Assembly: GCA_963809485.1 (NCBI GenBank)
Contig: CAWEJX010000016.1
Span: forward strand, 32,001 to 96,000
Source: an uncultured Acidobacteriota bacterium
Lineage (GTDB): Bacteria; Acidobacteriota; UBA6911
Direction: 5' to 3'
Length of the DNA: 64,000 nucleotides
The notes under the pieces are model-generated. The model was not told the DNA's origin. It saw only the letters and a list, made by a program, of their open reading frames with translations, and searched no databases. The translations under genes were made by a program, and so were the position numbers. Of this stretch, positions 1 to 64,000 are shown piece after piece. How positions within the stretch are numbered: position 1 is the stretch's first letter; every line of letters begins with the position of its first letter.

Positions 1-2
1 CG

Positions 3-407
3 CTCTCCACGCCGGTGTTTGTCCCGCAGGAACCCGGTCCGTTGGATTGGGACGCGCCGAATCGTTTTGTCTCCTGGGGCTGGGCTCCGGCGCCATGGTG
101 GGGCTTGCTTTTGAGCTATTTCTTTGAATATCGGACCGGATTCCCCTTCAGCGTGGTCGATGAACGGCAGCAGCCTGCAGGACCGGCAAACGGAGAGCGA
201 TTCCCAGATTATGCAATTCTGAATTTCGGGATAGAAAAGCGCATCCATCTATTCAGGCGGGAATGGGCGATACGGCTGACAATTCTGAATGTAACCAGTC
301 ACGCGAATCCCGATGGAGTCATCAATAATGTGGATTCGTCCGATTTCATGAAGTTTTCCGGAGGTCAGAAGCTCTCGCTCACTGCCCGTATCCGTCTGGT
401 CGGGTGA
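3..407 (+). CDS. C-terminal part of a probable outer-membrane TonB-dependent-receptor-like protein (5' end outside window)
   Basis: Frame open from window edge; beta-strand-like alternating pattern, EYRTGFPFS..., RFPDY..LN, ending in ARIRLVG. Confidence 0.5.
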   Translation, partial: LSTPVFVPQEPGPLDWDAPNRFVSWGWAPAPWWGLLLSYFFEYRTGFPFSVVDERQQPAGPANGERFPDYAILNFGIEKRIHLFRREWAIRLTILNVTSHANPDGVINNVDSSDFMKFSGGQKLSLTARIRLVG

Positions 408-448
408 AAACGTTGAAACGTTGAAACGTTTGAACGTTAAAACGTTTT
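408..448. repeat. Tandem array of palindromic AACGTT units (7-9 bp period) between convergent genes
   Basis: aaacgttg aaacgttg aaacgttt gaacgtt aaaacgttt read directly. Confidence 0.85.
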
Positions 449-1763
449 AGAAGAGCAGGCGGGTGCGGATGCTGGTATCGAGCAACTCGATCTGTTCGCC
501 GATGTTGCGCGACAGGCTGCGCTCCACGTCCATGATCAGGTAGCCGACGCCGTTGCGCGTGTTGTACGACTGCGCCTTGATGTTCACGCTCATGCCGGCG
601 ATCAAGCCGTTGATGCGGCTGAGCACTCCGGGAACATCTTTGTGAATGTTGAGCACGCGGTAACTGTCCTCGAGAACGGGCATCTGCACTTCGGGCAGGT
701 TTGCGCAGTTGGTCGTCCCGCCGGTTTGCGCGTAGGTAATGAGGGAATCGGAAACCTCGAGCCCGATATTCCGCTGTGCCTCTTCGGTGCTGCCGCCGAT
801 GTGCGGCGTCAGGATCACGTTCTCCAGCCCGCGCAGTTCCGATACGAAGGGGTCCTTGCCGGAACTGGGCTCTTTGGGGAAAACGTCCAGGGCGGCGCCG
901 GCCAGGTGGCCGCTTATCAGGGCTTGCCGCAGGGCGGCAATATCCACAACCGATCCCCTGCTGAGATTGAGGAGGTAGCTATTTTCAGGCATTATGTTCA
1001 GCTGCTTGCGGCCGATCATGTTGCGCGTTAACGGCGTGTCCGGAACGTGAAGCGTTACAAAATCGGATATTTTCAGCAGCTCATCGAGATTGGACACCTG
1101 GCGCGCATTGCCGAGAGGAAGCTTTTTCAGGATGTCGTGGAAAACAACTCTCATCCCCAGCGATTCGGCCAGGAGGCCGACCTGAGGACCTATGTGCCCG
1201 TATCCCACGATGCCGATCGTTTTGCGCCGGACTTCCATGCATCCTTGGGCCGATTTCTCCCAGCGTCCGCTGTGCAGCTCCATCGAGCGCTGCGCAGCGC
1301 GGCGCGCCAGCATCACCACTTCGGCTATCGTCAATTCGGCGACGCTTCGGGTGTTGCTGAAGGGAGCGTTGAAAACCGCGACGCCCCGGCGGCTCGCGGC
1401 CTCCATATCCACCTGGTCGGTCCCGATACAGAAGCAGCCTATGGCGAACAACTGCGGGGCCGCGTCGAGAATCCGTTCGGTAATATGCGTTTTGGAGCGG
1501 ATTCCGAGCATGTGGATGCCCTGCAGCATCGCGATCAACTGATCTTCTCCGGCAGATCCCGCTTCCCTGCTAATATCGAAAAAATCGGCGGCCCGGAAAG
1601 CCTCCTCCGCGGCTGCATGAATTCCTTCCAACAGAAGGATCCTTATCGTTTCGCCGGAGTTTTTGCTTCCAGCCGGCTTACCCCTGGAGGCTTGGCTTCC
1701 CGCCTTTCGCGGCGCCCTGGTAACTTCCCGTTTCGGCTGCAATTTCCTTCCATTTTTCGACAT
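447..1763 (-). CDS. serA: D-3-phosphoglycerate dehydrogenase with C-terminal ACT domain
   Basis: GIRSKT, GCFCIGT.QVD, FNAPFSNTRSVAEL, GIVGYGHIG, TPHIGGST, ACT (NIHKDVPGVL). Confidence 0.95.
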   Translation of the reverse strand: MSKNGRKLQPKREVTRAPRKAGSQASRGKPAGSKNSGETIRILLLEGIHAAAEEAFRAADFFDISREAGSAGEDQLIAMLQGIHMLGIRSKTHITERILDAAPQLFAIGCFCIGTDQVDMEAASRRGVAVFNAPFSNTRSVAELTIAEVVMLARRAAQRSMELHSGRWEKSAQGCMEVRRKTIGIVGYGHIGPQVGLLAESLGMRVVFHDILKKLPLGNARQVSNLDELLKISDFVTLHVPDTPLTRNMIGRKQLNIMPENSYLLNLSRGSVVDIAALRQALISGHLAGAALDVFPKEPSSGKDPFVSELRGLENVILTPHIGGSTEEAQRNIGLEVSDSLITYAQTGGTTNCANLPEVQMPVLEDSYRVLNIHKDVPGVLSRINGLIAGMSVNIKAQSYNTRNGVGYLIMDVERSLSRNIGEQIELLDTSIRTRLLF

Positions 1764-1782
1764 CGGATTTTTCCCGTAATCG

Positions 1783-2514
1783 TTATGCGTCGAGCTGAAT
1801 CTGCATGCAGAGATTCATGGCCGGAGTGACCTCCCCGAAGATTGCCATCATCGACTCAACCAGGTCCACTCCCGAGGAGGATTGAACCTCTTTTTCCGGC
1901 ATCGGATAATAAACCTGGAAACCCGCCCAGGAAGCTGCCGGAGCGTCTTCAAGGACCTTCTTCAGCTTTGCCATGCTGGGGAAATTGTTTTTTTTGAATT
2001 CCCCCATGCTGTCCCAGCCCGTGGCAGCCTCCACTATAAAACCTTCCTTAAAAACCAGCCGTTTAAGCTCCCGCGCCATGGCACCTGCGGGTTTCAAAGA
2101 CCCAAGCAGCCGGTGCCAGTCATAGTCCGGTTTTATTTCGGCTTTTGGAAAATCAGGCGGGGCCTGAAGAAATCCGCGCTCGACAGAGAAACCGCATCTA
2201 AAAAGCCTCTCTTCCGTGTCCACCGTGAGAAAGAACTTCGAGCACCCAAAGCTGACCTTTGAGGAAACCGGCTTGGCATCGCGGTTGGCGCGGGGCAAAA
2301 AGCCGATCCACTGCCAGTAGACGCCGCGGCCGTAGCGTTCCGTTACGAAAGGCTGCTGATACCGTGCCTCCAGGGCCAGCTTAAGGATGCGCGTGATCCG
2401 CTGGTTGTCCTCAAGGTTGCCGACGTGTATGCCTCTCTGAAAATCGAGATACTCCGGCTTGAACCCGATCGCAGTCCGCGGAAAAGCCTTCATTACCTGA
2501 ATCTTTGCTGTCAT
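1783..2514 (-). CDS. Hypothetical protein (~243 aa)
   Basis: Long ORF with protein-like composition, co-oriented with neighbours; start placed at ATG 2514 because the longer ORF runs into a repeat. Confidence 0.7.
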   Translation of the reverse strand: MTAKIQVMKAFPRTAIGFKPEYLDFQRGIHVGNLEDNQRITRILKLALEARYQQPFVTERYGRGVYWQWIGFLPRANRDAKPVSSKVSFGCSKFFLTVDTEERLFRCGFSVERGFLQAPPDFPKAEIKPDYDWHRLLGSLKPAGAMARELKRLVFKEGFIVEAATGWDSMGEFKKNNFPSMAKLKKVLEDAPAASWAGFQVYYPMPEKEVQSSSGVDLVESMMAIFGEVTPAMNLCMQIQLDA

Positions 2515-2682
2515 AGAGTGTTTAGGATAGCACGTTTGCTCCATCGGGAAAAATGTCACGAATGGCCGGACTTCCTCTGGGTGCCCGTCCATAAATCTTA
2601 ACGCTGACGAACGCTGAAAAAATTGCGAATAAATACCATTTTCTCAGCAGACAGTCTCTGGACACCGGTCCACTGAAAACAA

Positions 2683-3372
2683 CTATAATATTAGCGGTTT
2701 GGGGATTGAGTTGGGTTGGTCCGAGCCCAGGGTAAGCACGTATCCCTGCAAGCTGCGCCACCAGCCGCAAAATTTCCGGGAGGATTCCAGGCAACGCCCG
2801 CTCCAGGCATTCCATTGGTCTTCCCTCGTCTCGGGATCGATAAGCACGCTGACACTGCGCGTATCCCGCCGCAATCCTTCCCGCAATATTTTGAGTATCG
2901 TTTCCTTGGCGCTCCAGATGAGATTAACAGTCAGCTGCCGGTCCACTGCAGGAGTCTGCTTCACATAGGATATCTCTTCGGCCGTAAAGTAGTCCTCGAC
3001 GAGCTCCACCTCGCGCGGCTCCATCCATTCCAGGTCGCAACCGACAGCAAGCCCGGCCGGGCCCACGACGCAAAGGCCCATATCCCGGCTGTGGCTGATA
3101 GATATGGAGACTCCACCGGGTCCATCTTTCCAGAAGACTTCGGGAGAGCCGTCAGACGCGGCTCGAATCTCAAGCGACGGCAGAGATGACGCGTCTTTGC
3201 CCCCATAGCCACAAATAGCCTGCTTGGCCGTCCAGCGACCCAGCCTCCAGTCGTTGCGCCGTTTCGGGAAACGCAGACCTTCGAGAATCTTGCGCTCTCC
3301 TTCGCTCAGCCAGCGGTCATACTCGGGCACATCTTTCTGGATTTGAATAAGCCAATGGAGACTTGTAGTCAT
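2683..3372 (-). CDS. Sfp-type 4'-phosphopantetheinyl transferase
   Basis: SISISHS, VGCDLE, WSAKE motifs; directly downstream of the PKS. Confidence 0.93.
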   Translation of the reverse strand: MTTSLHWLIQIQKDVPEYDRWLSEGERKILEGLRFPKRRNDWRLGRWTAKQAICGYGGKDASSLPSLEIRAASDGSPEVFWKDGPGGVSISISHSRDMGLCVVGPAGLAVGCDLEWMEPREVELVEDYFTAEEISYVKQTPAVDRQLTVNLIWSAKETILKILREGLRRDTRSVSVLIDPETREDQWNAWSGRCLESSRKFCGWWRSLQGYVLTLGSDQPNSIPKPLIL

Positions 3373-3373
3373 G

Positions 3374-3436
3374 GATTCGACATTCGAGATTCGGGATTTA
3401 TAAAAATTTTTAAATCCCGAATCTCGAAATGAATTC
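3374..3436. repeat. Heptamer-repeat hairpin between PKS and PPTase
   Basis: ttcgagattcgggattta ... taaatcccgaatctcgaa perfect inverted repeat built from (g/c)attcg(a/g) units. Confidence 0.8.
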
Positions 3437-6400
3437 TACGCTTTTAGGGCGAGTGCGATCGGGTCAACCAGGTCCTGCTGAATCGGGTCGGGCAGATCCA
3501 TGGTCCGGTAACCCTGCAAGGTCAAATATACGTTCCCCTTTTCGTCGACGATTTTTGCGTCGCAGGCTCCGTCCGGTTTCGGAAGGACTATTGAATAGAA
3601 TTCCGCATTCTCCGCGTTCTCCGGTGCGGACAACAACTTCAAACTCCCGACAGAAAAGGGCAAGCCCAGGCGGGACTGAAGCCCAAGGCGGGACAGACTG
3701 CCCGTCTGGAAGCACAGTTCGACGAACCGCGGAGACGCGAATACGGGCAATTCCGAAGGCATGTGGTTTGCCGGCAGGTTTGCCGCAAATTTGCCAATCA
3801 CGCTGTCTCCCGACCGCCACGCACTATCAATCACCTGGTACGCCGGCCCGTGGAAAAACACCCGGTAAATCTGATCTGCGCCAACTTTCTCCGCCTTTTC
3901 CGGCAAAGGCTTCCGGCTGTCTTTCTCAGCCTGCGCATTGCCGGTAGTCAGCCGCACACGCGCCGTAAAGTGAGTCGTGATCTCCGGCTCCGCTTGTCCG
4001 TGCAGCGTGCGGGCCCCGAGCAGCCTGCATTCCGCGACGATATCTTCCTTGTCCGCTCGGAAAAACGCGTGGACCGTCAGACTCCTCGGCTGGCCGCGAT
4101 AGAATTTGAACGGCGTAAGAAAATTTATATCCTCTATGGCGCCGATGCTGCGTTCCGGGAAAAGGAACTTCGCCGCTTCAGCCATAGCCTCGATGCCCAT
4201 GACTCCGGGCAGAACCGGCGTCATGCTGATCTGGTGATCATACAGGAACGGCTGCTTCGCCGGATCGAACGAGGATTCGACGGTCAAACCGCCGTACACT
4301 CCCATCCCCAGGACCTCGCCGGTCATAATGCCCCGGTTGCGCAACAAGGGATCGAGAGGTCCGCCGGCGCTGGTATCCAGGCCGCCCTGAGGATCGAACT
4401 CCTTGACCAGGATCCCCAGTTTCCGGCCAATAACCAGTTCTCCGCTTGTGCCCGCAATCAGTTCCCGGCGGATAACCGGTATGCCGGCTTCAGGCGGCAG
4501 CATATCGATTCCGGCCTGTTTCATAATGGCCGGGATTGAGCCTCTGGCCGCCATCCCGATGCCGCTCCACGCGGTCCAGTCGATGGCGATGCCGCGGGTG
4601 GACGGGCGGGAGGACCGGAAATTGGAAATGCACTTGCACAGCAGGTCGTTTGCGCTGCTGTAGTCGGTCTGCCCGGAGTTGCCGAAACGGCCCGCTACAG
4701 AGCTGAAGACCACGGCAGCGCCGACGGGCATGCCGCCTATGCCGGACATCAGGTTGAACCAGCCGTCGCTCTTGACATCAAAGACCAGGTCGAACTCGCC
4801 CGGCTTTTTGTCGGGCAGCATATGGCTGATTTCCACCCCTGCGGCGTGCAGCAAGACATCGATGCGTCCGTGCCGCTCCGAGATCTCTTTCACAACCCGT
4901 GCGACAGAAGCCGGATCCAGCAGATCGAGACTGTAGTAATAAGCAGTGCCGCCGGCGTTGCGGACAGACTGGATTGCCGTGAGAGCCGCTTTGGAGCGCT
5001 CGAGAGACGCGAGTTCCCTGTCGACCATCGCGGGAGTGGCCCGTTCGCCGCGCAGCTTGAGCCGTTCGAAAATATCCCGTTTCAGGCTTTCCCTGTCCGT
5101 GTTCAGCCGCGCCAGGTCGCTGTTGCGGGCATCCGGTTCAGGCGTCAGATCGAGCAGGTAGAATATTCCGCCGGAGGCTGCTGCAAGATCCGCCGTAATC
5201 GCCGAAACGATGCTTCCGGCAGCTCCTGTAACCAGGAAAACGGTTTCCTCATCCAGCTTCACTGCAGGTTCTCCTGCGGCCGCCGCCTGCTCCTTCAATC
5301 CGATGGTCCAGCGCTGAGCATCTTTATATCCGACCTCCACGACACCGGGATCGCGCAGAGTTTCATCAATCAGCAGATCGGCGAGCGCGCTGGTTTTGCG
5401 GCTTGGCTCGAAATCGACGACTTTCACCGTCGCATCGGGCTTTTCACGCTTGAAAGCTTTGGTAAAGCCCGTTACGGCGCCTCCCAGCGGGTCTGCTGCA
5501 CCGGCATCGTCATAGCCGTGCAGCCCGCCAAGGCGCGTTGCCGACACGAGGAAGGTTCCCGCCGGCCCGACCTGATCATACAGGGCCTGCATGACGCTAA
5601 ACAGCAGCTTCGCCCGTACCCTGGTCGCTTCGCGCCACTGGGCCAGGCTCATGGCGGACACTTCACCCTGGCTGTCGAGAGCCGGGAGCCAGTACACACC
5701 CTGGATCGCGCCTTCAGCTTTCCAGCTTTCGAGATACCTGGCCAGAAACTTCGCGTCCGGCACGCCGTCAATCACCAGCGATTGGACGCCCAGCTTCTCC
5801 AGCCTGGCTGCAAGAGCTTTTCCGACCCCGCCCTGATCCGGCATGATGATGACGCGGCTTCCGGATTTCAAAGCTACGTCGGTGGATTTGCACAGCGATA
5901 ACGCCGGCCTCAGTTGCGGCACCGGTATCCGCCGCGGAACCGAGTTGGCGGCCTCCATGCTGCCTGCAATCACAGCCGGCGCCGCCTCGGCCCGCGCAAC
6001 CGCCGCAGGTTTGGACTCGGCCTGTGCTGCGGCTCCGCCCTTTTTCAGTTCCGGCTTGCGGTCATAGACAAACTGGATCGTGTGGGCCAGCGTCGGGAAA
6101 TCGCGCAGCTTCAGGTTGTCCTCGCGCGGGATATCGTAAGCGGCGCGTATGGCGGCAAACATCTCCGCCTGTTTGACGGTGTCAATTCCAAGGTCCGCCT
6201 CCAGATCCAGATCGAGGTCGAGCATATCGGGCGGATACCCGGTTTTCTCGGCGATGATCCGCAGGACAGTATCTTTGACAGAATCCCCTGCTGACCCCGC
6301 CGCCGGAGCAGGCCCTGCCTCAATAGCGGATGGTCCAGGCTCAGCGGCCGGTGTCGCTTTCTGAGCTTGAGCAACTGCTCCCGTGGCTGCCGCTTTCAGA

Positions 6401-9400
6401 TCCGGCCGGCGGTCGTAAACAAACTGGATCGTGTGGGCCAGAGTCGGGAAATCCCGCAGCTTGAGATTGTCTTCGCGCGGGATATCGTAAGCGGCGCGTA
6501 TGGCGGCGAACATCTCCGCCTGTTTGACCGTGTCGATTCCAAGGTCGGCCTCCAGATCAAGGTCGAGGTCAAGCATATCGGGCGGATACCCGGTCTTCTC
6601 GGCAATGATCTGCAAGACAGTTTCTTTTACCGAATCTTTTGAAGCTTCAACCGCAGAAGCGGGCACCTGTGCACTTTGGGAGGATTCAGGCACAGCGGCT
6701 GCCGGAATTGCGTTGGGAGCCTGGGCTGCTGCCGCGGAGGCGGCCAGCTTTAAATCCGGCCTGCGGTCGTAGACAAATTGTATGGCGTGAGCCAGTGTTG
6801 GAAAGTCGCGCAATTTCAGGTTGTCTTCACGCGGAATATCATAGGCCGCGCGAATGGCAGCAAACATTTCGGCCTGTTTCACCGTATCGATACCCAGGTC
6901 GGCCTCCAGATCGAGATCGAGATCGAGCATGTCGGTGGGATAACCGGTTTTTTCCGAAATGATCTGCATGACCTGAACCTGCACATCGTCAAGCATCCGT
7001 GCAGCAGGTGAAACAGCGGCGGATTCCACTGTTTTGGTTTCCGCTCGAAGCTCGGCCTGGAGACCTGCGACGGCATGTTGCGGCGCAGGCTCTGGCGAGG
7101 GTACAGACGACTTCGCGGCCTGCAGAGAGTTTGAGGCGCCGTTTTCCCTCCAGTCTGTCGGGCCCTGGTCTTTGGCACGCAATGTGCGCTGGACGATTTC
7201 AAGCTCAGGCGCCTCGTAACCCGTAAGGCGCTTCAGCCAGCTGTTCCAGGCTGCCGGGTCCTCAATGCGATAGCCGTAACCGAGAGCCGAGGGAGGCTGT
7301 CTCTTTCCATCGGGCGCAGGCGTCCATCGCATCAGGGTCATGGAAATTTGCGAACCGAAGCCTGCGCCCAGCCGCAGCGCATAGCGCATCGGCTGGTATC
7401 CTCCCCTGGACAGGTTCAGAGTGCCCAGTTCGGGGTCCACCTCCTTGAAGTTGGGAACGGGCGGAACGATCCCGGTCTCGAGCATTTTGACCGACACCAC
7501 ATCCTCGATGCCGACGGCCATCGGATGGCCGGTGGCGCCTTTCGTGTTGGCGACCAGAATCCGATCCGTGGCCTCTTTGAAAACGTGCCGCAGGGCGAAC
7601 ACTTCCGCGGAAGCGCTTCCTCCGCGGGCCGGAGTGTAGGTCTCGTGGGAAACGAAGACTGTTTCCGGAGCAATCTGGAACCGGTTAAGGCCCCATTCAG
7701 CTTCGGCATTGGCGATCAGCTTTTCCATGACATGCCGGATGTGGCTGACGTCGAGCCGAGTACCATGATACGCGCTGTTGGCGACCACGGAACCCAAGAC
7801 CTGGCAGATCGGGCGGATGCCGCGCTCGCGCGCAGCTTCCAGGCTTTCGAGCACGACAGCCGACGCACCCATCCCAATGAGCAGACCATGGCGCCTGCGG
7901 TCGAAAGGCGTTGCCGCGTCTTCCACCCTCTCGTCGGTCGCCGCGGATCCGGAAGCCAGGAAGCCCGAGCCGAACCAGCCCAACAGGTTGTCGGAAGTAA
8001 TGTCGTCGGCGGAAATAATGATGACACGGCGGCAGCGGCCGGTTCGTATCCAGTCGCTGGCCAGGCCGACAGCCTGCGTGCCGCTCGAGCAGGCGCCGTT
8101 GGTGGAGGTGTTCGGGCCGCGGGCGCCGATGTATTCGGCAAATTGCGAGTGGCCCATGGAAAGCACCCGGAAGAGGAACCTGCGGTCGAAATGATAGGTA
8201 TTCGCCTCGATTTCCTTGCTCAGAGCCTCGATGCGCCGCTCGATTTCGGCGGCGATGGCTGTGTCGCGTCCGGCCTGCAAGGCCAGGCTGCGCAGGCTGT
8301 CGAGTTCCGCCAGACGTTCGCGGCGGATGCGCTCCTGGTAGAAGCCCGAAATAATTTCGGCATAGGCGTCGTAACCGGGGAAAGCGGATGTGAAAAGTAT
8401 TCCGGTGTCATCCCGTATCGCATCCGGGAGCATCCATCGATCGGGGAGTTTGGTCCCCTTGGTGGTTGTCTTGTAGTGCATGACCAGGGGAATTCCGGCG
8501 TCGCGCAACGCATCGATCCCGGCGCCTATCGCCAGCTTGGTCACGCGATCGAGCGCGGGCAGCCGGTCTTCGGGAAAACCGAAATCGCGCACGAGGTCGA
8601 GGTCTCTGGAACGGGCAGCGAGCTTGATCACATCATCCAGGTGGTTGATGGATTCGAATCTTCCTTCACCGCCTTCCGTCTTGACCAGACGCGTGATGTT
8701 CTTCTCCACCATAGCCTCTCGCAGCCGCATGGGAATAGGCTCGATAAACACATCCCCGCGCAACATGCGTTCGACATTGGTATCGTCGAAAACGCGGTCG
8801 ACCCCAGGCAATCCCAGCGCGGCGCCGGTAACGCATATATCCACAGGGGCCTGCGAACGCTTGCCTCCCGAATAAATCTGGAATCCCCGGTCGAGGAATT
8901 CGGTAAACAGCTTCCCCAGTTCCACGTACCGGTCGGATCCGGCTTCGACAGGACGAGAGGCTTCCTGAGCCCTTTCGGCCCTATAGGCCGGCACGGAAGG
9001 CGCCGGCGCGGGCATGAAAGCCTGCGGGGCCGGGATCGATTCCCGGATTTCAGCTGTGGGCTTTTTTCCCTGTACTTTTGCCGCAATGCCCACACCCAGG
9101 CCCGCGGCATACAGGCCGCACAGGGCGAGATTGAGCGAGGCCGCCTCGCCGATTCTCGGATGGTTGGTGAACAAAGCGACAACGCCCTCGCGTTCGCCCA
9201 GAACATCCTCAACAAAACCGTAGAGGATTCTCTTGGGGCCCAGTTCGACAAAGATGCGCGCTCCGGCATCATACAGAGTATTGAGCCCCTTCACGAATTG
9301 GACCGGGGAATACACCTGCCTCCCCAGCAGGCCAATCATCTCCGGCACGACACCCGGGCCCATGGGATAAAAATCCCCAAGCACGTTGGAGATGATGGGG

Positions 9401-11883
9401 ATTTCCGGGGGACGCAGGTTCATGGTCCCGAGAATTGTGGCCAGGGATTCGCCCGCAGGCGCCACAATCCGCGTGTGGAAGGCGTGGCTGACCTGCAGCG
9501 GGCGCGCGACATAACCGCCATCGCGCACTGCCGCCATCGCTTTCTCGACGCCCGTCGTCGATCCGCCAATTACGGCCTCTTTGGTACTGTTGATGTTGGC
9601 GATGACGACATAGTCGTCGACCGTGGCCAGTATTTTTTCGATTTTGTCGATCGGCCCGAAGACGGCGGCCATCATGCCGTTGTCGTCCAGGGCGCATCGG
9701 GTCATTTCGTTACCGCGAGCGCTGACGGCTTTCAGGGCTTCCTCGAAGGATATGGCGCCGCACGCCACAAGCGCACCGTATTCGCCTAAGCTGTGCCCCA
9801 TGACCATGTCCGGGGCGATGCCGTAAGCGTAGAGCATGCGGGCAAGAGCGGTCTCGGTCGCCAGGACTGCAGGCTGGGTGATCGCCGTCTGCTTCAGTCC
9901 GTCTTCGGCAGCCGCGAGCGCCGCTTCATCCGATTTGTCGAGATAAATGCAGCTCGTCAGAGTTCTGCCCAGCAGAGGTTCCATGACGCGATCCGCTTCT
10001 TCATAGACTTTGGTCACAATCGGTTCGGTCGCCCGGAGCGTCTGGAGCATGTTTACGTATTGAGAACCCTGGCCGGTGAAAAGGAACGCCACCTTGGGGA
10101 CAGGGCCTTTGCCCAGGAAAATTCCTTTGGGCCGCAACGCTTTCCACCTTCCGGCCTGGTTCTCCTCGAATGCTTTCAGCGCTTTTCCGGCTTTGTCGGC
10201 CAGCTCTGCCGCGTTTCCATAATCGATGGCCACGCGCACATTGGACTGCAGATCGGACTCGAGGGGAGGCGCCGGTTCCGGTGCTTTCCCGGCCGCAGCC
10301 TCCCGGGCCACGGCTTTCAGCCGGGCGATCAGTGCAGCTTCCGACTCCGCACCCAATACGAAAGCTCCGCGCAGAGGCATCTTGAGATTTGCGGACGGTT
10401 TCGCGCCGAATGAGCCTTCGGGAACCGATACGGCCGCCTTGCGCTCATCCGCTATCCTTCCGGGGACATATTCCTCAAGGACAACGTGGAAGTTGGTTCC
10501 ACCGAATCCAAAGGCGCTGACTGCGGCCCGGCGTACATTCCCGGGCTTCACGTCCCAAGGCCTTAGCTCGGTATTAACGTAAAAAGGAGATGCGGAAAAA
10601 TCAAAATTGGGATTGGGCTGATTGAAGTTCAGGCTTGGCGGCAGTTCCCGCTTGTTCAGGGCGAAGGCCGCCTTCAGGATGCCGGCGGCTCCGGCTGCGC
10701 CTTTTAGATGTCCGACATTTGATTTCACCGATCCCAGTGCGATGGAACCTACGGGAAGTCCGATGTCTTTGAGGGCTTCCGACAGGCTTTCCAGTTCCGC
10801 GACATCCCCGACAGGGGTTGATGTGCCGTGCCCTTCGATCAGGTCTCCCTGGGCCGGGACGACACCGGCATTCTGCCAGGCTCGTCGGATGCAAAGCCTC
10901 TGTCCAACCGGATTGGGCGCCGTAATGCCTTTCCCCTTTCCGTCACTCGATCCCCCGATACCGCGTATCACAGCGTAGATCCTGTCACTGTCGCGTTCGG
11001 CATCGGCCAGTCGTTTCAACAGAAATACAACGGCTCCTTCGCCCATCACGAAACCGTCCGCGCCATCCGCGTAAGGCCGGGATCCCTTGCCGGAAAGGGC
11101 GCCGATTTTGCAGAACTTCACAAAGGTGGAAGGGCTCATGTTGGTGTCGATCCCGCCCGTCAGGACTGCGTCGTAGTCGCTGCCGCCCAATCCCTCGATA
11201 GCGGCGCTCATGGCCGCCATGGCAGATGCGCAGGCAGCGTCGGCGACGAAATTCGGGCCCTTGAAGTCGTACAGCGCGGCGATACGGCCGGCAACAATAT
11301 TGGCCAGCTCCCCGGGCATTGTGTCCTCCGTGATGGGAGGGGTCTTGCGGCGGACGCCTTCGTGCAGCTGTTCAAGGATTGCCTGGCGAACCGGAAGCGG
11401 CAAGGAAGAGTAGCTGGCAGATTTGATCAGCTCTTCGGCAAATTCGGGAAAGAGGATGCGGGCGGCGGAATACAGGTGCGTATCGCCGGCCATGGCGTTA
11501 CCCAGGATCACGGCTGTGCGTTCAGGATTCAGCGGGCGGCCCGGATACCCGTAGTCGCTCAAAGCCTCGCGGGCCGTAACCACGGCCCATTTCTGCGTAA
11601 GGTCCATCGCCAGGCTGACGCGCGGAGGAATCGGCAGCTTCCACTTCAGCGGATCCCATTCCCAGTCACGCACCCAGCCGCCGATTTTTGAATAGGTCTT
11701 GTCCGGCGCTTTAGGATCCGGGTCGTAATAGAGGTTCGGATCCCAACGATCGCGTGAGACTTCGGTGATGCTATATCGGCCCTCTCTGATGTTCTGCCAG
11801 AATTTTGGCGCATTGGCCGCGTCCGGCATCAGGGCTCCTACGCCGACAATCGCAACAGCTTTATCAGCCGCAGATACTCTCAT
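3436..11883 (-). CDS. Type I PKS / PUFA-synthase(PfaA)-like multidomain synthase: KS-AT-KS-ACPx3-KR-DH, 2815 aa
   Basis: KS1 DAACAS/EGHGTST/NVGHL; AT GHSLGE and HAFH; KS2 NGACSS/SHETYT/TGHPM; three [11 protein letters not shown] repeats; KR VTGAAG and [22 protein letters not shown]. Confidence 0.95.
   Translation of the reverse strand: [2815 protein letters not shown]
6045..6990 (-). repeat. Three tandem ACP-coding repeats within the PKS, separated by Ala/Pro-rich linkers
   Basis: Near-identical ~80-aa units ([55 protein letters not shown]). Confidence 0.95.
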
Positions 11884-11934
11884 TATTCAAAAGCCTCCGG
11901 TAATTCCATGCAATGATTCGTGACCGTATCTTTC

Positions 11935-13593
11935 TTATTTCTTATCCCGTCCGTACAGGACGTCCGCCACATAATCCAGGTCCTGCACCAGTCCTGCCTG
12001 TGCAAGAAGCAATTGCTGGGAAAGTAATTTCTGGTTAAGCTTCATCGCATCTTGTTCGGGCAAGAGCCCGCCGATCCATCGGACGCCTTCGGCCGCTACT
12101 TTCATAGCAGCGTCCCGGGTGGAAATCCGGCTCAACGCGGCAAGATTTTCGGCAGTGAAACGGGCATGGGCTTTGGCGTTCACCTCTCCCCTGGCTGCGC
12201 GAGCCGCCCGGCGGGCAAGGCTTGCGGCGCCTTCGGCGTATGCGATCCATTCGCCCAGCCGGAAGAGGATGTGTTGATGCCGCGTAAGCCGCTGCGCGCG
12301 GGCCACCTCGAGCAGCTCCGCAAGGGCATGAAGCGCGTAGCTGACGGTCTGAGCGCCCACACGCTCGTTCTGCCGGTGCAGATCTTCCATCCCCCGCGCC
12401 ATAGCGTGATAAAACTGGCCGTGCGTTTTGAGATGAGATTGCCAGCGGTCACGGCTGATCGTCATCTCCATGATTTCAGACGTTCCTTCATAAATTGTCG
12501 TGATTCGGGCATCGCGCTTGATCTTTTCCACCATATACTCGCGCGTGTAGCCATAGCCGCCGAGCGCCTGAATGGAAGCGTCGGCCGCGAGGTTCCCCGC
12601 TTCGGTGGCGAGATATTTTGCGATGGCGCCTTCGGTATTCAGGTTGCCCTCGTCGCTGTCGATGCGTTCGGCCGTCTCCTCGATAAAGGAACGCGCGGTT
12701 TCCAGGCGTGCGGCGTGGGGCACGATGAGTTTGTGAGTGTATCCCTGTTTTTCGGAGAGCGGCGTTCCTCCCTGGATGCGCCCCATGGAATACGGGATGG
12801 CTCGGTCCAAAGCCGCCCAGCCCGATCCCAGACCGAAAGCGGCAACCATGAGACGGGTGTAGCCGAAAACCAGCTGGGCCTGGATCAGGCCCTGGCCTTC
12901 CACGCCTCCCAGCAGGCGGTCGGCGTCGACGTACACACCTTCCAGCGATACCGTAGCGGTATTGCTGGCGCGTATCCCGTGCTTATCCTCCGGCTTCCCG
13001 TGGCTCAGCCCGGGAGTGTCCTTTTCGACCACAAACCAGCTGGGGCCGCCGGGCGCCTTGGCCAGAACGCTGTACAGGTCGGCAAAACCGCCGTTGCTGA
13101 TCCACTGCTTGTTTCCCGTTATCTTGTACCCGGCCACTTTGCCGTCTTTTGTTACAGGATCAGCCACCGTGCGCAGAGCCGCAAGGTCGCTGCCCGCTTC
13201 CGGCTCGGTAGCGCCATAGGCCATAAGCAGCCCTTCCTGGCCGATGCGCGTCATCCAGAGTTTCTTCTGCTCGTGGGTGCCGCCGAAGATAATCGGGTCG
13301 CTGCCCAGGAATGTCGCCAGGACCCCTGTGGCGACACCCAAATCGACGCGGGCCAGTTCTTCGCAGACCCTGTAGACGTCAAAAGCGCCTCCCCCCATAC
13401 CGTCGAACTCTTCCGGGATGAAAAGGAGCTGAATGCCAAGTCCGGCACCGCACATTTCCCGCACGATATCCGAGGGAAATTCTTCGGTTGCGTCCAGTTC
13501 GAGGATCTTCTTTTCCGGCAGCCTGGCGGCGGTGAAGTCCTTGAGCGATTCCAGCGTCAAATCGAGAGTCTCTTTATCCAATCCTTTGTGCAT
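11935..13593 (-). CDS. Acyl-CoA dehydrogenase family protein with C-terminal helical extension
   Basis: [34 protein letters not shown]. Confidence 0.93.
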
Positions 13594-13677
13594 ATTCAGG
13601 AAACCTCAAAAAGCGTGCCGCGAATCCCACGGACAGAGCTGTGAAATTTGCAGCGTTTTCGGGTGAATGCCCCCGCA

Positions 13678-14739
13678 CTACGCGCGCAGCAGCAGCGCCC
13701 CCCAGTTCATGCCTGCCCCGAATGCGACCATGAGCACCAGATCGCCTTTATGAATCCGGCCGGTGCGCGTGGCCTCGTCCCAGAGCAGAGGGATGGTCGC
13801 CGCCGTGGTATTCCCGTATTTGTGAATGTTGTGGATCACCTTTTCTTCCGGTATGTTCAGCATTTTCTGCACGCGTTCGTTGATGCGTTTGTTGGCCTGG
13901 TGCATCAGAACCAAAGATATGTTCTCCAGTTTCAGGTTGTTGCGTTCGAGGATCTCCTTTGTGACGGCCGCCATACTGTTTGCGGCGTTTCGGAATACGT
14001 ACATGCCGTTCATCACAGGTATATGATCCCCTCGTAGAAGCTGGCCCGAATCCACGTAGGGTCTATGTTTGAATCCGGCGCCCGGCACGTAGATCCTGTC
14101 GTATTCGCTCCCGTCGGTGTGCAGGATGCAGTCCAGAACGCCGCGGTCCTCCTCTTCGGCCTTGAGGACGACGGCGGCTCCCGCATCCCCGAACAGCACG
14201 GTCACGTTCCGGAACCGGGTGTTCCATTCATACTCCTCTGGCGTCGGGGGAACCGCCGTTTTCCCGTACATATAGCTGTAGTTTTCCGCAGTCCACGGCA
14301 TGAAGCCGGTATGCGTTTCGGCCCCGACCACCAGCACCGCTTTTGCCACACCTGAGCGTATCTGAGCATCCGCCAGTTGGATGCCGTACAGAAAGCCTGC
14401 GCATTGCTGCCGGATGTCGAAACAAGGAATGTCCCGGATTTCCAGCTTGGACTGGAGAAGCCCCCCGCACCCCGGGAAAAAATAATCGGGGGTCATGGTT
14501 GCGAAAACAATCATGTCCAGGTCGTTTTTGTCGATGCCGGCAGAGTTTATAGCCTCGCTTGCCGCCGCCACGCCAAGATCGGATGTTGAGATGCCTTCGT
14601 CGACATAGTACCGGGTCTCCACGCCGCTGCGCTCCCTGATCCAGTCGTCTCCGGCATCCATAATCCTGGACAGCATGCCGTTGGTTACCTTGTTGGGTGG
14701 GACGCAAGCGCCGCTCCCGACTATTACGGCTCGCACCAT
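13678..14739 (-). CDS. fabH: 3-oxoacyl-ACP synthase III (FabH family)
   Basis: QQCAGF, LFGDAG, HQAN, YGNT: Cys-His-Asn triad intact. Confidence 0.9.
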   Translation of the reverse strand: MVRAVIVGSGACVPPNKVTNGMLSRIMDAGDDWIRERSGVETRYYVDEGISTSDLGVAAASEAINSAGIDKNDLDMIVFATMTPDYFFPGCGGLLQSKLEIRDIPCFDIRQQCAGFLYGIQLADAQIRSGVAKAVLVVGAETHTGFMPWTAENYSYMYGKTAVPPTPEEYEWNTRFRNVTVLFGDAGAAVVLKAEEEDRGVLDCILHTDGSEYDRIYVPGAGFKHRPYVDSGQLLRGDHIPVMNGMYVFRNAANSMAAVTKEILERNNLKLENISLVLMHQANKRINERVQKMLNIPEEKVIHNIHKYGNTTAATIPLLWDEATRTGRIHKGDLVLMVAFGAGMNWGALLLRA

Positions 14740-14918
14740 AAACCTTCTCCCTCAATCAAATCAAAGGGGTGATTGTAGCATGCCGAGAGGTCGAAGCCTG
14801 ACGAAAACTCATCGCTTTTTGGGGAACGGAGCCAATTCAGTGGTGTCAGGCAATTCCCCTAAACCCTTTGCTGATATCGGCCTGCCCTGTTTTTGTATCG
14901 TCGGCCTGAGGGCCGTTG

Positions 14919-15172
14919 CTATAAAATTTCCGGCATGGCAGCAAGCTCCGCATTGAGATGGCGGAGCATTTCCTCGAGCATTTCCCGATAGCGCGGGCTA
15001 CGGGCGGATTCAAGATCTTGAATTACCCGGATCCTCTGCAGCATTAAGCCCTCCCGCCGGCGGCGGCGCTCAATCTTGTCAGGCGGAAACGAATTCCGAT
15101 TTGGGGACTCGGACCGGCCGTGGGCTCCCTCAATTTGCATTTCGACGTTTTTGCTTTCCCATCCTCTTCCAT
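14919..15172 (-). CDS. Small coiled-coil hypothetical protein (M-G/A-RGWESK.VE type); apparent 1-nt deletion just after the ATG
   Basis: ATG at 15172 is one base out of frame with GRGWESKNVEMQIE...REGLMLQRIRVIQDLE..PRYREMLEEML; family membership is from memory. Confidence 0.6.
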
Positions 15173-15269
15173 AGGGATTTAATAATAGCCTTTTCTCGAA
15201 CCAGCGCCAAGAATTCGCCTCCTATTCCCTTTTTATAATTGTTCAGCGTACGTCAACGTTTATAGACGC

Positions 15270-15390
15270 TCGTCAGCGTTAAATTAATGGACGGGCCTCC
15301 AGAGCCGGTCTCAAAACGACTGTCCCGAAATCCTCGCCGGCAGTTTTGAGACGGTCTCTGGAGATCCGTGCTCACGAAAACCTGGGCAGA
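15270..15390. repeat. REP-like palindrome (GGACGG..CTCC/GGAG..CCGT) with an inverted-repeat-bounded insert; related pieces at 2575-2615, 2650-2672, 28604-28650, 35093-35137
   Basis: agagccggtctcaaaac ... gttttgagacggtctct inverted repeat; flanks match the other loci by eye. Confidence 0.65.
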
Positions 15391-15425
15391 ATCTCATTCT
15401 TACCCTTAGCCCATGCAATATTCAG

Positions 15426-16259
15426 TCAGATCGTGAGGTAGGAGCCGAGAACCTTGAAGTATGGGGTTAATTCGCGCAGGTGCCGGAGGGCGTTAAGGCA
15501 TTCGCGACTGCGGATGTCGCTCCGCAGGTCCAGGTAAAATAGATACTCCCATGGCTTTCCGCGAATGGGCCTGGATTCAATCTTGGTCAGATCAATGTTT
15601 CTCAATGCGAAGACCGACAGGGCCTTGAAAAGCACTCCCGGCTCGTCCTTAAGGCCGAAAACGACACTGGTCTTGGCGCCGCCTCGCGGGAATCTGCCCC
15701 GCCGCGTCAGTGCGAGGAAGCGCGTATAATTTTCCGGATCATCCTCAATCCCGCGGCGAAGCACTTTCATCCCGTAAATCCGTGCCGCATCTTCAGACGC
15801 GATGGCAGCCGCCTTTTTGAGCCCGTGATCCCGTATGAACTTGACGCTGCCGGCCGTATCGTAGAAGGAGACCTTTTCTATCGATCGCAGGCGGCCCAGC
15901 AACCGCTTGCACTGCTCCATTGCCGCCGGGTGGGAATAGATTTGCCGGATCTGCCTGAGGCTCGCCCCGGGATGAACAATCAGGCTGTGCTCGACGCGCA
16001 AAGAGGTTTCGGCAATCACATCCAGGGAATGCCGGGCGAGCAAATCGAAGTTCTGGTGAATGCTCCCGGCCAGGGAGTTTTCGATGGGAATGACGGCAAA
16101 CTCCGCCTTGCTCCGGGCGACGGTGCGGAAAACATCATCGAAAACAAAACACGGAACGGACTCGATTCTCTTCCCGAAGATTTTGCGAACCGCATGATGA
16201 CTGAAAGCCCCAGGTTCACCCTGGAATGCGACCTTTGATCCTGCCGCTACCTTAAGCAA
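15426..16259 (-). CDS. pheA: Prephenate dehydratase (PDT-ACT)
   Basis: VAFQGEPGAFS, PIENSLAGSI, NYTRF, LTKIESRP. Confidence 0.95.
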   Translation of the reverse strand: MLKVAAGSKVAFQGEPGAFSHHAVRKIFGKRIESVPCFVFDDVFRTVARSKAEFAVIPIENSLAGSIHQNFDLLARHSLDVIAETSLRVEHSLIVHPGASLRQIRQIYSHPAAMEQCKRLLGRLRSIEKVSFYDTAGSVKFIRDHGLKKAAAIASEDAARIYGMKVLRRGIEDDPENYTRFLALTRRGRFPRGGAKTSVVFGLKDEPGVLFKALSVFALRNIDLTKIESRPIRGKPWEYLFYLDLRSDIRSRECLNALRHLRELTPYFKVLGSYLTI

Positions 16260-16303
16260 TTTTATCCTCTGAGCCGCTGCTCCAAATTACGAATAACGAG
16301 GCA

Positions 16304-16520
16304 GTCGGCACCTCAGGCAACGCCGGAGGCTTGAAAGATTGGAACCGCTCAAAGCGGTTGGAGGAGTTACGCCGGTCTTGAACGCTGACTTACGCGGGCA
16401 AAAGCCGACACCCGCCGAACAAATCGGCGTTTGTCAGCGCTTTTGTCAGCATATCTCAGCGTTTCAAAATACGGAGCTGTCAAACTCTATAAGTCCCCCG
16501 GCAGAGCCGGCTGATCTCCC
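16304..16520. mobile_element. IS200/IS605-like non-autonomous miniature element, copy A (short form)
   Basis: Shares ends cacctc.ggcaa.gccggaggcttgaaagattggaaccgctcaaagcggtt and gtcaaactct.t.agtcccc.ggcagagccgg with four other copies. Confidence 0.75.
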
Positions 16521-16526
16521 TCTGGA

Positions 16527-18080
16527 TCAGCTTTCTGCCGGTTTGTCCTTGTGGTTATGGGACTCCAACGCCGCTTGGTAATGGATCATCTTGTTAACCG
16601 CGTCGACATAGGCTCGGGCGCTCGCGTCCACGATATCCAAGCTGGCTGCCTTGCCGATGAAGGACACTTTGCCGAAGTCGACCTTCATGAACACTTCACC
16701 GACCGCATCGCCGCCCGTCGTTACGCTCTGGACCGTGTATTCCGTCAGCTTCCCTTCGAGGCCTGTGATTCTGTCGACGGCCTTAACCACCGAATCCACC
16801 GGACCGTCGCCCGTCGCCGAATCCTGGTAAAGCTTCCCCTCTTTTTCCAGCACAATGGTGGTGGTAGCGATGACCTGGTTGCCCGCAATGGAATGGATAT
16901 TTTTGATCTTATAGACCGGCGCGGTGATCCTTAATGCGTCGCGGACCGTCACGATCAGGTCTTCGTCGTACACCACCTTCTTCTTGTCTGCCACTTTCTT
17001 TATGAGGATATATGCTTTTTCAAGTTCGGCCGGGCTGAGGTCGAATCCCAGTTCCTGATATTTCTTCTTGAGGGCGTGCCGGCCGGAATGCTTTCCCATC
17101 ACCAGGTGGCTTTCTTTGATTCCGACGTCCTCGGGACGCATGATCTCGTAGGTGAGCTTCTCCTTCATGACGCCGTCCTGGTGAATGCCGGCTTCGTGGG
17201 CGAAAGCGTTTCTGCCCACGATGGCTTTGTTCCTCTGGACTATCAGTCCAGTCAGGTTGGTCAGCATCGCGCTGGAAGGATAAATTTCCCGCGTATTGAT
17301 CCCGGTTTCTATCCCGAAGAGATCCTTGCGCGTGCGCAGAGCCATCACGATTTCTTCCAGGGAGGCGTTCCCTGCGCGCTCTCCGATGCCGTTGACGGTG
17401 CATTCCACCTGGCGGACGCCATTTTGAATGGCGACCAGCGAGTTGGCCACGGCCAATCCCAGATCGTTATGGCAATGGACCGACAGGATGGCTCGCCCGA
17501 TGTTGGGCACATGATCGCGCAGGTATCGGATGCGCTCGGCGTATTCCGTGGGGAAAGTGTATCCGACCGTATCTGGAATATTAGCAACGTTAGCCCCGGC
17601 GTTGATAACAGCCTCCACAACTTTGCAGAGAAAATCGAGGTCGGAGCGCGTGGAGTCTTCCGCAGAGAACTCGACGTCGGGACAAAGGGACTTCGCATAT
17701 GCCACGGCGTTTGCGGCTTCAGCGAGCGCCTCTTCCCTGGTTTTCCTCAACTTATACTGCAAGTGAATGTCGGAAGTGGCGAGAAAAACATGGATACGCG
17801 GCTTTGCCGCAGCTTTAACGGCTTCCCAACAGCGGTCGATGTCCGCTTTGTTTGCCCGCGCCAGCCCTGCGATGGTGACGGAACGGATCGTTTGGGAAAT
17901 GCGCCGGACGGATTCGAAATCTCCATCTGAGGATATGGGAAATCCTGCTTCAATGACGTCCACCTGCAGCTTTTCCAGTTGCTGCGCCAGCCTCAATTTG
18001 TCCTCGATGGTCATACTGGCGCCGGGAGACTGCTCCCCGTCTCTTAACGTCGTGTCAAATACCAGTACTCGGTCTGTCAT
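16527..18080 (-). CDS. leuA: 2-isopropylmalate synthase
   Basis: [40 protein letters not shown] regulatory domain. Confidence 0.97.
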
Positions 18081-18410
18081 ACCTGGATCCTTTCACAAAT
18101 GTGCCTGGAAGCTTTGCCTTTAACCCAGCTTTTGCAGCGGAATCGCCGGGCGAAGGCGTAAGAAGGGCGCTCGAAGGAGGATTGTTCTAAGGTAGAAGAT
18201 TGCGTCACATCGGCTTGGCTTGTGAAGCTTCATAAAAACCTGTCTCGCGGTCCCTGGTTATTGCGCTCTCCCGTATCTTAGACTGGCATATGAGTTTGTC
18301 AAGACAAAACAGGCCGCCACAGCCGGTTGCAGGTTTCAGGTTGCAGGCCGCAGCGGATATACGCCGACCCCCGTATTTGTGGCCGGCGCATATCAGCAGT
18401 GCAGGCGGTT

Positions 18411-18977
18411 TCAGGGAAGAGCTGGCGAATTGGGGTCGAATGAAGGAACGCGCTGCATCGGGATAGCCGTAGGCCCGGGCACCATTTCGTCCCACGGATC
18501 TCGATATGGGATCTTTTTAACAACGGGGAAGGAAAATGGGGCGGCCGGTTCTGCCAGGTAAAACAGGAACCTCATCTTGCCTGTCACTGCTTCATCACTC
18601 ATGGGATAGGCTTCCACGGTGAAATCAGTCCTCAGGATATACAATACATGACCGCTGGAGGCGTCGTTAATGAACCGCAGCATAGTGACATAAAACTGAT
18701 TTTTGCCCAGATAGTGCCAGGTGCCGGTCGCTCCGACGGAAAGCCCTCCGAAAGAACTGGAGGGAAACTGATCAAATATGTAACTGGACCAAACGCTGCC
18801 GTCCTCGTGGAAGTTCACAAACTGGGTTGTGCATGCAAATGGCAAATTGTAGGGTTTCGCCTGACAGAATCCCATTGTCCAAACTCCAACGACGGCTCGC
18901 TTGGGATCACCGTCCGCGGCCAAAACCATGGTGGCGGACAAAAACAGAACCAGGAAAGCCAAAATTGCGCGTCTCAT
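18411..18977 (-). CDS. Secreted hypothetical protein (188 aa, beta-rich)
   Basis: AAGGAG RBS, signal peptide MRRAILAFLVLFLSATMVLA-ADG. Confidence 0.75.
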   Translation of the reverse strand: MRRAILAFLVLFLSATMVLAADGDPKRAVVGVWTMGFCQAKPYNLPFACTTQFVNFHEDGSVWSSYIFDQFPSSSFGGLSVGATGTWHYLGKNQFYVTMLRFINDASSGHVLYILRTDFTVEAYPMSDEAVTGKMRFLFYLAEPAAPFSFPVVKKIPYRDPWDEMVPGPTAIPMQRVPSFDPNSPALP

Positions 18978-19181
18978 AGCAATGCTCCTTTCGATTTCTG
19001 GTTTTTTGTGGCAACAGTCTCTTATGATGCAATGACATATGATCGCCGGCCCTCGGGCATAAAACCAATAGACGCCGGCTGTATTCATCATGTAATTTCC
19101 CTTTCCACGCAAATTGCTGGTAGAATATAGTTAAGTGGTATTTTCATCAGCGCTGGATTCCCCCCTGCCTGGAGCCGGACA

Positions 19182-20933
19182 ATGCCCCAAGTGGTTCGCT
19201 TCGACTGCTTCGAAGTTGATCTGGACGCCGGACAGCTCCGCAAACGCGGCAACAGGATTCGTCTGCGCGATCAGCCTTTCCAGGTGCTCGCTGCCCTTCT
19301 GGAACACCCCGGCCAAGTGGTTACTCGCGACGCTCTGCGCCGGCGCCTGTGGCCCGGTGACGTTTTCGTCGACTTCGACAACAGCCTGAATATCGCCGTT
19401 GCCCGGCTGCGGTTGGTGCTGGGAGATCCGATCAAGCATCCTCGCTTTATCGAGACGCTGCCCAAGCGCGGATACCGGTTTGTTGGAAAGGTGTCTTCGC
19501 CGCCTTTCACCATCGACGAAGGGCCAGTCCGGAAACCCAGGCTGATAGTGCTTCCATTCCTGAATTTGAGCGGAGATCCGGCCCAAGAGTATTTCAGTGA
19601 TGCCGTGACCGATGAAATCATCGGCGCCCTGGCAAGCCTGGCACCGGAGCAATTGGCGGTCATTGCCCGCACCACGGCCATGCGTTACAAGGGCAGCCAT
19701 AAGGATGTATCCAGAATCGGCCGTGAGTTGGCGGTGGACTACATCGTGGAAGGATCTTTCCACCCTGCCAAAGAACAGCTTGTGATCAACGCACAGCTTA
19801 TTCAGACCAGCGACCAGGCTCATCTGTTCGCGCGGAGATACGAAGGAGACCTGCGCGACATCTTCCAACTTCAGAGCTCCATTGCACAAGATATCGCCGC
19901 AAACATCCCGGTGGTTGCGGGCAAGGTTGGCAGCGAGCAGGCCGCAAGGAAGCCAACGGAGAATCTCGCGGCCTACAACGAGTACATTAAGGGCCGTTAC
20001 GAGATGTGGAAGTGGACGCCGGAGGCTGTGGCGAAAGCGAAGCACCACTTCGAGGCAGCGCTCGACCTCGATCCCAACTTCGCCTTGGCTTGCGACGCTC
20101 TCGCCAATCTTTATGGCTACCTGGGGCTTTGGGGATTTCTTCCGCCCGATGAAATGGAACCGCTGCGCAGATTCTACGGAGTGCGTGCTTTCGAGCTCGA
20201 TCCCACGCTGGCCGAGCCCCGGACCCACGTTGCTTACCATCCACAGAAACTGCATTACGAAGACGCCTATTCCTATAACTGGAAGGAGGCCGAGAGGGAG
20301 ATGGCGCATGCGCGAGATCTGAGTCCCAATTCATCCTTGATCCGGGTCAGATACGCGAGTGTCCTGATGACGATGGGAAAGACGGAGCAGGCTGCCGCGG
20401 AATTGGAAGTTGCTCTTGAGCTCGATCCGCTTTCGATGGAGGTCTATTTCTGGCTGGTATTGGCGCTGTTCTTTGGCCGCCAATCCGAGCGCGCCCTCGC
20501 ACAGGCGCAGCAGATGGTCAAACTGGAGCCGGGAAATCATTTCTCATTCATGATGCTGGGTCTGGCTTACCTGGAGATGCAGAAATATGAGGAAAGCGTG
20601 GCTGCGTTTCGCGGAGCGTCTGAGCTATCAGGCGACTTCCCTCTCATGCTGGGATGGCTTGGACTGGCGTTGGGCCTGGGAGGACATACGGATGATGCCA
20701 GGAAGATGCTGGAGCGCCTCCGGACAATCGCCACCGAACGATTCGTGCTGCCGTCGAGTTTCGCCTGGATTCATCTCGGGCTCGGCGAGATCGACGAAGC
20801 CTTTGCCTGGATGGAGCGTGCCGCTGCCCACAACGACGAATGGGTCCATCCGCTGAAAACCTACTCATTCCTGGACCCGCTCCGGTCCGACCCGCGGCTT
20901 CATGTTCTTATGCACAAATTGAACCTGGATTAG
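19182..20933 (+). CDS. Winged-helix (CadC/OmpR-type) + TolB-like + TPR transcriptional regulator
   Basis: RLRDQPFQVL..LLEHPGQVVTR, FIETLPKRGYRF, VLPFLNLSGDPAQEYFSD, multiple TPRs, DPLRSDPR. Confidence 0.92.
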   Translation: MPQVVRFDCFEVDLDAGQLRKRGNRIRLRDQPFQVLAALLEHPGQVVTRDALRRRLWPGDVFVDFDNSLNIAVARLRLVLGDPIKHPRFIETLPKRGYRFVGKVSSPPFTIDEGPVRKPRLIVLPFLNLSGDPAQEYFSDAVTDEIIGALASLAPEQLAVIARTTAMRYKGSHKDVSRIGRELAVDYIVEGSFHPAKEQLVINAQLIQTSDQAHLFARRYEGDLRDIFQLQSSIAQDIAANIPVVAGKVGSEQAARKPTENLAAYNEYIKGRYEMWKWTPEAVAKAKHHFEAALDLDPNFALACDALANLYGYLGLWGFLPPDEMEPLRRFYGVRAFELDPTLAEPRTHVAYHPQKLHYEDAYSYNWKEAEREMAHARDLSPNSSLIRVRYASVLMTMGKTEQAAAELEVALELDPLSMEVYFWLVLALFFGRQSERALAQAQQMVKLEPGNHFSFMMLGLAYLEMQKYEESVAAFRGASELSGDFPLMLGWLGLALGLGGHTDDARKMLERLRTIATERFVLPSSFAWIHLGLGEIDEAFAWMERAAAHNDEWVHPLKTYSFLDPLRSDPRLHVLMHKLNLD

Positions 20934-20945
20934 TCCGCTGCAAAT

Positions 20946-21337
20946 TCAGGCACCTCCGGCAAAGCCGGAGGCTTGAAAGATTGGAACCGCTCAAAGCGGT
21001 TGGACTAGTTACGCTGGTCTTGAACGCTGACTTACGCGGGCAAAAGCCGATGAGGCGCTTCCGATCCCCGCAGGGACCAGCGCTCCGCGCTGGACAGTTT
21101 TATGCGGCGGCACTGTGGCAAACGCCTGGTTTCTCATAACCGCCATCTCCTTGCCGCACGGCGCTTGCCACAGTGCCGCCGCATAAAACTCCATCGAAAG
21201 CGCCTCATCGGCTTTTGCTCGCCGACCCTCGCCGAACAAATCGGCGTTTGTCAGCGCTTTTATCAGCGTTTCGAGATACGAAGCCGTCAAACTCTTTGAG
21301 TCCCCAGGCAGAGCCGGAGGTTTGCCAATAGAATTAA
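20946..21337. mobile_element. IS200/IS605-like miniature element, copy B (full nested form)
   Basis: Both end hairpins plus internal inverted repeats 21040-21065/21193-21218 and 21096-21121/21165-21190. Confidence 0.8.
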
Positions 21338-21602
21338 CAGGTGACTGTAATCCATATTCAAAAAAGCAGCAGGTTGTTTTGGTTCGCCGCTCGCATGTCA
21401 CAGGTCACTGTTTACACGTTGCAGGTTTCAGACTGCAAAAAACCGGTTGCTGTTTGACCTGCAATCCTGGATCGTTGCCTCCGCTTCATTCGATAACATT
21501 TGCGTGTTCTCAAACAAATTATTTCTGTTTGTCCACAAATACTGCATGCTAAAGTTCCCTCGACTGGCCGAAACTGATTTCTCATGTTACGGGGAGTTCG
21601 CT

Positions 21603-23168
21603 GTGATAAAAAGCCGCTTGATATTCCTGATTCTACCGTTCTGCTGCCTGTGGTCCAGCACTGCATTTTCCGTGGAGGCGGGAAATCCGATGCTGAGCAT
21701 CGGGGGCATTGTGCAAAGCCCGATGCAATTGAGTTTGCCGGATCTGCAGAAGTTCAATCCGGTAAAAGTTTTGGCTCGTCCCAAGACCGGGGTGAAAGAG
21801 ACTATTCGATATGGCACTGTGCCGCTCAGGAGCCTGATCGAGCTGGCAAAAATTCGGGAGCCCTTTCAGGGACTTGCCATTTCAGTAAAAAACCATCAGG
21901 GCGAACAGACGGTTTTGTCGTGGGGAGAAGTATTTCTGGCGGGCCGCGATCGCATTTTTGTTGCACATTCCGTGAATGCCGGCGCCTCGGCGCCCTATCA
22001 GGATTTGCCGGCTCTGATCCTGGAACGGGATAAAAAAGCCAGCCTATTCCTCGGGAAGATAACCTTCATTGAAGTCATCCAGACAGCCCATTTCCAATCA
22101 GATCCTGCCTACTCGAGAAAAGCGGTGACATCCGAATCGGTCCGCGGCCGCATGCTGGAATCCGTGCTCGAGAAAATGGCTATCAAGCTCGAACGGACCG
22201 ATGTCCTCAGGATCACATCCGCAAATGGAAATGCAGCCATTGTATCCATTGGAGACCTTCAATCCGCGGCGGCTCCGGCCGTTGTCTCGCGGCCGGCAAA
22301 CCGCGCAGACGGAACCTCCTATGACCTCGTGTTTCCGGGTGACGCCTCTAAAGCCCGAGCGCTGGATAATATTTCCTTCGTCGAGGTTCTCAGCCTGAAA
22401 CAGAAGCCGATGCTTTATGTGTTAGGCGTGGGGTGCGGGGATCCGGACCTGCTGACCAATGAGGCTATTTCGGCCATGGGCAGGGCGGATGCTTTTATCG
22501 GCAAGGAGGACTACCAGAAGAGTCTTGCCGAATACATCGCAGGCAGGCCGGTGCTGTTCGATCCCTTCATGCAGCTTGCCCGGTATCAAAAGGCCAGGCA
22601 TCCCGAGTTTACCGATCAGGAAGCGGAGAAGACAGCGAATGCGGTTTATGCGGACAATATCGAAACGGCCAGGAAGCTGCTGAAGGAAGGCAGGATTATC
22701 GGGCTTCTTGAACCTGGAGACCCTACTTTGTACGGAGGCTGGCGAAACTGGCTGTCGGAATATATTCCGGCAGATCAGATAAAAATCATCCCGGGGATGA
22801 GTTCGTTCAGCGTCGCGAATGCCGTTCTGGGGGAATTCGACCTGACGGAAAATCCCATTGTCATCGTTGAGCCGGAAGATCTGAAAGCCGACGATGCGCT
22901 GATTCAGGCGGCAGCCCGCAACGGCCATACTCTCGTCGTGTTCATGGGATTAAACAGGATGAAGAGCCTGGTCCCTTTGCTCGGCCGGCATTTTCCGCCG
23001 GACACGCCGCTGTTCGTTGTGTATTACGCAGGCATAGATGGGAAAGAACACAGGCTGTCGACCACAATTTCGAAAGCAATCGATGCCACGGATGCAGAAA
23101 AGGAAAATTTTCTCGGGCTCATTTATGTGGGAAGAGAACTGAAAATTCCTTCGCGACCTTCGCCCTGA
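21603..23168 (+). CDS. Signal-peptide-bearing fusion: N-terminal molybdopterin-oxidoreductase-like region + C-terminal tetrapyrrole (precorrin) methyltransferase domain
   Basis: GGGGAG RBS before GTG; hydrophobic leader ending AFS; C-terminal GVGCGDPDLLT..A, GDPTLYG, IPGMSSF..A. Confidence 0.8.
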   Translation: MIKSRLIFLILPFCCLWSSTAFSVEAGNPMLSIGGIVQSPMQLSLPDLQKFNPVKVLARPKTGVKETIRYGTVPLRSLIELAKIREPFQGLAISVKNHQGEQTVLSWGEVFLAGRDRIFVAHSVNAGASAPYQDLPALILERDKKASLFLGKITFIEVIQTAHFQSDPAYSRKAVTSESVRGRMLESVLEKMAIKLERTDVLRITSANGNAAIVSIGDLQSAAAPAVVSRPANRADGTSYDLVFPGDASKARALDNISFVEVLSLKQKPMLYVLGVGCGDPDLLTNEAISAMGRADAFIGKEDYQKSLAEYIAGRPVLFDPFMQLARYQKARHPEFTDQEAEKTANAVYADNIETARKLLKEGRIIGLLEPGDPTLYGGWRNWLSEYIPADQIKIIPGMSSFSVANAVLGEFDLTENPIVIVEPEDLKADDALIQAAARNGHTLVVFMGLNRMKSLVPLLGRHFPPDTPLFVVYYAGIDGKEHRLSTTISKAIDATDAEKENFLGLIYVGRELKIPSRPSP

Positions 23169-23252
23169 TCCTTGCCGCCCTGCTGCATCGGATCTCAAGC
23201 GTACATTGTCGTGTCAACCTGTAACGGGAAACCTGTAACAGAAAACGATAAG

Positions 23253-24494
23253 TCAAGAGATATAGCTGGCGTTGATGTCGACGTAGCCATGACTTAAATC
23301 GCAGGTCCAGACCTTTGCCGCGGCGCGGCCGCCTGCCAGGTCGACATCAATCTGCAAATCGTGGTTTTTCATTGATTTTTTCGCGCGGGCCCGGGTTGAA
23401 CCGACGGGAGATCCGTTGCGAAAAATAGGTATCCCATTCAGGCTCAATCCAACAGTGTCCGGATCAAACGGCACGCCGCTGTAACCCACGGCACACAAGA
23501 TACGCCCCCAGTTCAGTTCCTGACCGTATAGGGCGGTTTTCACCAGGCTGGAGTGCGCGATAGCCTTGGCCACTTTGCGGGCCGCCTCGAAATCGGCGGC
23601 GCCCCGCACCATTATTTCCACAAACTTTGTGGCCCCTTCCCCGTCCCTTGCGATGCTTTTGGCCAGCTCTTCGCAAACCAGGCTCAGGCCTATTTCAAAA
23701 AACGAGGCGGAACGACGGTCCGCGATAGAGGCGCCCGAAGCCCCGTTTGCGAGCGCCAGGACCGTGTCGTTGGTGGACGTGTCGCCGTCGACGGTGAGGC
23801 AGTTGAAAGTTCTGTCCGCGCTCCGGCGCAGCATGCGGCTCAATTCCCCCGGCGGAACCTGCGCATCCGTCGTGACAACGGCGATCATGGTGGCCATTTG
23901 CGGGTGAATCATCCCGGCTCCTTTGGCCATTCCACCGATGCGCACGGTTTTTCCCGCTATGCGCCCTTCCACGGCAATGGATTTCTCGCGTGTATCGGTG
24001 GTCATGATGGCCCGAACGGCTGCAGGGCCGCCCCGCGAGTTGAGCGCGCTGGCGGCGGCGCCGATGCCTTTCAACATCCTGGGTACGGGGAGAAAACTGC
24101 CGATCACACCGGTGCTTGCCACCAAAACCCGGTTGGGATGTACTTCGAGGCGCGATGCCAGACAGCGCGCGCTGATGCGCGCGTCGTGCATCCCGCGGTC
24201 CCCGGTGCAGGCATTCGCGCACCCGGAGTTGATAAGGATCGCGCGGGCGCGTCCACGGGAGAGCTTGAGGTGCTCCCTGCAAAGCAAAACCGGAGCCGCC
24301 TGCACGCGGTTGAGAGTAAAAACTCCCGCGGCTGACGATGGCTGTGAAGAAAACACAACGGCGAGGTCGAGCCCTTTTTTCTTGATTCCGGCGGCTACAC
24401 CAGCGGCAAGATAGCCCTGAGGCGCCGTGATGCCGCCTTCAGTGATCCGCCATTCAGCGGATGATTTGGATCGGGAAGCGTGCGTTCGTGTCAT
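23253..24494 (-). CDS. argJ: Ornithine acetyltransferase / N-acetylglutamate synthase
   Basis: NSGCANACTG, MTTDT, KGAGMIHPQMATM, DGDTSTND, DGEGATK. Confidence 0.97.
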   Translation of the reverse strand: MTRTHASRSKSSAEWRITEGGITAPQGYLAAGVAAGIKKKGLDLAVVFSSQPSSAAGVFTLNRVQAAPVLLCREHLKLSRGRARAILINSGCANACTGDRGMHDARISARCLASRLEVHPNRVLVASTGVIGSFLPVPRMLKGIGAAASALNSRGGPAAVRAIMTTDTREKSIAVEGRIAGKTVRIGGMAKGAGMIHPQMATMIAVVTTDAQVPPGELSRMLRRSADRTFNCLTVDGDTSTNDTVLALANGASGASIADRRSASFFEIGLSLVCEELAKSIARDGEGATKFVEIMVRGAADFEAARKVAKAIAHSSLVKTALYGQELNWGRILCAVGYSGVPFDPDTVGLSLNGIPIFRNGSPVGSTRARAKKSMKNHDLQIDVDLAGGRAAAKVWTCDLSHGYVDINASYIS

Positions 24495-25006
24495 ATGTGC
24501 AGGACCATGGCGAGTTCATCGCATTTATTGAATTTGGGGCAGTGGAAGCACTCGTTATACACCTTCAACGGCATGGTGCTGTGTTCGACCTGTATAAAAC
24601 CGAAACTGCCGAAAAACTTTGGTTCATAGGTAAAACAAAATACCTGCTCGATTCCCAGCGCCCGCGCCTCGGAGAGCAATTCCTCAACCAGGGCTTTTCC
24701 GATGCCTTTTCTTGCCATGCCGGGCGCCACGGCCAGTGCGCGTATCTCCGCGAGGTTCTCCCAGTAAATATGGAGGGCGCCGCAGCCCAGCACCTGGACA
24801 GGGTCCGAAGCATTCACGGCGACGCTGTAGTCGCGCAGGTTCTCATAAATCTGCAGCAGCGTCTTGGGCAGCATCTGCTGCTGATCGGCATAATAATTGA
24901 TGAGCCGACACATTTCACTTGCATCGGCGAGCCTGGCTTTACGGACCAGCGTCTTGAGACCGGCAGAGGATTCCAGCCCTTGCTGCGATTGAGCCATTTC
25001 AATCAT
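24491..25006 (-). CDS. argA: Short GNAT-type N-acetylglutamate synthase
   Basis: GCGALHIYWENLAEIRALAV, GIGKALV; position inside arg operon. Confidence 0.85.
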   Translation of the reverse strand: MIEMAQSQQGLESSAGLKTLVRKARLADASEMCRLINYYADQQQMLPKTLLQIYENLRDYSVAVNASDPVQVLGCGALHIYWENLAEIRALAVAPGMARKGIGKALVEELLSEARALGIEQVFCFTYEPKFFGSFGFIQVEHSTMPLKVYNECFHCPKFNKCDELAMVLHI

Positions 25007-25027
25007 TTGCGGCCTCCTTAAAGCCGG

Positions 25028-26248
25028 TTACGCGGATTCCAGTTCGCCCAAAACCTGGTCGAGAGCAACGAGGAACTCATCAATGTCTTTTTCCGAGATG
25101 ATAAACGGAGGAAGAAGCCGCAGCACCGTATCATGCGCAGCGTTCGCGATGAATCCTTTTTTCAGAAGGCGGTTCACCGCCTCTTTGGCAATGCTGCCGA
25201 TCTCGATGCCGATCATCAGCCCCATGCCCCGTATCTCTCCGATCGAGGGATGCTGCGGGGCCAGGCTCTGAATCCCGCGAACCAGGTATTTCCCCAACTC
25301 GGCGACTCTGGGGAGGAGTTTTTCATCGTCGATGATGTCCAGCACTTCCAGGGCAAGCCTGCAGGCCAGCGGTCCGCCGCCGAAGGTAGTGCCGTGGTCC
25401 CCGGGCTTCAGGCATTCGGCAACGCGCGCATTGCCCAGAACGGCGCCCAGCGGATATCCTGCCGCAAGGGACTTGGCCAGCGTCACAACGTCCGGCTTGA
25501 TTCCGTACTGCTCGAATGCAAAATATTTTCCGGTTCTCCCCAGGCCGCATTGGATTTCGTCCGCGACCAGGAGAGCGTCGTAGTGGTCGCAAAGCGCCCG
25601 GGCTGAGCCCACAAATGCCTGCGGCAAAGGAACTATGCCGCCTTCACCCTGGATCGGCTCCAAAACCAGCGCACACACTCTGTCCGAAAACGCCTTTCCC
25701 AGGCTCTCAGGTTTCAGATCCTCGATAATTTCAACGCCGGGCACCAGGGGACGGAAAGGCGCCTGGTATTTTTCCTGGGTCGTAATGCTTAGGGCCCCAA
25801 AAGTCCTGCCGTGGAATGAATTTTTGAGCGTCAGAATCACCGATTTTTCGCTGCTCCGGGCATGGCCATAGGCGCGCGCAATCTTGAGAGCCGCCTCGAT
25901 CGCTTCGGTTCCGCTGTTGGTAAAAAAAACTTTGGACATGCCGGAAATTGCCGCAAGCCTTTTGGCCAGAAGACCCTGGTAAGGGTGATAAAACAAATTG
26001 GAGCTGTGCACCAGGCGCTGCCCCTGTTCGGCCAGCACCCGCGCGATTCGCGGGTGGTTGTAACCCAGTGAGTTGACGGATATGCCGGCCAGGAAATCCA
26101 CATAGCGTTTGCCGGCAAGGTCATAGACATAAACGCCTGAACCGTGTGAGCAGAACAGATCGGATCTCTTATAGGTGGCGAAGAGGTATTGTTCTTCAAG
26201 AGCCTGTATTTCCTCCGCTTTGAGCGGTATCGCTTCAGTCTTTTCCAT
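25028..26248 (-). CDS. argD: Acetylornithine aminotransferase
   Basis: NSGTEAIEAA, SFHGRT, EPIQGEGG, DEIQCGLGRTG, TLAK, HGTTFGG. Confidence 0.95.
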   Translation of the reverse strand: MEKTEAIPLKAEEIQALEEQYLFATYKRSDLFCSHGSGVYVYDLAGKRYVDFLAGISVNSLGYNHPRIARVLAEQGQRLVHSSNLFYHPYQGLLAKRLAAISGMSKVFFTNSGTEAIEAALKIARAYGHARSSEKSVILTLKNSFHGRTFGALSITTQEKYQAPFRPLVPGVEIIEDLKPESLGKAFSDRVCALVLEPIQGEGGIVPLPQAFVGSARALCDHYDALLVADEIQCGLGRTGKYFAFEQYGIKPDVVTLAKSLAAGYPLGAVLGNARVAECLKPGDHGTTFGGGPLACRLALEVLDIIDDEKLLPRVAELGKYLVRGIQSLAPQHPSIGEIRGMGLMIGIEIGSIAKEAVNRLLKKGFIANAAHDTVLRLLPPFIISEKDIDEFLVALDQVLGELESA

Positions 26249-27032
26249 GTATTTCCGTTCCTTCCGTCAAGATGCCTTCTAAGAATCGTGTCAAAACATC
26301 CGGGCTGGAACCCGGGAGTATGCGGACCGATGCCACGCCTGCCGCAAGCGCTTCAAGGCATGATGAGGTTTTGGGCAGCATCCCTCCGGAGAGAATCCCT
26401 TTGGAACGCATGTCCTGGATTCCGGATTCTCCAATGCTTCTCACAACAACACCCTTTTCATCCCGGATGCCGGGGACATCCGTTAAATAGATCAGAGATG
26501 CACAGCCCGCACCTGAAGCGCACGCTGCAGCCATCTGGTCCGCATTTACATTGTAAAGCTCGTAATCGGGCCCCAGAGCGATGCTGGAGACAACGGGTGT
26601 CAGGCCTGCCCCGAGAACCAGCTCAAAAAATGACCGGTTCACATCGGATGGTTTTCCCACAAACCCGATGTCTGACGGGTATCCCGGCAGATGCGAGAGC
26701 TGCAGGCATCGGACCGCCCCGGCGTCCGCGCCGCAGATCCCTATGGCCCCGTTTCCCAGCCGGCTCATCTCCGCGACAATCTTCTTATTGACTTCGCCGG
26801 CGAACACCATCACGGCCACATCGAGTGTCTCGGCGTCTGTTACACGCAGTCCTTCTCTGAATTCCGATTTCATCTGAAGCTGAGACAGCCTCCGGCTCAG
26901 GCTTTTGCCTCCCCCGTGCACGAGAATGACTTCATGGCCTTTTGCGGCCGCCGCGCAAACCTGCGTAAGCAGATGCGTGCGTATGCCGACATCCTCCAGG
27001 ATGCTCCCGCCGAGTTTGACTGTGATGCGCAT
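26235..27032 (-). CDS. argB: Acetylglutamate kinase
   Basis: VKLGGS, VHGGG, GLRVTD, NVNAD, GGMLPK; AAGGAG RBS. Confidence 0.95.
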   Translation of the reverse strand: MRITVKLGGSILEDVGIRTHLLTQVCAAAAKGHEVILVHGGGKSLSRRLSQLQMKSEFREGLRVTDAETLDVAVMVFAGEVNKKIVAEMSRLGNGAIGICGADAGAVRCLQLSHLPGYPSDIGFVGKPSDVNRSFFELVLGAGLTPVVSSIALGPDYELYNVNADQMAAACASGAGCASLIYLTDVPGIRDEKGVVVRSIGESGIQDMRSKGILSGGMLPKTSSCLEALAAGVASVRILPGSSPDVLTRFLEGILTEGTEIHGKD

Positions 27033-27042
27033 CCGCGACTCC

Positions 27043-28068
27043 TTACAGAAGGCCCGTGCTTTCCTCAAGTCCGTGCATCAGATTAAAATTCTGCAGCGCC
27101 TGGCCTGAAGCTCCTTTAACCAGGTTGTCGATGGCCGAAAAAACCACGGCCCGCCTCCCGCCATGAGTCAGCCGCCAGCCGATGTCGCAAAAATTCGTGT
27201 GATTGACTGCGCGCAGTTCAGGCAAGCGCGACCCGCCGAGGATCCGGACAAACGGGCGATTGCCGTACCTGTTGCCATATTCGGTTTCGATTTCGGCCGA
27301 ACTGACCGGCCGGTGGAATTGGATATAGATTGTGGAGATGATCCCACGACTGACTGGCAGGAGGTGAGGAATGAACGTGAAGCTTTCCAGATTCCAGCCC
27401 AGTTCCTGGCACATCTCCGGGGCATGCCGGTGCGATACCGGGCTATAGGCACGGAAATTTTCCGCAACTTCCGAGAACATCAGTTCCTGCTTCACACCCC
27501 GGCCTGCTCCTGTCACGCCGGACTTGGAGTCGCAAAAAATTTCGGAACCCGTTTCGAGCATTCCGCCCCGTACCAGGGGTAGCAGCGCCAGGGTAACGGA
27601 AGTTGGGTAGCAGCCCGGATTGGCGATGAGCTGCGCTGGGGCGATCTGCCTGGCGTTCCATTCCGGGAGCCCGTAGACCGCCTTGCCCAGCAGTTCCGGG
27701 CTGGTATGCTGGAATCCATACCAGGACGGATAGCTGGCTTCATCCTTGAGGCGGAATGCTCCGCTGAAATCCACAACCCGGATACCGGCCGCCAGGATTT
27801 GCGGAACCAGCTGGTACGATACTTTATCGGGTGTGCAGAGGAATACCGTGTCCAGCCCGAGCGACGCCATGCGCCCGGCATCCGGAGTAAAGGTGACCAG
27901 GCTGCAGCTTCCGCGCAGGCCCGGATGAAGGTCCTGCACCTGCTTTTCGCCGATTTCCGCCGCATCCATGGCCGCCGCAAATTCGACGGCAGGATGCCGC
28001 AACACCAGCTTGATCAATTCCAGTCCGGCATATCCGCTTACCCCGATAATCCCTACTCTGATCTTCAT
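27043..28068 (-). CDS. argC: N-acetyl-gamma-glutamyl-phosphate reductase
   Basis: GVSGYAG, ANPGCYPT, SGVTGAG, IDNLVKGASGQA. Confidence 0.97.
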   Translation of the reverse strand: MKIRVGIIGVSGYAGLELIKLVLRHPAVEFAAAMDAAEIGEKQVQDLHPGLRGSCSLVTFTPDAGRMASLGLDTVFLCTPDKVSYQLVPQILAAGIRVVDFSGAFRLKDEASYPSWYGFQHTSPELLGKAVYGLPEWNARQIAPAQLIANPGCYPTSVTLALLPLVRGGMLETGSEIFCDSKSGVTGAGRGVKQELMFSEVAENFRAYSPVSHRHAPEMCQELGWNLESFTFIPHLLPVSRGIISTIYIQFHRPVSSAEIETEYGNRYGNRPFVRILGGSRLPELRAVNHTNFCDIGWRLTHGGRRAVVFSAIDNLVKGASGQALQNFNLMHGLEESTGLL

Positions 28069-28508
28069 TCCGCAAACTCCCTGATTCTGGCCATGACTTT
28101 CCTGCCGAAACGCCTGCTGCGCAGGAGTACGAAAATCGTATCGTCTCCGGCAACCGTGCCCAAGACCTCCGGCCACTGCGCGCCGTCCAGAACAACTCCG
28201 ACCGAATGGGCGTTGCCCGGAGCCGTCTTGATCATCACGATGTTGCCCGACAAGCCTGTTTGAACGATGAACTGCGAAAAGGCCCGGCGCAGCGTCTGGT
28301 CCGCGGTTTCAACGCGCACATCGCCGGGAACCTGGTACCGGCCGCGGACCTTGACCAGCCCCAGTTCCCGAATGTCCCTGGAGAGCGTAGACTGAGTGAC
28401 ACCGATCCGATCGCGGTTCAGGAGAGATGCCAGCTCCTCCTGGCTGCCGATCGGCCGTCTGCCGACAATTTCAAGAATTTTTGCCTGCCGTGCGTTTCTC
28501 GATTTCAT
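28065..28508 (-). CDS. argR: Arginine repressor
   Basis: SQEEL, TQSTLSRDI, GTVAGDDT. Confidence 0.97.
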   Translation of the reverse strand: MKSRNARQAKILEIVGRRPIGSQEELASLLNRDRIGVTQSTLSRDIRELGLVKVRGRYQVPGDVRVETADQTLRRAFSQFIVQTGLSGNIVMIKTAPGNAHSVGVVLDGAQWPEVLGTVAGDDTIFVLLRSRRFGRKVMARIREFAE

Positions 28509-28512
28509 GGTT

Positions 28513-28568
28513 TAAACATAATTATGCAATAAATTGCTTAATTATACAGATCCTGATTCGCAGTGCAA
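28513..28568 (-). promoter_or_regulatory. Sigma70 promoter (TTGCAC-N16-TATAAT) overlapped by two tandem ARG boxes
   Basis: Minus strand tcTGTATAATTAAGCAat (28533-28550) and atTGCATAATTATGTTta (28513-28530), 2 bp apart, directly before argR. Confidence 0.85.
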
Positions 28569-28757
28569 GAAAAAGAAGCAGCCCCGCGGATTCCCCTGCG
28601 CCCTGCCATAATTTTTCGTGAGGACGGTCTCTCCAGACCCGTCCGATAATGCGCAAACCAGTCATCCGCCCATCCAAAATCGGACAGGGCTGTGCAGGCT
28701 TGGCACAAGCATTATCCGTGGAATGTGTCGGGTTTTTTTATGCTAGTCTATACTTCT

Positions 28758-29813
28758 ATGTACAAGGTCCACCCTGCGCTGGCGCCTGGGGCTTTTGCCG
28801 CCGGAATTCTCTACGAGGCGTTCCTGCGCGCCCGTAATGGCTTATATGCGCAGGGATTGCTGCACCAGCACCGGCTGGCGAAGCCCGTGATCAGCATCGG
28901 CAACCTAACCATGGGCGGATCCGGAAAAACCCCGCTGGTGATTCACGTCGCCCGGATCCTGGCGGAACTCGGGTTCGTGCCCGCCATTCTAAGCCGGGGA
29001 TACGGCAGGGATAAATCTGGACAAGAACACATTGTGCCTCCCGGCGAAAAAATTCCGGCCGCCGAAACCACACTCGGAGACGAGCCGGCACTGATTCGGC
29101 GACACCTCCCTTTCGTGTGGATGGGAATATCCAAAAACCGTTGCCGTACAGGCGCTGTCCTTTCCCGTCAACCGATGCGGGCCGTGTTCCTGCTGGATGA
29201 CGGGTTTCAGCATCGAAGGCTTCACCGTGATCTGGACATTGTCATCATAGATACGAGTCAGCCGTTGGCATCCAATCGCGTATTTCCGCGGGGAACTCTT
29301 CGCGAACCGCTATCGGAGTTGCGACGCTGCCACATGGTGGTGCTCAACGGCGAGCCTGAATCGGCTCATACGGTCGAATGCGAGGTCCGGAAGATCCACC
29401 CATTGGCCAGAATCCATCATTGCCGCCAGACAATCCGGGCTCTGGTGCCCTTTGCTTCCTGGCGGCTGGGCCAGGAACCTGCAGAGCATTCCGGCGGAGC
29501 GCTTTCGGCATTTCTGGCAGCTGCGCTCGGAAATCCTGAAAGGTTCCGGCGCGATGTCCTGCAATTGGGGATCGATGTTCGCGGGGTGCGCTTTTTTCGG
29601 GATCACTACCCGATCCGGCCGAAGGACTGGCTTGAGTGCGCCGCTGATGCACGCAGCAAGCGAGCGGATGCGCTGATCATCACGGAAAAAGATGCTGTTA
29701 AAATTTGGCATCCGCCTGATTTCCCCCTCCTGGTTGCGGTTCAGGAAACTGGGTTAACCGATGGGCAAGGATTTCAGGGCGTTCTGAGAGACTGCCTGAG
29801 GGAGTGCGAGTGA
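28758..29813 (+). CDS. lpxK: Tetraacyldisaccharide 4'-kinase
   Basis: SIGNLTMGGSGKTP, LSRGYG, GDEP, LLDDGFQH, TEKDAVK; start uncertain. Confidence 0.95.
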   Translation: MYKVHPALAPGAFAAGILYEAFLRARNGLYAQGLLHQHRLAKPVISIGNLTMGGSGKTPLVIHVARILAELGFVPAILSRGYGRDKSGQEHIVPPGEKIPAAETTLGDEPALIRRHLPFVWMGISKNRCRTGAVLSRQPMRAVFLLDDGFQHRRLHRDLDIVIIDTSQPLASNRVFPRGTLREPLSELRRCHMVVLNGEPESAHTVECEVRKIHPLARIHHCRQTIRALVPFASWRLGQEPAEHSGGALSAFLAAALGNPERFRRDVLQLGIDVRGVRFFRDHYPIRPKDWLECAADARSKRADALIITEKDAVKIWHPPDFPLLVAVQETGLTDGQGFQGVLRDCLRECE

Positions 29814-30895
29814 GGCCAATACAGCCGGGCTCAGCCCGGAAGATTCTGATACGCGGCACCAACTGGGTCGGCGACGCCGTGATTTCCATCCCTGCGATGA
29901 AAGAGATCCGCCGGCTTTTCCCCGGCGCGCATATTTCCCTGCTCGTGCGCCCCTGGGTCCGGGACATCTATTCCGCGGCCGAATTCGTAGACGAAATCCT
30001 AGAGTACGACAGAGACGGTGTGCATCGAGGCCTCTCGGGATTTTTCCGCCTGATAGCGGATCTGAGGCGCCGCCGGTTCGACCTGGCAATTCTTCTGCAA
30101 AACGCCTTCGGGGCCGCCCTGATCGCCCGCTGCGCCGGGATTCCCGGCCGGATCGGATACGCTCGAGATGGGAGGAGCCCGCTGCTTACACACGCATGCC
30201 CCATAGATCCCGCCGTGCGGCGCGTCCATCAGGCGTATTACTACCTGGGCATTCTTTCCGGAATGGGGTGGCTGGAAGACCGCTTGTGGGAGAACCGCGG
30301 CTACACGCCATCCATCGGCGTACGGGTCCGTGAATCCGACCGGCTTGCGGCCGTCAAACTGCTGAGAGCCGCCGGCGTACGGGAAAAGGAAATGATCGTG
30401 GGCCTTAATCCCGGAGCCTTTTACGGTGAAGCCAAACGCTGGTTTCCCGATCGCTATGCCGCCGTAGCCGATGCACTGGCCCAACAATACGGCGCGCGCA
30501 TCGTCCTTTTTGGTTCGCCGGTGGATTTGCCCGTTGCCCGGGCGGTTGCCTCAAATATGAAGCAGGCGCCTGTCCTTTTGGCAGGCCGAACCACCCTGGG
30601 CGGACTCATGGGATTGATCCGCGAGTGCAGCCTTCTGATTACGAATGATTCGGGGCCGATGCATCTCGCGGCAGCGATGGACGTCCCGCAACTGGCAATC
30701 TTCGGGTCTACCAGCGATACGGCCACCGGGCCGCTCAGCCGCTATGCGACAGTCCTGAAGCATCCTGTCGAATGCAATCCGTGCTTTTTAAGAAAGTGCC
30801 CGACAGATTTCCGGTGCATGGAAGGCGTTTCGGTTGCGCAAGTCCTGGAAGCCGCCCGGGAGGCTCTTGATATTCAGGTCCGCGGCCGGGATTAG
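29804..30895 (+). CDS. waaF: ADP-heptose:LPS heptosyltransferase II (GT9)
   Basis: NWVGDAV, NPGAFYGEAKRW, TNDSGPMHLAAA. Confidence 0.92.
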   Translation: MRVRPIQPGSARKILIRGTNWVGDAVISIPAMKEIRRLFPGAHISLLVRPWVRDIYSAAEFVDEILEYDRDGVHRGLSGFFRLIADLRRRRFDLAILLQNAFGAALIARCAGIPGRIGYARDGRSPLLTHACPIDPAVRRVHQAYYYLGILSGMGWLEDRLWENRGYTPSIGVRVRESDRLAAVKLLRAAGVREKEMIVGLNPGAFYGEAKRWFPDRYAAVADALAQQYGARIVLFGSPVDLPVARAVASNMKQAPVLLAGRTTLGGLMGLIRECSLLITNDSGPMHLAAAMDVPQLAIFGSTSDTATGPLSRYATVLKHPVECNPCFLRKCPTDFRCMEGVSVAQVLEAAREALDIQVRGRD

Positions 30896-31067
30896 GTCCG
30901 GTCATCCCCCAGGTGCCGGACGCCATCCGAATTCTCACGGCCGCGGATCTATCTCCACTCGCTGCCATTATATTTCCCGATCAGGGCGCAAAAAGTGATC
31001 CGGGTCACGTATAATAACGAATTGCGTATTCGGACGAAAAATTTGTTTCCCGTGAGATCTCATTGAT

Positions 31068-32099
31068 ATGCTGACACCCGAAATGCATCAGCAACTATGG
31101 AATATACTGAGTGGCTTCCCTTACCGGAAGATCCTTGTGGTCGGGGATCTCATCTCGGACGAGTTTCTTTACGGCCGGATCGCCAGGGTTTCGCGCGAAG
31201 CACCGGTTCTGGTCCTGGAGTACCGTGATCTGGTCCGCCTTCCCGGAGGTGCTGCCAACGCTGCGAACAACCTGCTGGATCTAGGCTGCAAAGTGGCAAT
31301 AGCCGGGGCAGTCGGAGATGATAAGCCGGGCAGAGACCTGGCAGCCATCCTGAAAGGCAAGGGCGCGCATACAGGCGGACTGCGCCTTATCCGCTCCATT
31401 GCCACGCCTGTGAAAACCCGCATCCTGGCGGGCGCACACCATTCCGCCCCGCAGCAGGTTGTCCGCGTGGACCGTGTACCCAATCCCGGCAGGCAGGCGC
31501 CTGCGGCGTGGAGCCTTATCCAGCGAAGTTTGCAGACGGCAGACGGGATCATCTTAAGCGATTACGGTTACGGCTCCATTTCCTCTCCCCTGACCGCCGG
31601 CCTGATCCGTGCAGCCAGGGAAAGGCGAATCCCGCTGGTCGTGGACTCAAGATTTTCGATGTCACAATACAGGGGCGTCACTTCCATCACCCCGAATATC
31701 ACGGAACTCGAAGCATCCACGGGCATCTCCATCGGCTCCGATGCAAAACTGCTGGCGAAAGTCGGCCGCCGTGTGCTGCATGAGCAGCGGCTGGGTTCCC
31801 TGCTGGTAACCCAGGGCCGGTTCGGCATGACGCTTTTTGAACCGCATAAGGCGCCGCTGCACATCCCCGTTTACGGCAGCGACGAAGTGGCGGATGTCAC
31901 CGGGGCCGGCGATACGGTCATCGCGGTCTTCACGCTGGCGCTTTCCTGCGGCGCCACTCCCGAGCAGGCGGCGCGGCTTGCCAACTATGCCGGAGGCATT
32001 GTGGTTATGAAACGCGGGACGGCAACGGTAACGCGGGACGAACTGTGCGGCGCCCTGGCCAAGGATACATCCAAAAGCGTTCCCCGGCGCCAGGGTTGA
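31068..32099 (+). CDS. hldA: D-glycero-D-manno-heptose-7-phosphate kinase (RfaE domain I)
   Basis: [28 protein letters not shown]. Confidence 0.9.
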
Positions 32100-32122
32100 A
32101 TCTCCAGTCTCTAATCAAAAAC

Positions 32123-32617
32123 ATGTGGTCCGATCCCAAGCAAAAGATCAAAAAACTCGAAGAGCTCGAAATTCTGGCTGCGGATTTGCGCGCAAAAGGC
32201 AAAAAGGTGATATTTGCCAACGGCTGCTTCGATCTTCTCCATGTCGGTCATATTCGATATCTGCAGGCGGCCCGTGCCCTGGGGGACGTGCTGATACTGG
32301 GAGTCAACGGGGATGCCGGCGTAGGTGCGCTGAAGGGAAAAGGGCGCCCGCTGCAATCCGAAGCTGAGCGCGCCGAGGTTTTGGCCTCCCTGGAATGCGT
32401 GGATTACGTGCTGGTATTTGACGCGCCCACGGTGGATGGTATCCTGAAAGAGTTGCGGCCCGATGTTCATGCCAAGGGGACGGATTATACGGAAGAAAGC
32501 GTCCCCGAACGCGAGACGGTACGATCCTACGGCGGGCAGGTAGCGATTGCCGGAGATCCCAAAGATCATTCAACACGGGACCTGATCGAAATTATTTTGG
32601 CCAAGTTTGCCTCATGA
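32123..32617 (+). CDS. hldC: D-glycero-D-manno-heptose-1-phosphate adenylyltransferase (RfaE domain II)
   Basis: [23 protein letters not shown]. Confidence 0.9.
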
Positions 32618-33652
32618 ACGATTCCCCCGGGATTCTGATCATCCGTCTCAGCTCGCTGGGAGATATTCTGCACACTCTGCCGGCGTTTTCAGGCCTGCGC
32701 GCGTCCTTTCCGGGCGCAAAAATCGATTGGCTGTCAGCCAAAAAGTCCGTTTCGCTCCTGTCGGCCGTGCGGGGGATCGACGAGATCCATGTGCTGGACA
32801 CAGGCTCTTTGCAGAAATTTCCGCCTGATTGGCCCGCGTGGAGTTCCACGAAGGAACTTGTCCGTAAGCTGAGGGCGAGGAACTACGACTATGCGATCGA
32901 CTTTCAGGGGCTGCTGAAAACCGGTTTCCTGGCTTTCCTGAGCGGCTCGCGAACACGCCTGGGATTTTCCCGCGACCTTGTGCGGGAGCGGCCCGCCCAC
33001 TGGTTCTACAACCGAACGCTCAGCAAGCCGGATACACAATTTCATGTCCTTGAGCTCAACCGGAAGCTGGCAGGTCTGACCGGAGGGCACATCGGTCCGA
33101 CGTCGCTGGATTTTGCCGTTCGCGAAGAGGATGCGGCACGGATCGATTCCCTTCTGGCGAAAGAAGGCCTGACGGATTTTGTGATCATAAATCCAGGAGG
33201 CGGCTGGCCAACCAAGAGATGGAACCTCGAGCGGTATGGCGACTCTGGCCGCAAGAATACAGGGCAATCTGGGATTGCGCGTTGCCGTGACGACAGGTCC
33301 TGGCGAGGAAAGCTATTATGGCTCGATCGCCGAAAACTGCAGCGGATCGCCTTTGTCCCATCTGCCCGTATCTTTTCTTCAGTTGATCCCGTTGCTGCAA
33401 AAAGCGCGCATGATGATCGGCGGCGATACCGGGCCTTTTCATCTCGCTTGCGCCGTGGGAACACCGGCAGTCGGCATTTTCGGCCCCACGTCACCCATCA
33501 GAAACGGACCCTGGAACGCAATGGACGAGGTGGTGGTGCATACGCTGCCCTGCAGCTACTGCTATGGCAGGAGTTGCCCGACGAAAAATGAATGTATGGA
33601 CATCGGAGTCGATGAGGTATTTGAGGCTGTGGTTCGCCGGCTGGGGAAATAA
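32614..33652 (+). pseudogene. waaC: Heptosyltransferase I (GT9) split by a 1-nt insertion at ~33238 (real frameshift or assembly error)
   Basis: RLSSLGDILH...DFQGLLK...NPGGGWPTKRW in one frame; GGDTGPFHLA..GIFGPT in the next; removing one G gives 345 aa. Confidence 0.8.
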
Positions 33653-34512
33653 TGGAGACACGCTGCATGCACGCTCGCAGGTTTTCACTGCTGACCGTTT
33701 TCCTTGTCACGGTCATGCTGGCCGGCGCCATTCCCTGCCAGGAAGTTGCCAGGCATGCCGGCACCCCCGATCTGCCATTCTCCGGCGGCGAGCGGTTAGT
33801 CTACTCCGTCAAATGGGATCCCCCCTGGTATCTCTTCTTTCTTCCTTCCATGGAAGCGGGCGAAGCCGAACTCCATCTTGCAGGGGAAACCGAGAATCAA
33901 GGGAAAAAGGCGATGCGGATGGTCTTTACTGCGCGTTCCAGCGGCTCGTTGGCATCGATGGCCGATATGAAGATCGAGGATGAGTTCGTTTTTCTTGCGG
34001 AATCGGGGACATTCTGCACTCTTGCTGTTTCCAAAAAAATCCGGGAAGGAAAACGCAAGCGCCAGGTGGACGTCGAATATCTGCGCGGCAGCGGCAGGCT
34101 GCATATCCATGAACTGGATGAGGCCGTCGCGCCTCCTGTCGTAAAAAAAAGCGAGTACAAAGAAAATATCCCTGATTGCGTCCAGGACCCGTTTTCCGCC
34201 CTTTACTTTTTCAGAATGTCGCCGCTGCAAAAGGGATTCACTCAGGACCTGACTCTGGCCAACGACGACCAGATCAAGAAAATCCGCTGCAAGGTGGAGA
34301 AACTGGAAATTGTGAATACTCCGGTGGGGAAATTCACGGCCTGGAAGGTAAATACGGAAGCGCTGCTGGGGGGGCTTTTTAAAGAAGGAGGCCAGTTCAA
34401 AATATGGTTTTCCGCCGACAACAGGAAGCTTCCGCTCCAGTTTGAAGTGAAAGTGAAGCTCGGCCATGTTTTAGGGAAACTGAAATCCGCCACAAATTCA
34501 GTGAATCCGTAA
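33652..34512 (+). CDS. Exported DUF3108-like protein
   Basis: Signal peptide, PF..GE.L.Y, QDPFSALY, TPVGKF, IWFSAD..KLP. Confidence 0.75.
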   Translation: METRCMHARRFSLLTVFLVTVMLAGAIPCQEVARHAGTPDLPFSGGERLVYSVKWDPPWYLFFLPSMEAGEAELHLAGETENQGKKAMRMVFTARSSGSLASMADMKIEDEFVFLAESGTFCTLAVSKKIREGKRKRQVDVEYLRGSGRLHIHELDEAVAPPVVKKSEYKENIPDCVQDPFSALYFFRMSPLQKGFTQDLTLANDDQIKKIRCKVEKLEIVNTPVGKFTAWKVNTEALLGGLFKEGGQFKIWFSADNRKLPLQFEVKVKLGHVLGKLKSATNSVNP

Positions 34513-34562
34513 TTCGCAGTCCCTAGCCAAGCTTTGATTTTCTTTTTCACCAGATTTTAGCA

Positions 34563-34911
34563 GTCAGGTACCTCCGGCAAAGCCGGAGGCTTGAAAGATT
34601 TGTACCGCTCAAAGCGGTTGGAGGAGTTACGCCGGTCTTGAACGCTGACTTACGCGGGCAAAAGCCGATGAGGCGCTTCCGATCCCCGCAGGGGCCAGCG
34701 CTCCGCGCTGGACAGTTTTCTGCGGCGGCACTGTGGCAAGCGCCGTGCGGCAAGGAGATGAAGGGTATGAGAAACCGGGCGTTTGCCACAGTGCCGCCGC
34801 AGAAAACTCCATCGGAAGCGCCTCATCGGCTTTTGCTCGCCGACCCTCGCCGAATAAATCGGCGTTTGTCAGCGCTTTTATCAGCGTTTCTCAGCGTTTC
34901 AAAATACGGAG
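34563..34911. mobile_element. IS200/IS605-like miniature element, copy C (nested form, core inverted, one end missing)
   Basis: Matches copy B up to ...aaatacggag, then diverges. Confidence 0.8.
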
Positions 34912-34935
34912 AATGATCGATTTATGGCAGCAACA

Positions 34936-34989
34936 AGTCCCGGTAGAGACGACTGAGTCGGTGAAAAACTCAGCCGTCCCTGCCAGGAC
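34936..34989. repeat. REP-like imperfect palindrome
   Basis: gtcccggtagagacgactgag ... ctcagccgtccctgccaggac. Confidence 0.55.
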
Positions 34990-35151
34990 GGCTATTGCAC
35001 ATTCGCTTCAGATTGACGTGCAGGAACGAAGCGGCTGAGTCACAGGGCGGCGCCTAATTGGCCTAGGGGCGTATTCATTTACGGTGCTCCTAGATCCTCG
35101 CCACCACTTTTGAGACAGTCTCTGGAGAGACGTCCTCGGTAGTTTCAGGCC

Positions 35152-35519
35152 GGAGTCCGCCGTAAGCCGAATTCTGTTTCTCCGCAAAGCGGAGACGGCA
35201 ATCATTCATCTTGTCCCCGGATCACTCCGGAGATCCAGCGGTCTACCCAAAAGCATCGGGCGGGCAGCCCTTATCCTTTTCAGGATGGCTTTTCTATTTG
35301 ACCTTGCTCCGTGTGGGGTTTGCCCTGCCGTCCCTGTTACCAGGGACGCGGTGCGCTCTTACCGCACCTTTTCACCCTTACCTCGCCATGCGAGGCGGTA
35401 TGTTTTCTGTGGCACTTTCCGTAGGGTTGCCCCTCCCTCGCGTTACGAGGCACACTGCCCTGTGGAGTTCGGACTTTCCTCGACCCTTGTTAAAGGGCCG
35501 CGATTGCCTGGCGGACTCC
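35152..35519 (-). ncRNA. rnpB: RNase P RNA (type A)
   Basis: Minus strand GAGGAAAGUCCGAACUC near 5' end, AACAGAAUUCGGCUUA near 3' end, P1 pairing GGAGUCCGCC/GGCGGACUCC. Confidence 0.97.
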
Positions 35520-35586
35520 CGCACAGCAATTTTATGCCATAACGCAGGAGAATGAAACAGGATACAGGAGGCAGGCGGGGCCCGGC

Positions 35587-36627
35587 CTAGCCGGCCTTGT
35601 TCTTCTCGGCGGGCGCCGGAACCGGCTTGATAAGTCCCAGCATTTCGCGAAGCTTTACAGCGAGCGTGCCGGCTACTTCCGGGTGCTCCCGGATGAATTG
35701 TTTGGCGTTTTCGCGCCCCTGCCCAAGCCTCTCTCCCTGGTAGGAGAACCAGGCGCCGCTTTTCTCAATCAGCTTTCGCTCCACGGCCTGATCTACGAGG
35801 TCTCCCTCGTAGGATATTCCCTGGTTGTAAAGGATGTCGAATTCTGCTTCGCGGAAAGGAGGCGCAAGTTTGTTTTTGACGATTTTGACGCGCGTCCTGC
35901 TTCCAACGACCAGGTCCCCTTCCTTTATGGAACCTATCCGGCGGATATCCACGCGGATCGATGAATAAAACTTCAGAGCACGGCCCCCGGTGGTCGTTTC
36001 AGGATTGCCGAACATGACGCCGATTTTCTCGCGCATCTGGTTGATGAAAACCATGCACGTATTGGATTTTGAGACGATGGCCGTCAACTTGCGCAACGCC
36101 TGCGACATTAGCCGGGCCTGCAGCCCCGGCAGAGAGTCGCCCATCTCCCCCTCCAGTTCGGCCCTTGGAACCAGAGCCGCCACCGAATCGACGACAAGGA
36201 TATCGATGGCGCCGCTTCGCACGAGCACCTCGGCGATTTCCAGCGCCTGTTCCCCGCTGTCCGGCTGGGACACCAGCAGTTCATCGGTATTGACGCCGAG
36301 CATTTTGGCATAACCGGCATCCATCGCATGTTCGGCATCGATAAAAGCAGCGGATCCTCCGGCTTTCTGCGCCTGAGCGATGGCATGCAGCGCAATAGTG
36401 GTTTTGCCGCTGGATTCGGGCCCGAAGATTTCCACAACGCGCCCCTTGGGAAAACCGCCCACGCCCAAGGCGGCGTCGAAGGATATCGATCCCGTGGAAA
36501 TGGACTGAACGCCCGCAGTATCGATGCGGTCTCCGAGGCGCATAATGGATCCTTTGCCGAATTGCTTTTCAATCTGCGTCAGAGCCATATCGATTGCTTT
36601 GTTTTTATTGATCCGCTCGTCTGCCAT
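35587..36627 (-). CDS. recA: Recombinase A
   Basis: [33 protein letters not shown]. Confidence 0.99.
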
Positions 36628-36899
36628 CACATCATCCCTTCCATAGTGGGTTGAATCTCCAAACGACTCTCTACCTATCTAATATGAGAACGAAGATTTG
36701 AGCCATGAAATTTTGCGTCCGGCGCCGCCGGAGAGAACATCCTACCACGACTCGACCCGATATGAAACGGACCGGTACACGCCATGGAAAATACGCCGCA
36801 ACCTGGCATAGAACAGGGTATCGAATGCGACGTCGCTTCCGACGAAGAGACAAAAACATGATAGACTCTTCTCCGGCTTCATTTCGGGAGAGGATCATC

Positions 36900-37703
36900 A
36901 TGGCCGAAGACAGATCACAAAAATGGGCTCTGATTCTGGGTGCTTCCAGCGGGTTCGGCGCGGCCTGCAGCCTCGCGCTGGCTCGCAAGGGCTTCAGCAT
37001 TGTCGGCGTTCACCTGGATCGGAGGGCGACTGCGGCAAATGCCGGGACGGTCGTTTCAGAAATAGAGCGGCTCGGGCAGCAGGCATTGTTCTTCAACGTT
37101 AACGCAGCGGACCCCGAACGGCGCCTCGAGGTAATAGCGAAATGCCGGGAGGTGATCGAGGCGGACCCCTCCTGCCAGGGCATCCGCTGTGTCTTGCACT
37201 CGCTGGCTTTTGGCACCCTGAAGCCCTTTGTCTCCGCAGGGCCGTCGGAACGTATCCGGCCGGCCGATATGAATATGACGCTGGATGTGATGGCTCATAG
37301 CCTTGTGTACTGGATTCAGGATTTGTTTGACGCGGGATTGCTCAAGGCAGGGGCCAGGATTTTTGCGATGACGAGTGCGGGCGGGCGAAGAGTGTGGCCT
37401 GCTTATGGAGCGGTTTCGGCCGCCAAGGCCGCCCTGGAATCCCATGTCCGGCAGCTGGCAGTTGAGCTGGCATCCTACGGCATATCGGTCAATGCCCTTC
37501 AGGCCGGAGTTACGGATACTCCGGCCGCAAGAAAGATTCCCGACAGTGAGCGGATGTTCGCCCGGGCCTTGCAGTCGAATCCCGGCAGGCGCCTGACGAC
37601 TCCCGAGGATGTGGCTGAGCTCCTGGTTGCTCTCACCCTTTGCGAAACAGCCTGGACGACAGGCAACATTATACGCGTCGATGGCGGCGAAGACCTGGTA
37701 TAG
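36900..37703 (+). CDS. SDR-family enoyl-ACP reductase (FabL/FabI-like)
   Basis: GASSGFG, YGAVSAAKAALES, GVTDTPA, VDGG. Confidence 0.8.
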   Translation: MAEDRSQKWALILGASSGFGAACSLALARKGFSIVGVHLDRRATAANAGTVVSEIERLGQQALFFNVNAADPERRLEVIAKCREVIEADPSCQGIRCVLHSLAFGTLKPFVSAGPSERIRPADMNMTLDVMAHSLVYWIQDLFDAGLLKAGARIFAMTSAGGRRVWPAYGAVSAAKAALESHVRQLAVELASYGISVNALQAGVTDTPAARKIPDSERMFARALQSNPGRRLTTPEDVAELLVALTLCETAWTTGNIIRVDGGEDLV

Positions 37704-37738
37704 CCATGATGGCGGCCAAGGCGCCAACTGAATTACGA

Positions 37739-38133
37739 GTCAGGCACCTCCGGCAAATCCGGAGGTAAGATTTGAACCGCTCAAAGCGGTTGGAGGAGTT
37801 ACCCGGTCTTGAACGCTGACTTACGCGGGCAAAAGCCGATGAGGCGCTTCCGATCCCCGCAGGGGCCAGCGCTCCGCGCTGCACAGTTTTCTGCGGCGGC
37901 ACTGTGGCAAACACCCGGTTTCCCATACCCTCCTTCTCCCTGCAGCACGGCGCTTGCCACAGTGCCGCCGCAGAAAACTCCATCGGAAGCGCCTCATCGG
38001 CTTTTGCTCGCCGACCCTCGCCGAACAAATCGGTGTTTGTCAGCGCTCTTGTCAGCGTATCTCAGCGTTTCAAATTTCGGAGCGGTCAAACTCTATGAGT
38101 CCGCCGGCAGAGCCGGGGATTTACCAATAGAAT
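37739..38133. mobile_element. IS200/IS605-like miniature element, copy D (full nested form)
   Basis: Colinear with copy B over ~390 bp. Confidence 0.8.
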
Positions 38134-38234
38134 GACGAATAACGAAATAAATCACACAGCCCGGTAGGGCGATTCCACGGTTTCACCCGATCATAAATCC
38201 TGTCCAGGCAGTGTGTTTCAATTCGTAATTCGTC

Positions 38235-38263
38235 TTGACTCTATAGCCTGTGATTGGTAACAT
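38235..38263 (+). promoter_or_regulatory. Sigma70 promoter of rpmB
   Basis: TTGACT-N17-TAACAT with TGn extension. Confidence 0.65.
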
Positions 38264-38288
38264 TTGCCGCTCTGAGGGGAGTAGGAAA

Positions 38289-38480
38289 ATGCCGATGCAG
38301 TGTTATGTTTGTGCCAAAAGCCCGATCTTCGGTCATACTGTTTCCCACGCTCACAATGTTCGTTCGCGGAAGTTTTATCCGAACCTCCAGAGCGTACGCA
38401 TCCTCGAAAACGGCACCGTAAAGCGTGTACGGGTCTGCACCCGTTGTCTGAGGTCCGGAAAAGTCCGGAAAGCCATCTAA
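38289..38480 (+). CDS. rpmB: 50S ribosomal protein L28 (zinc-ribbon CxxC..CxxC form)
   Basis: CYVCAK..FGHTVSHAHN...PNLQ...VCTRCLRSG. Confidence 0.97.
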   Translation: MPMQCYVCAKSPIFGHTVSHAHNVRSRKFYPNLQSVRILENGTVKRVRVCTRCLRSGKVRKAI

Positions 38481-38854
38481 GCGACTGCAACCGCCTCGAT
38501 CTCCAGCAAAACTCCCATGGGCAGGCGTGCCACCTGAACGGTGGATCGCGCCGGCTGAGCCTCGGGGAAATATCCCGCATAGATCCGGTTAAACTCTGGG
38601 AAATCATCAAGATTGGACAGGAAAACTGTGGTTTTGACGACCTTTGACAGTTTGCTTCCCGCCGCGTCGAGGATGGCGGAAAGGTTGCGCATCACCTGGT
38701 GAGTCTGCGCCGCGATTCCGCCTTCGGCAATTTGCGTGCTCTCCGGCCGGACGGGGATCTGACCTGAAACAAACACAAAGCCATTAGCCCGGACAGCCTG
38801 AGAATACGGACCAATCGGCCCCGGCGCATTCTTGGTTTCAATAATCTCCCGCAT
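38477..38854 (-). CDS. ridA: RidA/YjgF enamine-imine deaminase
   Basis: APGPIGPYSQA, SGQIP, PARSTVQVARLP, EIEA. Confidence 0.93.
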   Translation of the reverse strand: MREIIETKNAPGPIGPYSQAVRANGFVFVSGQIPVRPESTQIAEGGIAAQTHQVMRNLSAILDAAGSKLSKVVKTTVFLSNLDDFPEFNRIYAGYFPEAQPARSTVQVARLPMGVLLEIEAVAVA

Positions 38855-38971
38855 ATATGGCTCCCACGAGTCGAATCGATATTGGATCTTTAACAACCTC
38901 CGCGAAGCCGGTCGCTTTAAGGTTGCCGCTCCTCAAAGAGGCCTGTCCGCAACCGACAAAAGCTAAAAACG

Positions 38972-39175
38972 GTTTCACACGCAATAAGCATCTCTAAATC
39001 ATTCTTGAACCGCAGAATATCGAATAATGAATGTAGAATTTCGAAGTTCTTCTGCGGTTCGATATTCGGCATCCCGCAGTGCTTATGCTCTCGGTTGTTG
39101 TCGGAACCCCGGGGGAAAGGCATGCTTCAGTATTTGTCAAACCGAGGCTGCTCACCGGCAGAGCCTGAGAATCTC
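38972..39175. repeat. Composite repeat (second family): heptamer hairpin plus IS200-like end hairpin; second copy at 51555-51723
   Basis: Shared gtttcac.cgcaataa.catc.ctaa, gaaccgcagaat.tcgaa, gggaaaggc.tgcttcagtatt.gtcaaac.gaggctgc.tcaccggcagagcc. Confidence 0.75.
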
Positions 39176-39249
39176 GCAACCGATGAATACTCCACCCGCA
39201 GAGCGGGTGGTATCAGGAAGCCCCCAGGACGGGGGCAGCGAGATCAACA

Positions 39250-39370
39250 CGAATGTCGAATAATGAATTTCGAATTATGAAGTATTGGAACGCTTGCATA
39301 TTTTGCGATGCCCGCCTCTCCAGACATCTAGTTCGACATTCGACATTCATCATTCGATATTCATCATTCT
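39250..39370. repeat. Heptamer-repeat palindrome (GAATnnn arms facing CATTCnn arms)
   Basis: gaatgtc gaataat gaatttc gaattat ... cattcga cattcat cattcga tattcat cattc. Confidence 0.8.
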
Positions 39371-39456
39371 CTTTTCTGTTTCTTCAGGACGCACCCCGGA
39401 ACGGTAGAGAGTTTTCGAGTTACGCCGCCATAGGCGGCGGTTTACCATAATGCGAA

Positions 39457-41622
39457 TTAGGGCAGCTGGGCCACCCGCTCGACTTCCTGGATCCCGCGGA
39501 TGGTTTTCAGTCCCTGGATGACTTTCTGCAGATGTTTTACATCCGCTATGTCGACAGTGATCTCGACGACACCCTTGCCGGAATTGGCATCGCTGAATGA
39601 GCGGGATTCCCGGATGTTGGTTTTAAGGTTTGAGATGGCCGAAGTGATATCCGCAAGAATCCCCTGCCTGTCCTCTACCGAAATGGAGAGGCGCACGCCA
39701 AAAACCTCGTCGCCCGGCGCGTCGACCCATTCCACATCCGTGATACGATCCGAACCGAAAAAACTGGCGAGGTTCGGGCACGTGGTAGTGTGAACGGAAA
39801 TTCCCTTCCCCCGGGTTATATACCCGACGATCTCGTCCCCGCGTATGGGATTGCAGCATTTTGCGCGATAAACCAGCAAGCCGTCCTGGCCTTTGACAGT
39901 TATGGCGGAATCCCCCTGGCCTAAGACTCTGCGGACCACCGACGGCAGGCCGGAGGGTTTGGGCCTTTCTTCGGACGGCGGAGTGAGATCCGGGAATAGC
40001 GGGGAGAGGATTTCACGGGGCGAGATTTTGCCGAAACCGACTGCAGGGTAAATGTCTTCCGGCCGCTGCAGCCCATTCTGCGCAAGGACATTCGGAAGCT
40101 GAGTCATGAGCAGCACCTTTTTCCAGGTGGTTTTGAATTTCCTCGATTCCTTCTCCATCAGCTTCTTGCCCAGCTCCGCTGCGTCTTCCTTCTCTTTCTG
40201 ATTGATCCAGTGCTTGATTTTCCCGCGGGCACGAGCTGTTTTTACGAAAGATAGCCAGTCGCGGCTTGGAGATGCATCCTTGGCGGTGACAACCTCAACG
40301 ACCTCGCCGTTTTTGACCTTGTGCCGCAAAGGCACGATCCTCGTGTTAACCTTGGCTGCGACGCAGTGGTGCCCGACTTCGGTGTGAATGGCATATGCGA
40401 AGTCGATTGGGGTGGCATCGCGCGGAAGCGTGATTACCTCGCCCTTGGGGGTGAAACAATACACTTCGTCCGGATACAGGTCGATTTTCAGGTTGCTGAG
40501 GAACTCCCTCGGATCGCTGATTTCCTCCTGGGACATGATGAGCTGCCGCAGCCGCCGGAATTGCTCCTCTCCCTCCACCGTGCCGAGTTTTCCTTCCTTG
40601 TACTTCCAGTGGGCGGCGATGCCCTCCTCGGCGATGCGGTGCATTTCGTCGGTACGGATCTGAATCTCGAAAGGCTGTCCATTGCGGCCGATTACGGAGG
40701 TATGCAGCGACTGGTACAGGTTGGGACGCGGGATCGCGATGTAGTCCTTGATGCGGCCCGGCACGGGCTTCCAGAGGTTATGAAGAATGCCCAGGATCGT
40801 GTAGCAGTTCCTCACGGAATCAGTGATCACCCGTATGGCGATGAAATCAAAGACCTCATCGATCGTAATCTTTTGCCGCTTCATCTTGCTGTAGACGCCG
40901 TAAATGCGCTTGGTGCGGCTTTCCAGCCGGGCGGGGATTTTGTGCTCTCCGAGTTCTTTCGCGATGATACGCTCCGCCTCGTGGATGAAATCCTGCTTCA
41001 CGGCCCGGCGCGATTCAATTTGGGAAACGGTATTCTGGTATGCGACGGCATCCAGGAAGCTGAAGGCGAGGTCCTCGAGTTCTCCGCGGATTTTGGCCAT
41101 TCCTAACCGATGGGCCAGCGGCGCGTAGATTTCCATGGTTTCCAGCGAAATTCTTTCCCGCCGGTCGGGTGGAAGGTACTGCAGGGTGCGCATATTGTGC
41201 AGGCGGTCCGCGAGTTTAACAAAGAGCACGCGGACGTCTTTGACCATGGCGAGAAGCATCTTCCGGAAGTTCTCGGCCTGCTTCTGATGCCGGGAGGCCA
41301 ACTGAACCTGTGCGATTTTGGTCACGCCGTCGACCAGCAGGTAGACCTCATCGCCGAACTGCCTTCGGAGCTCCTCCGGCGACATGAGGGTATCTTCCAG
41401 GACGTCGTGCAGCAAACCCGCGGTAACGGTCACAACATCCAGTTTAAGCTCGGCAAGAATATTGGCGACCTCGAGCGGATGCGTGAGATACGGCTCCCCG
41501 TTCATCCGGACCTGCCCCTTGTGATATTTGGCCGAAACCACATATCCCCGCTGGATCATCTCCATGGGGGCATCCGGATGATACCGTCCTATCTTCTCCG
41601 CAAGGTCCTCATACCGTATCAT
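39457..41622 (-). CDS. spoT: Bifunctional (p)ppGpp synthetase/hydrolase (RelA/SpoT)
   Basis: LLHDVLED, KLADRLHNMRTL, YQSLHT, EIQIRT, TGS and ACT domains. Confidence 0.97.
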   Translation of the reverse strand: MIRYEDLAEKIGRYHPDAPMEMIQRGYVVSAKYHKGQVRMNGEPYLTHPLEVANILAELKLDVVTVTAGLLHDVLEDTLMSPEELRRQFGDEVYLLVDGVTKIAQVQLASRHQKQAENFRKMLLAMVKDVRVLFVKLADRLHNMRTLQYLPPDRRERISLETMEIYAPLAHRLGMAKIRGELEDLAFSFLDAVAYQNTVSQIESRRAVKQDFIHEAERIIAKELGEHKIPARLESRTKRIYGVYSKMKRQKITIDEVFDFIAIRVITDSVRNCYTILGILHNLWKPVPGRIKDYIAIPRPNLYQSLHTSVIGRNGQPFEIQIRTDEMHRIAEEGIAAHWKYKEGKLGTVEGEEQFRRLRQLIMSQEEISDPREFLSNLKIDLYPDEVYCFTPKGEVITLPRDATPIDFAYAIHTEVGHHCVAAKVNTRIVPLRHKVKNGEVVEVVTAKDASPSRDWLSFVKTARARGKIKHWINQKEKEDAAELGKKLMEKESRKFKTTWKKVLLMTQLPNVLAQNGLQRPEDIYPAVGFGKISPREILSPLFPDLTPPSEERPKPSGLPSVVRRVLGQGDSAITVKGQDGLLVYRAKCCNPIRGDEIVGYITRGKGISVHTTTCPNLASFFGSDRITDVEWVDAPGDEVFGVRLSISVEDRQGILADITSAISNLKTNIRESRSFSDANSGKGVVEITVDIADVKHLQKVIQGLKTIRGIQEVERVAQLP

Positions 41623-41785
41623 GGGTTAATCGTTACTCTTGAATGATTATAGAATACGGAATGACTGCCATGTAAGCTTGCTTTTGGCCCCAGCCTGCAT
41701 TCCTTGCAGGCTTTCGGCCGCCGCCGCCTATCCGTGCAAACCCGCCGGGACATTCGACTTGCACTAGACAGTACCCCTGAGTCAC

Positions 41786-41868
41786 GAATATCGAATTTCG
41801 AATGTCGAATGCCGAACCGCAGAAGCGCTTCGAAATTCATCATTCATTATTCGACATTCTGCGGCTCA
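41786..41868. repeat. Heptamer-repeat element, inverted copy of 39006-39072
   Basis: Reverse complement tgagccgcagaatgtcgaataatgaatgatgaatttcgaag matches tgaaccgcagaatatcgaataatgaatgtagaatttcgaag. Confidence 0.8.
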
Positions 41869-41973
41869 GCAATAGGCAAAGAATATTTATTGCGCATGAC
41901 ACTTCATTAGTCTTTCCCCGATTGCGATCAGGCCCCTTTGAGCGGAGACGAGGGACCACATGTCCGCAGGCAC

Positions 41974-42006
41974 AAAAAAAGGGACGGAAATCTCCGTCCC
42001 TTTTTT
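41974..42006 (-). terminator. Intrinsic (bidirectional-type) terminator after the tonB-exb operon
   Basis: A7-gggacgga-aatc-tccgtccc-T6. Confidence 0.85.
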
Positions 42007-42091
42007 ATTGTTCGGGCGCTTCCAAATATTATTCAGCGTTGCTTTTCCATCGGTGCGGAATATTTCCGGGAAACTCAGCAACTAAAGGCAC

Positions 42092-42895
42092 TTAGTTTCC
42101 GCCGGTCAAACCGCCCAACTTTTTCGGCTTCTTGGCTTCCTCTTCCTGAGCCTTCAGCTTGAGGGCAAGAGCCTTTTGGGATACGAGGTCCGCCTGGCGA
42201 ATGAGTTCAGCCTTTTTCGCTTCATCCTTTTCGAATTTGGCTTTCTCTCTCCAGAGCAGGTTCTGGTACTCCATAGCGTCGAAATAGTTTGGGCGAATCT
42301 CCAGGGCCTTGTTGAGAGCAGTCAGCGCTTCGTCGATGTTGGCCTGGGTCCCGGCCTTTTCTTCGGGGCTCATGAACTCGACATTCTCCCCCTGGACGCC
42401 GGTTTTCTCCAGAGCATCGTCAAAGTCTATTACTGCAATCCGGTAATAGGCTTCTGCATTCTGTGGGTCAACTTTCAGCACTTTGTTGCACCACTCTTTG
42501 GATTCATTATACTTCTTCAGCTGATAATACAGGCTGGCTATACTCAGCATGGCATTTCTGTTCGGATTGGCCGGATCCTTGGCCCCCTCCACCACCTGCT
42601 TGAAGGTTTCGATGCCTTTGCTCGCCATTTCTTCGCTCTTGGGATCGGTAGAACCAGGAACGAATTGGGACGTGTAAGCCGTGGCCAGATACATGCGAGC
42701 GACTTCAAAATCCGGATCCTGTTGAATTGATTTCTCAAAAAATTGCGCGGCCGCATCATACTTCTGTTCGGTGAACGCCTTAACCCCTTTATTCAGGTTG
42801 TCACGAGCGCGCAGCTTTTGAACGAAGTTGCAGCCGGACAGGGGTATGACCGCCAGAAGAAGTAAGACGGCTAGCCACTTGTTATTGACCCTCAT
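42092..42895 (-). CDS. TPR-repeat lipoprotein
   Basis: GGAGG RBS, lipobox LSGC, several TPRs. Confidence 0.85.
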   Translation of the reverse strand: MRVNNKWLAVLLLLAVIPLSGCNFVQKLRARDNLNKGVKAFTEQKYDAAAQFFEKSIQQDPDFEVARMYLATAYTSQFVPGSTDPKSEEMASKGIETFKQVVEGAKDPANPNRNAMLSIASLYYQLKKYNESKEWCNKVLKVDPQNAEAYYRIAVIDFDDALEKTGVQGENVEFMSPEEKAGTQANIDEALTALNKALEIRPNYFDAMEYQNLLWREKAKFEKDEAKKAELIRQADLVSQKALALKLKAQEEEAKKPKKLGGLTGGN

Positions 42896-42941
42896 TGTGG
42901 CCTCCAAACTATTAGTTGAACTAGGTGCGAGTCCGAGGTTC

Positions 42942-43355
42942 CTAACGGATCTCTTCCGTTAACAGACCGATATCTCCCACGCCCGCCCCTTTGGCAATGT
43001 CGATAACCTTGACCACGTCGCCGTAGGGCAGCTTGGCACTGGCGCTGACGAACATGTTTTTATTTGCCCGAGCGCTATAAATCTCCTGAAGCTTCGATCC
43101 CAGGTTTCCGATGCTCGTCTGCTCCTGATTGATCGCTATCTGTGCGGATTCGCTGATGGAGACGACGATGACATTCGGATCGGGCGTTGCGTTCTCTACA
43201 TCCTGAGAAGTCTGCGGCACTTTGACATCCAAGTCCATCTGGCGTACAGGAGTGATGACCATGAAGATGATGAGGAGCACCAGAAGGATATCAATGTACG
43301 GGGTGATGTTGATATCCGCAATGGAACCCTTCTTTTTGCCGACATTCATTGACAT
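42942..43355 (-). CDS. exbD: Biopolymer transport protein ExbD/TolR
   Basis: INITPYIDILLVLLIIFMV. Confidence 0.92.
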   Translation of the reverse strand: MSMNVGKKKGSIADINITPYIDILLVLLIIFMVITPVRQMDLDVKVPQTSQDVENATPDPNVIVVSISESAQIAINQEQTSIGNLGSKLQEIYSARANKNMFVSASAKLPYGDVVKVIDIAKGAGVGDIGLLTEEIR

Positions 43356-43647
43356 AATAAATTCCCTTTCTTTCCGTGCGACGCTGGGGTAGGGCTTGCG
43401 ACCATATCCCAGGCTCAGCCGTCAAAACCGTTATTTCTGCGGGCATGAGGGCGGATCATCAGGAACAACCCGCCCTTCATCCACACGGCCTTGGGTGATC
43501 GCCGTGCCGTGTCCCAATCAACCGGATCCCGGCTGCTTGAACAGCCGCCAAGACGTCCGCATGGCTTCCGTTCGGCGGAGCAGTAGGGTCCTGACTATGC
43601 TGATACCCTGGCGGACAACCCTGACGGGATTCAAGGCTGTCCCCAAT

Positions 43648-44070
43648 CTATTCCTTTTCCTTCTCAGCCATCAAGCCGATACGTTCTACGCCCGACCTCC
43701 GGCAGCCGTTAACGACTTCCACAACACGGCCATAGGCCAATGAGGTGTCCGCCTTCAGGAAGATGGTCCTGTTGATCTCTCCGCCAGAAAACTTCTGCAA
43801 CAGGAAATCATAGAGATCCTGATCTACAATCTGTTTTTTGGCCAGAAAGAGCTTCCCCTCCCGGTTCAAGGCGACAACTACAGCTTCTTTGCTGTCTGCT
43901 TCCGGCGCATCCAGCGGATTTTTCGCCTTGGGGAGGTTCACGGTGATACCGCTCTGCAAAAGGGGCGTGGTAATCATGAAGATGATCAGCAACACGAGCA
44001 TGACATCGGCCATCGGCGTGACGTTGATGTCCGCAACGACGTTGCTTTTCCCTAATCCTCGCTTAGCCAC
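43648..44070 (-). CDS. exbD: Biopolymer transport protein ExbD/TolR
   Basis: INVTPMADVMLVLLIIFMI, LKAD...YG. Confidence 0.92.
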   Translation of the reverse strand: MAKRGLGKSNVVADINVTPMADVMLVLLIIFMITTPLLQSGITVNLPKAKNPLDAPEADSKEAVVVALNREGKLFLAKKQIVDQDLYDFLLQKFSGGEINRTIFLKADTSLAYGRVVEVVNGCRRSGVERIGLMAEKEKE

Positions 44071-44743
44071 GGTTATCGCTCCGTCTCTTTATGAAGTAAT
44101 CAATCAGCTCCGAAGAAGAGTTGTCCATTTCCACGGTGAAGGTTTCGATTTTGTTTGTGAAAATGTTGAACATCCACACGGCCGGAACGGCGACGAACAG
44201 ACCGAAGGCCGTCGTAACCAGCGCTTCTGCAATACCGCCGGCGACTGCCGCGATGCCCGCCGTCTCTTCGGTCTTCATCCCCTGGAACGCGTTGATGATA
44301 CCGATGGTCGTACCGAACAGCCCTACAAAGGGAGCCGTAGAACCGATGGTGGCCAGGCTGCTGAGGCCCCTCTTCAGATCCTCGATGCTGATGGCAGTGG
44401 CTCTTTCAAGCGCGCGCCGCGAAGCTTCTATCATCTCGCCGGGGATTTCTTTGCTCTTTGTGTGCGCCTGGAGTTCCTGCAGGCCCGATGTGAGCACCTT
44501 CGCCAGGTGGCTCTTGTTGTACTGTTCACCCAGCGCAATCGCCTCGTCAATCTTCCCGTCCTTCAGGCATTCGGCTACCGCAGGAGTAAAAAGCCGGGAC
44601 TGTTTGCGGGCTTGACGATAGGTGAGCCACCTTTCAATCATCACGCTAATTGAGTAGGCCGACATGATTGCCAGGATGACAACGACACCCTTGGCGATCC
44701 CGCCCATTGAATTCCATAGTTCTACGATATTGATTTGTCCCAT
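44063..44743 (-). CDS. exbB: MotA/TolQ/ExbB proton channel
   Basis: LATIGSTAPFVGLFGT, GIAEALVTTAFGLFVAVPA. Confidence 0.93.
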   Translation of the reverse strand: MGQINIVELWNSMGGIAKGVVVILAIMSAYSISVMIERWLTYRQARKQSRLFTPAVAECLKDGKIDEAIALGEQYNKSHLAKVLTSGLQELQAHTKSKEIPGEMIEASRRALERATAISIEDLKRGLSSLATIGSTAPFVGLFGTTIGIINAFQGMKTEETAGIAAVAGGIAEALVTTAFGLFVAVPAVWMFNIFTNKIETFTVEMDNSSSELIDYFIKRRSDNRG

Positions 44744-44776
44744 CGAATTTCTAACCTCCGATTGATATTTGGGAAA

Positions 44777-45529
44777 CTATTTCAAGTTAAAGATTACAGT
44801 CACGGTAGCGATCACCGGTACCGGCTCTCCGTTCAACAATGTCGGAGAGTATTTCCACTGTCTGACGGCGGAGAGTGCCGCCTCATCCAGAAGAGGATGA
44901 CCGCTTGTAACGCGAATATCAGCAACATTGCCTTCTTCATCAACAGTCACAACGAGAACGACCTTTCCCTGGACTCGCGCGCGTTTCGCCAGTTCAGGAT
45001 ACGACGGTTCGACTCTCCGGATAAGCTTGGATTCCTGCACATTGCCGCCCACCCTTATCGGTTCACGCTTCACCGGCTTCGGTGGCGGGGGCGGCGCTAC
45101 CGGTGCAACGTTTGAAAGTAGTCCTCCGACAACTCCACCGGGTACACCTCCAGCGCCTCCACCCGCAACGCCTCCCGGGATGCCGCCCACGATGTTGCTC
45201 ACTCCGATTACCGGAGCTTCATCAACGGGCGGGGGGATCTCCTTGGGGATTTCAGTGGGCGCCACAAACTGGTTCGGGTCGACAACCGAAGCCTTGGGCT
45301 GTGTCTGAACGTTTGTTGGCGGCGGCGGCGGCGGTGGCGGCGGCGGGGGCGGCGGCGGCGGAGCGATCAGGAATGTCAGTAGCTCGCTCTCCGGCAACAC
45401 ATTAAAAAACACGAGCGGCACGATCACCACAGTGATGATCAGCACGACGTGTATTATGATCGAAACGACCAAGCCGATCAGCCGCTTGACCAGATCCGAT
45501 TTGCCTATTTCCTGTACGTCTTCAAACAT
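44777..45529 (-). CDS. tonB: Energy transducer TonB
   Basis: N-terminal TM with His, Pro-rich linker, YPELAKRARVQG C-terminal domain. Confidence 0.93.
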   Translation of the reverse strand: MFEDVQEIGKSDLVKRLIGLVVSIIIHVVLIITVVIVPLVFFNVLPESELLTFLIAPPPPPPPPPPPPPPPTNVQTQPKASVVDPNQFVAPTEIPKEIPPPVDEAPVIGVSNIVGGIPGGVAGGGAGGVPGGVVGGLLSNVAPVAPPPPPKPVKREPIRVGGNVQESKLIRRVEPSYPELAKRARVQGKVVLVVTVDEEGNVADIRVTSGHPLLDEAALSAVRQWKYSPTLLNGEPVPVIATVTVIFNLK

Positions 45530-45713
45530 GTGTCCCCCTCGTAAACTGCCCGTGGGCCTTATAAATCGGCTGAGCTTTGCTGCGGTGCCATTTTTTTAGG
45601 CCCCGATCTTAATATCGCGTCCAAAAAACTGTCAAGAAATATTTCGCCTGCATTTCAGTGATTTTCATAACTTTTTGGCTATTCACACATGAAATGCTTT
45701 CATTGCATGAAAA

Positions 45714-46913
45714 CTAGGCGCTTTTGCGTTTCGGCTTCTGCTCAACCGAGCGATACCACCACTCCACAACCGTGGAGGCCAGCGCGATGGTGGAATATGA
45801 GCCAAGGATGATCCCGACGGTCAGCGCGAACGAGAATCCATTGAGCACCTCTCCGCCGAATAGGAACAGCGACAAAACGGCCAGAAAAGTAAAGCCCGAG
45901 GTCATGATGGTGCGCGAGAGCGTCTGGTTTATGCTGAGGTTCAGAACCTGGAAGAGCGACTCCTTGCGCATCAGCCTGAGATTTTCTCGAACCCTGTCGA
46001 ATATGACAATCGTGTCGTTTACCGAATATCCCACAAGGGTCAATAACGCAGCGATCACCGTCAGTGATATTTCCTTCTGAGTTAGAGCGAACAGCCCGAG
46101 CGTGATCAACACGTCATGAAACAGCGCCAGAATGGCGGCAACGCCATAAATCGGCTTGAAACGGAAGCCGATGTACACGAGCATCGCCAGGAATGAAAGC
46201 CCTACCGCCAGCGTTGCCCTCCGCCTCAAGTCCGAGCCCACAATCGCGCCAATGCTTTCCAGACCTTTAACGGCAAAGGGCCCGGCGTAGTAGTTCTTTT
46301 TCAGGCCCTCGACTGCGACAGCGGAAACACCCGATGCGCCCTTGAGTTCATCCAGAGAGTTCACCAGCCCTTCGCGGTCCTTGTTGCGGTAATCCAGCAT
46401 GGACTGGGCCAGCGTCCTGTAATGGCCGTCGATTTCCTGGGTGGTCTTGTTCTGGCTCTTCATATTGTCGGGATCGGCACTCAGAAGGTATTTGTTCAGG
46501 GTATCCAGTCCCACGTTGTTGAAATCGACCAGCGGGCTGCCGACGTGTTCGGGATCAAACGACTTGCGCAGCTGGGCCACCAGCTGATCCTGGCTCGAGG
46601 CCATGTCATCCTGCTCGGCGCCGAGGGCTGTCTGCATGCGCACTTGAACAGTGTTCTTGCCCGGGAGATCGTACCGCTGGATCGTAGGCGGCGTCACGGA
46701 TGACGATTTCAGCGAATCCCGTATGCGATCCAGGTTCGGTGTCTGGTTGAACTTGATGTTGATAATGGTTCCGCCCGTGAAGTCAATCCCGAAGGCGAAA
46801 CCGCCGCGCAGGAAGTAGGCAGCTACGCCGATCAGCAAAAGGGCGACAGATATGGAAAGAAACCACCATTTCTTTCCCAGCCAGTTGATTGAAGTCTGCT
46901 TAAAGAGTTCCAC
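45714..46913 (-). CDS. secF: Protein translocase subunit SecF
   Basis: GIDFTGG, GYSVNDTIVIFDRVRE. Confidence 0.97.
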   Translation of the reverse strand: MELFKQTSINWLGKKWWFLSISVALLLIGVAAYFLRGGFAFGIDFTGGTIINIKFNQTPNLDRIRDSLKSSSVTPPTIQRYDLPGKNTVQVRMQTALGAEQDDMASSQDQLVAQLRKSFDPEHVGSPLVDFNNVGLDTLNKYLLSADPDNMKSQNKTTQEIDGHYRTLAQSMLDYRNKDREGLVNSLDELKGASGVSAVAVEGLKKNYYAGPFAVKGLESIGAIVGSDLRRRATLAVGLSFLAMLVYIGFRFKPIYGVAAILALFHDVLITLGLFALTQKEISLTVIAALLTLVGYSVNDTIVIFDRVRENLRLMRKESLFQVLNLSINQTLSRTIMTSGFTFLAVLSLFLFGGEVLNGFSFALTVGIILGSYSTIALASTVVEWWYRSVEQKPKRKSA

Positions 46914-46988
46914 AAACTATCCCTCGGATGACCTTACTGGTATTCGCCGGACATATGGACACCGTCCGGCACCCCAAAGTTCCTCTAT

Positions 46989-48599
46989 CTAGATTGATAA
47001 AGCCTCGACCCGCCGGCTTCCCAGCACCCAGTCAAAAAGACGGTGCGAAAAATAAATTGCCGTAAACATATTGGCCAGCAGTCCCACGGTAAGGGTCACG
47101 GCGAAGCCTCGTATCGGTCCGGTCCCGAACTGGAACAAGAAAACCGCCGCGATCAGTGTGGTGACGTTCGAGTCGAAAATGGTCCAGAAGACCTTGCTGA
47201 AAGCCGAATCGATGGCAGCCCTTACAGTCTTGCCGGCTCTCAGCTCCTCGCGGATTCTTTCAAAAATGAGGATATTGGCATCCACGGCCATGCCGATCGT
47301 CAGGATGATTCCCGCGATGCCCGGCAACGTCAGCGTTGCCCTGATCGATCCCATGAATCCCATCAGGATGATCAGGTTTGCCACCAGGCAGATGATGGCG
47401 TTCACAGCGGACTGTTTGTAATAAATGAGCATGCCGATCACGATCAGGCCGAACCCGATCAGGGAAGCATAGATCCCGGATTTGATCGAGTCGTTGCCCA
47501 GCGATGCGCCGACGCTGCGCTCCGATAGGACACGGAGGGAGGCAGGAAGGGCGCCTGAACGCAACAGCAGGGCAAGGTCCTCCGCCTGCTGTACCGTGAA
47601 CCGCCCGTGGATAATGCCTTCGGCCCCGATGCGCTCGTTGATGACGGGAGCCGAACTCACGACATTGTCCAGCACAATCGCGAGCTGTTCTCCCACGTGC
47701 TGCTCTGTAGCCCGCGAAAAAAGCTCGGCGCCATCGGCAGTTAAAAAGAACGACACCGCCGGCCCGCCGTTGGAATCGGTGCCCCGGCGCGCTGTTTTCA
47801 AGTCCTTCCCGGTAATTACGGGGATTTTGCTGACCACCAGGTATTCCAGCTGGCTCTGATCGCCCCGGTCTTCCCGGTAGGGCAGAATCTCATATTCTTC
47901 CGGCAGGTTGCCGCCGAGCGCCTCCAGGGCAGACTCGATACTGGAAAAGGGGCCTCGTTTATCCTTATTTACCAGACGGAGCTCCAGCTGGGCCGTGTTT
48001 GCAATCAGGCTCTTGATCCGGTCGGGATCGTCGATTCCCGGAAGCTCCACAATAATCTGGTCCTGAATGTCCTGCCCGCTTCCGCCATAAATCTGAAGAG
48101 TGGGTTCCGTAACGCCCAGCGCATCCACACGCCGCCGGATGGTCTCCAGCGCCTGCCGCACCGTTGATTCCCGCATCTCCCGGGTATAGGTTCCCATGAG
48201 CGAGAGGCTATAATTCGTACTCTCGCCCACCACCGTGCTGCGCACATCATATTTCCGGGCGAAAGCCGTCTCAAAGTAAGCGCGGGCTTCATTGCTCCTG
48301 GCCGGGTCCACGCCCGCAACTTCCACGGAATAACCGTTGCCCTTCTTGGAGGTTTCGAAGGCTATATTCTTCGACTTGAGTTCCTGGGAGATCCGGTCCG
48401 CATCCTGGACAAGCTCCTGATTCAAAGCATCGTCTGTGACAACCTGCAATACAAGATGAATGCCCCCCTTGAGATCCAGCCCCAGGTTGAGCCTGGACAT
48501 CCAGGGCGCTCCCTTGGCTCTGGGACTGATCCAGTAAAAGAGGCAGACTGCCAGAAAGGCAAAGATGAGGATGAGCTTCCACCGCAAGTTCTTCTGCAT
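46989..48599 (-). CDS. secD: Protein translocase subunit SecD
   Basis: LGLDLKGG, LRSGALPA, GMAVDANILIFERIREE. Confidence 0.97.
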   Translation of the reverse strand: MQKNLRWKLILIFAFLAVCLFYWISPRAKGAPWMSRLNLGLDLKGGIHLVLQVVTDDALNQELVQDADRISQELKSKNIAFETSKKGNGYSVEVAGVDPARSNEARAYFETAFARKYDVRSTVVGESTNYSLSLMGTYTREMRESTVRQALETIRRRVDALGVTEPTLQIYGGSGQDIQDQIIVELPGIDDPDRIKSLIANTAQLELRLVNKDKRGPFSSIESALEALGGNLPEEYEILPYREDRGDQSQLEYLVVSKIPVITGKDLKTARRGTDSNGGPAVSFFLTADGAELFSRATEQHVGEQLAIVLDNVVSSAPVINERIGAEGIIHGRFTVQQAEDLALLLRSGALPASLRVLSERSVGASLGNDSIKSGIYASLIGFGLIVIGMLIYYKQSAVNAIICLVANLIILMGFMGSIRATLTLPGIAGIILTIGMAVDANILIFERIREELRAGKTVRAAIDSAFSKVFWTIFDSNVTTLIAAVFLFQFGTGPIRGFAVTLTVGLLANMFTAIYFSHRLFDWVLGSRRVEALSI

Positions 48600-48742
48600 A
48601 AGCCACCTGCACGGTTATTTGCGCTATTGCGTTAATCATCGCGTTAATAATGGTTCCTGGCCGAAACAGGAAGCCAGAAACCGAAAGCTACCAGGCGCCT
48701 CAGCGCCCTTTTCAAATGGTTTCCGGCTTCTGGCTTTTCCAA

Positions 48743-49054
48743 TCACTGCTGAGGTTCTTCAGGTCCCTGCAATCCTGCAACGGCGCTTTTGGAAATTTCT
48801 ATCTTGACCTGATCGGCGATCTTGACGATGAACGTCCTGTCCTTTACGCCGGCAATAACGCCGTAAATCCCCGAGCTGGTAATAACCCTGTCGCCATTCT
48901 TGAGGGCGGCAATCATAGCCTCCACCTTTTTCTGCTTTTTTCGCATAGGCATGAAGATCAGGAGGTAAAAGATGACGCCGATGATCACAATGGGCGCAAA
49001 TTGGAGCAACAGGTCGGGAGATGCAGCCTGCATTATAAACGTGGGCTGTTCCAT
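48743..49054 (-). CDS. yajC: Preprotein translocase subunit YajC
   Basis: FYLLIFMP.RK, GDRVITSSGIYG; tgt-yajC-secDF synteny. Confidence 0.95.
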   Translation of the reverse strand: MEQPTFIMQAASPDLLLQFAPIVIIGVIFYLLIFMPMRKKQKKVEAMIAALKNGDRVITSSGIYGVIAGVKDRTFIVKIADQVKIEISKSAVAGLQGPEEPQQ

Positions 49055-49153
49055 TTAGGTTTCAGTACCCTTTTCTGTCCCTTGGTTCATTCAGGGGGAA
49101 AACATCACACAGGGTTGGACATACAAACTTGTCACCAGGTGAAGACCGGGAGA

Positions 49154-50281
49154 TCAGCCGCTTCCCTTCTCCACTTGTTCATACAATTTGCCAAAATTAT
49201 CAAGCTCGATAGCGTCTCTTATTTTGCGCATCATGTCAAGATAAAAGGTCAGGTTGTGTAGCGTGTTATAGACAGCCGAAAGGTGTTCTCCCGAAAGAAA
49301 AAGATGCCTCAGGTAGGCCCGGGAATATTTTTTGCATATCCTGCAGGAACAGTTGGGATCCGGCGGATCCTGGTCTTCGGCATAGATTGAATTTTTGATC
49401 AGCAGACGCCCCTGACTGGTAAACAGGCACCCGTTGCGGGCATTGCGCGTCGGCAGGACGCAGTCGAACATATCAATCCCCATCGCAACACTCCGGATCA
49501 GGTCTTCGGGCGTCCCTACACCCATAAGGTAGCGCGGCCGGTCCCAGGGCAAGAGAGGGGCAGTCGCATCGACGATCTCATGCATCAGGTCCTTGGGTTC
49601 GCCGACGCTCAATCCGCCTATGGCCAAACCGGGAAAATCAAGATCCAGAAGGGCTTCCACTGAGCGTTTTCTCAGCTCAGGGTAGACGCCGCCCTGGACG
49701 ATGCCGAAAAGTCCCCTGCTTCCGTCTTCCGTTTTGCGCCACTGTTCCCGGCACTTTTGCGCCCATCGCATCGACCGCTCCATGGAGGCCTCGGCGTCCA
49801 CATACCCGCAAGGGTAAGGGGTGCAGTCGTCGAAAACCATGGCTATGTCGGATCCAAGTGCGCGCTGAATATCGATAACCGATTCCGGGGTGAAGAAATT
49901 GCTGCTGCCGTCGATGTGAGACCGGAACTGAACCCCTTCTTCGCGAATGCTGCGAAGCTCGCGATGGCTAAAAACCTGATAACCGCCGCTGTCCGTTAGA
50001 ATTGCACCGTTCCAGGACATGAATTTATGCAGCCCGCCAAGCCTTTCAATCCTTTCATGACCCGGGCGCAAGTATAAATGATACGTATTTGCCAAAATGA
50101 TCCGGGCATCGAGCCCCTCAAGGAATTCGCCCGGCATAGCCTTGACTGCGCCTGCCGTGCCCACCGGCATGAAAACAGGCGTGGCGACATCCCCATGCGC
50201 CGTGTGGATCACACCCCGCCTCGCGCCGGTCCCGGAATCCCTGTGAAGAACCTCAAAACCGAATTTTGACGCCATCACCAT
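49154..50281 (-). CDS. tgt: Queuine tRNA-ribosyltransferase
   Basis: TPVFMPVGT, LTDSGGYQVFS, DMFDCVLPTRNARNG, C.C..C zinc site. Confidence 0.97.
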   Translation of the reverse strand: MVMASKFGFEVLHRDSGTGARRGVIHTAHGDVATPVFMPVGTAGAVKAMPGEFLEGLDARIILANTYHLYLRPGHERIERLGGLHKFMSWNGAILTDSGGYQVFSHRELRSIREEGVQFRSHIDGSSNFFTPESVIDIQRALGSDIAMVFDDCTPYPCGYVDAEASMERSMRWAQKCREQWRKTEDGSRGLFGIVQGGVYPELRKRSVEALLDLDFPGLAIGGLSVGEPKDLMHEIVDATAPLLPWDRPRYLMGVGTPEDLIRSVAMGIDMFDCVLPTRNARNGCLFTSQGRLLIKNSIYAEDQDPPDPNCSCRICKKYSRAYLRHLFLSGEHLSAVYNTLHNLTFYLDMMRKIRDAIELDNFGKLYEQVEKGSG

Positions 50282-50344
50282 CCTTCATTACGGTGCCGAA
50301 GCAAGATACCGACGATAGGCGCGAGATGCAAGGCGTACGGCACC

Positions 50345-50390
50345 AACGTTGCACGTTGAACGTTCAAACGTTTCAACGTTCAACGGTTTT
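50345..50390. repeat. AACGTT tandem array
   Basis: aacgttg cacgttg aacgttc aaacgtttc aacgttc aacggtt. Confidence 0.85.
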
Positions 50391-51403
50391 CAGTTGACGG
50401 CGGCTTGTCCGGAAAGCTGGAGATGGTAGATGGAATTGCTGCTGGCAAGATACATGCTCTCCCCGGCCACTGCGAGACCGGCCATAACAGGAGCAGCCAC
50501 GCAATGCTGCATCGAGCCGCTTCGCGGCGAATATCTGAAGATCCCCTTTTTGCCCATGAAGGCCGCGGCAACCAGCAAATCTCCATCAGGGAGAAATGCC
50601 ATCCCCTGAGGCCGGGCCAATCCCTTTACAAGGGTTTCAACCGCCCCGTCGCCGGAAAAACGAAACAGGCCGTCACGCAGGGAAATGGTCGGGCCGGTCA
50701 AATAAAGCCGATCTTCGGAATCCATCGCCAGGTGATAGGCGGAAATGCTGGGCTCCATGCGGGCAAACAGCTCCTTGTTGCCCGAGGCATCGATACGGAA
50801 AATTCGGCCGGTACGGTCGCCCACATACAGCCTCCCCTTCGAATCGAACGCCAGGCCACAGGGTATTCCCAGATCATCCGCCACCACCTCAAGCTGCTCG
50901 TAATCCGTATAGCGCAGGACAGTTCCGTCGCTGCGGCTGGAAATATAAAGCTGGCGCTCCTTTGAGAATGCCAGCCCGGTGGGATTCATGATTTCACAGG
51001 GGAAGGGTATCTTATCTCCGTGCTTTGTCACACGAATCAGGGGCTGCGCCACCTGCTGTCCGCGGCTGCCGCTGATGGTCGTGATGATGGTCCCGTCGGG
51101 CGCCACTACCGGGCTGGCCACCGGATGCAGGTTGGAGGCCAGGCACTTTGCGAGACTGAAAGGAAAAAGCTCCGATAACGCATTCTCAATTTCCAGGACC
51201 AGGCCAAGGCATTTGGGGCTCTCGGGGAGTCTTGCAATGACCTTGCTCTCAGAGGCCGAAACAATAGAGGCGGCAACATCCCCGAAAAGCACCTTGGAAA
51301 ACAAACCGGGAATGAAACCTTTGCATTCCAGGACAATCTCGCCGCCCGGGACTCCCAGGGATGGGTTCGCGCTTACAATTGCAGGTTTTTTCGTCGTTTT
51401 CAT
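50390..51403 (-). CDS. IPT/TIG domain + SMP-30/gluconolactonase-like beta-propeller protein
   Basis: Repeated P.GLAF...G.LYV blades after an Ig-like N-terminus. Confidence 0.8.
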   Translation of the reverse strand: MKTTKKPAIVSANPSLGVPGGEIVLECKGFIPGLFSKVLFGDVAASIVSASESKVIARLPESPKCLGLVLEIENALSELFPFSLAKCLASNLHPVASPVVAPDGTIITTISGSRGQQVAQPLIRVTKHGDKIPFPCEIMNPTGLAFSKERQLYISSRSDGTVLRYTDYEQLEVVADDLGIPCGLAFDSKGRLYVGDRTGRIFRIDASGNKELFARMEPSISAYHLAMDSEDRLYLTGPTISLRDGLFRFSGDGAVETLVKGLARPQGMAFLPDGDLLVAAAFMGKKGIFRYSPRSGSMQHCVAAPVMAGLAVAGESMYLASSNSIYHLQLSGQAAVN

Positions 51404-51554
51404 CGCACCGAATTATTGCATCCCGCGATAACCCCATCAATGCCAAAAACACCATGGGTTACGCGGCCATTAAGAATCTTCCGGCAAGAGCTGGAGGCTT
51501 GACGGTTGCCGGCCCCTCAAACAGGCCTGATCGCAATCGATAAGATTAACACCT

Positions 51555-51723
51555 GTTTCACGCGCAATAAACATCCCTAAGGCTTTTTGAACCGCAGAAT
51601 GTCGAAGTCAGGCCCAACTTCTGCGGTTCGACATCCCATATTCAGCATTCCATATTCGGGAAAGGCCTGCTTCAGTATTGGTCAAACTGAGGCTGCCTCA
51701 CCGGCAGAGCCGGTGGATCTCCC
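51555..51723. repeat. Composite repeat (second family), copy of 38972-39175
   Basis: See 38972 feature; ends in gtcaaactgaggctgcctcaccggcagagccggtggatctccc. Confidence 0.75.
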
Positions 51724-51761
51724 GTCGGACTGGGCTGCTGTCCGGCTGTCCGGCGGGGCCG

Positions 51762-51790
51762 TTGACAAGGCCGAAGGCCCTCAATATTAT
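51762..51790 (+). promoter_or_regulatory. Sigma70 promoter of uvrA
   Basis: TTGACA-N17-TATTAT. Confidence 0.8.
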
Positions 51791-51823
51791 TGCTTGTTTG
51801 CCTGCCTGGAGGAATTCCCCGCT

Positions 51824-54736
51824 GTGAGCTTTGAACAGAAAGATGCGATCATTGTCAGGGGTGCGAGGGTTCACAACCTGAAAAATATCACCGTCCCAAT
51901 TCCTCTCAATTCCCTGACAGTGGTGACCGGAGTGTCGGGCAGCGGAAAAAGCAGCCTCGCTTTTGACACCCTTTACGCCGAAGGTCAGCGCCGCTACATC
52001 GCCTCTCTCTCCGCATATGCCAGACAGTTTTTGGAGCGCATTGACCGGCCGGATGTGGACGATATCGAGGGGATTTGCCCCGCGCTGGCCATCCGCCAAA
52101 AAAATTATTCCCGGAATCCCAGGTCTACGGTCGGCACCGTCACCGAGATCAACGACTACCTGCGCCTGCTGTATGCGCGCATCGGAACAACCTACTGTCA
52201 TCGGTGCGGACGGGTTGTCGAGAAGGACACGCCCCAAAAAATTGCCGACTTCGTGATGTCCTTGCCGCGAGGCCAGCGAGTCTATCTTTGCATGCGTCTC
52301 GCACTCGATTCCCCCGGGCCGCTGCAGGCGGGGCGCGCCGCTCGAAAGGGAGCCAAAACACAGCCTTCAGCTTTTCGGCCGGAGGATCGCCTGTCGGTGA
52401 TGCTTCCAGGCCTCCGGCAACAGGGTTATGTCCGGCTGCTGATCGGCCGGGAAACCGTCGACCTGAACGAGGCGGTGGACGCTTTGCGCAAAAGCGCCGG
52501 CAAGGAAGCTCATGTCGTCGTCGACCGTCTGGTCGTCGAAGACGACATACGCAAACGGCTTGTGGATTCCATCGAGATCTGCAGCCGGGATGCCGAAGGC
52601 CATGTGGAGATGCTGCTGCTGTCCGATACGCCGGGCGCAATCGAGCAGATGCTGCGGACCGCGCATCCCGATATCCGGTGGATCGATCACCCGGCAGGCG
52701 TTCTGGTCAAGTTCAGCGAGGCATTCGAATGCCAGCTTTGTCATGTCTCCTATCAGGAGCCTGAACCCAGGCTGTTTTCTTTTAATAATCCCTTCGGGGC
52801 GTGTCCGGAATGCCAGGGTTTCGGAAATACTCTGACCATCGATTTCGAACGGGTCATCCCCGATAAATCCAGAAGCCTGGCCGAAGGCGCCCTTGATCCG
52901 TGGACCAAACCCCGCTATCGAGGATTCCAAAGCCGCATGCTGCAATTTGCCGAGCGGGAGGGCATTCCCGTTCACGAGCCCTGGAATGAACTGCCGGAAA
53001 GAGATAAGGATAGAATTATCAAAGGACACGGCAGCTTCCCGGGGGTCCTGGGGTTTTTCAAATACCTGGAACAGAAGAAGTACAAGATGCACGTCCGCAT
53101 ATTTATCAGCCGCTACAGGGGCTATGCAACCTGCCTTGCCTGCCATGGAGAGAGGCTGCGCCAGGAAGCGAGGGATGTTTTGATTGGGGGCCAGTCGATC
53201 ACCGGGGTGGCAGGCATGACCATTGAACAGGCCGCCGGCTTTTTCTCGGGCCTCGAACTGTCTCAGCAGCAGGCTGCGATAGCCGACAGGATTCTGGCCG
53301 AGATTCGTCAACGGCTGGATCTGCTCTTGCGCGTGGGGCTGGGCTACATTACTCTGGACCGGCTCTCTTCCACGCTTTCGGGCGGGGAATCCCAAAGAAT
53401 CCAGCTGGCCACATCACTCGGATCCACTCTGGTCGGCGCCCTCTATGTTCTGGACGAACCGAGCATAGGGCTTCACCCCAGGGACAGCCAGCGGCTGGTG
53501 GAAATTCTTAAGAGCCTCAAACTGCTTGGCAATACGGTGCTTGTCGTGGAGCACGACCCGGGGATCATGAGGGCGGCGGACCATATTGTCGATCTGGGGC
53601 CCGGCGCAGGGGAACATGGCGGAGAGGTGGTTTACCAGGGCGACCTCCCTTCGCTGCTGCAGGACTCCAAATCGCTGACCGCCCGGTATTTGAGCGGAGA
53701 CCTCAGGATCCCCGTTCCCCTCTTCCGACGCAAGAACGTCGGCAAAGCCATCGAACTCGTCAATGCCTTCAAACACAACCTGAAGCATCTGAACATGCGG
53801 ATCCCGCTCGGCTTGCTCGTGTGCATCACAGGTGTCAGCGGAAGCGGAAAATCCACCCTGGTTCAGGATGTGCTTTATGCAGCCCTGAAGAAAGCCAAGG
53901 GCGAAATGAAGGAATCCCCGCCGGGGCTGGAAACGATCCGCGGCGCTGAGCGCGTTTCCGATGTCATCCTGGTGGACCAGTCCCCGATAGGGAGAACTCC
54001 GCGCTCCAATCCCGCGACCTATACCAAGGCGTTCGATGAAATACGCCACCTTTTCGCCTCCACGCGGGACGCCTATGGGAGGGGCTTTGGACCCGGGCAT
54101 TTTTCATTCAATCTCGACGCGGGGCGCTGCGAAACCTGTCAGGGCAACGGCACGGTTACCATCGAGATGCAGTTCCTGGCCGACGTCGAACTGACCTGTG
54201 AAGACTGCAAAGGCAAGCGGTTCAAAAGCGCCGTTCTGGAGGTCCGGTACAAATCCAAAAATATTGCCGATGTTCTGGATATGACGGTGCACGAAGCTAT
54301 CGAGTTTTTTGCCGGGCGGCAGGGGATTGTCCGCAAACTGCGCGTGCTCGAGGAAATAGGATTGGGATATCTGCGTCTGGGCCAATCCGCTACTTCGCTT
54401 TCCGGCGGCGAGGCGCAAAGAATCAAGCTGGCCTCCTATATCTCCCAAACGCGAACGGGCAATATTCTGTATGTTTTTGACGAGCCGACCACCGGCCTGC
54501 ATTTTGACGATATCAGGAAGCTGCTCGCAGCCTTCGACAGACTCATCAGCGCAGGGAACTCCATAGTCGTCATTGAGCACAACCTTGACGTGATCAAAAC
54601 GGCGGACTGGATCATCGACCTGGGGCCGGAGGGTGGAGACGCCGGCGGCCAAATCGTGTTCGAGGGAATCCCGGAAGACATCGTAAACTGCACCGAATCG
54701 CATACCGGCCGCATGCTCCGGCCTTATCTCGACTGA
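51824..54736 (+). CDS. uvrA: Excinuclease ABC subunit A
   Basis: Two GVSGSGKS Walker A motifs, two LSGGE signatures, zinc fingers; GGAGG RBS before GTG. Confidence 0.97.
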   Translation: MSFEQKDAIIVRGARVHNLKNITVPIPLNSLTVVTGVSGSGKSSLAFDTLYAEGQRRYIASLSAYARQFLERIDRPDVDDIEGICPALAIRQKNYSRNPRSTVGTVTEINDYLRLLYARIGTTYCHRCGRVVEKDTPQKIADFVMSLPRGQRVYLCMRLALDSPGPLQAGRAARKGAKTQPSAFRPEDRLSVMLPGLRQQGYVRLLIGRETVDLNEAVDALRKSAGKEAHVVVDRLVVEDDIRKRLVDSIEICSRDAEGHVEMLLLSDTPGAIEQMLRTAHPDIRWIDHPAGVLVKFSEAFECQLCHVSYQEPEPRLFSFNNPFGACPECQGFGNTLTIDFERVIPDKSRSLAEGALDPWTKPRYRGFQSRMLQFAEREGIPVHEPWNELPERDKDRIIKGHGSFPGVLGFFKYLEQKKYKMHVRIFISRYRGYATCLACHGERLRQEARDVLIGGQSITGVAGMTIEQAAGFFSGLELSQQQAAIADRILAEIRQRLDLLLRVGLGYITLDRLSSTLSGGESQRIQLATSLGSTLVGALYVLDEPSIGLHPRDSQRLVEILKSLKLLGNTVLVVEHDPGIMRAADHIVDLGPGAGEHGGEVVYQGDLPSLLQDSKSLTARYLSGDLRIPVPLFRRKNVGKAIELVNAFKHNLKHLNMRIPLGLLVCITGVSGSGKSTLVQDVLYAALKKAKGEMKESPPGLETIRGAERVSDVILVDQSPIGRTPRSNPATYTKAFDEIRHLFASTRDAYGRGFGPGHFSFNLDAGRCETCQGNGTVTIEMQFLADVELTCEDCKGKRFKSAVLEVRYKSKNIADVLDMTVHEAIEFFAGRQGIVRKLRVLEEIGLGYLRLGQSATSLSGGEAQRIKLASYISQTRTGNILYVFDEPTTGLHFDDIRKLLAAFDRLISAGNSIVVIEHNLDVIKTADWIIDLGPEGGDAGGQIVFEGIPEDIVNCTESHTGRMLRPYLD

Positions 54737-54749
54737 AAAAATGCCGCAT

Positions 54750-54967
54750 GTCAGGCACCTCCGGCAAAGACGGAGGCTTGAAAGATTGGAACCGCTCAAA
54801 GCGGTTGGAGGAGTTACGCTGGTCTTGAACGCTGACTTACGCGGCAGATTCGCCGACAAATCGACGTTAGTCAGCGCGTTTGTCAGCGTATCTCAGCGTT
54901 TCAAAATACGGAGCTGTCAAACGCTATGAGTCCCCCGGCAGAGCCAGGGTTTTACCAATAGAATTAA
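54750..54967. mobile_element. IS200/IS605-like miniature element, copy E (short form)
   Basis: Both ends match copies B and D; inner inverted-repeat layers absent. Confidence 0.75.
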
Positions 54968-55084
54968 ACGGGACTCATTGGGAGACAATGGTAATTTCAC
55001 GCGGAGGCGCGTGTGCTTATTGTGAGTTGCGGCATGCTGTACCATGGATTTCACAGCCTTTTGGGTGCTTTCAGGCCGGGTGGC

Positions 55085-55114
55085 TTGACCCCGGGCATTT
55101 GCTGCAGGTATGAT
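55085..55114 (+). promoter_or_regulatory. Sigma70 promoter of 6S RNA
   Basis: TTGACC-N18-TATGAT just upstream of the predicted RNA 5' end. Confidence 0.6.
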
Positions 55115-55120
55115 GTGGGT

Positions 55121-55301
55121 AGCCCCTGCAATGTTGGTGATGGCAAACATTATTTGAGCCAACATTCTATTTGATGGGAGCCCGTATCATGCTGCCGTGT
55201 GCGAGCTTTTCCTTCGGGAACTTGATTGCCTGACGCAGCCTGTAGGACACCCCCTTGGTAACAAGGTTCAAATAGATATGCCACACGGCGGCGCGGGGGC
55301 A
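55121..55301 (+). ncRNA. ssrS: 6S RNA
   Basis: ~180 nt rod: gcccctgc/gcgggggc closing stem, tatttgagcc/ggttcaaata pairing, central bubble, T-run after; directly upstream of ymdB. Confidence 0.85.
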
Positions 55302-55336
55302 CTTTTTTTTGCGCTTCCTTGGAAAAACGGAGCGAA

Positions 55337-56122
55337 ATGCGAACTCTCTTCCTGGGTGATATATTCGGAAAACCGGGCAGGAAACTGATACAGGAAAAAC
55401 TGCGTGGGCTTATTCACGAGTACCGTATCGATTTGTGTATCGCCAATATTGAAAATGCCGCCGGCGGATTCGGCGTCACCCAGCCGATCGCCGAGGAACT
55501 CCTGAAATGCGGGATAGATCTCCTCACGTCCGGCAACCACATCTGGGACAAGCGCGCTATCACTCCCTACCTCTCGGAACAGCCCAGGCTTCTGCGCCCT
55601 CATAACTATCCGAAGGGAGTCCCGGGCTCGGGCATCTATATCGGGGACACCACATGCGGCGTGCGGGTCGGCGTGCTTAACCTGCAGGGGCGCGTGTTCA
55701 TGGCAAGCATCGACTGTCCTTTCACCACAGGCCTGGCGGCCGTGGAATCGATGCGCAAGCAGACTCCGGTCATCATTGTGGACTTTCACGCGGAGGCGAC
55801 TTCGGAGAAACAGGCGATGGGCTGGTTTCTTGACGGGCAGGTCAGCGCGGTTCTGGGCACGCACACGCACGTCCAGACTGCGGATGAACGGATCCTGCCG
55901 CGCGGCACCGCCTTTATTACCGATCTCGGGATGACGGGCCCTCACGATTCCGTAATCGGGTCTGTTCAGGATCTGGCGCTGGACCGCTTTCTCCGGCAAA
56001 TACCTGTCCGGCTGGAGCCGGCTTCGGGGAATTTAAGGGTTTGCGGAGCGGTGATCGAAATCGACGAAGCGAGCGGCCGGGCAACCTCCATCGAGCGGCT
56101 CAACCTCCCCTACTCTCTCTAA
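55337..56122 (+). CDS. ymdB: YmdB-family metallophosphoesterase
   Basis: GDIFG.PG, ENAAGGFG, SGNH, DFHAEATSEK, GTHTHVQTAD. Confidence 0.95.
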   Translation: MRTLFLGDIFGKPGRKLIQEKLRGLIHEYRIDLCIANIENAAGGFGVTQPIAEELLKCGIDLLTSGNHIWDKRAITPYLSEQPRLLRPHNYPKGVPGSGIYIGDTTCGVRVGVLNLQGRVFMASIDCPFTTGLAAVESMRKQTPVIIVDFHAEATSEKQAMGWFLDGQVSAVLGTHTHVQTADERILPRGTAFITDLGMTGPHDSVIGSVQDLALDRFLRQIPVRLEPASGNLRVCGAVIEIDEASGRATSIERLNLPYSL

Positions 56123-56129
56123 AGTATGA

Positions 56130-56194
56130 TCGTTGGAACGTAAGTTCGAACGTTGAACGTTGCAACGTTCTAACGTTTGAACGTTCAGCGTTCG
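56130..56194. repeat. AACGTT tandem array between convergent ymdB and zapA
   Basis: aacgttg aacgttgc aacgttct aacgtttg aacgttc. Confidence 0.85.
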
Positions 56195-56487
56195 ATGATG
56201 ATGCGGTCGAGCATGGAGACGCAGGCCTGGGAACGCCGGCCGACGGAATCATCCAGCCGCTGAAGCTCTTCCCTGGACCGCTGCAGATCGTCGACCAGGT
56301 TGAGAGCCGCCAGGATCGCAACTTTCAGCGTATCCACAGATCCCGTGGAAGCGGTAACCTCGCGCATCTTCTTGTCGAGGCTGGCGCACAAAATCTTAAG
56401 GCGTTCCGGATCCCCGGTGGTCAGCAGCGTATATTCCCGATCATAAATCTTGACTCGGACAGATCTAGGTTCCGGCTGTTCGCTCAT
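56185..56487 (-). CDS. zapA: Cell division protein ZapA
   Basis: V.VKIYDREYTL, KVAILAALNL.DD, coiled coil. Confidence 0.9.
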   Translation of the reverse strand: MSEQPEPRSVRVKIYDREYTLLTTGDPERLKILCASLDKKMREVTASTGSVDTLKVAILAALNLVDDLQRSREELQRLDDSVGRRSQACVSMLDRIIIER

Positions 56488-56527
56488 GGGCCTGTCCTCG
56501 CGCCCCATCAGGGATCATCCGGTCCCT

Positions 56528-56806
56528 TCAGCGCGCCTCTAAAGTGGCGAGAAGAGACAGAGCCTTTTCCACCCGCTCCCGCAGCTCTTCGCGCTCCTTC
56601 TGGTACTGTGCCAGATTGTCATGAACCATGGATTCGTTTTTGCGCAGAGACCCGATCTCCTCCTTCAACTGCTGGTTCTCGGCTTTGAGGATTTCGTTGT
56701 CTCTGCGAATGGATTTGTATTCCTCCACCATGCGGAAGATCTTGTCCTCAAGTTGGCCGAAGCGTTCAAGACCTGTGAGTTCCCGCTGAGGTTTGTTCTC
56801 GTTCAT
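56528..56806 (-). CDS. ZapB-like coiled-coil protein
   Basis: All-heptad 92 aa protein between pheT and zapA. Confidence 0.75.
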   Translation of the reverse strand: MNENKPQRELTGLERFGQLEDKIFRMVEEYKSIRRDNEILKAENQQLKEEIGSLRKNESMVHDNLAQYQKEREELRERVEKALSLLATLEAR

Positions 56807-58857
56807 AAGGATCTGAGCCCCGCTTTAAAAGTATTGGATAGATATGATAAGACAGTATCAATGAAACCCTGCACCCGGTCAACTGTAAGGGTCTTTTCGC
56901 GATCCTGAAAAGTGAACCTCAAAGTCATGCTGAGCTTGCCGGCCGGGATTTTTTCGCCTTCATAAATATCGATCAGATCCAGTTCGGTCAACTCCGGAAT
57001 CGCCAGTTCCAGGATGCCCTGCCGGATTTTTTGATATGTCAGGTCCCGGTCCACGACAATCGACATATCCCGTTTCACCGATGGGTATTTGGCGAGAGGT
57101 TCGTAGGATATCGGGGAAAAGGCGACGGGCAACAGGCGCTCGACGTTGATTTCCGCCACGTAAACGGGCTGTCTGAGTTTGTACTTTTCATCAAGAGGCA
57201 CGGATACGGCCCCAAGCACCCCGACCGCTTCCCCGCCGATTTTCAAAACCGCGCTCTCCGCGGGATTCAGCCAGCCGACTTCATCCGTCGGCACGATCTC
57301 GAAGGAGCGGATGCGGATTCCGTTCAAAAGCGCCGCAAGTACGCCCTTTAGATGAAAGAAGTTGTACTCTGCGGCTGGATTCACCCAATTCTGATCCGTG
57401 AATCCTCCCGTTCCCAGGATGCCCAGCACCGTGTGTTCCACGGGGGACCCATCCGGACCCGATTCATAAACTCTGCCGATTTCGAACAGCCGGACCAGGC
57501 GCTGGTCATAGTTAAAGTTCCGTTTTGCCGATCGGACCAGCCCTGGGGCCAACGCAGTGCGCATGTATTGGGTATCCTCAGTCAAGGGGTTTTTTATCGC
57601 GATGCGCTCGCCATGCAGAGGAGCGAAATCGGCGTGATCCGGTTCCAGGGCAAAGCTGAGATTTACGGCTTCGCTGTATCCCTGCCCGATCAGTATTTCC
57701 CGCACAGCCTGTTCGAGGCCGTAAACCGGGGAGTGCGACCCCACTCCCTTGCTGGGCGGCAGAGTCGCCGGTATGTTCTGGTAGCCGTAAAAACGTACCA
57801 GTTCCTCAATCAGATCGGCTTCCAGTTCCATGTCCGCGCGGTAGGTCGGGCACGTGACGTTCCACGAACCCTCTCCGCCCGCCTCAACCCCGAATTCCAG
57901 GCGCCGTAAGGTGGATTCGATAAATTCGCCTGACAACTCAACTCCCAGCAGCGCGGATGCGTTTTTTTGCCGCAACAGAATCTTTACAGGCTCCTTCCGC
58001 CCCGGGTAGACATCCTGGAGGCTCCCGGCGATGCTGCCGCCGGCAAGCTGCTCGATCAGGTAGCAGGAACGCGCAATCGCCGACACGGTGTTCTCCCAAT
58101 CCGCGCCCCGCTCGAAACGGTAGCTGGCCTCTGTCGAGAGGCCGAGTTTCTTGGAGGTGCGCCGAACCGAGGTCGGGTTGAAATAAGCGGACTCCAGAAG
58201 CACACGGGTTGTCGACAATGAGATCTCCGAGTTCAGTCCGCCCATGACACCCGCTATGCCGACAGACCCCTCGCCGTCGTTGATCAGCAGCATCTCTCCA
58301 TCCAATTCCCGCTGAACTCCGTCAAGAGTCTGCATGAGTTCGCCCGGATGGGCCCTTGCCACGACGATCTTTCCCCCGCGCAGCAGGTCGAAATCGAAGG
58401 CGTGAAGCGGGTGGCCCATCTCCAGGAGGACATAATTGGTGATGTCGACGATGTTGTTCACAGGCCTCATCCCAGCGGCCTCGAGGCGCCGCTGCATCCA
58501 GGCAGGGGAAGCCCCCACGCGAATGCCGTCGAGCACCAGCGCCACGTAACGCGGGCACAGATCCTCATCCCGCACCTCAATTATGTATGGAATTCTTTCG
58601 GAGGCAGCCTGGAGATGCTCCTCCTGCGGCGGCCGCTTCAGCGGCCGCCGGTAGAGGGCAGACACTTCCCGCGCGATTCCTATGTAGCTCAGGCAGTCCG
58701 GCCGGTTTGAAGTTACTTCGACCTCCAGAACAGAGGTCTCCGGAGCTTCCGCTATGGTTTCCACCAGAAGCCCGATCATGGAAAGGTCTTCTTTCAGTCT
58801 TTCCGGACTTTCCCTTATTTCGACATATTCCTGAAGCCACTCAAGGCTGACTTTCAT
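56803..58857 (-). CDS. pheT: Phenylalanine-tRNA ligase beta subunit (short form)
   Basis: MKVSLEWL, TSNRPDCLS, NNIVDITNY, ASYRFERG, RLFEIGRVY, KRDMS. Confidence 0.97.
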   Translation of the reverse strand: MKVSLEWLQEYVEIRESPERLKEDLSMIGLLVETIAEAPETSVLEVEVTSNRPDCLSYIGIAREVSALYRRPLKRPPQEEHLQAASERIPYIIEVRDEDLCPRYVALVLDGIRVGASPAWMQRRLEAAGMRPVNNIVDITNYVLLEMGHPLHAFDFDLLRGGKIVVARAHPGELMQTLDGVQRELDGEMLLINDGEGSVGIAGVMGGLNSEISLSTTRVLLESAYFNPTSVRRTSKKLGLSTEASYRFERGADWENTVSAIARSCYLIEQLAGGSIAGSLQDVYPGRKEPVKILLRQKNASALLGVELSGEFIESTLRRLEFGVEAGGEGSWNVTCPTYRADMELEADLIEELVRFYGYQNIPATLPPSKGVGSHSPVYGLEQAVREILIGQGYSEAVNLSFALEPDHADFAPLHGERIAIKNPLTEDTQYMRTALAPGLVRSAKRNFNYDQRLVRLFEIGRVYESGPDGSPVEHTVLGILGTGGFTDQNWVNPAAEYNFFHLKGVLAALLNGIRIRSFEIVPTDEVGWLNPAESAVLKIGGEAVGVLGAVSVPLDEKYKLRQPVYVAEINVERLLPVAFSPISYEPLAKYPSVKRDMSIVVDRDLTYQKIRQGILELAIPELTELDLIDIYEGEKIPAGKLSMTLRFTFQDREKTLTVDRVQGFIDTVLSYLSNTFKAGLRSL

Positions 58858-58912
58858 AAAAGAACTCCTGATAAATGCCTGCGCGCATCCACTATTTGTT
58901 ATGCATCCTGTA

Positions 58913-59929
58913 TCAAAACTGCTTTAAAAACCTGAGATCGTTTTCGAAGAAGAGCCGTATATCGTCCACGCCGTATTTGAGAATGGCAACCCGGTCAATG
59001 CCGAGGCCCCAGGCAAATCCGGAATAACGCGAGTCGTCCAAACCCGACATGCGCAGCACCTTGGGATGAACCATTCCCGCGCCGAGGATTTCAATCCAGC
59101 CGCTCTGTTTGCATTTGGGACATCCCTTGCCGGAGCAGAAGATGCAGCTGATGTCGACTTCAGCGCCCGGTTCCACGAACGGGAAAAAACCCGGCCTGAG
59201 GCGCATTTGAATGTTGGGATGAAAAATCTGCTTGAGAAATGCTTCGAGCATCCCTTTCATGTCTCCCATTGTAATTCCCTCTTCCACGACCACGACATCC
59301 ACCTGGTGAAACATCGGGGAGTGTGTCGCGTCGGCAGGATCCCGCCGGTAGACCTTGCCCGTGGTGACGGCGCGGATGGGAGGCCGGATTGTCTCCATGG
59401 CGTGCACGTCGACCGATGTACAGTGCGAGCGCAGCAGCATCGTTTCGTCCAGGTAAAAGGTGTCCTGGGCATCCCGCGCGGGATGGTTGCGGGGCATATT
59501 CAGAGCTTCAAAATTGTAGTACTCCTTCTCAATCTCGTGCAGGTTCATGACCTGGAAACCCAGTTTCACGAACACCTGCTCGATTTCAGCCTGCAGCCTC
59601 TTGATGGGATGAGCACTGCCCAGGGCGAAAGGATAACCGGGCCTCGTCACATCGATGTGCTGCTGTTTCGCCGTAAGTTCCGCGGCTTTGGCAGTGGCAT
59701 ATTTCTCCTGGAGTCTTTCCTCGGCCAGCGCCCGCAGCTGATTCATTGCCTGCCCGAATGCCGGGCGCTGGTCCTTGGGCAGATCGCGGAGTCTTTTCAG
59801 TTCCGTAGTGATCACTCCGCTGTCCCGGGCCAGGTATTTATCCCTCACAGCTTTCCAGCTCTCCATTCCCGTAATGCTGGCGAAATCCTCTTCAAAACGC
59901 TGCCGCAACTTTTCTATGAGATCATTCAT
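58913..59929 (-). CDS. pheS: Phenylalanine-tRNA ligase alpha subunit
   Basis: HPARDAQDTFY, DATHSPMFHQ, FPFVEP, GFAWGLG. Confidence 0.98.
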   Translation of the reverse strand: MNDLIEKLRQRFEEDFASITGMESWKAVRDKYLARDSGVITTELKRLRDLPKDQRPAFGQAMNQLRALAEERLQEKYATAKAAELTAKQQHIDVTRPGYPFALGSAHPIKRLQAEIEQVFVKLGFQVMNLHEIEKEYYNFEALNMPRNHPARDAQDTFYLDETMLLRSHCTSVDVHAMETIRPPIRAVTTGKVYRRDPADATHSPMFHQVDVVVVEEGITMGDMKGMLEAFLKQIFHPNIQMRLRPGFFPFVEPGAEVDISCIFCSGKGCPKCKQSGWIEILGAGMVHPKVLRMSGLDDSRYSGFAWGLGIDRVAILKYGVDDIRLFFENDLRFLKQF

Positions 59930-59951
59930 GGCCTACCTCTGCAGTTTATGG

Positions 59952-60028
59952 GTTTCCGGTTCCCGGTTTCCCGTTCCATCGTTCTCCAGGACCTTCGAAC
60001 GGGTAACGGGAAACTGGGGACGGGAAAC
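59952..60028. repeat. Heptamer-repeat palindrome (GTTTCCG-type arms)
   Basis: gtttccg gttcccg gtttccc gttcc ... aacgggt aacggga aactggg gacggga aac. Confidence 0.7.
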
Positions 60029-60031
60029 CTT

Positions 60032-60067
60032 AAAAGGAAACGCCCGGCGTGGCAGGACACCCGGGCG
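60032..60067 (-). terminator. Probable intrinsic terminator after rplT
   Basis: Minus strand cgcccgg...ccgggcg followed by tttcctttt. Confidence 0.65.
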
Positions 60068-60099
60068 CTCTCGAATCCGAGTCTGTAAGACGGAAAATC

Positions 60100-60462
60100 T
60101 TAGGCAGCCGCCAGTGCCGCTTTGGCACTTTCGGTCAGTTGAGTAAAGGTCTCGGGATCTTTAATGGCGATCTCGGCAAGGACCCGGCGGTCGAGGGCAA
60201 TGCTTGCCTTTTTCAGGCCGCTCATAAATCGGCTGTAGGAAATGTTGTTCTTACGGGCTGCAGCGCCGATCCGCAGGATAAACAGGCCTCTGAAATCCCG
60301 CTTCTTGGCCCGCCGGTCACGGTAGGCAAACTGGAGCGCACGATCGACAGATTCCTTTGCGGACCTGTGAAGCTTGCTCTTGGTCAGGCGATAGCCCTTG
60401 GCCAGCCCCAGGATTTTTTTCCGGCGCTGGATACGTTTGTTACCTCTTTTTACTCTTGGCAT
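60100..60462 (-). CDS. rplT: 50S ribosomal protein L20
   Basis: MPRVKRG, AYRDRR.KKRDFR. Confidence 0.99.
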
Positions 60463-60490
60463 CTCTTTACTCCGAATTCCGGTCAGAAAA

Positions 60491-60682
60491 TCAGATGTTC
60501 AGCATCTTCTTGACGCGCTTATGGTCCGCTTTGCTCACTATTGCGCTGTCCACTAGTTTTCTCACGCGCTTGCGGGATTTTTTGGTCAATATGTGACGGG
60601 CGTGGCTATGGCGGCGCATGATTTTGCCCGTCCCGGTTACTTTGAATCGTTTTGCCGCACTTTTTGATGTCTTGCGCTTCAC
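60491..60682 (-). CDS. rpmI: 50S ribosomal protein L35
   Basis: [23 protein letters not shown]. Confidence 0.97.
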
Positions 60683-60781
60683 AGGCGTTCTCCCAGCATA
60701 TAATTAATACATGAAACCAATCACACTTTGCCCTTTTGGGCGGATGATACAGGAAGCGGGAAATTCAGGCGACAGTAAAAC

Positions 60782-61306
60782 CTATCGCTTTTTCGGCAAA
60801 AATATGCCGACCAGGGCGTATCCTTCCATCTTTGGGGGCCGCTCGACCTCAGCGATCTCTTCCAGTTCGGCTACCAGCTTTTCCATCAATTTGCGGCCCA
60901 ATTCCTGGTGCGTCATCTCCCGTCCGCGGAAGACGATGCTTGCCTTGGCCTTGTTCCCCTCCGTCAGGAACCGCACGATGTTGTTCTTCTTGAACTGAAA
61001 ATCGTGCTCCTCGGTCTTAGGCCGGAATTTGATTTCCTTAAGGACCACCTGCTTCTGGTGTTTTTTCGCCTCGTGGGCTCGCTTGCTTTTCTGGTACTGA
61101 AACTTGCCGTAGTTCATAATCCTGCAAACGGGGGGATTTGCCCCGGGCGCCACTTCCACGAGGTCCAGTTCCCGGGACCGTGCGATAGCCAGCGCCTGTT
61201 CGGGAGTCATGATTCCCAACTGTCCCGCATCTTCGTCCACAACCCGGATTTCTTTTGCCCGGATCAATTCATTAACACGAACCCTGACTTGTTTGGCTGT
61301 TGTGAT
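60782..61306 (-). CDS. infC: Translation initiation factor IF-3 (non-canonical ATC start)
   Basis: LDLVEVAP.ANPPVC, KEIKFRP, FRGRE; GGAGG 6 nt before ATC. Confidence 0.97.
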   Translation of the reverse strand: MTTAKQVRVRVNELIRAKEIRVVDEDAGQLGIMTPEQALAIARSRELDLVEVAPGANPPVCRIMNYGKFQYQKSKRAHEAKKHQKQVVLKEIKFRPKTEEHDFQFKKNNIVRFLTEGNKAKASIVFRGREMTHQELGRKLMEKLVAELEEIAEVERPPKMEGYALVGIFLPKKR

Positions 61307-61350
61307 TGGCAACCTCCTTTTGTTTTGAGGGAAAAACCGGGTGCCCGCAT

Positions 61351-63147
61351 CTACGGACGGACGGCCCGGGATTTGATGAATCCCTCAATTTTCTCCAAAA
61401 AGCCTCCCAGGGGCTGAGATCCTTCGTCTCCCAGGAAGCGGTTACGCACCGAAACCTCTCCCGATTGCGACTCCTTATCCCCGACGACGAGCATGTAGGG
61501 GATTTTTTGGTTCTGGGCCTCCCGGATCTTGAAGCCCATTTTTTCATTCCTGCAGTCAATCTCGACCCGGAGGTCCGCGCCCACCAGCCGGCGCATCACC
61601 TGGCGGGCATATTCCTGATGACGCTCGGAAATAGGTATTATAACCGCTTGAACCGGCGCCAGCCATATCGGGAACGCTCCTGCGTAATGCTCGATGAGAA
61701 CACCAAGGAATCGTTCGACCGAACCGAGCAGCGCTCGGTGCACCATTACGGGCTGATGGGCAAGCCCGTCGGAAGCCACATACGACAAATCGAAGCGCTT
61801 CGGCAGGGTGAAGTCAAACTGGATGGTCGAAAGCTGCCAGGGCCTGCCGATGGCGTCGATCAGCTTGACGTCGATCTTCGGCCCGTAGAATACAGCCTCA
61901 CCCTCCATGCGCTTCCATCCGATCCCCCGGGAGCGCAGTGCTTCGGTTAAAGCCTCCTCGGCCAGCTTCCAGTCCTCTTCCGTGCCAGCGTAGTCTCCTT
62001 TTTTGGATTCGTCCCGAACCGAAAGCTCCACCTTGTACTGATCGAATCCGAAACTTTGCATTATAAATAAAACCAAATCCATCGTATCGGATATTTCGCC
62101 GTAAACCTGATCGCGGGTACAGAAGATGTGGCCGTCATCCTGGGTGAAGCCCCGGACGCGCAGCATGCCGTGAAGGACGCCGCTCTTTTCATAGCGGTAG
62201 ACCGTTCCGAATTCGGCATAGCGAATGGGCAGGTCCCGATAGCTGCGCATGTGCGATTTATAAATCTGGATGTGCCCGGGGCAGTTCATCGGTTTGATGA
62301 CAAATTCATCGTCATCGATGTTGAACACGTACATGTTCTGCCGGTAGTAATCGTAATGCCCCGATATTCTCCACAAAACGTCGCGCGCCACGTGGGGCGT
62401 TGTCACGAATTCATATCCCCGCCGATACAGCTCTTTGCGCAGAAAATCCTCGATGATCAGCCGCACCCGGGTGCCCTTCGGGTGCCAGAATGCCAGCCCG
62501 GGGCCGGCCTCTTCCGAAATGCTGAAAAGGTCCAGATCTTTCCCCAGTTTGCGGTGGTCGCGCTTTTTGGCTTCTTCGATCTGCTTCAGGTACTCCGAGA
62601 GCGCTTCAGGCGTCAAAAACGCAGTCCCGTAAATTCGCTGCAGCTGCTGGTTGTGCTCGTCACCCCGCCAGTAGGAACCGGCAATGCTGAGGACGTGGAA
62701 GCTTTCGGGATGAATCTGCGCTGTGGAGCAGAGGTGCGGGCCGGTGCAGAAATCCACCAGGCCGCCCAGACGGTAGCATGATAAGCGGTCGCCGGCTTTT
62801 TCCCGGATCAGCTCGACCTTGAGGTGCTCTCCCTGCCCCTGGAAATAATCGATCGCCTCGTCTTTGGACATCATCGACGGTTCATACAGGAGGCCCTGGA
62901 TGGCAATTTCCCGCATCTTGTTTTCGATTTTTGCCAGATCCTCTTCCGCAAAGCCCTCCGGGCGCTCGAAATCGTAATAAAAGCCGTCGCTGATGGCCGG
63001 ACCGATCCCCAGGTGAGTCCCCGGAAAAAGCTTGTTTACCGCCGCAGCCATAAGATGAGAAATACTGTGGCGGTAAACCTCAAGCGCCGCATTTTCATCT
63101 GCTATCTCACCGATGGAGCCGTCTGCGCATTTGATTTTCAACGACAT
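61351..63147 (-). CDS. thrS: Threonine-tRNA ligase
   Basis: RDHRKLG, KPMNCPGH, RVRGFTQDD, FYGPKID. Confidence 0.98.
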   Translation of the reverse strand: MSLKIKCADGSIGEIADENAALEVYRHSISHLMAAAVNKLFPGTHLGIGPAISDGFYYDFERPEGFAEEDLAKIENKMREIAIQGLLYEPSMMSKDEAIDYFQGQGEHLKVELIREKAGDRLSCYRLGGLVDFCTGPHLCSTAQIHPESFHVLSIAGSYWRGDEHNQQLQRIYGTAFLTPEALSEYLKQIEEAKKRDHRKLGKDLDLFSISEEAGPGLAFWHPKGTRVRLIIEDFLRKELYRRGYEFVTTPHVARDVLWRISGHYDYYRQNMYVFNIDDDEFVIKPMNCPGHIQIYKSHMRSYRDLPIRYAEFGTVYRYEKSGVLHGMLRVRGFTQDDGHIFCTRDQVYGEISDTMDLVLFIMQSFGFDQYKVELSVRDESKKGDYAGTEEDWKLAEEALTEALRSRGIGWKRMEGEAVFYGPKIDVKLIDAIGRPWQLSTIQFDFTLPKRFDLSYVASDGLAHQPVMVHRALLGSVERFLGVLIEHYAGAFPIWLAPVQAVIIPISERHQEYARQVMRRLVGADLRVEIDCRNEKMGFKIREAQNQKIPYMLVVGDKESQSGEVSVRNRFLGDEGSQPLGGFLEKIEGFIKSRAVRP

Positions 63148-63382
63148 ATTCTATAAACCAACTCTTGCCCGATTCAATCGAAAGGACAGAAAAAGAAATC
63201 CTTTTTGTGTGCTAGTCTGTAAACCTGGCAGGAAAAGCAACTCGACGGGTAACTTTCATCAGACTCATTCATCCAAGGAGGAGCGCTCGTTCCAAGCTTC
63301 TTTCCGCATTTTTAGCGGCATCTGGCTGCGCCAGCGGCATCGGATCCGTCCGCCGCCGCCCAAATCCGCATGGCAAAAAATT

Positions 63383-63457
63383 TGGTAGGCGCGAGCGGAT
63401 TTGAACCGCTGACCCCTTCCGCGTCAAGGAAGTGCTCTCCCCCTGAGCTACGCGCCT
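63383..63457 (-). tRNA. tRNA-Val(GAC)
   Basis: AGGCGCG acceptor stem, CUUCC-UUGACGC-GGAAG anticodon arm, GGUUCAAAUCC T arm, encoded CCA. Confidence 0.97.
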
Positions 63458-63472
63458 AAAAAATAAGGACTT

Positions 63473-63502
63473 AAACTACCAGAAAGGCCGAAATAGTGTC
63501 AA
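63473..63502 (-). promoter_or_regulatory. Probable promoter of tRNA-Val
   Basis: TTGACA-N18-TAGTTT with TGn extension. Confidence 0.55.
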
Positions 63503-63514
63503 TACCATTTGCCG

Positions 63515-64000
63515 TCAGGCAGCCTTTTTGGCTCTCTCGCCGGCCAGAATCTCCAGCGCCTTGTCTATTTGAATCTTGTCGATCTTTTCCTGCATCAAGC
63601 GGAATTTGCCCGCGTCATCCTGGTCGTCATAGTACGATTCGACCGCCAGGTCCTGGCGCTTATCGTCATCCGGAGCTTGAATATCCGGCAAAATGCCCGC
63701 TTTGCGCACCACCTCATCCTGGATGACTTTCCCTCCCGGCGTGCAGTACTTGGCCGTAGACAAAATGAGCACAGCGCCGCTTTTCAACGGTATCGTCCGC
63801 TGGGCTGAACCGACCCCAAACGATTTTTCGCCCACGATGGTCGCCCGCCCCCTGTCTTTCATTGCTCCGGCTACCAGTTCAGCCGCGCCCGCTGTGGAGC
63901 CGTTGACCAGTACAACCACAGGAAGACCCGTGACGAAATTTTCAGCCTTTGCTTCAACGACCTGAACTTTTTCGCCTTGCCGGTTCTGGCTATAGTAGAG
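63515..64000 (-). CDS. C-terminal part of S41/CtpA-family protein (5' end outside window), catalytic residues substituted
   Basis: PVVVLVNGSTAGAAE, IVGEKSFG.GS.Q, TAKY.TP.G, GI.PD. Confidence 0.85.
   Translation of the reverse strand, partial: LYYSQNRQGEKVQVVEAKAENFVTGLPVVVLVNGSTAGAAELVAGAMKDRGRATIVGEKSFGVGSAQRTIPLKSGAVLILSTAKYCTPGGKVIQDEVVRKAGILPDIQAPDDDKRQDLAVESYYDDQDDAGKFRLMQEKIDKIQIDKALEILAGERAKKAA

What the first reader, a model, noticed from the sequence alone, without database searches (positions are those of the whole stretch)
6045..6990. All three ACP domains of the PKS have Thr in place of the phosphopantetheine-accepting Ser, next to a dedicated PPTase
Seen: each ACP reads [14 protein letters not shown] (Thr1667 ACG 6883-6885, Thr1785 ACG 6529-6531, Thr1902 ACC 6178-6180). 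Neighbouring codons differ synonymously between copies, so this is retained sequence rather than a single base-call error. Established: PfaA-type ACPs read LGIDS and the Ser is the essentially invariant 4'-phosphopantetheine site. No stand-alone ACP is visible in the cluster, yet KS, AT, KR and DH motifs look intact and a PPTase gene follows directly. Inference: a threonine-phosphopantetheinylated carrier with a cognate Thr-accepting PPTase, i.e. a possibly orthogonal carrier system. I cannot confirm from here whether this has been described.
Basis: partly seen in the sequence, partly recalled or inferred. Interest (0 to 1): 0.88.

Follow-up and report, generated by a model that had tools for sequence, protein, structure and literature searches.

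The report
Threonine-site carrier domains in lipid synthase
A large fatty-acid/polyketide synthase found in many bacterial phyla carries threonine where all textbook carrier proteins have the cofactor-accepting serine, and it travels with its own cofactor-loading enzyme, which points to an undescribed threonine-linked form of a universal protein modification.

Summary
The 2815-aa ORF 3436-11883(-) is KS-AT-KS-ACP3-KR-DH. Each ACP reads [13 protein letters not shown], with Thr 1667, 1785 and 1902 at the stated codons.

The Thr aligns with the phosphopantetheine Ser of solved ACPs and starts helix II of a confident ACP model.

It is a family trait, not a strain quirk or base-call error:
- Of 932 near-full ACP domains from 270 homologues, 919 have Thr, 10 Ser and 3 another residue. 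No other column exceeds 20% Ser.
- In a search seeded with the KS2 domain, which does not depend on the ACPs, the count was Thr 321 and Ser 12.
- The rare Ser forms nest inside Thr clades. One protein mixes Ser, Thr and Ser ACPs.

An Sfp-type PPTase lies downstream in 61 of 65 related loci. In a 301-genome phylum sample its clade occurs only in genomes with Thr-type ACPs.

The gene cluster is the uncharacterised "Type R" secondary-lipid synthase of Shulse & Allen 2011. The passages I read do not mention threonine. E. coli ACP S36T is the standard non-modifiable mutant.

Best reading, at confidence 0.68: Thr is the real Ppant acceptor. Strict orthogonality is doubtful. No biochemical evidence exists.

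The parts
3436..11883 (-). Type R secondary-lipid synthase gene, 2815 aa: KS-AT-KS-ACP3-KR-DH
   Evidence: architecture matches the Type R description in PMC3098273
10444..11862 (-). KS1 domain (aa 8-480)
   Evidence: Pfam PF00109/PF02801/PF16197
9196..10086 (-). Acyltransferase domain (aa 600-896), GHSLGE motif
   Evidence: Pfam PF00698 3.2e-43; motif read
7204..8931 (-). Second KS-like domain (aa 985-1560; called 'CLF' in the 2011 paper) that keeps a Cys at the nucleophile position
   Evidence: second PF00109/PF02801 stretch; query; (weak local alignment, E 0.12)
6748..7005 (-). ACP1 (aa 1627-1712), Thr1667 at the attachment position
   Evidence: hmmsearch with the A1 profile
6883..6885 (-). 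Thr1667 codon ACG
6391..6651 (-). ACP2 (aa 1745-1831), Thr1785; aligned with the Ppant Ser of PDB ACPs
6529..6531 (-). Thr1785 codon ACG
6040..6303 (-). ACP3 (aa 1861-1948), Thr1902
6178..6180 (-). Thr1902 codon ACC
4564..5007 (-). KR domain core (aa 2293-2440)
   Evidence: Pfam PF08659 5e-21
3478..4290 (-). PKS-type dehydratase (aa 2532-2802)
   Evidence: Pfam PF21089 + PF14765
2683..3372 (-). Sfp-type 4'-phosphopantetheinyl transferase, 229 aa; the only Sfp-type PPTase in the genome
11935..13593 (-). 552-aa acyl-CoA-dehydrogenase-like gene, conserved upstream partner (candidate enoyl reductase)
   Evidence: Pfam; upstream in 55 of 59 loci with room
13678..14739 (-). FabH-like KAS III; adjacent here but not a conserved part of the system
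   Evidence: found in only 4 of 80 loci (L004, L046, L048 and the partial L048-type hit)

Best explanation
The three tandem domains are true acyl carrier domains of an iterative type-I fatty-acid/polyketide synthase, the 'Type R' secondary-lipid synthase. In them the 4'-phosphopantetheine arm is attached to a threonine hydroxyl at the N-terminus of helix II, not to the canonical serine. The co-encoded Sfp-type PPTase loads the arm from CoA using the ordinary Mg2+/Glu mechanism. KS1, AT, KS2, KR and DH, and probably the upstream ACAD-like reductase, then work on the thioester as in PUFA-type synthases.

Shown: the sequence, its position in the fold, family-wide conservation, exchange of Thr only with Ser, and co-distribution with the PPTase.

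Inferred: that Thr is actually modified, by this PPTase.
For: 1. Position. The Thr aligns with the Ppant Ser of PigH and of type II ACPs. In an AlphaFold model (pLDDT 87) helix II begins at that Thr. The model matches AcpP-type ACPs with TM-scores of 0.83-0.88 normalised by target length.

2. Selection.
- 919 of 932 near-full ACP domains from 270 proteins have Thr, 10 have Ser and 3 another residue. No other column has more than 20% Ser.
- A search seeded with KS2, independent of the ACPs, gave Thr 321, Ser 12 and 14 gaps or other residues in 122 of 150 proteins; 28 had no ACP hit.
- All four Thr codons are used (ACG 137, ACC 123, ACA 8, ACT 7).

3. Only hydroxyl residues alternate.
- Ser-bearing forms are scattered tips inside Thr clades on the KS2 tree. 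A minimum of 4 state changes is needed over 84 labelled rows.
- P0221 carries DSIKAAE / DTVKQAE / DSIKIAE in one chain.

4. A PPTase gene is retained.
- It lies downstream in 61 of 65 loci that reach the DH domain.
- In a 301-genome phylum sample, 16 of 18 genomes with Thr-type ACPs have a PPTase scoring 188 bits or more against the clade profile. None of the other 283 exceeds 116 bits.

5. The PPTase keeps the catalytic set. G111, D113, E115 and K161 are invariant; W153, K156 and E157 nearly so. The profile aligns to Sfp 1qr0/4mrt at 4e-11.

6. Complex prediction of PPTase + CoA + Mg + ACP.
- Score 0.73, best control 0.00. That mark was reached by 58 of 80 solved complexes and 2 of 110 mismatched pairs.
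- The three runs agree in at least 93% of contacts, and the partner pLDDT is at least 79.
- Contacts include E157-T41 and L167-T41.
- Sfp-PCP and AcpS-ACP complexes are solved, so this pass may reflect likeness only.

7. KS, AT, KR and DH look intact, and there is no other carrier on the contig.
Against: - There is no mass-spectrometric or structural evidence for a Thr-linked Ppant, here or in anything I could find.
- E. coli ACP S36T 'cannot be post-translationally modified by 4'-PP' and is non-functional (PMC3340395, passages read). So Thr is not generally tolerated, at least by AcpS-type enzymes.
- The PPTase shows no obvious active-site novelty that would explain Thr acceptance.
- The and samples were seeded with words or patterns containing DTVKQ and are biased towards Thr. 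Only the samples are free of that bias.
- The genomes compared are related to one another, so the co-distribution counts overstate independence.
Confidence: 0.68

Rival explanations
1. The Thr domains are permanently apo 'pseudo-carriers' with a scaffolding or docking role. The catalytic domains act on acyl groups carried in trans by the housekeeping Ser-ACP (AcpP) or on CoA thioesters. The PPTase serves the other, Ser-type carriers of the cell.
For: E. coli S36T is unmodifiable. The genome has an AcpP (LGADSLD) and four multidomain Ser carriers that need a PPTase. Degenerate ACP-like domains without Ser or Thr do occur in distant relatives.
Against: - Thr is 98.6% conserved, and the only recurring alternative is Ser. 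A scaffold would not need a hydroxyl at exactly this position.
- Tandem arrays of 3-8 near-identical copies are the throughput signature of working carriers.
- The acidic helix-II recognition surface ([9 protein letters not shown].D) is invariant.
- The PPTase clade tracks the Thr-type synthase and not carriers in general: 0 of 283 genomes without Thr-type ACPs carry it.
Confidence: 0.12
2. Ppant is attached to another residue of the domain or linker, for example a Ser near helix I such as the DSV noted by the first reader, and the Thr is only structural.
For: ACP2 and ACP3 of the window have a Ser in 'DSVK' before helix I.
Against: No other column of 932 domains has Ser above 20%. ACP1 of the window lacks that Ser. 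No Ser is invariant in A1. The predicted complex places T41, not the N-terminal region, against catalytic E157 (subject to the likeness caveat).
Confidence: 0.03
3. The Thr carries a different prosthetic group or a direct O-acyl ester, attached by an enzyme other than the PPTase.
For: None directly. It would be one way to account for the unusual residue.
Against: No other transferase is conserved in the cluster. The conserved set is ACAD, PKS, PPTase and sometimes ACC. KS-catalysed Claisen chemistry and a multi-domain reach need a long thiol arm (established PKS/FAS knowledge). Ser variants carry the otherwise identical motif.
Confidence: 0.05
4. Sequencing or assembly artefact, or a strain-private mutation.
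For: The genome is a draft with 7.32% estimated contamination.
Against: Three copies carry two different Thr codons. The same residue is seen in 17 of 17 fetched relatives in the phylum sample, in 275 of 275 motifs in 80 loci from at least eight phyla, and in 321 of 347 domain hits in the unbiased protein set.
Confidence: 0.01

Closest known systems
Type R secondary-lipid (FAS/PKS) gene cluster of Shulse & Allen 2011 (PMC3098273; passages read)
   Same: One pfaA homologue with KS-MAT-'CLF'-ACP(3-6)-KR, followed by a PPTase gene. Found in Acidobacteria (Koribacter, Solibacter), Chloroflexi (Roseiflexus) and Elusimicrobia. Product unknown. The window's gene has this architecture and the same taxonomic neighbourhood.
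   Different: The paper's text has 0 occurrences of 'threonine', so the Thr site is not noted there. The passages I read do not list a DH domain, the conserved upstream ACAD-like gene or the multidomain ACC seen here. Its supplementary File S1 could not be opened.
PfaA of PUFA synthases (TIGR02813) and its tandem ACPs
   Same: KS-AT...tandem ACP...KR-DH layout. The ACP N-terminal half is almost identical (KTGYPxxML.[10 protein letters not shown]). An Sfp-type PPTase (PfaE) accompanies the genes.
   Different: The PfaA-type helix II reads DSIKRVEIL with Ser (10 of 10 from the same phylum). Here it reads DTVKQAEMF with Thr. There is an extra KS-like domain between AT and the ACPs, and no pfaB/C/D partners. 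The TIGR02813 score of 945.9 is below the 1010.1 cut-off.
Sfp-type (group II) PPTases: Sfp, HetI, PfaE, AASDHPPT
   Same: Two pseudo-symmetric halves (PF17837 + PF01648), about 230 aa, with the GxDxE and WxxKE(S/A)xxK motifs conserved.
   Different: A separate clade. The HetI equivalog scores 42 bits against a cut-off of 370, and single-sequence phmmer reaches only AcpS in the PDB. Within the phylum sample the clade is restricted to genomes with Thr-type ACPs. The presumed substrate hydroxyl is on Thr.
E. coli ACP S36T mutant
   Same: The same Ser-to-Thr replacement at the Ppant position of an ACP fold.
   Different: The engineered mutant is reported as unmodifiable and non-functional (PMC3340395) and is used as an apo mimic (PMC13343975). 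Here Thr is the natural, selected state of a multi-phylum family with its own PPTase.

Membership tests
Acyl carrier / PP-binding domain (Pfam PF00550) | Sequence match above the curated cut-off | tested here: met
   65.5 bits against a cut-off of 20.8 for the protein. The three genomic hits score 27.5-30.9 bits, all over the cut-off.
Acyl carrier / PP-binding domain (Pfam PF00550) | Four-helix ACP fold with the attachment residue at the N-terminus of helix II | tested here: met
   AF2 model with pLDDT 87; helix II starts at residue 41, the Thr. Foldseek TM-scores of 0.83-0.88 (normalised by target length) to AcpP-type ACPs.
Acyl carrier / PP-binding domain (Pfam PF00550) | Serine in the (D/G)xDS(L/I/V) motif as Ppant acceptor (the motif is recalled; the alignments are) | tested here: not met
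   Thr in all three domains and in 919 of 932 family domains. These are therefore homologues that probably work like ACPs, not canonical members by the Ser criterion.
Acyl carrier / PP-binding domain (Pfam PF00550) | Actual 4'-phosphopantetheinylation | not testable with these tools
   Needs mass spectrometry of the expressed protein.
Type R secondary-lipid synthase cluster (Shulse & Allen 2011) | A single pfaA homologue with KS-MAT-CLF-ACP(3-6)-KR | tested here: met
   KS, AT, second KS-like domain, 3 ACPs and KR, plus DH; description read.
Type R secondary-lipid synthase cluster (Shulse & Allen 2011) | A PPTase gene downstream | tested here: met
   ORF 2683-3372, 63 nt after the PKS stop codon; present in 61 of 65 related loci.
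PfaA, PUFA synthase subunit (TIGR02813) | Score above the curated cut-off and pfaBCD partners | tested here: not met
   945.9 against 1010.1 bits, and only aa 7-909 in the best stretch. No PfaB/C/D-like genes in the window flanks or the loci.
Sfp-type PPTase | PF01648 plus the N-terminal 4PPT_N half, with Mg-binding Asp/Glu and catalytic Glu/Lys motifs | tested here: met
   PF01648 8.2e-19. PF17837 scores 26.4 bits, just under its cut-off of 27. D113, E115 and K161 are invariant and E157 nearly so. Profile hit to Sfp at 4e-11.
HetI equivalog (NF042922) | Score above 370 bits | tested here: not met
   42.4 bits.

The most novel reading that the evidence does not exclude
O-(4'-phosphopantetheinyl)-threonine is a natural, previously undescribed post-translational modification. 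It is used by a whole multi-phylum family of lipid synthases and installed by a dedicated Sfp-type PPTase clade. The Thr makes these carriers invisible to AcpS-type PPTases, and possibly to ACP phosphodiesterase, so the secondary-lipid synthase is insulated from the housekeeping fatty-acid machinery. That would be a ready-made orthogonal carrier/PPTase pair.
Probability: 0.45. Interest if true: 0.9.

Novelty: new variant of a known kind. Interest (0 to 1): 0.78.

Why it matters
The Ser acceptor of carrier proteins is among the most invariant features in fatty-acid, polyketide and non-ribosomal peptide biochemistry. Ser-to-Thr is used in the laboratory to make dead, apo carriers.

This family is large: 7270 database proteins at E <= 1e-3 and at least 593 confirmed stretches in species-representative genomes of Acidobacteriota, Chloroflexota, Gemmatimonadota, Myxococcota, Actinomycetota, Elusimicrobiota and others. 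If it works with Thr, three things follow:
- A new protein modification would be defined.
- The substrate rules for PPTases would need revision, as would motif-based annotation and BGC-mining rules that require Ser.
- A naturally evolved Thr-carrier/PPTase pair would be available to test as an orthogonal labelling or pathway-insulation tool.

It also gives a concrete handle on the still uncharacterised Type R lipid synthase, which is common in soil bacteria.

Tried and rejected
- **Artefact or private mutation:** rejected.
- **An alternative conserved Ser in the domain:** looked for and not found.
- **A distinctive active-site change in the PPTase that would explain Thr acceptance:** none was evident from the consensus or from the invariant columns. 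Single-sequence phmmer of the PPTase against the PDB reached only AcpS. The profile reached Sfp and AASDHPPT.
- **The 269-aa ORF 1783-2592:** no Pfam or NCBIfam family and no homologue in any of the 80 loci, so it is not part of the system.
- **FabH:** found next to the cluster in few loci only, so it is not a core part.
- **Genomic context of the Ser-bearing relatives (P0184, P0221, P0246, P0253):** Their PPTases were therefore not compared.
- **Literature:** ten full-text searches gave no paper describing Thr as a Ppant acceptor.
  - Searches returned 0 papers.
  - The hits were seen as listings only and looked unrelated.
  - Three of the eight listed hits were checked by passage. They concern other threonines.
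  - Subscription-only papers are not covered, so 'not in print' is not established.
- **Supplement File S1 of PMC3098273:** could not be opened.
- **The search of earlier findings:** was closed.
- **Complex prediction:** passed. I count it only as likeness to solved PPTase-carrier complexes.

Full report
**What is there.** The window's minus strand holds an 8.4-kb ORF (3436-11883, 2815 aa).
- Pfam reads it as KS (aa 8-480), AT (600-896), a second KS-like domain (about 985-1560), three PP-binding domains, KR (2293-2440) and a PKS-type DH (2532-2802).
- Sixty-three bases downstream lies a 229-aa Sfp-type PPTase (2683-3372; PF01648 plus a near-cut-off PF17837 hit).
- Directly upstream lie a 552-aa acyl-CoA-dehydrogenase-like gene (11935-13593) and a FabH-like gene (13678-14739).

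**The observation.**
- Each carrier domain reads ...[34 protein letters not shown]..., with the Thr at residues 1667, 1785 and 1902.
- The 21 variable columns among the three 90-nt cores are all synonymous third positions.

**Is the Thr at the canonical site?**
- phmmer of ACP2 against PDB sequences puts the Thr exactly on the Ppant Ser of both PigH ACPs (DLGVDSI, DLGIDSV; 5y08, E 4.6e-11) and of several type II ACPs.
- An AlphaFold model built on an 11-sequence alignment (A1) has mean pLDDT 87, and helix II starts at the Thr.
- Foldseek matches the model to E. coli, B. subtilis and other ACPs with TM-scores of 0.83-0.88 normalised by target length.

**Is it a family trait?**
- A word-seeded search with the ACP region found 7270 proteins at E <= 1e-3 among 8000 candidates. 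In the 120 listed plus the query, 616 of 618 regex-defined motifs carried Thr, one Ala and one Met. That sample is biased, because its seed words include DTVKQ.
- I therefore searched 1.84 billion 50%-identity representatives with the KS2 domain alone. This gave 10,561 hits at E <= 1e-3, 672 at E <= 1e-30, and the best 150 were returned.
- Of those 150 proteins, 122 contain ACP domains detected with an HMM of A1; the other 28 showed no ACP hit. The attachment column holds Thr 321, Ser 12, a gap 9 times, and P, I, Q, D and G once each.
- Pooling all 270 proteins, 932 of 962 domain hits are near full length. Of these, 919 have Thr, 10 Ser, and M, A and P once each. No other alignment column has Ser above 20%, so there is no hidden alternative acceptor.
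The 80 kept loci come from Acidobacteriota, Gemmatimonadota, Rhodothermales, Myxococcales/Haliangiales, Chloroflexota, Leptospiraceae/Spirochaetota, Elusimicrobiota, Actinomycetota (including an Amycolatopsis isolate) and Verrucomicrobiia.
- In those loci all 275 motifs are Thr, and all four Thr codons are used. This scan is again pattern-biased.

**Ser and Thr interchange.**
- I built a KS2 tree of 101 rows: the query plus the 150 hits, keeping those with at least 450 aligned KS2 residues. Fifty rows were dropped for shorter coverage.
- On that tree the few Ser-bearing proteins are isolated tips inside well-supported Thr clades. P0253 sits with four Thr proteins (SH-aLRT 100). P0184 and P0173 sit with P0175 (100). 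P0221 sits with P0217 (99). The minimum is 4 state changes.
- P0221 carries [22 protein letters not shown] and DLGVDSIKIAE in one chain. P0184 has five DLG(I/V)DSVK domains. P0246 has ELGVDSVKQAE twice. P0246 is not in the tree because its KS2 coverage is too short.
- The position thus tolerates only the two hydroxyl residues. That is what an attachment site predicts, and a structural residue does not.
- Ten of ten lower-scoring tandem-ACP synthases fetched from the same phylum are PfaA-like and read [16 protein letters not shown]. So Thr goes with a distinct helix II (TVKQAEMF against SIKRVEIL).

**The PPTase.**
- Of the 80 loci, 65 reach the DH domain. In 61 of these a homologue of the window's PPTase lies downstream.
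- In 30 loci it lies within 1.5 kb. In 31 it follows a gene of about 5.5 kb that in L012 is an 1878-aa multidomain acetyl-CoA carboxylase.
- Four loci (L008, L027, L050, L074) show none within 6.6-7.8 kb.
- In an even sample of 301 genomes of the window's phylum, 28 match the ACP profile at E <= 1e-10.
- Eighteen of the 28 match strongly or are cut by a contig end. I fetched the best match from each of the 17 other than the window's genome, and all read G(I/V)DTVK.
- Of these 18 genomes, 16 have a PPTase scoring 188-300 bits against the clade profile A3. One (G300) has a contig-end fragment scoring 84.7 bits. One (G235, 81% complete) has none at E <= 1e-20.
- None of the other 283 genomes exceeds 116 bits.
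- In several genomes the PPTase and the PKS lie on different contigs, so the association is not only one of adjacency. Related genomes are not independent, which limits the weight of these counts.
- The clade keeps the catalytic apparatus. G111, D113, E115 and K161 are invariant; W153, K156 and E157 nearly so. The profile aligns to Sfp and AASDHPPT. I saw no obvious novel active-site residue.
- A complex prediction (PPTase alignment, CoA, Mg, ACP alignment) scored 0.73 against a best control of 0.00.
  - That mark was reached by 58 of 80 solved complexes and 2 of 110 mismatched pairs.
  - The runs agree in at least 93% of contacts, and the partner pLDDT is at least 79.
  - It places ACP Thr41 against E157 and L167, and ACP residues 35-38 against R37, R38 and R41.
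  - Complexes of this kind are solved, so this shows likeness, not binding.

**Orthogonality.**
- The window's genome (95.7% complete, 7.3% contamination) has only two PPTase genes: a 137-aa AcpS and this one.
- It also encodes an AcpP and four multidomain enzymes whose carriers have Ser: A-T-TE, two A-T-acyltransferases, and an ACP-aminotransferase.
- Together with the natural Ser/Thr mixture in P0221, this suggests that the cluster PPTase takes both residues.
- What may be insulated is the Thr carrier from AcpS-type enzymes. E. coli ACP S36T is described as not modifiable and non-functional (PMC3340395, passages) and is used as an apo mimic (PMC13343975, passages).

**What is known.**
- The gene arrangement is the 'Type R' secondary-lipid cluster of Shulse & Allen 2011: KS-MAT-CLF-ACP(3-6)-KR plus a PPTase, found in Koribacter, Solibacter, Elusimicrobium and Roseiflexus, with the product uncharacterised.
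- The word 'threonine' does not occur in the main text of that paper.
- Ten full-text searches found no report of a Thr Ppant site (passage checks).
- Subscription-only literature and supplements were out of reach, so prior description cannot be excluded. I put that at roughly one in five.

**Verdict.**
- The most likely mechanism is Ppant attachment to Thr by the co-evolving Sfp-type PPTase (confidence 0.68).
- Rivals: apo scaffold domains (0.12), another prosthetic group (0.05), another acceptor residue (0.03), artefact (0.01).
- It is a new variant of a known kind: a carrier domain in a known but uncharacterised synthase cluster. It has high specialist interest and a simple decisive experiment.

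Noticed in passing
L012:12916-18552 (and 30 further loci): In 31 of 61 related loci an 1878-aa multidomain, eukaryote-style acetyl-CoA carboxylase (BC-BCCP-ACC_central-CT) sits between the PKS and the PPTase. In L012 an Abhydrolase_3 gene follows the PPTase. The window's genome has only BC-sized hits to it. The cluster may be a self-contained malonyl-CoA supply plus synthase.
   Followed up: partly
window 11935-13593 (-): A 552-aa acyl-CoA-dehydrogenase-like gene lies upstream of the PKS in 55 of 59 loci with room. NCBIfam also matches it to carrier-protein-dependent ACADs: prolyl-PCP dehydrogenase at 4e-41 and PigA at 1e-34. It could be the missing enoyl reductase, or a desaturase acting on acyl-ACP. 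It was not found upstream in the three Elusimicrobia loci (L061, L065, L080).
   Followed up: partly
window 7204-8931 (-): The second KS-like domain, called CLF in the 2011 paper, keeps a Cys (NGACSSG) that aligns with the KS1 active-site Cys (weak, E 0.12). His-containing motifs are visible. It may be a second active ketosynthase rather than a chain-length factor.
   Followed up: partly
P0158 aa 1664-1712 and 2191-2237; P0168 aa 1834-1899; P0175 aa 1806-1867; P0184 aa 2009-2060: Distant relatives carry degenerate ACP-like domains beside the tandem array. These keep KTGYP...DLG but have neither Ser nor Thr at the site (for example DLGIEIGSLQ, DLGVKDADLQ). They may be pseudo-carriers.
   Followed up: no
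window 1783-2592 (-): A 269-aa ORF after the PPTase has no Pfam or NCBIfam family and no homologue in any of the 80 related loci. It is an orphan, or not a gene.
   Followed up: partly
window 13678-14739 (-): A FabH-type KAS III above its curated cut-off (TIGR00747, 309 against 292 bits) sits next to the cluster here and in a few other loci (L004, L046, L048) but not generally. It may be a primer-supplying accessory in this lineage.
   Followed up: no
G000 whole genome: The assembly is a draft of 21 contigs with 95.67% completeness and 7.32% contamination. Statements such as 'only two PPTases' are subject to that.
   Followed up: no
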